IMG/VR virus record: IMGVR_UViG_3300037310_000168
Span: 1-39,023 of that record
DNA length: 39,023 bases
Source: a virus
Lineage: Duplodnaviria > Caudoviricetes
Reading direction: 5' to 3' (one strand)
Under the pieces are notes generated by a model. That model had not been told where the DNA came from, did not search any database, and worked only from the letters and a program-made list of their open reading frames with translations. Every line of letters starts with the position of its first letter. The first letter of the stretch is position 1. The position numbers and the translations under genes are program-made. Positions 1 to 39,023 of this stretch are shown here, one piece after another.

Positions 1-425
1 AATAACCACTAAATCCAGAAGTACCAGTCTCTCCAGAATAACCACTAAATCCAGAAGTACCTGTTGGTCCAGAATAACCACTAAATCCAGAAGTACCTGT
101 TGGTCCAGAATAACCACTAAATCCAGATACTCCTGTTGGTCCTGAGAATCCTGAGAATCCAGAAGTACCAGTCTCCCCAGAATAACCACTAAATCCAGAA
201 GTACCTGTTGGTCCAGAATAACCACTAAATCCAGAAGTACCTGTTGGTCCAGAATAACCACTAAATCCAGAAGTACCTGTTGGTCCAGAATAACCACTAA
301 ATCCAGATACTCCTGTTGGTCCTGAGAATCCTGAGACTCCGGTTGGGCCACTGTAGCCAGAATATCCGCTAGATCCAGAGAATCCAGAGAATCCAGAGAA
401 TCCAGAGAAGCCGGAGACACCTGTG
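1..425. repeat. Coding tandem repeat, ~36-nt units plus 9-nt GFS units
   Basis: Near-identical copies of ccagaataaccactaaatccagaagtacctgttggt; encodes (GFSGYSGPTGTS)n. Confidence 0.9.
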
Positions 426-565
426 GCGGCTGGGACTTGGGTCCCAGTACCATTGTAGCTAGAAAAAACATGTCCATCATCGCTTACCGTTATTAAGTAG
501 TAATTTCCGGTTGGCGACTGAACGAACATTTGCTGGGTTGAATCAAAATTAAATTGTACTACCAT
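1..565 (-). CDS. Gly-X-Ser/Thr collagen-like fibre protein, partial (runs off window start); not in the ORF track
   Basis: ATG at 565 with upstream AAGGTG. Manual translation MVVQFNFDSTQQMFVQSPTGNYYLITVSDDGHVFSSYNGTGTQVPAATGVSGFSG..., paralogous to the N-terminus of 574..2079, then GFSGYSGPTGTS repeats. Confidence 0.85.
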   Translation of the reverse strand, partial: MVVQFNFDSTQQMFVQSPTGNYYLITVSDDGHVFSSYNGTGTQVPAATGVSGFSGFSGFSGFSGSSGYSGYSGPTGVSGFSGPTGVSGFSGYSGPTGTSGFSGYSGPTGTSGFSGYSGPTGTSGFSGYSGETGTSGFSGFSGPTGVSGFSGYSGPTGTSGFSGYSGPTGTSGFSGYSGETGTSGFSGY

Positions 566-573
566 GTTTCACC

Positions 574-2079
574 TTATAATTTATTTATTGACAACCGAAT
601 AGATGGTCGAATAGTCGCATTGGTTCCCACGGGAGCTAATTGGGCATTTGTAGAATCTGCGGCAAACTGCATTTTAAATGTATCGCCGGAAGTTACGGAG
701 AGTATAAAAGTATTGCTAACCTCGGATCTTGCATTATTAGATGTTAGAGTCATACCAGATTGGCTGCCAGATATTTCGGCATTATTTAGCAAACATCTTA
801 TTTCCGCAACAGATGTCGGGTTTGAATTTCTATTCATCGTTGCTGTATAATTGATCAAATGAGAGCTCGTTATATTTCCGGTAAATAAAACTCCGCTTTC
901 CGTATGCGTCCAGTTGTCTAAAATTACATTAGTGCTAAATGTTATATCTTGGAAAAAGTTGGTGCCAGTTACTGTTTGAGTGCCAGTATCATACACGAAT
1001 ACATTTGATGAAACAGATGAGCCTGTCCCGGGCGCGCCAGAGTAACCAGAGAATCCACTTACACCAGTTGGACCAGAATAACCACTAAATCCACTTACTC
1101 CCGTAGGACCAGAGTAACCACTAAATCCACTTACTCCCGTAGGACCAGAGTAACCACTAAATCCACTTACTCCCGTAGGACCAGAGTAACCACTAAATCC
1201 AGAAGTACCAGTTTCACCAGAATAACCACTAAATCCAGAAGTTCCAGTAGGACCAGAGTATCCAGAGAATCCACTTATACCAGTTGGACCAGAGAATCCA
1301 GAGAATCCACTTATACCAGTTGGACCAGAGAATCCTGAGAATCCTGAAGTACCAGTCTCTCCAGAATAACCACTAAATCCAGAAGTACCAGTAGGCCCAG
1401 AATAACCAGAAAATCCGCTAACCCCCGTAGGGCCAGAATAGCCAGAGACTCCAGTTGGACCAGAATATCCACTAAATCCGGATACACCAGTAGGGCCGCT
1501 ATAGCCAGAAAAGCCGCTAACTCCAGTAGGGCCACTGTATCCACTAAATCCAGAAGCGCCTGTTGGTCCGGAGTAGCCACTAAATCCGCTTATTCCAGTT
1601 GGGCCAGAGTATCCAGAGAAACCTGATACACCAGTCGGTCCAGAGTAACCCGAGAATCCTGAAGTTCCTGTTTCTCCTGAGTAGCCAGAGAATCCAGAAG
1701 TACCAGTAGGTCCAGAGTAACCCGAGAACCCCGACACTCCCGTAGGGCCAGAGTAACCAGAGTATCCAGAAGTGCCAGTTTCTCCTGAGTAACCCGAAAA
1801 CCCGCTTACTCCTGTTGGTCCAGAATAACCAGAGAAACCAGAGACGCCAGTAGGGCCCGAGTAACCAGAAAATCCAGACACCCCGGTTGGACCAGAGAAC
1901 CCAGAAAATCCACTAAACCCAGATACTCCTGTAGAAACTGGAAAAGCAGTACCCGTGCCTTCGTATTTAGCTTGTAACTGACCATCTTCGGAAATAGTTA
2001 AAAGATAATTTATTCCAGAGGGACTTTCGATATACCCCTGAACATCTGTTTCACTAAAAATGAATGCTATACCAGACAT
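574..2079 (-). CDS. Collagen-like (Gly-X-Ser/Thr) fibre protein with BclA-C/C1q-like C-terminal domain
   Basis: About 300 aa of G-X-[ST] triplets in 12-aa units, then a ~140-aa beta-rich domain (QTVT...DITF...LINYTAT...EISGSQ...VTSGD) resembling BclA C-terminal domains. Confidence 0.8.
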   Translation of the reverse strand: MSGIAFIFSETDVQGYIESPSGINYLLTISEDGQLQAKYEGTGTAFPVSTGVSGFSGFSGFSGPTGVSGFSGYSGPTGVSGFSGYSGPTGVSGFSGYSGETGTSGYSGYSGPTGVSGFSGYSGPTGTSGFSGYSGETGTSGFSGYSGPTGVSGFSGYSGPTGISGFSGYSGPTGASGFSGYSGPTGVSGFSGYSGPTGVSGFSGYSGPTGVSGYSGPTGVSGFSGYSGPTGTSGFSGYSGETGTSGFSGFSGPTGISGFSGFSGPTGISGFSGYSGPTGTSGFSGYSGETGTSGFSGYSGPTGVSGFSGYSGPTGVSGFSGYSGPTGVSGFSGYSGPTGVSGFSGYSGAPGTGSSVSSNVFVYDTGTQTVTGTNFFQDITFSTNVILDNWTHTESGVLFTGNITSSHLINYTATMNRNSNPTSVAEIRCLLNNAEISGSQSGMTLTSNNARSEVSNTFILSVTSGDTFKMQFAADSTNAQLAPVGTNATIRPSIRLSINKL

Positions 2080-2093
2080 TTATTATATCTCCA

Positions 2094-3221
2094 TTATATT
2101 TTACTTATCGAAAGTCGAATTGATGGCGCTACTGCGGTTCCAGTTCCCGCAAACGGAGCTATTTGTCCATCGGTAGTTGATCCCATAAGTTGATTTTTAA
2201 ATATATTTCCAGAGATAGCAGAGAAGATTATTCCATTGCTTATCTCCACCGGAACATTATTTGCCACTAGAGTTTGCACAGTTTGGCTTCCGTTTATTTC
2301 TGTTCCGTCCAATACTGCACGGATTTCCATTCGCACTGATGGTGTAGCTATCCTATTAACCGTTGCTGTATAGTTGGCCAGATAGTTTCCGCTTTCTAAA
2401 CATGTAAAGGATGCGGTTCCGGACGTATGCGACCAGCCCGATTTTAATGGGCTATTTGAATATGATATATCCTGGTATGAGTTTGCTACCGTTACTGTTT
2501 GGGAGCCAGTATGATACGCAAAAACAAATGCTGGCGTGGGAGGATTTCCGCTGTATCCGCTATAGCCCGAGAATCCACTTACTCCTGTTGGGCCACTGTA
2601 TCCAGAAAACCCAGAGACTCCAGTGGGACCAGAATAACCTGAGAAGCCGGAGATTCCTGTAGGTCCGCTATATCCAGAAAACCCGGAGGTCCCGGTCTCT
2701 CCCGAGTATCCGCTGAATCCGCTTATTCCTGTCGGGCCAGAATAACCAGAGAAACCAGAGGTTCCCGTGGGACCACTGAACCCACTCGCTCCAGTAGGGC
2801 CCGAGTAACCCGAAAATCCAGAAGTGCCCGTAGGGCCCGAGTAACCCGAAAATCCAGAGAATCCGGACACCCCCGTAGGACCAGAATAACCACTAAATCC
2901 ACTTACTCCAGTTGGGCCCGAGTATCCAGAGAACCCAGAGATGCCTGTTGGCCCGCTATGTCCAGAATATCCAGAGACCCCAGTAGGCCCAGAATAGCCA
3001 GAGAATCCGCTATAGCCAGAGAATCCGCTATAGCCAGAGAATCCGCTAGTGCCAGATCCGCCCCCGCCGGTGGAGGAAATTATGATCTCTTGGTTTGACG
3101 GGCTAACATCTATAGTAACACCTGTGCCAGGCAATAATGAACGCAAGCCCTGTAGAGGAATCGCTATTCCTGTTCCAGAGCCGAGATTGTTAAATGTTGT
3201 ACCTATTTTAACATCACTCAT
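2094..3221 (-). CDS. Collagen-like (Gly-X-Ser/Thr) fibre protein with BclA-C-like C-terminal domain
   Basis: Same repeat; C-terminal domain is clearly paralogous to 574..2079 (both end PSIRLSIxKx). Confidence 0.8.
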   Translation of the reverse strand: MSDVKIGTTFNNLGSGTGIAIPLQGLRSLLPGTGVTIDVSPSNQEIIISSTGGGGSGTSGFSGYSGFSGYSGFSGYSGPTGVSGYSGHSGPTGISGFSGYSGPTGVSGFSGYSGPTGVSGFSGFSGYSGPTGTSGFSGYSGPTGASGFSGPTGTSGFSGYSGPTGISGFSGYSGETGTSGFSGYSGPTGISGFSGYSGPTGVSGFSGYSGPTGVSGFSGYSGYSGNPPTPAFVFAYHTGSQTVTVANSYQDISYSNSPLKSGWSHTSGTASFTCLESGNYLANYTATVNRIATPSVRMEIRAVLDGTEINGSQTVQTLVANNVPVEISNGIIFSAISGNIFKNQLMGSTTDGQIAPFAGTGTAVAPSIRLSISKI

Positions 3222-4558
3222 TAGTTAGCACCTATAAAGGCCAAAGGATACCTGCCCCCATCCATATTTAATATGAATGGCTCAAATTGATTTGATCTTA
3301 CGATACCGCCGTCATTCGGTAGGCTTCCATATACATACAGTTTATTTTCATCTATAAAATATCCATAGATTACTCCGCTTTCGATGTACGGGAAGCGTGT
3401 TATGTAGTTTATTATTACCCATCCTTTAAAATCTATGATCTCGCCTATTGGATTAGAAAAATCAACCGGATCAAAGACTGCGACATTATATCTCGTAGGG
3501 GTTGTTGAGTTTGTACCAAAACCAGCTCCCCAAAAACCGCCAAGTATTATTATGTTTCCGCTATCATTTTCAAGAAGAGAATATGCTGTAGCGCCACCCA
3601 TAAAATTAAACGTTGATAGACCAAATGGAGTAATTTGATCAGACGGATATACCGGATCGAATGTTGTCTTATCGACTACCATAATGCCATTGCAAGATTT
3701 AGTAGCAGCGGAGTAATTTTTTGAATAACCTGAAAAAGTAGCAGGCCCGCTTAATAACCATAAATTGTTGCCTACTATAAACATTCTAGCAATAACCCCA
3801 TTATTGGAACTGCTCTGCTTGATCTGAGGAATCCAACCTAAACTTACGGGATTTAGCGGATCGGATACATCATATGCTCTAGAAACAGTAGCATCGGCGC
3901 TGCTGGCCCAAAAATAAACATAGCTAGTTGATGGGTCGACGCAAACAGCCAGAGAATACAGCGGAGTTCTTACTCCATTAGTATTTGGAGTGCCGTTGAT
4001 ATATGCGGGAACAAATGTTACCCCAAGGTCAATCGGCGTTAAATTATCCTCTTTAAATGATATTATAGCCGTCCTTGCGCTTACCGAATTTCCAAAAACA
4101 TCAGTGTAGTCATACATGAACTGGCCTGTCACGTAAAATGTCTGGGTTGAAGAATTGTACGCTATTTGACTTGAATACATTAAACCACCACCGGGGAATA
4201 AAGCTCCTCCTGGAGAGTTGCTTAGAGGGGTAAAGGTTAAAGAATTAATTTTTATAAATGAATCAAGAACGGTATCGTACACAACTATCCCAGCGCAATC
4301 CGAGGTGGTTATATTATTGTAGGTTACAGTAGTGAATTGCCCGGTGATAACTATTTTTGTTGCACCACTGCAGATAGAAAAAACGAGGCCATTGAATACC
4401 GGGCTAAATGGAAGCAGGCTACCATCAGAAGTGTCTATGGAAGCCATGCGATTTCTAGTCTGGCTATTCATAGAGGTAAAGGTTCCGGCCAAAAATAGAG
4501 CGGTTCCTATTTTTGCAGTAGCATATATGACACCATTTGGCTTGATATCTTTAATCAT
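3221..4558 (-). CDS. Putative beta-propeller-like virion/receptor-binding protein
   Basis: Repeats of type NGxVxA...xxGxFT...RxxxAxxD; lies in the fibre cluster; 1-nt overlaps with both neighbours. Confidence 0.5.
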   Translation of the reverse strand: MIKDIKPNGVIYATAKIGTALFLAGTFTSMNSQTRNRMASIDTSDGSLLPFSPVFNGLVFSICSGATKIVITGQFTTVTYNNITTSDCAGIVVYDTVLDSFIKINSLTFTPLSNSPGGALFPGGGLMYSSQIAYNSSTQTFYVTGQFMYDYTDVFGNSVSARTAIISFKEDNLTPIDLGVTFVPAYINGTPNTNGVRTPLYSLAVCVDPSTSYVYFWASSADATVSRAYDVSDPLNPVSLGWIPQIKQSSSNNGVIARMFIVGNNLWLLSGPATFSGYSKNYSAATKSCNGIMVVDKTTFDPVYPSDQITPFGLSTFNFMGGATAYSLLENDSGNIIILGGFWGAGFGTNSTTPTRYNVAVFDPVDFSNPIGEIIDFKGWVIINYITRFPYIESGVIYGYFIDENKLYVYGSLPNDGGIVRSNQFEPFILNMDGGRYPLAFIGAN

Positions 4559-5976
4559 TAGTATATGTAAAACCCTGCTATCGGTGCCGTCGTTGGAGCA
4601 TACATGCTTCCAGTTAACGTGACGGTGGTTCCGGATATTACGTATTGAGTCGTTGGCGCTAGCAATATTCCACTTACAAAAACCATGGCATAATTAGATA
4701 TTGGAGTATTCCCGATAGTAAACACTTTATTGACGCCGTCAGCTGTTCCTCCTAGTATTTCATTGAATACAAAATTTGAAACAGACTTGTTGTTCACCTT
4801 GTCCGTATAGATATTATTGAATGGTAGCGTCGAGGTACCCAGTGTGCCAACCCCAGAAGTGCCAGGATAAACATTGCCGCTAGCAAGGACTACATTGGTT
4901 CCAGAATCAAAATTTAAATCTCCGACCATTGTTCCGCCAGTAGACGATATGAACTGGGATAACGAATAACTAGAGACTACGTTATCGGCATATAATGTAC
5001 CTACTGGGTTAGAAATAGAGCCTATGTCGACAGTTCCAGATGATGCAAAATCTATAGATACCCCGCTATCTATAATTATATCAGACAAAAGATTTATCGG
5101 TGACATACCGCTTAGATTTGTTACATGCAATGTCTTGATAAACGCATCTCCGAACGGATTAGATGCATCACCAATATTGTTTACGCCAGAATCCTCATTC
5201 AATAATGCTGATCCGCTCCCAAACGTAAAGGTTCCAGTGACACTGTCACCGGTTCTAGAAACATAGTTTCCAGATAGGTAAGTAGTTAATCCTGTAGAAG
5301 TTATGTTGTCGGCGTATACATTGGAAAATCTTAATGCCGGACTGCCTATATTTCTTGTGCCGCTTGAGTCTGGAAGGATATCGGTGTAATATGTGACGCC
5401 ATTCGTGGCGCGCAGATATATATCTGTACCGCTTAGACTTAAGGTTGAACTGGCCACTAAATCAGAAACTATTGAATCGACTAAAAAGTCGTTGACATCA
5501 AAACTGGCGCTTCCTCCGGTACTAGAAATCGTAATACCAGTCTCTGCGATTAAATAGATTTGGCCATCTGAAGTTATATTTGATGTGCCAGTCATATCCC
5601 AGATCAAACCAGAGCTGGCAATGTTGTTAGTTATCAAGGTGGCCGGACTATCTACAGTAAGATCTCCGAGCATTGTTCCGCCAGTGAGCGCAACGAAGGC
5701 AAGGCTTCCAGAATACTGAAGATAGTTTAATCTATCGGCTAGGCTATTGAAAATATCTTCCGGATTTATACCAACGACTTCCTGCATCTTTTGAATAATT
5801 GTATAAATCGAGTTTACTTGTCTGGCTATTACATAATCGCCTGATTGGGTTATGATTCCAGTTCCAGAATCTCTTAGCTGGTCAAGAACATAAGAAACGG
5901 TTGGAGTCGTTGCTCCAGTCGGTTGGAGATCATAGTTTTCGGGATAATTAGAATTTCCAGTTATGTAAGTTGGCAT
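4558..5976 (-). CDS. Tail fibre/virion structural protein with four SGxxxIG...FxxxYxDxx repeats
   Basis: Repeats SGTRNIGSPALRFSNVYADNI, SGVNNIGDASNPFGDAFIKTL, SGTVDIGSISNPVGTLYADNV, SGVGTLGTSTLPFNNIYTDKV; C-terminal GxxDGxNxxF beta-domain; S/T/G-rich. Confidence 0.65.
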   Translation of the reverse strand: MPTYITGNSNYPENYDLQPTGATTPTVSYVLDQLRDSGTGIITQSGDYVIARQVNSIYTIIQKMQEVVGINPEDIFNSLADRLNYLQYSGSLAFVALTGGTMLGDLTVDSPATLITNNIASSGLIWDMTGTSNITSDGQIYLIAETGITISSTGGSASFDVNDFLVDSIVSDLVASSTLSLSGTDIYLRATNGVTYYTDILPDSSGTRNIGSPALRFSNVYADNITSTGLTTYLSGNYVSRTGDSVTGTFTFGSGSALLNEDSGVNNIGDASNPFGDAFIKTLHVTNLSGMSPINLLSDIIIDSGVSIDFASSGTVDIGSISNPVGTLYADNVVSSYSLSQFISSTGGTMVGDLNFDSGTNVVLASGNVYPGTSGVGTLGTSTLPFNNIYTDKVNNKSVSNFVFNEILGGTADGVNKVFTIGNTPISNYAMVFVSGILLAPTTQYVISGTTVTLTGSMYAPTTAPIAGFYIY

Positions 5977-5987
5977 TTATTCCTCTA

Positions 5988-6533
5988 TTAATAGTATATT
6001 TTTTCTACTGCGCCACTTTCGTAGATCTCATTAGGCGTTATGTATGACGCATCATGTTTAACGAAATCGAAAGCTATTTTATGGAAGCAGAAAGCAACAA
6101 ACTCGCTGCACCAGAATTTTTGTGGATCGGCTACCTTGTTATATCCGAAGAAGGTGATCCATTTAGTAAGCTTCATTTTATCGATCATGTATTTAACCAA
6201 TATCCCCATTAGGCCGAAAAGATCGTAACGTCTTCCTATAAATTGTTTAGAAAAATCAAGAACTTCGTATATTCTTTGAGGCATCAGTTTTGGCCTTGCT
6301 ATGAAAATCTCGATTTTGTCATCATCCAAATACTCATTTATATTTAAGACGCGCACTCCGTAGCCGTTCTGAGATTCAATTAACAAACCGTTACCAAGAT
6401 AAATTGCTATATGGCTTTGTTCGCTCGACGTTACCCATCTGACAAATCTGGATACCCAGTCCGGTGACTTGGTAAGAATTAAGTCCCCGGCTTTTAAAAT
6501 AGAAAGAAGGTATTCTTTTTTAACCTTTTGCAT
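5988..6533 (-). CDS. Permuted papain-like NlpC/P60 enzyme (YiiX/YebB/YaeF-like)
   Basis: LKAGDLIL, SHIAIY (His) preceding FWCSEFV (Cys), GRRYD and ITP motifs. Confidence 0.85.
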   Translation of the reverse strand: MQKVKKEYLLSILKAGDLILTKSPDWVSRFVRWVTSSEQSHIAIYLGNGLLIESQNGYGVRVLNINEYLDDDKIEIFIARPKLMPQRIYEVLDFSKQFIGRRYDLFGLMGILVKYMIDKMKLTKWITFFGYNKVADPQKFWCSEFVAFCFHKIAFDFVKHDASYITPNEIYESGAVEKIYY

Positions 6534-6798
6534 TCTTGGTGAATTTGTTCTTGTATCGAATATACAGCATTGTCGCTATCAAAAATAGCTGAGACAAAAC
6601 TACAATCCATAAATTATTAACTAATGAAAAATAGATCGTCAACCCAGCAAAGTGCAGGATCAAAGATATAGTTGCCAAGATACTAAGGGGACTTATGTCC
6701 CCCGTCTTGTTCTTGATGCGTGATATCATATTGCTTAAATTGATACCAAATAATATAGTTATGATAAAATAAATGATCGCAATAGTGTAGCTAAGCAT
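6520..6798 (-). CDS. Small membrane protein with three TM helices (holin-like or PQ-loop-like)
   Basis: Three hydrophobic segments and a basic C-terminal tail. Confidence 0.55.
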   Translation of the reverse strand: MLSYTIAIIYFIITILFGINLSNMISRIKNKTGDISPLSILATISLILHFAGLTIYFSLVNNLWIVVLSQLFLIATMLYIRYKNKFTKNAKG

Positions 6799-6809
6799 TT
6801 TTTCTCCAG

Positions 6810-6998
6810 TTATTTTTTATTTATATCAAACGCGCCGGAATAAGAATCTCCGAGTATATCTGCAAAGTCTTGCTTGTTTTTCTCCAGCCTTTGCTTGACC
6901 TCTTTATTTTTCTCAGCACCAGTATCTAGTTTATCCTTTACGCTATTGACATAGCTTAGAAAGTTGCCCAAGTTGCTTCCTTCAATCCTAGAATCCAT
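6810..6998 (-). CDS. Hypothetical protein
   Basis: Fills the operon gap; GGAGCAGGAA upstream. Confidence 0.6.
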   Translation of the reverse strand: MDSRIEGSNLGNFLSYVNSVKDKLDTGAEKNKEVKQRLEKNKQDFADILGDSYSGAFDINKK

Positions 6999-7016
6999 TT
7001 CCTGCTCCCGCTCAGA

Positions 7017-7637
7017 TTAGGAAAATATATGCTTGATAGCTTCTAAAACACTACCCAACACACTTCCGCCTGTTATAATACCTGTTATGACTAAAGATAA
7101 TGCAAGTATAATCATAAGTATGGTTTTTATATTTTTTATGGCTTCCCATAAATTTGAGAAAAATGAAGAGAGCTCAAATTTTTTGCCTTCCTCTCCATCC
7201 CCTTCTTGTTTCTTCTTCTTTTCCGACTTCTTATTTTCAATGGCTGCAACCTTGTTTTCTAACCTTATTTCATGAAAATAATCTTTTAAGCTTTGGATTG
7301 CATATTTGGTTTCTTTGATGTGGGTATTTACTTCTGACTCCACTTTGCTTGTCAATATATCGAGTTTTGACCCGAGAAGTCCAAGAGTTTGAATAATCTC
7401 ATGAGTGTATATATCCTGCTTTGCCTGTTTCTCGCGAATCTCTTTCATTGCGAAGGCGATGGCATGTAAGTTATCGCTTATCGTGGCTATCATCTCTGTT
7501 TTTTCGGCAGAATCCTTGTCAAGGCTTGAGAGAGTTGTCTGCAGAGAAACAAGCGTATCCAATAGAAATTGATCCATAACAATTTCATTATTTTGATTAT
7601 CGGAATTATTTGTATCCTCAGGCATCCTGGTCACCAA
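7017..7637 (-). CDS. Coiled-coil protein with C-terminal TM helix (start may be ATG 7625)
   Basis: Heptad-like N-terminal region; ILMIILALSLVITGIIT hydrophobic segment. Confidence 0.65.
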   Translation of the reverse strand: MVTRMPEDTNNSDNQNNEIVMDQFLLDTLVSLQTTLSSLDKDSAEKTEMIATISDNLHAIAFAMKEIREKQAKQDIYTHEIIQTLGLLGSKLDILTSKVESEVNTHIKETKYAIQSLKDYFHEIRLENKVAAIENKKSEKKKKQEGDGEEGKKFELSSFFSNLWEAIKNIKTILMIILALSLVITGIITGGSVLGSVLEAIKHIFS

Positions 7638-7947
7638 TCCTTACTTCCATTGAAATTATTGAATCTGCATCTTCCAACTCGGAGTTTTCCATATCTTCTC
7701 TTAGTTCGTTAAAAGCTTTAGCATCTATGGCTCCTGATGAAAACTTTTCAACCAGATCTTGTTCTTCTTCCTTATAATCTCTTGGTAAAACATTGGCAGG
7801 AACTAGTGTTGCTCCGGTTCCTGGGACTACAGCCACAAAAAAGCTGTCTTTAACAAGATCCTGGATTTCCGGATTTTTAGACGATAAAAGATCCGCCGGT
7901 TCCGTTATTCTTGTTATCTTTTTGGGCTTCTTTTTTTCCATAATCAA
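7618..7947 (-). CDS. Hypothetical protein
   Basis: ORF in the co-directional operon; overlaps the upstream gene by about 70 nt. Confidence 0.6.
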   Translation of the reverse strand: MIMEKKKPKKITRITEPADLLSSKNPEIQDLVKDSFFVAVVPGTGATLVPANVLPRDYKEEEQDLVEKFSSGAIDAKAFNELREDMENSELEDADSIISMEVRIGDQDA

Positions 7948-8191
7948 ATACCTTTATTGATGGATTATGCTCCTGGGTTCTGGTTTTAACATTTGGGCCA
8001 CCGATCATAATTATACCATTTTTCATAATTACATTTTTAGACGCGGGATTAGAGGTTGTCGTCTCAGCCTGTGGAGCACCAGGTCTTGCTGGGGCAGAAC
8101 GACTAGGCAAAGAAACACCCCCGACTCCGGTTTGGCGGAATCGATCTTTAGCTCTTTTAAATGACTCTTCATAAGGATTTTGGGCAGGCAT
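7877..8191 (-). CDS. Hypothetical protein
   Basis: AAGGGGA RBS and an AT-rich promoter-like region upstream. Confidence 0.6.
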   Translation of the reverse strand: MPAQNPYEESFKRAKDRFRQTGVGGVSLPSRSAPARPGAPQAETTTSNPASKNVIMKNGIIMIGGPNVKTRTQEHNPSIKVFDYGKKEAQKDNKNNGTGGSFIV

Positions 8192-8216
8192 AAGATCCCC
8201 TTTTCTTTAATAAAAG

Positions 8217-8226
8217 ATTATAAAAT
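8217..8226 (-). promoter_or_regulatory. Candidate -10-like late promoter element ATTTTATAAT
   Basis: The TTTTATA(A/G) core recurs in five intergenic regions on the coding strand. Confidence 0.4.
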
Positions 8227-8257
8227 TTACGGGGAAATTTAATTAAATAAACTAAAT

Positions 8258-8770
8258 TTAGGAGGGAACGTATTCTTCGTATTTAAATTTGGTGGCTCCA
8301 GGGAAACGCTTCAATATAAATTGTTTATAGGTTTCAAAATCAACTGTTTTTTCTCCGGAGTCATCATATATTGTGTAACCAGATCTGTATGATCCATATG
8401 CCCGTGCCAATTTATTGCCACGGCCGTCGGTCCATTCTATTAGGCTGTTTTCTGGAGCTATCCATGAAGGATTTGGAGTATTTCTTGTCTGATATCCATG
8501 AATTTTCCAAACCCGCTCACCATTTTCCCATTCAGTAGATGGCAAATCATTTTCTCGATGCTCCTGGCCATCTTCGTCTATCCACTCTAAATATCTTGAA
8601 TCAGGACTAGATTTATATGGATAGCTTTCTATGATACTGTGATCGAATAGTTTTTTAAGTTCGACCATGACATCCGGTGTATATTTATCAAATCCCACTA
8701 TATTTGCTATAGCAGGGCGGTCAAATTTTTTACGTTGACCAAGATAGGCTATAAAGTATCTGTAATTCAT
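8258..8770 (-). CDS. IAYLGQ-leader protein with HRxxxLP/xEW repeat domain
   Basis: Start MNYRYFIAYLGQRKK at 8770 via ATGA overlap; HRENDLPSTEW motif; paralogous to 8767..9297. Confidence 0.75.
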   Translation of the reverse strand: MNYRYFIAYLGQRKKFDRPAIANIVGFDKYTPDVMVELKKLFDHSIIESYPYKSSPDSRYLEWIDEDGQEHRENDLPSTEWENGERVWKIHGYQTRNTPNPSWIAPENSLIEWTDGRGNKLARAYGSYRSGYTIYDDSGEKTVDFETYKQFILKRFPGATKFKYEEYVPS

Positions 8771-9297
8771 TCTGGCCAATCCTTTGGAATGATTTTTCCC
8801 TTTTTACTTATTTTTCCAGCCCAGTAGTCGGCGTCGGCTTTAGGAAATAACAAAGTTATTCTTAATTTATAGTTGTCTATATCCTTTTGATCGTCGTAAT
8901 CCTTTTGATCGTCGTAGACTGTGCCATTTATGATAACAGGATCCCCGCCCCCAAGATACCACCAAACATTTTCATAGGCTTTATTCACGAGCGCCGGTCC
9001 AGCATTCCTATGTATTTTATCATGAATAAAGTACTCTTTTGCACCGTCTGGCCATTCTTTTGCCGGTAAATTGCCAGGTCTGTGAATGACACCATGCGGA
9101 GTTCGCCAAATAATGATCTTGGAACGCTCAAACATTTTCTTATCTGGTGCGCTTTCTATCTCTCTTTTCTCCATCATCTCATTTAACAAATCTATTATTT
9201 CTGGAGTAAAATTATGAAAACCAGTAAGATTTTCGATATATGATTTTGATATCGAGCGGCTTTGCCCAAGATAGGCTATTAAATATCTATAATTCAT
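8767..9297 (-). CDS. IAYLGQ-leader protein with HRxxxLPA/HRxxGPA repeats
   Basis: MNYRYLIAYLGQSR; HRPGNLPAKEW, HRNAGPA; FPKADADYWAG shared with the upstream gene. Confidence 0.8.
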   Translation of the reverse strand: MNYRYLIAYLGQSRSISKSYIENLTGFHNFTPEIIDLLNEMMEKREIESAPDKKMFERSKIIIWRTPHGVIHRPGNLPAKEWPDGAKEYFIHDKIHRNAGPALVNKAYENVWWYLGGGDPVIINGTVYDDQKDYDDQKDIDNYKLRITLLFPKADADYWAGKISKKGKIIPKDWPE

Positions 9298-10292
9298 GGC
9301 TGAAAGATAGCCCCTCCATCCCTCGGAAAAATTTTTCCTTCAATGATATTTCCAGCCCAATAGTCAGCATCGGCTTCCGGAAAATATTGTTTAATGAGAG
9401 CCTTGTATGTGGCCAGGTCTTTTACTATCATTCTATCGCTATTTAGGCTATCCCCCACCATGTTTACAAAATAAAATTTACCATCTCTATACCATGCGAT
9501 TATATCCGGTCTGTCAATAATGGCCGGTCCGTCTGTTCTATGATTTTGTCCACGAATAAGGTATTCCTTAGAACCAAAAGCTTCCGGATTTTTATCTTCA
9601 CCAATCCATTCTTTTGCCGGAAGGTTGTTCGGGCGATGGGCGCGGCCATAGGGATCCCGCCATTCAATATAGCTCCCTGATGAATATATCATAGCTGGCG
9701 CACTTTCTATGAGTCCATCATTCATAGCATCATTCAATACTTTAATATCTTCCATGGTCAAATCTTTGCCTTTGGCATTGACTAAAGTGGACAACGCATT
9801 TCGTTTACGACTCTCACCAAGATAAGCGGTCTTTTTAAAATCTCGTATAGAAATATATTTTTCTAATTCCGGATTCGGATTTTTATCTAAAAACTCCCCA
9901 AGCTCTACAAGTGCCTGTGGTATATCAAACTCAGGATCCTTGGAGTTATGGAAATCAAATCCGAACAATGTTCTTGTGACAGTATCAAAATACACTTTGT
10001 AATCTCTATGAAACCCATCAGCTAAAAATTTAAAATCATCAGAACGTCTAGAGTTTATCACAAGGACCGGCTTCAAGGAGACGCTGTAATAAAATTTACC
10101 CCATCGGCAATCTTTAATTTCCAAGCGTTTAGTTTTCTTATCTATATTAAAATCAGGACCCAGAATAGCCCCGTTGCCCCATTCTCTTCCATCGTAAATA
10201 CGCGGCATCTCAACAAACCTAGCTGGTTTCTGAGGAGCCATGCGGGATTGTCCAATGTATGCTATGAGATGCCTATATTGGATTATCGTCAT
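9294..10292 (-). CDS. Two-module IAYLGQ-leader protein; C-terminal HRxDGPA repeat domain
   Basis: Likely start ATG 10292 (MTIIQYRHLIAYIGQSR); second internal KKTAYLGESR; HRPNNLPAKEW, HRTDGPAII, FPEADADYWAG. Confidence 0.8.
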   Translation of the reverse strand: MTIIQYRHLIAYIGQSRMAPQKPARFVEMPRIYDGREWGNGAILGPDFNIDKKTKRLEIKDCRWGKFYYSVSLKPVLVINSRRSDDFKFLADGFHRDYKVYFDTVTRTLFGFDFHNSKDPEFDIPQALVELGEFLDKNPNPELEKYISIRDFKKTAYLGESRKRNALSTLVNAKGKDLTMEDIKVLNDAMNDGLIESAPAMIYSSGSYIEWRDPYGRAHRPNNLPAKEWIGEDKNPEAFGSKEYLIRGQNHRTDGPAIIDRPDIIAWYRDGKFYFVNMVGDSLNSDRMIVKDLATYKALIKQYFPEADADYWAGNIIEGKIFPRDGGAIFQP

Positions 10293-10695
10293 CGGTTTTG
10301 AAGTCACCTTTATAATTTATGTATTTACCTACGGCCTTTTCTCCGTCTTCCGGTCCTAAAGACGGAGAACATACCAAAACAACTTTTCTATCGGTATCAT
10401 AGTACACTCTTCCGCTACTTCTCAAATCTATCTTTAAAGGACCGCGCTTGTCATCAAGGGACCTTTCTTTATGGAAGATGTATTTTATCGTAGCGTTTGC
10501 ACCGACACTAGGAATTAACCAGCCCCAATAATTTAAGCCATAAATTTCTAATTGTTTCGATCCTTTAATATTATATCTTGGCAATGCATGAAGATTATGC
10601 GTGTTACCATTTTCATCTTTGATCAAAACGACATTGTTAGCGGGTTTTTGCTGCCTGCTTTGTCCCAAATAAGCTATGAGATGTCTGTAGTTCAT
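10273..10695 (-). CDS. IAYLGQ-leader hypothetical protein
   Basis: MNYRHLIAYLGQSR; ATGA overlap with the upstream gene. Confidence 0.75.
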   Translation of the reverse strand: MNYRHLIAYLGQSRQQKPANNVVLIKDENGNTHNLHALPRYNIKGSKQLEIYGLNYWGWLIPSVGANATIKYIFHKERSLDDKRGPLKIDLRSSGRVYYDTDRKVVLVCSPSLGPEDGEKAVGKYINYKGDFKTDDDNPI

Positions 10696-11096
10696 AATGA
10701 CAAAAACTCTTCATATGGAATTTTATAATTATCGCCTTCTCTAGAGGCTATATAATCAAACTTCCCATTTCGTATAATTTTTTCTAATTGTTTAAAATCG
10801 GAAGTAATTTTAGCTTTATCTGAATTTTTTGCAATAAACGCGAGACAGCGGTGTTGAGCATTATAATATGTTAATTCGCTATTGTTCTCTGGACTAATAT
10901 GTTGATTAACGTAAAAAAAACATGTACCATTATCAGAAATGGTAATAAGTCTAGGAACTAATGAGGAATGTAGTAGGCTATCCTTATGTTTTTTAAAGAA
11001 GTCAGCTTCGCTCATCTGGGTTACATCATCCCACGAGTTAGCTGAACGACTCTGACCTAAATAAGCTATTTTATTTAAATAATAAATACGGTTCAT
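10692..11096 (-). CDS. IAYLGQ-leader hypothetical protein
   Basis: MNRIYYLNKIAYLGQSR; first gene after the capsid terminator. Confidence 0.75.
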   Translation of the reverse strand: MNRIYYLNKIAYLGQSRSANSWDDVTQMSEADFFKKHKDSLLHSSLVPRLITISDNGTCFFYVNQHISPENNSELTYYNAQHRCLAFIAKNSDKAKITSDFKQLEKIIRNGKFDYIASREGDNYKIPYEEFLSL

Positions 11097-11109
11097 GCTT
11101 TAATAGTTT

Positions 11110-11119
11110 ATTATAAAAT
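11110..11119 (-). promoter_or_regulatory. Candidate promoter element ATTTTATAAT
   Basis: Identical 10-mer to 8217..8226; ends 13 nt before ATG 11096, with no obvious SD. Confidence 0.4.
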
Positions 11120-11156
11120 CCTACGATGCATTTAGCACTTTTTGATGGAATTGTAT

Positions 11157-11194
11157 AAAATAAAAGAAACCCCTAGGATTTCTCCTAGGGGTTT
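11157..11194 (-). terminator. Intrinsic terminator after the major capsid gene
   Basis: Perfect 12-bp stem AAACCCCTAGGA/TCCTAGGGGTTT (11167..11194), GAAA loop on the minus strand, then a U-rich run. Confidence 0.9.
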
Positions 11195-11219
11195 TGACTT
11201 ACACTAATTCAATTAAGAA

Positions 11220-12191
11220 TTAGGCAGTGGTGTACTTGGCTACGCCACGGCTGTTAGCTACGGCGATACCGATGAGTTCGTTTACAACCCATCCTAGCTT
11301 GAGCTGCTTTGGCTCGTCGGCTGGCAATACTTCAATATCTTGACGTATTGGCATTGGGCCTACGAAGTCTGCATCTGCGCAAGCATATACAGTGTTAGCT
11401 GGAACAACCTTCGAAACGATAACGTCGGCGGTCCATAGCTTACCGAACAAGCCGGTCTGCAATACTTCGCGCTGAGTTACTGGATCGAATGAGGTGTTAT
11501 CGAAGGTACGGAATCCTGCAAAAGTCTTGATGTTCATGAAGATTCTTGCAGTGATTAAGTCCCACTTGTCGACTTCGCTGTAAAGATCAGCCAACTTGTT
11601 CTTGGAGATCGTTCCAGTTGTGTCAGTTACTGCGTCGTTATCGACCGTTGAAGCGAAGTCCAAGGCAGCAAAGATGTTGGCATCTTCCTGGGCCTGGATT
11701 TCCTGACGTGCCTTCTGCTGTGCACGATCGATGACGTTGAAGCGGCGTCTCTTGACCTCAGCGATACGAACTGTTGGGTTAGCAACAACTTCGAACTCTG
11801 GGACGTTGATACGGTCGCCCTTGATGCGTGACTCTGGGGTTGCACCATTCGAGGAGATTACAAAGGCGGTTACGTCAATATCCTTGTCGTAAACAGCCAA
11901 TGCACCCTGAGGAAGCGGGTCAACTCTTAGAGCCTTACGGCCTACACCCTGATAATCAAGGTTCTTACGGATCGGGTTTGCCATTGCCTGAGCAAGAGCA
12001 ACGCGACCACGTTCATTTGCGAGAGCTTTCGAGAGAAGGGCTTCCTTCTCAGTGTCAGAGACGCTTGGTTCTGCAGCGGCGGTAGCGGTATTAGCGTTAC
12101 CAACGGCAGTAACAAAGGCCATCATCTGATTGAGAACGTCCTTCTTATCGAAAGCATTCATCTCGCCTGATTTGTTAAATAGTTCTGACAT
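11220..12191 (-). CDS. Major capsid protein (HK97 fold)
   Basis: 323 aa; last gene of the portal-protease-scaffold-decoration run, followed by a strong terminator; IRKNLDYQGVGRK, EIQAQED, G-lwtA-vivS and ELIGIAVAN..GV patterns typical of HK97-fold capsids. Confidence 0.88.
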   Translation of the reverse strand: MSELFNKSGEMNAFDKKDVLNQMMAFVTAVGNANTATAAAEPSVSDTEKEALLSKALANERGRVALAQAMANPIRKNLDYQGVGRKALRVDPLPQGALAVYDKDIDVTAFVISSNGATPESRIKGDRINVPEFEVVANPTVRIAEVKRRRFNVIDRAQQKARQEIQAQEDANIFAALDFASTVDNDAVTDTTGTISKNKLADLYSEVDKWDLITARIFMNIKTFAGFRTFDNTSFDPVTQREVLQTGLFGKLWTADVIVSKVVPANTVYACADADFVGPMPIRQDIEVLPADEPKQLKLGWVVNELIGIAVANSRGVAKYTTA

Positions 12192-12368
12192 TTATTTGTC
12201 CCCTATTTTCTTCACGTAATTTAGCCGCAAAGCGACTGGATTCGTGGAGATGATTTTTGCTTTCTTTTGGTTTAGAAGAATACGGGCTTTTCCAGGTCTT
12301 ACTGGAGTTAGCTGAATCATATTTCCGTTAAAAACGGGAATAGATTTGTTTTTTAAATCGTTAGGCAT
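12192..12368 (-). CDS. Stand-alone PLMP/RRXRR-like domain protein, 58 aa (below the ORF-track length cut-off)
   Basis: Manual translation MPNDLKNKSIPVFNGNMIQLTPVRPGKARILLNQKKAKIISTNPVALRLNYVKKIGDK*; fits the RRXRR pattern VxVldxxgxPLxPxxPxxARxLLxxxKAxvxxxxPfxixL; GAGGT 10 nt upstream; TAA directly abuts the MCP ATG. Confidence 0.8.
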   Translation of the reverse strand: MPNDLKNKSIPVFNGNMIQLTPVRPGKARILLNQKKAKIISTNPVALRLNYVKKIGDK

Positions 12369-12404
12369 ATCTCAGCCAACCTCATCTATGGACGGTAAAG
12401 GTTA

Positions 12405-13043
12405 TTAGACCTTGTAGAAGTGCAGGTAAGGATTACCAGCGCTTGGTGTCTTCGTTGCGTATGCTACGATCTTGCCCGAGCCAGGATCGACTGAGGTAAG
12501 TTTGCTGTTGGACGAGCTATAGAGAGGCGAACCGACCGTATAGGTGATTGCTCCCGAGGACGCCGTGGCAACTTCGTAGACATCCGTTGCGTATTCACCG
12601 GGCTGAATCCATAGGGTGCACTTTCCAGAAGCCAACGTGGTGTCGTCTCCGGCCTTACCAGGAATGTAGTACGAGTACGATACATTACCGGCTGAGGTTA
12701 CGGTTACGGTTCCGTTGGTTGCTGAGGTTAACGTTGCGTTAGCGGTTCCAGAAGAGTACGTTCCAACCACGATATTAGCGTGGTTCAAAACGGTCGTTCC
12801 AGTCGTTACAGCTTCGTCAACCACAGTAGCGATGAACTGGGTGGTCTTATTGTCGTCAATGACGCCAAGAAGAACGTTACCAGTTGCAGCTCCTGCGAGA
12901 ACTACCTGGGGAAGTCCGGTTGGAGATCCCGAAGAAGTTCCCTGTAGTTTACCAATCTGTCCAGCTTCGAAAGTGGCAGATGGATCTACTAGGAAGTCGC
13001 CCTGAGGTCCTGCTAGGTTGGTGTAAAGCAGTTTGAATGCCAT
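12405..13043 (-). CDS. Head decoration/cement protein
   Basis: Between scaffold and MCP; small-residue, beta-rich; FEAGQIG..., GEYATDVYE, YTVGSPLY patterns; AAGGGAG RBS. Confidence 0.65.
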   Translation of the reverse strand: MAFKLLYTNLAGPQGDFLVDPSATFEAGQIGKLQGTSSGSPTGLPQVVLAGAATGNVLLGVIDDNKTTQFIATVVDEAVTTGTTVLNHANIVVGTYSSGTANATLTSATNGTVTVTSAGNVSYSYYIPGKAGDDTTLASGKCTLWIQPGEYATDVYEVATASSGAITYTVGSPLYSSSNSKLTSVDPGSGKIVAYATKTPSAGNPYLHFYKV

Positions 13044-13105
13044 ATTATTTTTTCACTCCCTTCTATCGTTTCATTAGGCCAGCTAGTGGCGAAAGTTGTT
13101 AAGGT

Positions 13106-13131
13106 TCCTGGGGACTTTAGCATCCCCAGGA
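13106..13131. promoter_or_regulatory. 9-bp GC-rich hairpin between scaffold and decoration genes
   Basis: TCCTGGGGA-8 nt-TCCCCAGGA; U-tract only on the plus strand. Confidence 0.6.
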
Positions 13132-13142
13132 TTTTATTGCTA

Positions 13143-15059
13143 TTAGCGGCTCCAGCCGAGGTTTGATAGTCTGCCGATGAACGAAGACTCTGAGTCAACT
13201 TCAGCGGTATCCTTCTGGCCTAGGCGAGGGATCTTAACCGAAGCAGTTCTTACTAACTCTTCGGAGGCTGATACCTCACGAACCTTTGCGTTGTCAAGCA
13301 TCTTCTTGAAAGCGACGAATGCGCTGTCATCAAATGCCAAGATTTCTTTTACCAAGTTACTCTTAGCTTCTGCGGTTCTATCGCAGAATCCCTTTGAGGA
13401 TGCAACTTCTGCCAACTCGTAAGCTCTTACAACCTTGGTCTGAGCCTCGCTTACGGCAGCCTTTACATCCTTATCGGTAAAGTTCTTACTTAGTTCTTTG
13501 CCAAACTCTTTGGAGGCAGCATCGCCCTGGCCATATAGACCCTGCCAGTAATCAGATCCGTCTTCCTTATAGGTCTCACCAGCTCCGCCCTGGGCGGCGG
13601 TCTTTACTGGGGCCTTGGAGGTTGCCTTTGAGGCCAAGTTGCCGGTAGGCATCTTGTCTGCAACGGCTACATCTTTATCCTGAGCTTCGGTTACGGTTTC
13701 AAACTTCTCACCCTCGTCCTTTGGCTTTCCGCCTACAGATACGTTGGTTAGATTAGTGCCACCATCTGGATGGGCAGCAGCGATTTCGCCCTTGCCATCC
13801 TTCGGAGCTCCATCAGGAACTACACCGTACTCTGATCCATCAGGTCCAGCGGCCAAAGCCTTCTTGCGCTCGGTATCGCGGCTCTTTAGGAATGCAGTTA
13901 CATAGTCCTTGGCGGAATCAAACTTGGCAGTTACTGGTTCCTCTGTAGGAACCTCAATTGCCTCTTCAATCATCTCTTCACCAGGAGCCTCAATAACCTC
14001 TTCTGCTGCGCCAGCTTCTCCGCCAGCAACTTCAGCTGCTGCTTCGATAGCGGCATCAGCGGCTTCAAGAGCCTGTTGTGCCTTAGAGAGAGTGTCGTCG
14101 GTTCCTTCTAGGATTGCGGTTGCATCATTCTGAGCCTCAGCAGCAAGCTTGATAAGCTTGATCTTCTGCGATGCGGTCAATCCCTTTGAGCGCAAGTGAG
14201 CAGCAATAGTGGCCATCTCATCCTTGGACTCATCTAGCATCTTTTCTGCGTCCTGAAGCTGAATGAAAACTTCGGCAGTTGATTGAGGAGCGGTATTTTC
14301 TACCAAGTTGGTCTGTGCGCTTTCGACTTCTGCCTTCTTCTGATCCAAAAGATCAACAGTGACATCGGACTCAGCTGCGGTCTGATCAACTTCTGCATCA
14401 AGAGCCTGATTGGTTTCTAGAGGAAGCTCTTCAACAACGGCCATTTCACCGGCTGGAGCCTCTTCTACCATATCCAACTCAGCCTGGGCAGTCTTAACAT
14501 TTGACTTAACCAAGCCAGCTCTCTTTGCGAATTCCTCTTCTCCAGTTAGCCAGAAAGCTACCTTAGAGAAACCATGCTTCTTAATCTTTGCTATGATTGC
14601 ACGACCGTATTTACCGTCGTTTGACTTGGCGATATTCTTGTCATTCAAGTCCTTGTTCCAGATCTGAGATAAAGATGCTCTTACGATTGGAGTCTTCTCG
14701 CCCTTGGCGTCGACGGTGTAAACGGTCCAGAAAGACTCTGCAGGATTGGCCTTTCTAGTAATACCAACTGCGAGCTTTGCATTTGCAATCTTCTCATCAG
14801 CCGGAATACGCTGCCAGTCTTGCTTCATCTTGAACTCTTCGCCTGCAGGTCCCAAGTTCTTCTTGGTCTTATCTGCTGCACCTTCAAACCACTTCTGTTC
14901 CCAATCGCGGGAATCTCCACCAACCTGGGTCTCCATTGGTTTGCGGTCGTACTTAACTTCTCCAGGATAACCAAGCTTGTTGGGATCGTTAGAAACGACC
15001 TTATCTACATTTTCAGTAGATCCCTGGAACCATGCTTTCTTCTGATTCTTATTGCTCAT
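13143..15059 (-). CDS. Prohead scaffold/core protein
   Basis: Acidic Ala/Glu-rich coiled-coil; directly downstream of the protease; AGGAGG RBS; many [KR]-T-A motifs. Confidence 0.65.
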   Translation of the reverse strand: MSNKNQKKAWFQGSTENVDKVVSNDPNKLGYPGEVKYDRKPMETQVGGDSRDWEQKWFEGAADKTKKNLGPAGEEFKMKQDWQRIPADEKIANAKLAVGITRKANPAESFWTVYTVDAKGEKTPIVRASLSQIWNKDLNDKNIAKSNDGKYGRAIIAKIKKHGFSKVAFWLTGEEEFAKRAGLVKSNVKTAQAELDMVEEAPAGEMAVVEELPLETNQALDAEVDQTAAESDVTVDLLDQKKAEVESAQTNLVENTAPQSTAEVFIQLQDAEKMLDESKDEMATIAAHLRSKGLTASQKIKLIKLAAEAQNDATAILEGTDDTLSKAQQALEAADAAIEAAAEVAGGEAGAAEEVIEAPGEEMIEEAIEVPTEEPVTAKFDSAKDYVTAFLKSRDTERKKALAAGPDGSEYGVVPDGAPKDGKGEIAAAHPDGGTNLTNVSVGGKPKDEGEKFETVTEAQDKDVAVADKMPTGNLASKATSKAPVKTAAQGGAGETYKEDGSDYWQGLYGQGDAASKEFGKELSKNFTDKDVKAAVSEAQTKVVRAYELAEVASSKGFCDRTAEAKSNLVKEILAFDDSAFVAFKKMLDNAKVREVSASEELVRTASVKIPRLGQKDTAEVDSESSFIGRLSNLGWSR

Positions 15060-15199
15060 TGTTTTAAATCCTCCTGCGGATTTTGTATTGTTAGATTTTT
15101 TTGCAAGACTGTCGGGTATAAATACCCTTTGCGTAATATAATAATTTGCTATAAAATTTTTAACTTTTTTAACAATAATACATTAATTAAACAGTCTAA

Positions 15200-16711
15200 T
15201 TAATTAACTTTGCCCATTTTCTTTAGGGTTTTATACTTTAAATAAGCTCTTTGGAACTCTTCTTTTAGCTTTAATTCTTCACTCTTAATGGTCTCATCCT
15301 TAGCTGGCAACCTCTTTCCCAAAGCTCCTGAAGGACCACCTTTTGCGGTTTCTTCATAGGTTTCAGTCTCATGATCACGGCCATCGCCACCAGTAGCAAC
15401 TTCTAGCGACTTAGGATCGTAAAGGCGGTCACCTTTTTCTACTAGTTCTTCCAATGGTTTCTTCATCAACGGATCTTCTTCTCCCTGCAAATATCCAATA
15501 GAACGAAGACCAAATTTGGCCGATGCAACAACTAGATCCGTGCTATCAATACTCTTTTCAATCATTTCCCTGATGGCTCTTACAATCTGGCTTTGACCAG
15601 CAGCAGAGAGGGAGGCAATTCCATCTTCAAGATTTACTTGCCAATCCTTTTTATCCTGAGAAGAAGCCCACCAGCGATATTCTTTGGTATCAACAATTAC
15701 TGTTCCTTTGGCGCTGTAGTCCTTAGGAACTGTTCTGAATCCAACCTCTTCACGAGTGATTCTAACTCTATTCATTTCTCCTGCTACTTTATTCATAGAC
15801 ATGTCTCCTGAAGGCTTCGATGTACGATTTACTCTTGGATCAAAATTACATTCGGTATCATGGCACTTTGCACCTTCTGCAATAGTGCGTAGAGATTGTG
15901 GAATACTGTTCTCATTAGCAACAATATTTGCTGCAGCCCACATTTCCTTTTCGGAATCGGACATACCATTTGAGTTCCCTGTAAGCTGTCCATTGTCAAC
16001 GGCAGTCTTTAATGAAGCAATTTTTTCAAGAACATAGGCATCCTGGAAAGCTGGAACCGATACCCAGGAAAGTTCTATGAATTCTAGGTCATGATTTACT
16101 TCGTGAACAGCAAATTTTCCAAACTTATGCTTTGCATCATTGGTCAAGAATCCGACTTTCATACCTTTGTAGTTTGCTATATGCGAGCAATAATCCCGCT
16201 CGGTCCTTGCGTTATTTCCGCAGACTGAGCATTCGGACCAACCAACGCGTGTTCCCATGGATACGGAGTGCATGACGCCAGTTTCAATATCGCGGGCTAA
16301 TTGCGGGTGGGACTTCTTATCGACAGCGATAAGACACTCAACGCACTGGTCATCTTTATTTAAGAAAGCGTCAATAACTAGACCACGGATTTTAGTAATA
16401 TCATCGCTCTTATGATCAATGAAGTTGCCTTTTCCAACAAATGAACGATACGAAGCAGTGAGCTCTTTCATGGGGAATCCATCGCCATTCATATTCGGAC
16501 CCCATTTTTCAAGCGATCCAATTGCTCTTGTTCTTACATATAAGAAGTCAGTAGATTTCTTAATGATTCTTTTAGCGGCCCTGACTGTCTTCGAGAATTG
16601 CTCTGCCGCAGCCTTTGAATCGGGACTGTTTGGATCAAATTTTGGCTGAGTGTCATCAGAAAAATGATCGATAACGACCTGCTCAGAGAAGGCGAATTTT
16701 AAAAATGACAT
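15200..16711 (-). CDS. Prohead maturation serine protease with C-terminal extension
   Basis: PNMNGDGF, FIDH (His), SVSMG (Ser), CSVCG..C.H insert, FIELSWVSVPA motifs of HK97/herpes-assemblin-like proteases. Confidence 0.85.
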   Translation of the reverse strand: MSFLKFAFSEQVVIDHFSDDTQPKFDPNSPDSKAAAEQFSKTVRAAKRIIKKSTDFLYVRTRAIGSLEKWGPNMNGDGFPMKELTASYRSFVGKGNFIDHKSDDITKIRGLVIDAFLNKDDQCVECLIAVDKKSHPQLARDIETGVMHSVSMGTRVGWSECSVCGNNARTERDYCSHIANYKGMKVGFLTNDAKHKFGKFAVHEVNHDLEFIELSWVSVPAFQDAYVLEKIASLKTAVDNGQLTGNSNGMSDSEKEMWAAANIVANENSIPQSLRTIAEGAKCHDTECNFDPRVNRTSKPSGDMSMNKVAGEMNRVRITREEVGFRTVPKDYSAKGTVIVDTKEYRWWASSQDKKDWQVNLEDGIASLSAAGQSQIVRAIREMIEKSIDSTDLVVASAKFGLRSIGYLQGEEDPLMKKPLEELVEKGDRLYDPKSLEVATGGDGRDHETETYEETAKGGPSGALGKRLPAKDETIKSEELKLKEEFQRAYLKYKTLKKMGKVN

Positions 16712-16714
16712 TGG

Positions 16715-17572
16715 TTAAAACCCCTTTATGTTTTTTAGGCTTTCTAATCTAGATTGTTTTCTGAAGTGATAAGTATTCAAGGTAGCATTTTGTCCCATTT
16801 CAGATGGATTCATTTTTCCAACCGGCTCTGGCTTAGGCATTTCTTGAGATTTCAATTCAGAACGCTCACCTGGCTCCGCAGTCTCAACCTCGGTCTTCTG
16901 AATCTCCTGCTCTTCTTTATTGGCTTCCTTCTCTTCTTCTTGCTCGTCCTTTGCTTCCTGAATTTCGCGTATCTTATCTTTTATCTGCGAGTTCTCAACG
17001 GAAGGAACTTCGTCGATATCATGCAGTAGCTTGTCCTTCCATTCTGGAGGAAAACCTTCTGGGGAAAGAGTTTTTAAGAACGAAAGATCTTCTCCGAGTT
17101 TTTCTTTCTCACTGTATCCGCCAACCAAACGCTTGTTGATAATCCCGTCTAGGCGTTTAATTTCTGGATCATAATAAATATAAAAGCTCTTCGACTTTGC
17201 TTTTGGTTCTGGAAGTGAAAGAGTATCTTGTAGCAATTTGGCGTAGTGAGGATCTTGAATAATTACAAACGAATCCCAAGATATTAAGTCTTTAACAGCC
17301 TGCATTTCGGCCATATCAGTATCAATATCAGGAAGTGCTTCTTCGCCACTGCCAGGGGCCGAAGGATCAAGAGTTTCATCTAGATCCTCGGGGCTAATAT
17401 CTTCATCATCAATTCCTGGAGCATCGAGATCCTGAGCATCTTCTAAATCAGGAATAGCCTGAGCTAGACGCTTGAAGAAATCTTTTTCTATATTTTTTTC
17501 TTCGCTAATTTCATTCCACATCAGCAGGTTGCTCCATGTCCTTAACTTTATTCGAATGGCCGCACGATTCAC
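16715..17572 (-). CDS. Acidic hypothetical head-region protein (start probably ATG 17521)
   Basis: Long ORF in the operon; KRLAQ motif; GGAG upstream of 17521. Confidence 0.7.
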   Translation of the reverse strand: MNRAAIRIKLRTWSNLLMWNEISEEKNIEKDFFKRLAQAIPDLEDAQDLDAPGIDDEDISPEDLDETLDPSAPGSGEEALPDIDTDMAEMQAVKDLISWDSFVIIQDPHYAKLLQDTLSLPEPKAKSKSFYIYYDPEIKRLDGIINKRLVGGYSEKEKLGEDLSFLKTLSPEGFPPEWKDKLLHDIDEVPSVENSQIKDKIREIQEAKDEQEEEKEANKEEQEIQKTEVETAEPGERSELKSQEMPKPEPVGKMNPSEMGQNATLNTYHFRKQSRLESLKNIKGF

Positions 17573-17699
17573 ATATCACGATTCCATTTTGTGATAGCAT
17601 GAGATTCAGTGGCTTGCTGCACTTTTCGCAAGGACAAGTGCCATCGATCACTTCTACTACGGTTTGGGGGAAACTAATTCCCTTTTTGATCATTGCCAT
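17511..17699 (-). CDS. Small zinc-ribbon protein
   Basis: CEKC...CESCG; GAGG upstream. Confidence 0.6.
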   Translation of the reverse strand: MAMIKKGISFPQTVVEVIDGTCPCEKCSKPLNLMLSQNGIVICESCGHSNKVKDMEQPADVE

Positions 17700-17764
17700 G
17701 TAAGCCTCAATATAAATTAATTATGTTTTGCGGTATTCTAATTCAATGAAATATTATAAAAAAA

Positions 17765-18184
17765 TTAATTTTTACCCAGGTTTCCGGTCCATGTATCACG
17801 GTTTACTGGCTCCATGTGATAATAGACTCCCTGAGATTCATTGTTTACACTTGATCCCGAATCATTATTAAACGTTCCCGGCTGCATCCCGTAATGGGAA
17901 TAGCTTGAATCAAAATGTTTTAGAGAATACCTTGATGAACATTTTGGGCAATAAGCGAAATATTGTCCGGTGGTCGGGTCCAATTTTCTAATTAATTTTG
18001 CACTACAGCCGTTGGCGCGGCAGCAAAAATCGTTATCAATCAAATCGCCATACCTTTCCGGATTATCCGCCTGTGGATTCATAAGGCTTGTTGGATACGG
18101 AATTGGCTCATGCTGAGGAGCTTGGCCCATATAGGCTATTCTTGTAATATCGTCTTCGTCCCAATCTCTGCAACTAATCCTCAT
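17765..18184 (-). CDS. Zinc-ribbon protein with RIAYMGQ leader-like motif
   Basis: CRANGC...CPKC; TRIAYMGQA near the N-terminus. Confidence 0.7.
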   Translation of the reverse strand: MRISCRDWDEDDITRIAYMGQAPQHEPIPYPTSLMNPQADNPERYGDLIDNDFCCRANGCSAKLIRKLDPTTGQYFAYCPKCSSRYSLKHFDSSYSHYGMQPGTFNNDSGSSVNNESQGVYYHMEPVNRDTWTGNLGKN

Positions 18185-18189
18185 GGTTA

Positions 18190-19884
18190 TTATGCCGCCG
18201 GAGGCGCGCCACCTCCACCGGCCGGAGCCGTGGCTTCGCCACCGCCGCCTCCGCCCAGATCTAGACCGCCAAGGTCCATTCCACCGCCAGCATCTCCGCC
18301 GCCTTCAAGGCCGATCCCGAGATCACCACCGGGAGCGCCGCCACCAGCATCCATACCTCCGGGTGCACCGCCGCCGATGCCAGGGCCACCAGATTGCTGC
18401 CGAGGGGCTTTGCCCATCTCTTCTGCCGACGGGGTGGAGACGTTGATGTTTTCTTTTCCAAGATATGGAGTCTGGAGCTTGTAAGCAATTTCCTTAGCAT
18501 CATCAATTTCTTTCTTGATTTTATCCATTTCGTTCTCGTAATTGAGATCTAGGGCCTCAAGCAATGAGTGGGTAGATACTTTATTATCTCTAACCAATCC
18601 CTCAAGAGCGCTTTGGTACTCGCGATTATTTTTAAGACTGATCTTTTCCCAGTTTACTTGAGGAATGATAAGTTCCTTAATTCCGTTTCTATACTTTACA
18701 AAATCATGAATACGAGATATTGGAGCAAATATTTTGCGCTCGATCCAGCGTTCCATGAGAGTTCTGAATGAAACATATCTCTGCTGAAGTACTTCAAGAG
18801 CAACCGAGGCATTAGCGTAGGTTGGACCTTCGCCATGCGTGAACGCCTTAGAAGTGAATAGGCCAGTCAGGATTCTATCCTCAATTCTGTCCATTTCACC
18901 ATCTAGCGGCAGGATCTGTCCAGTTGCGCCAACATACGAGAGCTCGAAGCCGGTATGGGTTACGATAGTAAAGTTAGTATCGTACGTAGCCTGCTCAAGC
19001 ATATCTCGTGCAGCCAAGAGCTCGTCGGTTCCTGGACGATACGAGCCGTCGGCGGATCCAACCTTGACTATACGAAGCGGGGTTACGTGATTTGCGGCAG
19101 TGGTAAACTGAGCTTCACGGAATATATCTCTAAGCATCAGGTCTTTGTAAACCCTGGTAAGAATGGAAGTTCCGCGAACGTGATAAGGAGCATTCTTGCG
19201 AGCAATATGGCTTATCTGGTGGTAATCGAGGGGAATATTCTTACCGGCGATAACATACTGAAGCAGCTCGGGCCCAAGCTGTTGTTTAATCTTCATACTC
19301 TCGGGATCTGCAGACTGAACTATTTTTTGAAGCTCGGCATCTGGCTTTAGCGATATGATCGGAGATGTATAAAGGTGTTTCTTTACTTCAATGAAGTCTG
19401 GGTTGTGGATAAATATGCTAGCCCACTCGCCAGTATATTCGTCTAATTCGCAATGGGGAAAAACTTCTCCAATAATGAAATATTCTTTGGCGACTTCTTG
19501 GATAATAGTATCGAAATTCAATCTCTCCAACATCCTATTGAAGAAATGCTCTATCTCTTTTGATTCCGCGCACTTTACCCCGAGACAGGAGAGGGGATAA
19601 GTTGAGTGTAGATCTATGCAGTTGCCAATGAGTGGATCGCTTTCATAATAATGTCTGGCCCATGCGTTTAGTTCCGGGCGCTCTCTCGGCAAATTTAGGT
19701 TAGATTCTTCGTAGAAAGGCGAGAATGGTCTTGGACCCATTCTGTCTACTAGGGGCGTTGATGCGGTCACAAGAGGCAATCTCGTGGCTGGTCCGGACAA
19801 AAGCCCTGGACGGCGGATCATATCTGCCTTGCGTATGATTCCATTTTTATTATCTAACGATTGACCGCTAATTTTTTTCAGCAT
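18190..19884 (-). CDS. Portal protein
   Basis: 564 aa between terminase and protease; P-IGNCID-HS-YP, IIGEVF, ISHIAR...RGTSIL, PLRIVKVG motifs; Gly-rich C-terminal tail. Confidence 0.85.
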   Translation of the reverse strand: MLKKISGQSLDNKNGIIRKADMIRRPGLLSGPATRLPLVTASTPLVDRMGPRPFSPFYEESNLNLPRERPELNAWARHYYESDPLIGNCIDLHSTYPLSCLGVKCAESKEIEHFFNRMLERLNFDTIIQEVAKEYFIIGEVFPHCELDEYTGEWASIFIHNPDFIEVKKHLYTSPIISLKPDAELQKIVQSADPESMKIKQQLGPELLQYVIAGKNIPLDYHQISHIARKNAPYHVRGTSILTRVYKDLMLRDIFREAQFTTAANHVTPLRIVKVGSADGSYRPGTDELLAARDMLEQATYDTNFTIVTHTGFELSYVGATGQILPLDGEMDRIEDRILTGLFTSKAFTHGEGPTYANASVALEVLQQRYVSFRTLMERWIERKIFAPISRIHDFVKYRNGIKELIIPQVNWEKISLKNNREYQSALEGLVRDNKVSTHSLLEALDLNYENEMDKIKKEIDDAKEIAYKLQTPYLGKENINVSTPSAEEMGKAPRQQSGGPGIGGGAPGGMDAGGGAPGGDLGIGLEGGGDAGGGMDLGGLDLGGGGGGEATAPAGGGGAPPAA

Positions 19885-19893
19885 TTATCACCC

Positions 19894-20733
19894 TTAAAAA
19901 TTTTTTAGAAGCTGATCCTCTTTAAATTTAGAGAGGAGCTCTTGGCGCATACCTTCGTCTACGCTATTTAATACAGAAGCTATCCTTATTCTCAATCCAA
20001 ACATATTACCCATCTTATATTCTTTAGTATCGCGAAGGTAGTCTACGAAGTATTCGGATGTATTATTTTTTGACGCCGGGAGAACCGAAGATATTGGGTA
20101 AGCTATTTTCAACTTCGCCGTTGCTAATAAATTCTCAAATTCTCTTTCGAAGTAAGGGGATAGCTTTGACTTAATCTTCTCGTAATCGGCGCTTGAAATT
20201 ATGTTTTTCTCGGATACCGATCTAGCTATACGGAAAGCCTGCTGAGCGTCTATCGAGTCCGAATAAACCGCCATGGATGCATCGGCATAAGTGAAAACCA
20301 TGTCGCATTCGCGGGAGAGGGCTTCCGCCACTTCCCCGGCTGGCAGGGATGAAAGGTTCGCAAATCTTCCGCCACATAGAGAGCTTAGTGTAGAAGCCAC
20401 AACCTTGCCCCTGTCCTCCAGGCTGGTGAAGGTGACCATCATTTCTCTTTCGAGCCACTCTTTTTCTTTCTTATCCTTGGGAGAAACAGATTTGACTTTA
20501 ACCTCGAACTTTTCCCCATCCCTCTCGGACTGACCAATAAAAGAACCCTCATCAACTCCATCGTTGATAGAGCCATTCTCGTCCTTAGTAATCGTAGATC
20601 CGCCTCCCTGTTGACCAGGGAGTGTTCCATTGTTAAAATCTCTGACGAGAGACTTTTGATCTCTTAGCAATAGATTCGGATCGGCCCCGGCTACAGCATC
20701 AGCAAAGTTATCTATGTCTTCGTGTTTTTTCAT
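19894..20733 (-). CDS. Hypothetical protein
   Basis: ATGA-coupled to the terminase; fills the operon. Confidence 0.75.
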   Translation of the reverse strand: MKKHEDIDNFADAVAGADPNLLLRDQKSLVRDFNNGTLPGQQGGGSTITKDENGSINDGVDEGSFIGQSERDGEKFEVKVKSVSPKDKKEKEWLEREMMVTFTSLEDRGKVVASTLSSLCGGRFANLSSLPAGEVAEALSRECDMVFTYADASMAVYSDSIDAQQAFRIARSVSEKNIISSADYEKIKSKLSPYFEREFENLLATAKLKIAYPISSVLPASKNNTSEYFVDYLRDTKEYKMGNMFGLRIRIASVLNSVDEGMRQELLSKFKEDQLLKNF

Positions 20734-22496
20734 CTTTGTCTATATCCATCCCTAGTAAATAAAGGCATTGATGATCTTGATTGCTTAGCCGGGCGGCCAT
20801 TGAAATTGGCACCGAGCATCATGCCTGTAATGGATTGCTGATTCTTGGAAGTGGCAGCAGTTCTGCTTAATGCTCCCTGGCCCAAGTGCATGATTGACGC
20901 TATATAGGCATAATTCAAACTATGCAGGGCATCATTGGGCTCTCTCGTATCTACTTTCTCATAGCTCTTAAACACGTTACCGGTTTTTTGCGTTAGTTTT
21001 ATTTCGACGTTACAAACCTGGTCGATAAACCACTCATTCTTAGCCGCCGATCTCCATGGAAATACCAGGTTTCCTCGGTTGATTATATCAATTATTTCTT
21101 CAATAAATGCATTTCTATCAATTGTTATCATCCAGGTTTCTTCATTGTAAGATAGCTTATTTTTTGAATTTGGAGCGTAATAGGCACTCTTTACTCGCGG
21201 ACCATATTCGGATTGTAAAATCTGACACTGAACCTGGCCATACCCGCTGTCAGCTACTATCGAAACGCAATTATATAAAGTAATCAATTCTTTGATTCGA
21301 GCGACTTGTTTTAAATACTCAGGTGATGTTAATTTCTCGGTAAATTTAACTTCATACTTATCGGTGATACGATTTTTTCCAATTATAGTAACTACCGTGA
21401 AAGCGCCACTATCATTTAATTCATTTCTGCTACCCCAGTCTATGCCCATGAATGTTTCTTGAGGGGCCGCTACCATGTATGGGAAATCCTGATCTCTGTA
21501 AGGCATGCAGCAGCGTTCTATAAAGTCTCGTTTATCAATTGGCCTAGCCCCACCAGTAAAGAACTCGCCAAGAACCTCATTTTTGAATTTGCTATCGCTA
21601 TATTCTGCTTTTCTTCTCAGAATATCTTCGATTCTAATTTCTGGATGTATTAACTGAGAAATATGATAGCCGACGCGACCTGTTGATGTTAGTGGTCTTG
21701 TGGCAATCCATTTCCCGTTCTTATTTGCATCCTTCTTGCGCTGCTCGCATCCGCAGTGAGTGCATTTGACGACATCGCTATGAAGCGAATTATCCATGGT
21801 AATCCTAAATAACTCACTGCATCTTACGCATCTCGAATGGTAATAACGCTGATCCGAAAGCTCCCAAAGCTTTTCGAATGGGGCCCCGGCTGCCTTTGGA
21901 GTTCCAAACGAAAACTCTACTGCGTATTTGGATCTTGCCGTAGCGGCATCTGTGTTGGCAATAGCACCGTCATTCCAGTCCTGGAACTCGTCGCGCATGA
22001 GAGCATCAACGGAAATACCGCGTAGGGAATCGGCTTCTGCCCAAGCAGAGTACATATAATAGAAGTTTTGATTCTTGAACTCTACAATAGAGACTGTATC
22101 CGAGGCGTTCTTATGATCGGCAAGCATCTTGGAGATCTTACCGTCTTTACTAAATCTTATAGCTCCCTGAAGCCTCTCTTTGGAATAACGGCTGGTCTGA
22201 TCTTTTGTAGGGAAGGCATGAAGGACGTTGAAGAACTTATAGTTGCATAGGAAATATAATGAAACGTTAAGAGCGGCTTCGGTCATTTCAACCTGACGTC
22301 CCTTAACTACGACAACCGGCTTTCTATCTTTAATTGCACCAATGCACAGGTAACGATAAAAATCTACCAAATACTCTCTTCCATTACCCTCAATAACAAA
22401 TGGATCTCCGTCTATTGTTCTAGCGTTCTGAACAAAGTAGACAGGATCTATGTCTAAAGGTGATGAAAGTAGGCTAACTAAATTAGTATTTGTCAT
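20730..22496 (-). CDS. terL: Terminase large subunit (GpA-like ATPase plus RNase H-like nuclease)
   Basis: KGRQVEMTE Walker A variant, LMRDE Walker B, GTP coupling motif, CxxC..CxxC ribbon, GIDWG, DSGYG and NDALH nuclease motifs. Confidence 0.92.
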   Translation of the reverse strand: MTNTNLVSLLSSPLDIDPVYFVQNARTIDGDPFVIEGNGREYLVDFYRYLCIGAIKDRKPVVVVKGRQVEMTEAALNVSLYFLCNYKFFNVLHAFPTKDQTSRYSKERLQGAIRFSKDGKISKMLADHKNASDTVSIVEFKNQNFYYMYSAWAEADSLRGISVDALMRDEFQDWNDGAIANTDAATARSKYAVEFSFGTPKAAGAPFEKLWELSDQRYYHSRCVRCSELFRITMDNSLHSDVVKCTHCGCEQRKKDANKNGKWIATRPLTSTGRVGYHISQLIHPEIRIEDILRRKAEYSDSKFKNEVLGEFFTGGARPIDKRDFIERCCMPYRDQDFPYMVAAPQETFMGIDWGSRNELNDSGAFTVVTIIGKNRITDKYEVKFTEKLTSPEYLKQVARIKELITLYNCVSIVADSGYGQVQCQILQSEYGPRVKSAYYAPNSKNKLSYNEETWMITIDRNAFIEEIIDIINRGNLVFPWRSAAKNEWFIDQVCNVEIKLTQKTGNVFKSYEKVDTREPNDALHSLNYAYIASIMHLGQGALSRTAATSKNQQSITGMMLGANFNGRPAKQSRSSMPLFTRDGYRQR

Positions 22497-22509
22497 AATT
22501 CACCTTAAA

Positions 22510-22579
22510 CTCATAAAGCTCTACACAAAAGCGTAGAGCTCCATGAGGTTCGGCCGAGCGGGCTTCATGAGAAGCTCTA
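22510..22579 (-). promoter_or_regulatory. Structured RNA element upstream of terL (17-bp hairpin with an alternative pairing)
   Basis: CUCAUGGAGCUCUACGC-UUUU-GUGUAGAGCUUUAUGAG (22510..22547, three G-U pairs); competing arm at 22565..22579. Confidence 0.7.
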
Positions 22580-22581
22580 GC

Positions 22582-23772
22582 TTATTTCTGCGATGAGGTT
22601 TTCTTGAAGTAGGCGTCCCACTTAGCGCGCTGCCAACGTTTCTTTTCAGCAAGCTCTTCGCCAGATGGACCCATTACCTTCTGAGTCTTATCTGCTGCAC
22701 CTTCAAACCACTTCTGCTCCCAATCGCGGGAATCTCCACCAACCTGGGTCTCCATCGGCTTACGATCGTACTTTACTTCTCCGGGATACCCAAGCTCTTC
22801 AGGATTATTAGAGACTATCTTATCGACCTTCTCATCTGATCCCTGGAACCATGACTGCTTTTTGAAGTAATCAAGCCACTTTTTTGCGTTTGCCTTTTTG
22901 TCTAGTGCCATTTTTGTTGCTCCTTCTGATTTTTTGCCAGACTTATCGCCATGGCCTTCATTGTGAATTTTCCACATTGTTGCATATGCCGCTTCTAGAT
23001 CTCCAGGGTATTCCTTTTTGATCTTGTTAGCCAATTCCTCACTGATACTCGGAGGAGTCTTTGCTTCTTTTTGCATTGAAGCAGCCTTCTCCATGTCGTC
23101 TTCCTTCTTTTCTTCTGTTTTATCTGTTTCGGAAACTTCCTTCTTCTCTTCCTTTTTCTTAAACTGATACTGCTTCAAGTGCTCTGGAAGTCCTCCTGCA
23201 GTTTTAATCTGGCAAGCAGACCCGGCTTCTCTCTCGGCCTCGTCCTTCTCATGCTTCTTTACTTTTTCTTCAACTTCCTCCAGATCCTCAACGACTTCTT
23301 TATGCTCAGCCTTATCCTCGGCCCTGTCCTCTGAGCACTCATCGTGCATAGCAGCCAATCGCTCAATTCCAATTTCCTCGACAGCCTTTTTAACAGTTGT
23401 ATCTAGTGTGGCCGAGCATTCGCAAGGAGCTTTTTCGCACTGATCACATTTTGTAGTATAAGCACTTATCAAAGCAGCCAGTTTCACCTTGTCAAACTTT
23501 GAGATGTTATCCATTGCAACATAAAGTTTTGGATCCATCTTGATGGTGGCAACCTTGCGGATCTCGTTGGCATCGGCGTCAGATATGCCGATTCTGGAAC
23601 GCAGATCAGTGATCGCGGCCTCAATTGTTGGAAACTCCTTGTCCTCGTTTACTGCCTGAAGGATATCATCTGCGTAGATAACAGTAAGATCCTTTGCAAA
23701 GCTTGGGCTCGATACAAGGTTGTTAATCCATGACTTTTGTATAAACCCGCCGGTTCTTTCGAATGATTTCAT
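22582..23772 (-). CDS. Modular charged head-core protein sharing a module with the scaffold
   Basis: C-terminal WFQG...WQRA module nearly identical to the scaffold N-terminus; AAGGAG RBS. Confidence 0.75.
   Translation of the reverse strand: MKSFERTGGFIQKSWINNLVSSPSFAKDLTVIYADDILQAVNEDKEFPTIEAAITDLRSRIGISDADANEIRKVATIKMDPKLYVAMDNISKFDKVKLAALISAYTTKCDQCEKAPCECSATLDTTVKKAVEEIGIERLAAMHDECSEDRAEDKAEHKEVVEDLEEVEEKVKKHEKDEAEREAGSACQIKTAGGLPEHLKQYQFKKKEEKKEVSETDKTEEKKEDDMEKAASMQKEAKTPPSISEELANKIKKEYPGDLEAAYATMWKIHNEGHGDKSGKKSEGATKMALDKKANAKKWLDYFKKQSWFQGSDEKVDKIVSNNPEELGYPGEVKYDRKPMETQVGGDSRDWEQKWFEGAADKTQKVMGPSGEELAEKKRWQRAKWDAYFKKTSSQK
22685..22755. repeat. Dispersed direct repeat, copy 2 (copy 1 at 14866..14936)
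   Basis: 70/71 nt identical by manual alignment. Confidence 0.9.
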
Positions 23773-23796
23773 TTTAGTAGTGCTCCTTTTTATTTT

Positions 23797-24258
23797 TTAA
23801 AATAGCTGAGTAAAATCGTCTCGTTTAGATTGTGGAGCAGTGAGAGCCTGCTCCATTTCTGGTGAATATTTCTTGAAGCCCCAAAGCTCCCGGGCGTTTC
23901 TGTAGCTGTCGTTGGTAATTAAATTAGCAGCTTTAGCCATCAATAATAAAATTATAGCAAATCTTCTGCCGCGACTCGACTGTGAGGCCAGATTAAATAT
24001 ATGTTCCATAACGGCCTTATCTATAGCGGATTCTTTATTGATTCCGCCCTGTTGAGGATCGGCCGGGTTTGCTTGGGAGGAGATTTTAGCCTCTGTCTTA
24101 CTGACGATATCGCTGAGAATATCAGCAGCTCGTTTCTTTGAATATTGCGATATAACGCCATCCAGCAGATCCATATCTCTGAAGAGGTGAGTGGCGTCAA
24201 CACCGTATTCGGCGATAATGAACTTTCTGATATCTAAAGAATTAATTGGATTCAACAT
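23797..24258 (-). CDS. Hypothetical protein (track start 24282; ATG 24258 more likely)
   Basis: ATG one base after the upstream stop codon. Confidence 0.7.
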   Translation of the reverse strand: MLNPINSLDIRKFIIAEYGVDATHLFRDMDLLDGVISQYSKKRAADILSDIVSKTEAKISSQANPADPQQGGINKESAIDKAVMEHIFNLASQSSRGRRFAIILLLMAKAANLITNDSYRNARELWGFKKYSPEMEQALTAPQSKRDDFTQLF

Positions 24259-24259
24259 T

Positions 24260-26968
24260 TTATCTCTTCCTTGTCTTTTCACTCTTTAATTCTTTTTCAG
24301 CCCTCTTCAGTGCCTGCATAAACTCTGGAAAATTCATTTCGACATACCTCTTGAGATTTGGCCTGATTTCAAGATTTTTTCTTGCATTTTTAACATTCTC
24401 AGAGCGATTTGTGTCGATGTTAAACATGGCATCAACCAAACCCATAACTCCACGCTTCTCAAAAATCTTCTCCATCAGCCTGTCTCTTCTTTGAGCTGCT
24501 TCGGAATCCTCTACATCGATAGCTTCATCTGAAGGAGAAAATTTGGAAAGCTCAGCCTCAAGAACAGATATTCTTTTTTCTACTCTTGCAACTTCTTGCT
24601 GAAGTTCGGTGACTCGCGGGCTATCGCCAAGTTTAGCTTTCTCAAATCTAAGCTGTCTATCTAAATCTGCTGCCGCGTGCTTGGCGCTGATTAAATTATC
24701 AAGCATCTTGCTGTAGACTTCCGGACTAATTTTAGTTGCCCGAGTCTTCTTTAGCAAACTGTCAACTCTTGAGACTATATCTTCTATCTCCAAAAGCTCG
24801 TCATGCTGATCTTTGTCTACATGCTGATCTTTGTCTACATGCTGATCTTTGTCTACTTGCTGATCTTTGTCTACTTGCTGATCTTTGTCTACTTGCTGCT
24901 CTCCAGCTGCAGGAGCGACTGCTTGCTCGTTAGCCATTTCTTCCTTATATTCGGAGATCTGCTTTTCAAGAGAGTTTATTTCTCTTTCAAGAGTGGCTGC
25001 TCTTTCCGCAGATCCCGGTATTTCTGATGCAGTGAGACGAATGTCTTCAAGATCTTCTTTTTTCTTGCGAAGGATGTCTTCTTTTTCCTCTAATTCTTGA
25101 TTTGAAAAAATCTTGGCAATTCTAACCATGGCCCTGTGTAAACGAGCAACTCTCATATCAGAGCCTGATATTGAAGAGGAGATGGCCGGGAAGAATCTTG
25201 ATTTAGAGAACTTTGAATTATTCTTATCTTCTCTAACGTCTTCTTGGGACGTAAGCTCTTCTGTGTAATTAAATTTCAACATAGCCACGTAAAGCTTCGT
25301 TGCTGCTTCTGAAAAATTTGATTCCATCAAATCATTGAATGATCTCATTGAAGTCTTGGCCCATCTTAGAGCAGAGCTTAGCGGCAACATGGCATATCTA
25401 ACCCCTTCGTATGTCAATACCGCATATTTATCGCCATCTTCATCGGTGTAAATTTTGATATATCCACCAGGTTCAACCTCTACTGCCCTATCCATGCTAA
25501 CCTGTTCCGGCACATATTTTTCAGAATTCTTGATCATCTCCATGAAAAGCGCCGATAATGCCGCTGGGTACTTAGATTTCAAATCCATGTCGATATCGCG
25601 CATTTTCATTTTTTCAAAGATGCCCTTAGAAAAATCATGAAAGAATATGTCCAACATCTTATAGATGACAGCATGCCCTGAGTTTTTGAGAGGATCCATG
25701 CCAGCAATCTTGTCAACAGTATTGGCGTTCGTGCTAATTGTTAATTTATCGCTCAACTCTCTTAGTTTTTCTTTAATTGAGGAAACAAAATGACCGGTGA
25801 TTTCTTTGCCATTAACAAAGACTCTCCCAGAGTTATCCATATGTCCACGGAACTTCTCCCCGAATCTTTTCTCTTCGGCAGGACCCAAACTTTCTATAGC
25901 AGCGCCTATTTTTTTCAATAGTTCTATCATGCTGCCATCGATAAGAAAATGCTTGTCAATGGCCATTTCGCCTAGATCTTCGCCGAATTCTTTTACAAGA
26001 TCATTATAAGCTTCATTTTTCTTTTGCTCGTTCTTGCTATAGTCAGAATCTGTTGCTTTATCCAGTAATGTTGAACGCTTCCCGCGCTCGGTCCTTGAAA
26101 GCTTATAGATTTTATCCATCTGCTCTAAGTCATCATAAAGATCCAGGGCGTTCTTATGCGCAGTTGGATCTACGATAGCACCAAGAGACTTCATATATTT
26201 TTTCAAATCTTCTGATTTGAGCAGGTCATACAAGTCAATGAAGTCGCTGGTAACTATATCCTCCAGCATACTTTCATTTTTGGTTCTAATGTCCCAAGCC
26301 ACGTCTTCGAGTCGCTTGCCAACAGCTTGGCCGCTCGTAATGGCAGTGTATATATCTTTAATGCATGCCTTCTGATAATCAATAATTGTAGATCTTACTT
26401 TGTTTAAAATTTCTATAATTTTTACAATTCTCGCCGTATCCTCTCCGGTTATAGCAACAGATGATTGTTCTGGGGTCGATGATTGCTGAGGCTTGGCACC
26501 ATAGTTCTTGGTGAGCGGAGCCATGGTGGACGGATCAAATTTTCCCTTTTGATCTGCCTTCTTCATATTTTGATAATTGGACAATTCGCCTTTCTTCTTC
26601 TTTAGGCGCTCTTCAATTTCTTTATTCTTTTGCTCTCCGGCAGACAAGTACCCATTAAAAGCTACCACGGTAGAATCCATCTTGGCGATGGCCGGAGACT
26701 TTTCGACATTAGCCAAAGCCTCGTCGTAGCTATTTTTTAATAGCTCAAGAAATTTCGGATTGCTCAATAATCCTTTGTTTATTATGACACCGCCGTTTTC
26801 ATCGACCGGAATCATTCTCATAGCTTCTGCTGAAGCAGGGAAAATTGTGCGCAAACTAGTAGATCTTGGTTCTTCTGCGGCTATTTGAATGATTGGTTTT
26901 ACCAAATCGTTACCGCCCATGATCGATTGGAGCTCGGACCATATATTTTTCTTGGTTATAATCTTCAT
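24260..26968 (-). CDS. Large coiled-coil protein, putative internal virion protein
   Basis: 902 aa, helical and charged; contains (Q[QH]VDKD)5. Confidence 0.75.
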   Translation of the reverse strand: MKIITKKNIWSELQSIMGGNDLVKPIIQIAAEEPRSTSLRTIFPASAEAMRMIPVDENGGVIINKGLLSNPKFLELLKNSYDEALANVEKSPAIAKMDSTVVAFNGYLSAGEQKNKEIEERLKKKKGELSNYQNMKKADQKGKFDPSTMAPLTKNYGAKPQQSSTPEQSSVAITGEDTARIVKIIEILNKVRSTIIDYQKACIKDIYTAITSGQAVGKRLEDVAWDIRTKNESMLEDIVTSDFIDLYDLLKSEDLKKYMKSLGAIVDPTAHKNALDLYDDLEQMDKIYKLSRTERGKRSTLLDKATDSDYSKNEQKKNEAYNDLVKEFGEDLGEMAIDKHFLIDGSMIELLKKIGAAIESLGPAEEKRFGEKFRGHMDNSGRVFVNGKEITGHFVSSIKEKLRELSDKLTISTNANTVDKIAGMDPLKNSGHAVIYKMLDIFFHDFSKGIFEKMKMRDIDMDLKSKYPAALSALFMEMIKNSEKYVPEQVSMDRAVEVEPGGYIKIYTDEDGDKYAVLTYEGVRYAMLPLSSALRWAKTSMRSFNDLMESNFSEAATKLYVAMLKFNYTEELTSQEDVREDKNNSKFSKSRFFPAISSSISGSDMRVARLHRAMVRIAKIFSNQELEEKEDILRKKKEDLEDIRLTASEIPGSAERAATLEREINSLEKQISEYKEEMANEQAVAPAAGEQQVDKDQQVDKDQQVDKDQHVDKDQHVDKDQHDELLEIEDIVSRVDSLLKKTRATKISPEVYSKMLDNLISAKHAAADLDRQLRFEKAKLGDSPRVTELQQEVARVEKRISVLEAELSKFSPSDEAIDVEDSEAAQRRDRLMEKIFEKRGVMGLVDAMFNIDTNRSENVKNARKNLEIRPNLKRYVEMNFPEFMQALKRAEKELKSEKTRKR
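24803..24892. repeat. Five tandem 18-nt coding repeats
   Basis: [a/t]tgctgatctttgtctac x5. Confidence 0.95.
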
Positions 26969-26973
26969 AGTTA

Positions 26974-27657
26974 TTATGAATTTTCCTTTAGGTATTGTGT
27001 GGCTATTTGGCGTCTGTAGTCATCTTCGTAGATGTCTGCTTCTAGATGGAATCCACCATTTTCTTTTCTAACAACCTTGGGCTCGGCGGAAAGTCCCAGC
27101 TTCTTCTTGGCAGCATCTAGGGCGGCCTGCATATGGGTCATTCTAACCATATCATTGATAATGGGCTGAACGACTTTCTCAAGCATGTCCTTTGTTTCTT
27201 TATTCATGTGTGAGCCGGACTCGGTATCAAATCCGGTCTGGCCAACTATCTTAACTTCTCCAGTTTCCTTATGCTTAAAGACCATAAGACTTTCACCCTG
27301 GAAAACCTGAGCTTTGCCATATTGCTTAGTGGCTTCGAGATCCCTAGAGCCCTCTTCGCCGAATCTTTCCTTGGAATGAATGACCGCGATTGGCTGATAG
27401 CCGCCCTGCATCATCTGATCCATTATGGGGAATCCGCCAGCGTCTCTCTTAAGGCGCTTGATTTCCTCCATTAACTCTTTAGGATTCTTAAAGGTGGTAA
27501 CTTTGGTGTCTTGACCAAAAAGCTTATTCTTTTCAAGAATTTTGAGAACGCCCATCATTTGCGCAAGAGTTTTGATGCCCTGAATCTGAATATCCATTTT
27601 TCTAGTGCTGCAGACACCATAGTGGTGAGCCCTTTTTATGATTCGACGCATATTCAT
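26974..27657 (-). CDS. Hypothetical protein, possibly DUF1257/Ycf35-like
   Basis: C-terminal AALDAAKKKLG...RKENGGFHLE resembles the DUF1257 end; follows a DUF2997-like gene. Confidence 0.45.
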   Translation of the reverse strand: MNMRRIIKRAHHYGVCSTRKMDIQIQGIKTLAQMMGVLKILEKNKLFGQDTKVTTFKNPKELMEEIKRLKRDAGGFPIMDQMMQGGYQPIAVIHSKERFGEEGSRDLEATKQYGKAQVFQGESLMVFKHKETGEVKIVGQTGFDTESGSHMNKETKDMLEKVVQPIINDMVRMTHMQAALDAAKKKLGLSAEPKVVRKENGGFHLEADIYEDDYRRQIATQYLKENS

Positions 27658-28082
27658 TACAGCTGTCCGCCTTTCGCCTTTTGCTGCTCCTGATGTTGCT
27701 CGATCTCTTGATATTGCTCGATCTCTTGTTCTTGTTCGGGAGTAGAAGTGAGCGCGTCGCGCTGAACCTTAGCCTCTGGCTTCTGGGTCTTGCTGACCCT
27801 AGGAATGTTCCTCTGCCACGCTCCACCGACACTCTCGGCTCCGGCCGAAGTCTGCTCCATGGTCATTCCAAGATCAGTCTCCATAGAACCTGCTCCAAGC
27901 TCATGGATCATTGCCTCTAAGTCGCGAAGTTCTTGTTCTTCATTACCAGGATCGCCAGAACCAAAACCGGCCGGTAAAGCTTCGACCTTGGCTTCGGTAC
28001 GAAGTTTGTATGAACCATCCGGATTAAAGTCTAGATCTACAACGAACTTACCAATTTTTTTGTTTGCAGTAACAATTTTCAT
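27657..28082 (-). CDS. Hypothetical protein, possibly DUF2997-like
   Basis: LDFNPDGSYKL...GFGSG...LEAMIHELG; Q/E-rich tail with an 18-nt duplication; AGGAG RBS. Confidence 0.45.
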   Translation of the reverse strand: MKIVTANKKIGKFVVDLDFNPDGSYKLRTEAKVEALPAGFGSGDPGNEEQELRDLEAMIHELGAGSMETDLGMTMEQTSAGAESVGGAWQRNIPRVSKTQKPEAKVQRDALTSTPEQEQEIEQYQEIEQHQEQQKAKGGQL

Positions 28083-28099
28083 TATTCAACTCTCCTGGT

Positions 28100-29977
28100 T
28101 TATTTATCCAAAATAATTCTTAGTAAGCTTAAGTCTTTCTTTTTAAGCTTCCTATCGCCCCCAAAGGCTGAAAGTATTTGTTCAATCTCGTCTAGCGTCT
28201 TCGGTAAATGCTTTCTAAATTCATAAATATAGTGCTCAAGATCTCTTATATAAGCTAACGGATGTTTAATTGTTCCATCCGGATTAAATTGTTGAGGTTC
28301 ACCGGCCAATGGTTGGACGTGATATTTATTGGCAACCTCTTTAAGATTCATAAGCTCAGCCTGCAGAGCTTCAATATCTTTTTCATATGTCTTGATTAAT
28401 GACTCGCTCTGGAATCTTTCTTCATAGAACTGACTCTGTGGTTTAGTGTGCTGACTAAGGCCTCTCTGAGATTGTTTGGCACCTAAAACGTGTCTAAAGA
28501 AATCCTTGATCTGTTGATAAAAATCGAAACCCCTATTAACCTTGTGGAAATTTGGAAAGCTAATATCGATATTGGGGGTAGCACTTTCAGTATGATGACG
28601 TTGGAATGTTGGTGGGTTTCCAGGAGTTCTAATCATTGAAAGCTGTCCAGGTAGATTGATATTGAAAATAATACCAGCGCCATCTCTTTCTTGCATTCTG
28701 GGAACAGGTGTGACGTATGGAACAGTGACGTTTTTTGACATAAATGCTGGGGCATTGATTCTTGATTCGCCCTTTAATTTGTCCCTGATATCCTTATTTA
28801 TTTCTGCATTTAGCTGCTCTACCTTTGGTTTTAGATCTTTGACCATTTGCTCCGATGGAGTTGTTCCCAACTTCTCACCGAATTCGAATACCACTTTGTT
28901 GAAGTCGTCATCACTTGAAGCCCCAGAAGTATCGATGGAATTACGCAAGTCTTTAATCTGCTTATCAATTTCATCCGACGGGATTCCCATTGCAGCCGCA
29001 TCGGCCTTTTCCTGCTCAAGTTCTTTTATTCTTTTAAGAATGGCCTTATCATCAAGCTCTGGTCCAGAATATCCAGAAGGATCACGATAAGCTCTCTCCA
29101 GCACCTGATCAATGGCATTTGCATTTGAGCGCGATATTAAGTCTATAGCCCCGCGTCTCAATTCTTGTAGAAAAGGTAGCTGATCTTCGTATAGCCTGTC
29201 AATATTTTTTAAATCAATGTCGGCAGAGGATATGGGCATTTTCTTTATCTTGAATTTTTTTGGTTTGTTTTCTTGGTGAGGAACTTCTGGGATTTCTGCA
29301 GTAGCCTTGTTGATAATATATTTGTCAAGACGCAATGTGATGTATTCTGAGTAAACAGCTGCAAAAAATTCTTTTGAGAACAATAGCGGATAATCAAATT
29401 GAGTCCTGGTGTAATTATCCATGATTAGTTTTGGAGTAGGAATCAGATTTTGCTCATTGTTCTCCTCGTTATTCTCCATTACAATGGTATATCTTTTAAA
29501 CACATATTCTGGCTTCTTGACTAGAATAACCAAGGAGTATTCTGCCCCGCCGGGAGCCTTTTCATCCCAAAACCATCCACCATTCACTGCGGTACGATAG
29601 GTGTCTGACTCGTGCAACTTTTCAGTTCTGAATATTTTTCTATACTGCTCTTTCTCCATTTTTTCTGGAATTGGCTCAAAAGATTTAAATGAAAGAATAA
29701 AATCTTCTCCATAAATTCGCGAGATTTTCGATTCGATGCGCGTTCCATTGCTAGATATGATAACAGCTTGATATTGGTCAAAATTCTCTCTAGGAGGAAA
29801 GAACGAAGACGTGTCTTCTAGGCTAATATCAGAATAGGCTGTCTCAAGGACATGGTTGACAGATACCCTAAGAGCTGATTCATTTGTCAGTTTTACGTTG
29901 GCAAATCCAACTTCTCCAATGGATTCGCGTGGAGTCTGAGCTATCCTAAGCAACTTTTGGATGATGATAGTTTTCAT
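28100..29977 (-). CDS. Hypothetical protein, putative virion core
   Basis: 625-aa ORF; N-terminus MKTIIIQKLLRIAQ. Confidence 0.75.
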   Translation of the reverse strand: MKTIIIQKLLRIAQTPRESIGEVGFANVKLTNESALRVSVNHVLETAYSDISLEDTSSFFPPRENFDQYQAVIISSNGTRIESKISRIYGEDFILSFKSFEPIPEKMEKEQYRKIFRTEKLHESDTYRTAVNGGWFWDEKAPGGAEYSLVILVKKPEYVFKRYTIVMENNEENNEQNLIPTPKLIMDNYTRTQFDYPLLFSKEFFAAVYSEYITLRLDKYIINKATAEIPEVPHQENKPKKFKIKKMPISSADIDLKNIDRLYEDQLPFLQELRRGAIDLISRSNANAIDQVLERAYRDPSGYSGPELDDKAILKRIKELEQEKADAAAMGIPSDEIDKQIKDLRNSIDTSGASSDDDFNKVVFEFGEKLGTTPSEQMVKDLKPKVEQLNAEINKDIRDKLKGESRINAPAFMSKNVTVPYVTPVPRMQERDGAGIIFNINLPGQLSMIRTPGNPPTFQRHHTESATPNIDISFPNFHKVNRGFDFYQQIKDFFRHVLGAKQSQRGLSQHTKPQSQFYEERFQSESLIKTYEKDIEALQAELMNLKEVANKYHVQPLAGEPQQFNPDGTIKHPLAYIRDLEHYIYEFRKHLPKTLDEIEQILSAFGGDRKLKKKDLSLLRIILDK

Positions 29978-29994
29978 TAAATGCTGCCCTTATC

Positions 29995-31176
29995 TTATAT
30001 AGTTTCCGGAGCCGGTGCGGCGGTTGGAACTTCTTCTTCTATTATTTCCTCTGTTGGCAATTCGCCAGCAGCTAAATCTTCCGTAGGCTGTTCTTCAAAC
30101 TGCTCTTCAAGATCTGTTTCTTTCTCTTCTAGCTTCTTAGTTTCCTTTTGAGCAGAGCTGATCTTGTCAACCTCTCCGTCTATTTTGGCTCTAATTTGAT
30201 CGTATTTAGTCAAAGCATCTTCATCTAGTACAATGTTTTCATTAAACACGACAGCCTCAAGCTCTTTCCTGAGATTGTCATAGAATTTTTCTGCCGACTG
30301 GATAGAAAGAATATTCCTTACTTCCCACTTAGGTGCGTCAGCCAAACGAGACTCGATTTCTTCTGGGGTTGGTCGTACCTTGGCATTAACACTACCACCA
30401 AGGTTTTCACCTTCAGAAAACTCTTCCTCGACGTCAACATTGCCAAGATCATCATCAGCTGCGTCGGTAGCATCTTCTCTAAATGAAATGGCATCATCTG
30501 TCTGTTCGTCTGCGCCGCTAGTCGCTTCTTGCAAAGTGTTAGCAACGTTCTCATCAGTAGGCGCTTCTACCTCTACGTCCTGAACCTGAGCACTTACAAT
30601 TCTGTCTTTTGAGAACATGGCGGCTAGCTCTAGAGCTTCTTCCTCATCTACTTCATTGGCTGCTGGTGTAGAAACAGCAGGGGCTGGAGCCGACACCGAT
30701 GTATTGGACTCTTGAATTCTAGTATTAAGTTCCGAAGATATTCTGTGGAGCTTGGCGTCGGCATCATTGATAGCGGCCAGGATCGACTCAAGATCTGGAT
30801 TAAAAGCAACGATCTCATCGTCCTTAAATCCGCGCTTCCTCAGCTCGTCAATGGTTGCAAATATTTTATTCAGTGTTCCAGTCTTTAGTTTTCCATTAGA
30901 ATGAGCGTAGACATTATATCCATCAACTGCGTTAGGGAAAGCCTTGCCCATGTCTTCTGTAATATGGAAGTAATTCTTGGCGTCGCCATTGTAAACCATT
31001 CCATAATCCTGAAGAACTGCACACATATGAATAGTCTGCTGACGGGTTAGGTCAGCATACTTAACAGCCTCTTTAATGGCATCCGAAAGAGCAACCCCGT
31101 CAGAAACTACTCGTGTTATGACTTTGGCGGCCATTTTTTCGGCTAACGAATGGTACATAGGATAAATTCCTGGCAT
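29995..31176 (-). CDS. Acidic coiled-coil hypothetical protein
   Basis: E/D-rich; RIVSAQ motif; AAGGAG RBS. Confidence 0.75.
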   Translation of the reverse strand: MPGIYPMYHSLAEKMAAKVITRVVSDGVALSDAIKEAVKYADLTRQQTIHMCAVLQDYGMVYNGDAKNYFHITEDMGKAFPNAVDGYNVYAHSNGKLKTGTLNKIFATIDELRKRGFKDDEIVAFNPDLESILAAINDADAKLHRISSELNTRIQESNTSVSAPAPAVSTPAANEVDEEEALELAAMFSKDRIVSAQVQDVEVEAPTDENVANTLQEATSGADEQTDDAISFREDATDAADDDLGNVDVEEEFSEGENLGGSVNAKVRPTPEEIESRLADAPKWEVRNILSIQSAEKFYDNLRKELEAVVFNENIVLDEDALTKYDQIRAKIDGEVDKISSAQKETKKLEEKETDLEEQFEEQPTEDLAAGELPTEEIIEEEVPTAAPAPETI

Positions 31177-31182
31177 AATGTG

Positions 31183-32013
31183 TTACTCTCCTTTATTTTC
31201 TGGTTCAGTTGAAACTATTTCAATTGCTGAGCCAGCGTCTACGCTCATGTTATTTGTTTGAATATCTTGAGTCGATGTTGATATATTGATATTGGTTGTT
31301 TGTGTATCACCGCTATTTACGGTTATGTTTACGCCGTCTCCCGAACCCGAAACCTTGTCCATTTCTTCTTTATAGATCTGGAGAGCTTCATTAATCAATG
31401 ACGGGTCTAGTTTTATTAATATCTTTTGAAAAATAGTCTTAAAAGCCTCTTGGTACTTGCCCATCTCAGCAACCGTGATAGAGATGCCAACATTTGAGCT
31501 TTGAGATTCTTGTTTCTTTAAGTCGGCCGTAGCCTTTATGAAGTCAAGATTTAGTCCGCGAAGCTGCGTGATCCATCCCTGCAAAATCTCTTCATCTCTG
31601 GCCTTGTACATGAGGTTGCCATCGGCGTCCCTCGTCTTAGAGTCCATGAGAGAAATTCTTTCCATAATCTTCTCTTGCATGGATTTATAGTTGGTCATTA
31701 CATCGATAGCCTTCTGCGTCATCTCTTGACGGGCTTCGATTAACTCTTGATTGCTAGCGTGTATCCCTAGCTCGTTTGCGTCCCTAGTTTTTCCTTCGGC
31801 AAGAAGCGCCTTTCTTTTTTCTGCTGCTTCTTCTCTGGAGAGATTCAAGAAATTGGTCCTGTACTCAGTTAATGTAACGCCAGAAAGCCAGTGCCTTCTA
31901 TGCTTATATTTAACCTTTAACCAATTAGATACTTCGGTTGGAGAATTTCCATCCCTAAGCATCTGTTCAATTTCTGCTCTGCTAGGATGTTTTTGTACCC
32001 TGCTACCCTTCAT
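31183..32013 (-). CDS. Candidate terminase small subunit (N-terminal HTH plus helical region)
   Basis: HPSRAEIEQMLRDGNSPTEVSNWL HTH-like start, helical middle, beta-like INIS tail; upstream of terL but not adjacent. Confidence 0.45.
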   Translation of the reverse strand: MKGSRVQKHPSRAEIEQMLRDGNSPTEVSNWLKVKYKHRRHWLSGVTLTEYRTNFLNLSREEAAEKRKALLAEGKTRDANELGIHASNQELIEARQEMTQKAIDVMTNYKSMQEKIMERISLMDSKTRDADGNLMYKARDEEILQGWITQLRGLNLDFIKATADLKKQESQSSNVGISITVAEMGKYQEAFKTIFQKILIKLDPSLINEALQIYKEEMDKVSGSGDGVNITVNSGDTQTTNINISTSTQDIQTNNMSVDAGSAIEIVSTEPENKGE

Positions 32014-32022
32014 AGTCCAACC

Positions 32023-32298
32023 TTACCCGTTGTTTTTGATAATCATCCCTGTATAATAATTATCTTTGACATTTTGATTAGTAACCGATCCGTGCGGGCG
32101 ATAGATCTCTTTACCTAATGGACATTCGTATGTTTCGTCGCCAACCCTATTCAGTCTAACACCGGCATGTTTTGGGCAATTCGCACTCATGGTATCAGTT
32201 TCTTGCCATGGCAATGATAGCCCGTTGTCGTTAATAGAGATATATTCTTCAGTATCCCTTGGAGATAAGCGAAACTTAATCGATATCCGTTTCATCAT
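32023..32298 (-). CDS. Small CPxH...CP protein
   Basis: NCPKHAGVR...YECPLGKEIY...GSVTNQ; paralogue of the next gene. Confidence 0.7.
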   Translation of the reverse strand: MMKRISIKFRLSPRDTEEYISINDNGLSLPWQETDTMSANCPKHAGVRLNRVGDETYECPLGKEIYRPHGSVTNQNVKDNYYTGMIIKNNG

Positions 32299-32641
32299 GA
32301 ATATATCCCATGGCCTTTGCTAGCTTTCGGGCGGCATCGAAACCTTCATCGGTAACCGACTCAGTATTTTTATGCAGGTTGTCCATAGCGGCGAAACCAT
32401 CAGTCTGCTCGGCCACAGTGCCTTTTGCTTTAAAAACTTCCCCGTCAACCGGGCACTCCCAGACCAAATCACTTTTTTCATATCCAAGCTTTTTCTTTCC
32501 GGCTTCTCCAACTAGGCGCTTGCGAACACCAGGATGCTTTGGGCAATTAGGTCCATAAACTGACCAGTCTTCGTCTAGAGAATAGAGGGATTCTTCTCGC
32601 TCGGCCTTTTTTTCTGAATACTTTTTGAAAATTTCACTCAT
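32276..32641 (-). CDS. Small CPxH...CP protein
   Basis: NCPKHPGVR...WECPVDGEVF...GTVAEQ. Confidence 0.7.
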   Translation of the reverse strand: MSEIFKKYSEKKAEREESLYSLDEDWSVYGPNCPKHPGVRKRLVGEAGKKKLGYEKSDLVWECPVDGEVFKAKGTVAEQTDGFAAMDNLHKNTESVTDEGFDAARKLAKAMGYIHDETDID

Positions 32642-32653
32642 GATAAGTCCTTT

Positions 32654-32893
32654 TTAAGATATTATAAGTACGGATTCTACGTTTTCTTCTGGAGATCCGA
32701 CGTAGTCATCTTTTTCTATATACCCATGAGCAAATTCATATTTGCCCATTCTTACAGAGGTAGCTATTTCATCGTTACCGCTGGCCAGTATAACCTTTGT
32801 GTTCGGATCTACTTTTTTTAATTCATCAATAAGCTTCCCGGCAGTCATGGGGATAACATCCGGGTCTCTACCAAAAAAAACCAAGCAGAGCAT
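32654..32893 (-). CDS. Small hypothetical phage protein (start may be ATG 32848)
   Basis: MTAGKLIDELKKVDPNTKV pattern common in small phage proteins. Confidence 0.55.
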   Translation of the reverse strand: MLCLVFFGRDPDVIPMTAGKLIDELKKVDPNTKVILASGNDEIATSVRMGKYEFAHGYIEKDDYVGSPEENVESVLIIS

Positions 32894-32935
32894 TCTTTCT
32901 CAGACGGATGTTTTTGCTTACTTCTGAAAATCTCA

Positions 32936-33406
32936 TTATTCCATTACCTCGCCGTAATTATAATTAGGAGATCCCGGCTCTATATATTCTTCTATAACCG
33001 ATTTTTTGGAATCTTGCTTTCTTACGTACTTTTTAAGGTTCTTGCCTTTTATGTTAACCGTCCCGTCCCAGTTTTTTGGAGGGATCGATTTTTCTTGAGG
33101 GCTTTCTCCTGCCGCCATCCACGGAGCTCCATAGCCTTGGCTCGGGTCCGTCATTCCCGGGATCATATTCGGCATATCCCAGAGAGCCTGCTTCCTCATT
33201 ATCATTCTTGCCATAATTGGAGCCCAGCCTTCGTAGTCTGGCTTAAAGCCCTTTTCTAATTGCTCTTGATCATCTCCGACCTGATTAACTTTTTCGGTCG
33301 AGCTTTTAAACGGGTTGGCCCGGTTGAGGTTCCTGGCCGGATCCTTCTTTTCCATCTTCAAGCGCCTCGGCGAGAATACCTCTTCTGAGTTGTGGGTTGG
33401 GTCCAT
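32936..33406 (-). CDS. Hypothetical protein (start may be ATG 33355)
   Basis: Operon-filling ORF; RKQALWD motif. Confidence 0.65.
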   Translation of the reverse strand: MDPTHNSEEVFSPRRLKMEKKDPARNLNRANPFKSSTEKVNQVGDDQEQLEKGFKPDYEGWAPIMARMIMRKQALWDMPNMIPGMTDPSQGYGAPWMAAGESPQEKSIPPKNWDGTVNIKGKNLKKYVRKQDSKKSVIEEYIEPGSPNYNYGEVME

Positions 33407-33824
33407 TTTGTTTTTCAGCCGCCATTCTTACGGCTACTCCTCGTTCTGATGCTTGTCGTATAGCATTCTCTACGGCGGTTTTGATTATATTTATGCCCTT
33501 GCCAGGAAATGCTCGCTTCACATTTAAATTGCTCTCAGCTTGTTTTTTCATTTCGGCAGTCGGGCGATTAATAGTATTTAGAATTGCATCGGAATAATTT
33601 GTCTCAATCTTGACCAACTTTTCCTTGTTGGCTTCCAGTCTGGCTTTCGCTATCTTACCCTCTATCGTTACTCTGAGAGCATCCATAGCCTTGTTTGCAT
33701 GTATAAGGTTGGAGTGATTTTTCTTATCTTCGTGACTGACTTTAATGTTAGCCAAATAGAATCCTACTCCCTCTATTTGTCTTTTAATTTCATTTAGTCG
33801 CTGGAACTCTTCCTGGCTGCTCAT
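33306..33824 (-). CDS. Hypothetical helical protein (track start 33905; ATG 33824 has GAGG)
   Basis: MSSQEEFQRL...; KTA, KQA and RMA motifs. Confidence 0.65.
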   Translation of the reverse strand: MSSQEEFQRLNEIKRQIEGVGFYLANIKVSHEDKKNHSNLIHANKAMDALRVTIEGKIAKARLEANKEKLVKIETNYSDAILNTINRPTAEMKKQAESNLNVKRAFPGKGINIIKTAVENAIRQASERGVAVRMAAEKQNGPNPQLRRGILAEALEDGKEGSGQEPQPGQPV

Positions 33825-34113
33825 TTTGTTGTTTCCTCGAACTGGGGACCGGCTTAAATTTGCAGTTGCAGTTTGGATGGCTAGTTCGATATATCGGATT
33901 GTCATATGTCAGCAATTCGGATATATCGTAAATGTTTCCATTCAGGACTTCGCAATCCGGATCTGACTGGAGATTCGCCTCAAAATAGACTTGGGAAAAA
34001 CCTTCGTTTTGGAACTTTCTCAAGTCTATCGCACTCAGATCGGGTCTTGTAATAACTGAAACCACGGTCTTTCTATTTTTAATTCTAGCTCTAATTATAT
34101 CAAATGTTTTCAT
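33790..34113 (-). CDS. Minimal MuF/SPP1 gp7-like head morphogenesis domain
   Basis: DCEVLNGNIY...SHPNCNC matches the C..L.G.....HPNCRC MuF signature. Confidence 0.65.
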   Translation of the reverse strand: MKTFDIIRARIKNRKTVVSVITRPDLSAIDLRKFQNEGFSQVYFEANLQSDPDCEVLNGNIYDISELLTYDNPIYRTSHPNCNCKFKPVPSSRKQQNEQPGRVPATK

Positions 34114-34118
34114 TTGAT

Positions 34119-34673
34119 TTATCGCTTGCCGGGTTTAACCTTACTGGCTAAGAATTTGAACAACCATGTCATGAAGGCGGCTCCTGATGCTATCAGGAAA
34201 GCCTTGATCTCTGCTGCAGAGTTAGGCTGCTTCTGAACTAATGTATAATAATCAGAAGTGCTCACTGCGGCCCACATTAAGAAAAATGTCAGCAACACGC
34301 TCCAGTCGCCAGCCTTGTTTAAAAGGCTATACAACTTTCCGCTGCCAGTACTTTCGGCCGGAACCTCTGCTGGATACTGCTCTGTGTTTCTCACAGCCAT
34401 AGGGCCTTTGCTTTCGCTATTATTGCCACGGAATCCTTGATACATCTGCGCGGTTACTTTCATACCAAGAAACTGTTTAACTATATTTTTTACGATTTGA
34501 AATGTTTCTTTCAGTCCGTGTTTATTGACAAAATCAGTGATGTACTCATTTCGATCCTGCTCAGACATCGATACTGCGCGATCCAAAATATTGGTCATCT
34601 GCGCTTCGACCATCTTATTGGCTCGAATGAATCTATCTAAGTTTCTTTTTCTATATGAGGATAGTTTTATCAT
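34119..34673 (-). CDS. Hypothetical protein with two C-terminal TM helices
   Basis: WSVLLTFFLMWAAV and AFLIASGAAFMTWLF; VEAQM and VTAQM motifs. Confidence 0.7.
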   Translation of the reverse strand: MIKLSSYRKRNLDRFIRANKMVEAQMTNILDRAVSMSEQDRNEYITDFVNKHGLKETFQIVKNIVKQFLGMKVTAQMYQGFRGNNSESKGPMAVRNTEQYPAEVPAESTGSGKLYSLLNKAGDWSVLLTFFLMWAAVSTSDYYTLVQKQPNSAAEIKAFLIASGAAFMTWLFKFLASKVKPGKR

Positions 34674-34674
34674 T

Positions 34675-36249
34675 TTACATCAAATGTATTTCTGCTGAAT
34701 TTTGATAGAACGGATCATTGTCTGAATCAATTTCTATGTTCTTACGTTTGATTTCGTCATCCAAAGTAATAGCCCCGGAGGCACGTTTAGTTTCATAGGC
34801 TTTAGCTTCTTTCATCCAATTGATGTAGTCAGCAGTCGCTCTAGTGCTTGCACTGCTACCAAACTTGGACGATATAGCCTCCATGCATGCGTTGGCCACA
34901 GCTAGCTTTTTGCCATAAATGCTTTCCTTGATTATCTTTCTTAGCTCATTCAGTGTGGCATTTGTGGTCAAGAATGAATCGGAAAAAGCATCGCTTAAAG
35001 CGCTCTGGTACTCATCGTCAGTGGCGGGAGTCATATCTTTGCTCAAGAAGTTATTCAAAGAATTTGCGTTCAACGGCATTGGTTTTCCATCACCGTAGAA
35101 GAATTCTGCAGTTGTTTGTTGAGGAGAGACTAGTACTGGGACGGTAGCAGTTCTGATTCCATTAACCGTCTTCTGCTTAATACTAAAGGCTATGACACCA
35201 GCAAATGGCTGCACTACCACTTCGGAAGCCGTAGCCGGGCCCTCTATCTCTCTCGTGCCGATGACCTCCTCTGCTGGCTCCTCATCTGTAGGATAATCTT
35301 TTGGCTCGGTCAAATCAAGATGTCCAGAGTAGTCGATATTAACATTGATATTTACAGATCCAGGCTGACCATCGCTATTACGGGATATCTTTTCCTTAAC
35401 AACGGAACGGGCCTTTTCAATGCTCTCTTGAATGTTAGACTCAACAGCATTTAGGCCATTTTCAGTATTCTCATCAAGGGGAATAGAGTATGAAAGCGAT
35501 ATGTGATTAGTCTCTGTAACAAGATTCTCATTTTCCATCTGAGCAGTCGGGATAAGCGTTTGTTCGGTTGTTCTGACTAGTCCAGACTTGGAGAAAGCTA
35601 CCGGCCTCTCCTCCGCAATGTACTCTTTGGCATATTTTTCTAACGTAGACTTGTCGAACGAAAGGTGTTTACCGGCTTTGGATATGAATGTTTTTGGATA
35701 CAACGCCATACCATCAGACACAAGAACCGGAACGCCAATCGTGGCCTTTCCGGTTCCGGTATTAAAAGAAACAAGCCAGTTGGCAACACCGGAGTCTCCG
35801 GCCTTCGCCAGCCTGGTAAATCCTGCGTAGGAGTATTGCGGAATAGAAACCGAAGCCTCAACAACCTCTTTCACTCTCTCAAGAGTATCGCTCTTTATTT
35901 CAGAAGAGACATCTCTTTTAATTTCGAGTGCGAGATTTCTATCATCCGAGGCAAATGAGTCGTCGCGATCAAAAGAAGCAGAGGCGGCTTTTGGCTTTTC
36001 TGTATTTCTGAAATCGCCAAATACGTCTTCAAAGTAATCTCTGAAATTGGAATCTGCATTCAATCCAGAAAACGTACTGAACGACTGCTTAATATCATCT
36101 GATGTGACAAAGCCATTAGGGTTAGAGTTCAGCCTGTTTTCATACAAAGCATGAATATTACGAATAACCTGATCGTGTCTTTCAAGATTGGACATTTTCT
36201 CCAACCTCTCGACGACCTCGGCCACTCTAAAAAATTTGATATTAGCCAT
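34675..36249 (-). CDS. Hypothetical head-region protein with an internal domain duplication
   Basis: Two copies of a VPVLVS...F..GK...L segment; AAGGAG RBS. Confidence 0.75.
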   Translation of the reverse strand: MANIKFFRVAEVVERLEKMSNLERHDQVIRNIHALYENRLNSNPNGFVTSDDIKQSFSTFSGLNADSNFRDYFEDVFGDFRNTEKPKAASASFDRDDSFASDDRNLALEIKRDVSSEIKSDTLERVKEVVEASVSIPQYSYAGFTRLAKAGDSGVANWLVSFNTGTGKATIGVPVLVSDGMALYPKTFISKAGKHLSFDKSTLEKYAKEYIAEERPVAFSKSGLVRTTEQTLIPTAQMENENLVTETNHISLSYSIPLDENTENGLNAVESNIQESIEKARSVVKEKISRNSDGQPGSVNINVNIDYSGHLDLTEPKDYPTDEEPAEEVIGTREIEGPATASEVVVQPFAGVIAFSIKQKTVNGIRTATVPVLVSPQQTTAEFFYGDGKPMPLNANSLNNFLSKDMTPATDDEYQSALSDAFSDSFLTTNATLNELRKIIKESIYGKKLAVANACMEAISSKFGSSASTRATADYINWMKEAKAYETKRASGAITLDDEIKRKNIEIDSDNDPFYQNSAEIHLM

Positions 36250-36279
36250 TATGCTAGCTCCTTGGGGCGACCTGATATT

Positions 36280-36585
36280 TTATTGTTCTATTTTACTAAC
36301 AATGAATTCTTCACCGCTGTCTGCATCTTTTTCTAAGATCCATGTTCCTTGTTGATTTGCATCAACCGGAGCATAAACATCCCAGAAAGCTTTTCTTAGA
36401 CCAAAGCTCGCAGCATCAGCCACAGCTATGCGTTCTGGTCTCTTTCCGGTTGCCTTAAACTTTGCGACTAAGTATTCTTTGTCATCCATAGCTTCTAGAT
36501 CTGCAAGGGCCAGGTCTTCCTGAAGCTCCTTATAGTCTAAAATGTTATAATTCTGGTCATTTGCCGAATTTATTCTAGTTGACAT
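36280..36585 (-). CDS. Hypothetical protein, first gene of the head-region operon
   Basis: AAGGAG RBS; follows a terminator and an AT-rich promoter-like region. Confidence 0.75.
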   Translation of the reverse strand: MSTRINSANDQNYNILDYKELQEDLALADLEAMDDKEYLVAKFKATGKRPERIAVADAASFGLRKAFWDVYAPVDANQQGTWILEKDADSGEEFIVSKIEQ

Positions 36586-36700
36586 TGTGCTCTCCTTAAT
36601 TATATATCAACGCCAAGGGCGGTAATATTGTATCTCTTTATAAATTAAATTTTTATAAAAGATTTTCATATTTTAAGCCAATTAAATAAAGACAATAATT

Positions 36701-36723
36701 AAAAAACCGCCCAGGAGAGCGGT
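36701..36723 (-). terminator. Intrinsic terminator ending the primase operon
   Basis: ACCGCUC-UCCU-GGGCGGU followed by UUUUU. Confidence 0.8.
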
Positions 36724-36735
36724 CTAATTAAACAA

Positions 36736-37131
36736 TTATAATGACTTAAGATCTGCTAAAATTTTTTGGATTTCACTATCATTACTACACGACTTTTTCA
36801 ATCTCTTGAATCCCAGCTTCAATCTTACGTTGGCGGCCTCTTGGGAAACTCCTAATATGCTCCCCATGTGCTCCTGCTTCTTTTGTAACAAAAACAAATT
36901 TATAGCCTCTTGCTGTCTGTCTGTTAATTCAGTCTTTACTTTAACCATAATCAACTTAATTAATTTATCTTTAAGTTGATGCCTTATTTCTTTGTTATTT
37001 TCATCCTCGGCATCTTCTGAGTAGTGAGATGCATCAACCACCGATGCCAGAAGCGACGGATCTATCAAACTATGATGATATTTATATTGCTGATCATCAT
37101 ATTCCTGCTTAGACATGTTTTTCTTAGCCAT
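36736..37131 (-). CDS. Sigma-70 region-4-like HTH protein
   Basis: LTDRQQEAINL...QEHMGSILGVSQEAANVRL...KRLKK. Confidence 0.75.
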   Translation of the reverse strand: MAKKNMSKQEYDDQQYKYHHSLIDPSLLASVVDASHYSEDAEDENNKEIRHQLKDKLIKLIMVKVKTELTDRQQEAINLFLLQKKQEHMGSILGVSQEAANVRLKLGFKRLKKSCSNDSEIQKILADLKSL

Positions 37132-37895
37132 TATTTCAAAATCCTCAGTCTTTCTTGTTCTTTAGGATTCGATATAGACTCGTCTATATATTTTATAGCT
37201 GCTTCTGGCCCAAATTTATTTAGATACTCGTCCATATCTTTGGCATTATTAATACGACAACGATAGATTTTAATCTCTTTCTTGGAATCATACGCCGTCA
37301 TTTTTTTATTGAACGAGCTTAGAGCCTGTAGTCCGCCATCGTCGTTATCAAACATCAACACGATTTCTTTGGCATATCTAGACAATAGAATCATATGATG
37401 CTCTGATAATGTCGTTCCCATACAACATACTGCATTTTTTATACCGTGCTGATGGGCAGTTACAACGTCGGCATATCCCTCAAACACTATGACTCTGCCT
37501 GTTGCCAAAATATGATCGATGGCCCTATGCAGCCCATACAGAACTTTTGTTTTTTCAAAAAATGTGTTGTAATACTTGGGCTTAATTTGAGCGTTTAAAG
37601 TTCTTCCGGCTATTGCGATGCATTTTCCCCACGTATCATGGATGGGGAATATGATTCGATCGAAGAACAATGACTTCTTCTTGCGTATGATTCCCGTATC
37701 TTCCAGGTCGTCATACTTTCCACCGCTATTAACTAGCCCAACCTTTAATGATAATAATTCGGTCTTCGGAAAATACCCTATTCCCCATTCATTAATAGTT
37801 TGGTCAGACCATGCGCGGGTTTTGACATATTCATTGAATACATCGTTTCTACTATTGACAGTGTGTTTTGATACAACATCAAAAACATTATACAT
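37131..37895 (-). CDS. dnaG: DnaG-type primase core (Toprim), no N-terminal zinc finger
   Basis: DRIIFPI, GR...PKYYN, FEGYADV, MGT, FDNDDGG, KDMDE. Confidence 0.88.
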   Translation of the reverse strand: MYNVFDVVSKHTVNSRNDVFNEYVKTRAWSDQTINEWGIGYFPKTELLSLKVGLVNSGGKYDDLEDTGIIRKKKSLFFDRIIFPIHDTWGKCIAIAGRTLNAQIKPKYYNTFFEKTKVLYGLHRAIDHILATGRVIVFEGYADVVTAHQHGIKNAVCCMGTTLSEHHMILLSRYAKEIVLMFDNDDGGLQALSSFNKKMTAYDSKKEIKIYRCRINNAKDMDEYLNKFGPEAAIKYIDESISNPKEQERLRILK

Positions 37896-38466
37896 GTATG
37901 GCTACTAAATTTTTGGGTACGACTAACGTAAAAAATGTATCATCATTCTTATTATAGTAGAATTTAACAGTTTTTAAATCTATATTTTGTGAATTTAGTT
38001 TGCATGTCACCGTGGCATTTATTTTTTGAGGCACATGCTTGGTTAGGACTATTTTTTTATTTGACAAAGGTATGGCATCGGATTTCATATTTGCCATGAA
38101 GTCATTGCTGCTAATATTAAAATATAATTCTCTGGGAAGCTCGACGCATGGCTCAAAACCTTCTGGAACATTCAAATTATAAATGAAACTGTGCCCATGT
38201 CTTGCGCAAATTTTAGAACCATCATTGCTTAGTTTAAATATGCCACCTGAAAGATCTTTGGTTATATATATAAACTCATCTTTGGAAATTGACATATCGA
38301 AATGCTTTTCTATTAAACTCATAAGCGCCTGGGAGTCGGCATACCCCTCGGAATCAAGGCGCACTTTATAATAGAACGGCTTATGACGCAAAACAAATGA
38401 GAGGAACTTCTTTATTTTCAAGATGTCCTCTTTGTTATTTTTTGAAAAATTATTTTGTACGCTCAT
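37888..38466 (-). CDS. Degenerate Tpt1/KptA RNA 2'-phosphotransferase-like protein
   Basis: LSFVLRHKP...LDSEGY...KICARHGHS; NAD-lobe motifs altered (LYFNI instead of LYHGT). Confidence 0.75.
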   Translation of the reverse strand: MSVQNNFSKNNKEDILKIKKFLSFVLRHKPFYYKVRLDSEGYADSQALMSLIEKHFDMSISKDEFIYITKDLSGGIFKLSNDGSKICARHGHSFIYNLNVPEGFEPCVELPRELYFNISSNDFMANMKSDAIPLSNKKIVLTKHVPQKINATVTCKLNSQNIDLKTVKFYYNKNDDTFFTLVVPKNLVAIHV

Positions 38467-39023
38467 AGCTGCTTTAGAATTTCTACGAATTTTTTAGCGG
38501 GAATATCCCAATTATAATTATCTCGCACCCACGTCTCGGCATAATTTCCTATCTCAGCTGCCTTGTCATAGTTCTCTTTCACCCAGCACATAGCTTCTAT
38601 TATATCATTTTCCTGTGGAGAAAACCATGTTCCATTGCTGCCCTTTTGTGGAAAGAAGTTTGGATCGTAAACTGGTTCTTCTACTAGGTTTGGAAGAATT
38701 ATTGAGTTTTTATCATTAACGTAGTCTAGCATGGCCGAGTTCTTGGACGTAATGACCGGTAATCCGCAAGCCATAGCCTCTAAGGTTGGAAGCCCGATAC
38801 CTTCCGAGCATGATGCAAATACGGCGGCATGGTGGCTATTATAGACAGGTTTCATGTCTGGCTCGAAGTCTCTAATATCAAAATTGTCGAAACAGTGCTC
38901 AAGCCCGTCTTCTTTTAGGGTGTTATATACGAATGACTGGGCATTAAAGTTTGGGATATGATGATTATTTATGAAAAGCGTCATTCTTACTTTCCTATCA
39001 CCATTAAATGCCTTTGCAAACGC
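38463..39023 (-). CDS. GT4-family (group 1) glycosyltransferase, 5'-partial
   Basis: EGIGLPTLEAMACGLPVI motif; frame stays open from 38984 to the window end (AFAKAFNGDRKVR). Confidence 0.88.
   Translation of the reverse strand, partial: AFAKAFNGDRKVRMTLFINNHHIPNFNAQSFVYNTLKEDGLEHCFDNFDIRDFEPDMKPVYNSHHAAVFASCSEGIGLPTLEAMACGLPVITSKNSAMLDYVNDKNSIILPNLVEEPVYDPNFFPQKGSNGTWFSPQENDIIEAMCWVKENYDKAAEIGNYAETWVRDNYNWDIPAKKFVEILKQL

What the first reader, a model, noticed from the sequence alone, without database searches (positions are those of the whole stretch)
12192..12368. Hidden stand-alone PLMP/RRXRR (IscB N-terminal-like) microprotein inside the capsid operon
Seen: the apparent 213-nt gap between decoration and capsid genes encodes an intact 58-aa ORF with its own SD. 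Its sequence IPVFNGNMIQLTPVRPGKARILLNQKKAKIISTNPVALRL matches the PLMP/RRXRR pattern. Established: PLMP is the N-terminal omegaRNA-contacting domain of the OMEGA nucleases IscB/IsrB and is normally fused to RuvC/HNH. Here there is no nuclease, no transposase, no room for an omegaRNA, and the ORF ends cleanly at the domain boundary. Inference: a domesticated RNA-binding module that regulates capsid mRNA translation, is packaged in virions, or acts as a decoy against OMEGA systems.
Basis: partly seen in the sequence, partly recalled or inferred. Interest (0 to 1): 0.88.

Follow-up and report, generated by a model that had tools for sequence, protein, structure and literature searches.

The report
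Phage capsid operon's IscB-derived RNA switch
A clade of large uncultured phages keeps a tiny conserved gene just before its major capsid gene; it encodes only the RNA-gripping front piece of IscB (the transposon ancestor of Cas9) and sits behind a conserved two-hairpin RNA leader that the protein likely binds to throttle its own synthesis and possibly that of the capsid protein.

Summary
The finding is real. The minus-strand ORF 12192-12368 (58 aa) is a true PLMP domain: Pfam RRXRR above cut-off, and its predicted fold overlays IscB PLMP (Z 9.3, 1.5 Å). It is no relic. It is intact in 28 distinct phage loci wherever the contig covers it (three are cut by contig ends), lies between the decoration-like and major capsid genes wherever flanks allow, evolves under purifying selection (dN/dS about 0.17), and marks one capsid clade next to Bacillus phage G.

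New here: the 36-nt gap upstream holds a tandem-hairpin leader covering the Shine-Dalgarno sequence and start codon. It has compensatory changes and starts 7-9 nt after the upstream stop in 27 of 27 loci. A distant phage lineage fuses PLMP to the gene after the capsid gene and keeps the same leader with different paired bases (7 of 8; 0.37 expected). In IscB/IsrB, PLMP grips the SD-bearing terminal omegaRNA hairpins.

Best reading: a domesticated PLMP-plus-operator module that likely represses its own translation and would pace capsid synthesis through coupling. Binding, expression and the regulatory output are untested. My searches found no paper describing it.

The parts
12192..12368 (-). 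Stand-alone PLMP-domain microprotein gene (58 aa)
   Evidence: Pfam RRXRR E 4.5e-6; fold match to IscB PLMP Z 9.3, rmsd 1.5 Å over 51 residues; dN/dS median 0.17
12379..12396 (-). Leader hairpin H1: ACC, variable stem-loop, then GAGG(T); holds the Shine-Dalgarno sequence (12379-12383)
   Evidence: Present in all 28 type-A loci; two upper pairs change on both sides; exact register of the lower pairs is uncertain
12364..12377 (-). Leader hairpin H2: GGC paired with GCC, loop UGAGA(N)AU; the 3' arm includes the G of the start codon and the invariant Pro2 codon
   Evidence: RNAalifold consensus helix; one G-U variant; both-sided changes in the second lineage
12405..13043 (-). Upstream gene, decoration-like by position; its TAA stop lies 7-9 nt before H1
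   Evidence: Synteny in 27 of 28 loci and stop-to-ACC distance 7-9 nt in 27 of 27; name inferred from phage G gene order
11220..12191 (-). Major capsid protein gene (phage G gp27-like, 60% identical); its SD (12199-12204) lies inside the last codons of the PLMP ORF
   Evidence: phrog_2522 E 7e-80; tblastn; own SD in all 23 loci with a start found
11167..11194 (-). Intrinsic-terminator-like hairpin after the capsid gene
   Evidence: consensus scan; function not shown

Best explanation
The 58-aa protein is a conserved, selected, stand-alone PLMP domain related to that of IscB, and it likely binds the two-hairpin leader of its own mRNA to block its own ribosome-binding site, which would also damp translation passing on to the major capsid gene. 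Shown: the gene, its fold class, selection, synteny, a single leader copy per genome, and a leader that travels with the PLMP domain in two phage lineages while its paired bases change together. Inferred, step 1: an iscB element landed in the late operon and was cut down to the omegaRNA 3' hairpins plus PLMP. Inferred, step 2: ribosomes stopping at the decoration gene (stop 7-9 nt before H1) open H1 and let the PLMP gene be translated. Inferred, step 3: accumulating PLMP clamps H1/H2 over SD and AUG, a negative feedback loop. Inferred, step 4 (weakest): the capsid ribosome-binding site lies in or just behind the PLMP ORF, so the loop would set capsid output relative to the upstream head proteins. 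My odds: functional gene about 0.95; binds its own leader about 0.8; translational autorepression with coupling to the capsid gene about 0.5.
For: PLMP identity. 21 further 58-70 aa homologues at 66-86% identity; longer hits are 161-480 aa RRXRR proteins, mostly with HNH domains, at no more than 57 bits. 7 of the 7 closest capsid loci carry the gene, 0 of 73 more distant ones. The 23 carriers in the capsid tree are one side of a branch, SH-aLRT 93. dN/dS median 0.17, maximum 0.39, over 154 unsaturated of 351 pairs. Leader: 97.9% of cells paired, 13 both-sided changes, 0 of 500 shuffles as high, slid controls 20-48% paired. One strong leader site per genome in 4 of 4 records. Out-of-sample lineage: model hits at E 0.0013 (L151) and 1.8e-4 (L153); H1 pattern in 7 of 8 against 0.37 expected and 11 of 507 control leaders; H2 pairs swap GGC/GCC to GAC/GTC, GGG/CCC and AGG/CCT. 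Literature: PLMP contacts the tandem 3' hairpins and the SD of the omegaRNA, and its authors proposed control of IsrB expression (PMC9581776); terminal hairpins are recognised mainly without sequence specificity (PMC9640706).
Against: No binding, expression or ribosome data exist. In the second lineage the leader does not always cover the start: in L153 and L157 the ATG lies about 20 nt past H2, and L157 has a second copy about 85 nt before an unrelated ORF, so occlusion cannot be the universal output. The capsid gene has its own good SD in 23 of 23 loci, and the gap to the PLMP stop varies from -17 to +73 nt, so coupling is not obligatory. The hairpins are weak: single-sequence folds give the ACC/GGT register probabilities of 0-0.78 (0.00 in the window), RNAalifold recovers only H2, and 5 of the 9 pairs never vary within type A. 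The covariation control ignores relatedness. The fixed TAA(T) before H1 (TAAT in 21 of 27) may instead be a promoter -10 element. Only 4 of 12 iscB loci fit the H1 pattern, and the leader model scores them weakly (best on-target E 0.14).
Confidence: 0.5

Rival explanations
1. PLMP binds the same leader, but the output is at transcript level: the complex marks or protects an RNA end (5' end of a PLMP-capsid mRNA started at a TAAT promoter, or 3' end of the upstream message), or controls termination or read-through like a lambda N/boxB pair.
For: The leader persists where it does not cover a start codon (L153, L157). TAAT at a fixed 7-9 nt before H1 in 21 of 27 loci. In the second lineage the leader often follows a strong hairpin behind the capsid gene. 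H2 loops are GNRA-like (GAGA, GAAAA; likeness to boxB recalled, not tested). A review suggests PLMP may regulate transcription termination of the omegaRNA (PMC10734217).
Against: In all 28 type-A loci the SD and AUG lie inside the two hairpins, and the Pro2 codon is held by pairing. No U-tract follows H2, and the consensus scan finds no sigma-70 promoter on the minus strand there.
Confidence: 0.25
2. The protein is a head component or an assembly sensor: it binds a capsid or scaffold protein, and only the free form represses the leader, as in P22 scaffolding-protein autoregulation.
For: Both arrangements flank the capsid gene. In the second lineage PLMP is fused in frame to the protein after the capsid gene. 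[quoted passage not shown]
Against: The type-A protein has no conserved extra segment beyond the PLMP core (tails vary freely). Many fusions keep an internal SD and Met that would skip PLMP.
Confidence: 0.12
3. The protein acts in trans on the host: as an IF3-N-like effector on ribosomes, or as a decoy that sequesters omegaRNAs of OMEGA systems.
For: PLMP resembles the IF3 N-terminal domain (PMC9581776; Z 3.2-3.8). PLMP-hairpin contacts are mostly sequence-independent.
Against: The match to IscB PLMP is far closer than to IF3-N (Z 7.2-9.3 for the top nine chains against 3.8 or less). Late-operon position and a co-conserved cis leader are not expected of an anti-defence decoy. IscB systems are selfish elements rather than anti-phage defences (own knowledge).
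Confidence: 0.07
4. A neutral relic of an iscB insertion.
For: The PLMP tree places the clade near full-length IscBs of the P0029/L133 group, one of which is phage-borne. 34 of the loci were found through the protein itself, so those cannot show loss.
Against: dN/dS 0.17 with synonymous sites near saturation; no broken copy among 28; 7 of 7 in the unbiased capsid-based sample; no RuvC, HNH or HEARO remnants.
Confidence: 0.03

Closest known systems
PLMP domain of IscB/IsrB with the 3'-terminal omegaRNA hairpins (PF14239 N-terminus; PDB 9k2z, 9k30, 7utn, 8dmb)
   Same: Sequence and predicted fold; SD-bearing hairpins directly upstream of the gene; an ACC-stem-GAG hairpin is seen in 4 of 12 iscB loci.
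   Different: No RuvC, bridge helix, HNH or TI domain, no guide or HEARO scaffold, no transposase; fixed in a phage capsid operon under purifying selection.
IshB (PLMP + HNH, about 180 aa)
   Same: PLMP without RuvC (PMC10734217).
   Different: IshB keeps an HNH nuclease; this protein is PLMP alone.
TldR, nuclease-dead TnpB repressors (10.1101/2023.11.30.569447; seen as search listing and start of abstract only)
   Same: An OMEGA-family transposon protein domesticated as a regulator.
   Different: TldR keeps the whole protein and guide RNA and acts on DNA; here one 50-aa domain and a 36-nt cis RNA remain, with a predicted action on mRNA.
Autogenous translational operators of phages (P22 scaffolding protein; MS2 coat operator and T4 gp32 recalled from own knowledge)
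   Same: A protein binding a leader structure over its ribosome-binding site in a structural operon.
   Different: No homology; there the structural protein is itself the repressor, here a dedicated captured module would be.

Membership tests
PLMP domain (IscB/IsrB/IshB N-terminus) | Profile match to the N-terminal part of RRXRR/IscB models | tested here: met
   PF14239 E 4.5e-6, positions 1-42; NF040563 positions 3-44; TbaIscB E 2.8e-6
PLMP domain (IscB/IsrB/IshB N-terminus) | Small beta-sheet plus one helix fold | tested here: met
   Model pLDDT 82.7; 9k2z Z 9.3, rmsd 1.5 Å, 51 aligned; top nine rows all IscB/IsrB. The alignment used for folding included IscB-type N-termini.
PLMP domain (IscB/IsrB/IshB N-terminus) | Literal P-L-M-P motif | tested here: not met
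   Family reads x-L-x-P with only L invariant in the 31-row alignment
PLMP domain (IscB/IsrB/IshB N-terminus) | Binds tandem RNA hairpins | not testable with these tools
   Co-conserved leader only
IscB/IsrB/IshB OMEGA nuclease | RuvC and/or HNH nuclease domain with bridge helix | tested here: not met
   ORF ends at the domain boundary in all complete copies; 28 bits against a 175-bit cut-off; no second RRXRR match in 4 records
IscB/IsrB/IshB OMEGA nuclease | Full omegaRNA/HEARO upstream | tested here: not met
   No Rfam HEARO in 11900-13300, while all 12 iscB control loci hit it; gap is 31-42 nt
omegaRNA 3'-terminal hairpins | Homology of H1/H2 to the hairpins after the HEARO core | tested here: inconclusive
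   Pattern in 4 of 12 iscB loci against 0.33 expected; leader model hits L132 right at the HEARO end only at E 0.14
Autogenous translational repressor | Operator overlaps own SD and start codon | tested here: met
   All 28 type-A loci; not so in L153 and L157 of the second lineage
Autogenous translational repressor | Protein lowers translation from the operator | not testable with these tools
   Needs reporter or toeprint assay

The most novel reading that the evidence does not exclude
PLMP plus its tandem hairpin is a portable 50-aa/36-nt protein-operator cassette that large phages of the phage G / Rctr197k capsid group have wired into the capsid operon in two ways (stand-alone before the capsid gene, fused after it) as a feedback device for head-protein stoichiometry. 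It would be a new fate of OMEGA elements, the first natural evidence that PLMP works alone as an autoregulator, and a minimal system for the open question of what PLMP does. A bolder branch (about 0.1) is that the free cassette is older than IscB; the short tree nests it among IscBs but cannot root it.
Probability: 0.5. Interest if true: 0.87.

Novelty: new variant of a known kind. Interest (0 to 1): 0.76.

Why it matters
[quoted passage not shown] Here evolution has isolated the domain and a matching hairpin pair from everything else and kept both under selection, which makes that proposal directly testable with a 58-aa protein and a 36-nt RNA. It also points to an undescribed control layer on capsid synthesis in large phages, and to a very small protein-RNA pair with natural covarying variants that might serve as a translational switch or RNA tag.

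Tried and rejected
Stop-codon read-through into or out of the ORF: rejected. Decoration-to-PLMP frames are 13/10/4, and 15 of 27 loci have a second stop at once; PLMP-to-capsid frames are 4/11/8 in 23 loci.

Other operator copies in trans: none strong in 4 records; next best E 0.12.

First structure model (pLDDT 68.7) gave no clear fold match; a more diverse alignment fixed this. Complex prediction of PLMP with the capsid protein gave no answer (score 0.00); this is no evidence either way. Sequencing-run search listed no RNA holder, so nothing on expression.

Genome-collection scans: none for an IscB query; one 15-residue hit for the family, not followed; the host is unknown. DNA-motif scan of viral contigs: 8 hits, 6 known carriers and 2 chance matches. 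PLMP tree (48 columns): type A is one group (96); common origin of types A and B neither shown nor rejected (p-AU 0.54). The capsid tree is the quick version only, with long branches for phage G and type B. Direct profile comparison of the family with the Rctr197k N-terminus was weak (E 0.07); a broader profile built without it gave E 0.0048 among 9,741 segments.

Literature searches listed no paper on stand-alone PLMP in phages; one search was swamped by unrelated papers. Altae-Tran et al. 2021 was not held, so it and its supplement, which may mention PLMP outside nucleases, were not seen.

Full report
Observation. The window is a 39-kb fragment (21% complete by CheckV) of a large tailed phage. 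Its head genes run on the minus strand: terminase, portal, maturation protease, a 638-aa scaffold-like gene, a 212-aa gene, then the major capsid gene. The closest cultured capsid relative is Bacillus phage G gp27 at 60% identity; by phage G's gene order the 212-aa gene is the decoration gene (position only). Between it and the capsid gene lies ORF 12192-12368, 58 aa. It matches Pfam RRXRR at E 4.5e-6 over model positions 1-42 of 174 and the IscB model over positions 3-44 of 314. A family profile finds TbaIscB as best solved sequence (E 2.8e-6). A first AF2 model was too poor to search with. A second, from a more diverse alignment that included IscB-type N-termini, reached pLDDT 82.7 and overlays IscB/IsrB PLMP domains (Foldseek E 5e-4, TM 0.79; Z 7.2-9.3 for the top nine chains, IF3-N at 3.2-3.8).

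It is a conserved gene, not debris. A protein search gave 21 further proteins of 58-70 aa at 66-86% identity. A profile search of 1.84 billion representatives gave 4 hits at 1e-16 or better, then a gap to IscB-type N-termini at 1e-7. Longer relatives are RRXRR proteins, mostly with HNH domains, at 57 bits or less. Of 80 viral loci fetched by the capsid protein, the 7 closest (74-83%) carry the gene and the 73 others (56-63%) do not; those have a median gap of 15 nt before the capsid gene, under 150 nt in 66 of 69 measurable. With 34 metagenome loci there are 28 distinct protein-plus-leader loci including the window. The decoration-like gene is upstream in 27, the capsid gene downstream in 23, both in 22; the misses are contig ends or short flanks. 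None is broken; three are cut by contig ends. Nei-Gojobori dN/dS on 51 core codons of 27 sequences has median 0.17 (interquartile 0.13-0.22, maximum 0.39) over the 154 of 351 pairs that are not saturated; pairs are not independent. In a quick capsid tree of 83 rows the 23 carriers form one side of a branch (SH-aLRT 93, not starred), next to phage G, which has no such gene near its capsid gene. In four phage records, one 205 kb and 90% complete, PF14239 matches only this ORF.

The leader. The 31-42 nt gap upstream is more conserved than its position warrants. All 28 loci fit one pattern (24 distinct versions): H1 is ACC, a variable stem-loop, then GAGG(U/C), which is the SD; H2 is GGC paired with GCC around a UGAGA-type loop, the 3' arm using the G of AUG and the second codon. 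That explains the near-invariant Pro2; the one Leu2 variant keeps a G-U pair. The first upper pair of H1 is A-U 17 times, G-C 6 times and G-U once. On the MAFFT alignment 97.9% of 195 cells pair, with 13 both-sided changes (0 of 500 shuffles as high; slid controls 20-48% paired), but five of nine pairs never vary and the control ignores relatedness. Against this: RNAalifold recovers only H2, and single-sequence folds often prefer another register for the foot of H1, including in the window. The upstream stop, always TAA, lies 7-9 nt before ACC in 27 of 27 loci although the upstream protein's tail varies in length. A covariance model finds one strong site per genome in 4 of 4 records and none in the 73 distant loci, so the element is a single cis site tied to this gene.

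An out-of-sample test. Two weaker protein hits (P0028, P0039) were PLMP fused to a phage protein whose relative in Virus Rctr197k follows the capsid gene. Of 15 viral loci fetched with the capsid protein of that lineage (four are near-identical and one is the query's own contig), 13 have a PLMP-like domain just downstream of the capsid gene (the very next gene, except in L157): 9 at E 5e-11 or better and 4 at 0.009-0.025; one has none and one is cut (the profile included a close relative of L152). The Rctr197k N-terminus scores E 0.0048 with a profile built without it. The type-A leader model, never shown these loci, hits directly upstream in L151 (E 0.0013) and L153 (E 1.8e-4), though not in the other ten loci. 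A plain ACC-stem-GAG pattern with at least 3 pairs occurs in 7 of 8 distinct type-B loci against 0.37 expected from shuffles and 11 of 507 control leaders; the same strict pattern fits 15 of 26 type-A leaders, and 23 of 26 with 2 pairs. Both helices change on both sides: H2 becomes GAC/GTC, GGG/CCC or AGG/CCT. So the RNA travels with the PLMP domain, not with the position. Against a simple occlusion model, L153 and L157 start about 20 nt past H2, and L157 has a second copy before an unrelated ORF. Many fusions keep an internal SD and Met.

Origin. All 12 iscB control loci hit Rfam HEARO, and 4 of 12 fit the H1 pattern within 120 nt of the start (0.33 expected); in L137, L138 and L141 the hairpin sits at the end of the HEARO core, and the leader model scores the equivalent hairpin of L132 at E 0.14. 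Descent of the leader from the omegaRNA 3' hairpins is plausible but not shown. The 48-column PLMP tree puts type A (96) near a group of full-length IscBs that includes a phage-borne one, splits type B in two, and neither shows nor rejects a common origin of A and B (p-AU 0.54).

Mechanism. In IsrB the PLMP domain stabilises the terminal omegaRNA hairpin and contacts the SD just upstream of the gene, and the authors suggested expression control (PMC9581776; passages and section 6 read). In IscB the terminal hairpins are bound by PLMP (PMC9640706; passages). A review calls the function unclear and mentions termination control (PMC10734217; passages). I therefore commit to this model: PLMP binds its own leader, represses its own translation, and through coupling likely limits capsid synthesis (0.5). 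The fixed spacer suits a terminating ribosome opening H1 (inference from ribosome geometry, own knowledge), but a TAAT promoter element would also explain it. The capsid SD lies within or at the end of the PLMP ORF in 13 of 23 loci (gap 7 nt or less); the other gaps are 13-26 nt in nine and 73 nt in one, so coupling is possible but not forced. Rivals: transcript-end or termination control (0.25), assembly sensor or virion part (0.12), host-directed effector or decoy (0.07), relic (0.03).

Novelty. It is a member of the PLMP domain family but not an OMEGA nuclease. Seven literature searches (listings only, apart from the papers named) showed no description of stand-alone PLMP in phages. A 2026 OMEGA review has no occurrence of PLMP or RRXRR (PMC13565253, term search). 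The founding Altae-Tran 2021 paper and supplement could not be seen. Earlier unchecked AI notes of this scan, looked up after I had found type B, report similar PLMP reuse; they are leads, not support, and they suggest the phenomenon is recurrent. I rate it a new variant of a known kind, interest 0.76.

Noticed in passing
window 8767-11096 (-), four consecutive ORFs after the capsid gene (starts 11096, 10695, 10307, 9297): All four otherwise dissimilar ORFs begin with the same short motif (x-I-A-Y-[LI]-G-Q-S-R), not found in any other fetched locus. It recalls the capsid-targeting leader of T4 internal proteins (recalled, untested).
   Followed up: partly
L007:2565-3454 (same also suggested in L105, L117): The capsid gene is interrupted after about codon 71 by an insertion of about 0.9 kb with an ORF bearing a LAGLIDADG-like motif (recognised by eye); probably a group I intron. 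A near-identical relative (L004) lacks it.
   Followed up: no
L157:4082-4530: Two copies of the tandem-hairpin leader after the capsid gene: one before an unrelated 92-aa ORF, one before the PLMP fusion.
   Followed up: partly
L150:3268-4439 (Virus Rctr197k, KX853510.1), L151-L165: Second phage lineage with PLMP fused to the protein after the capsid gene, often with an internal SD and Met, and the same leader.
   Followed up: yes
window 37888-38466 (-) and 38463-38984 (-): Tpt1/KptA-family RNA 2'-phosphotransferase and a family-1 glycosyltransferase next to primase and a small sigma-like gene.
   Followed up: no
window 574-3221 (-): Two collagen-repeat proteins with weak BclA C-terminal domain matches, likely fibres.
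   Followed up: no
window 22510-22579 (-): Long near-perfect hairpin (about -38 kcal/mol for 22497-22581) directly upstream of the terminase gene; not leader-like.
   Followed up: partly
P0035: A 191-aa protein made of three tandem PLMP-like domains without nuclease; genomic context unknown.
   Followed up: no
L119:288-1695: Two tandem decoration-like genes upstream of the PLMP gene.
   Followed up: no
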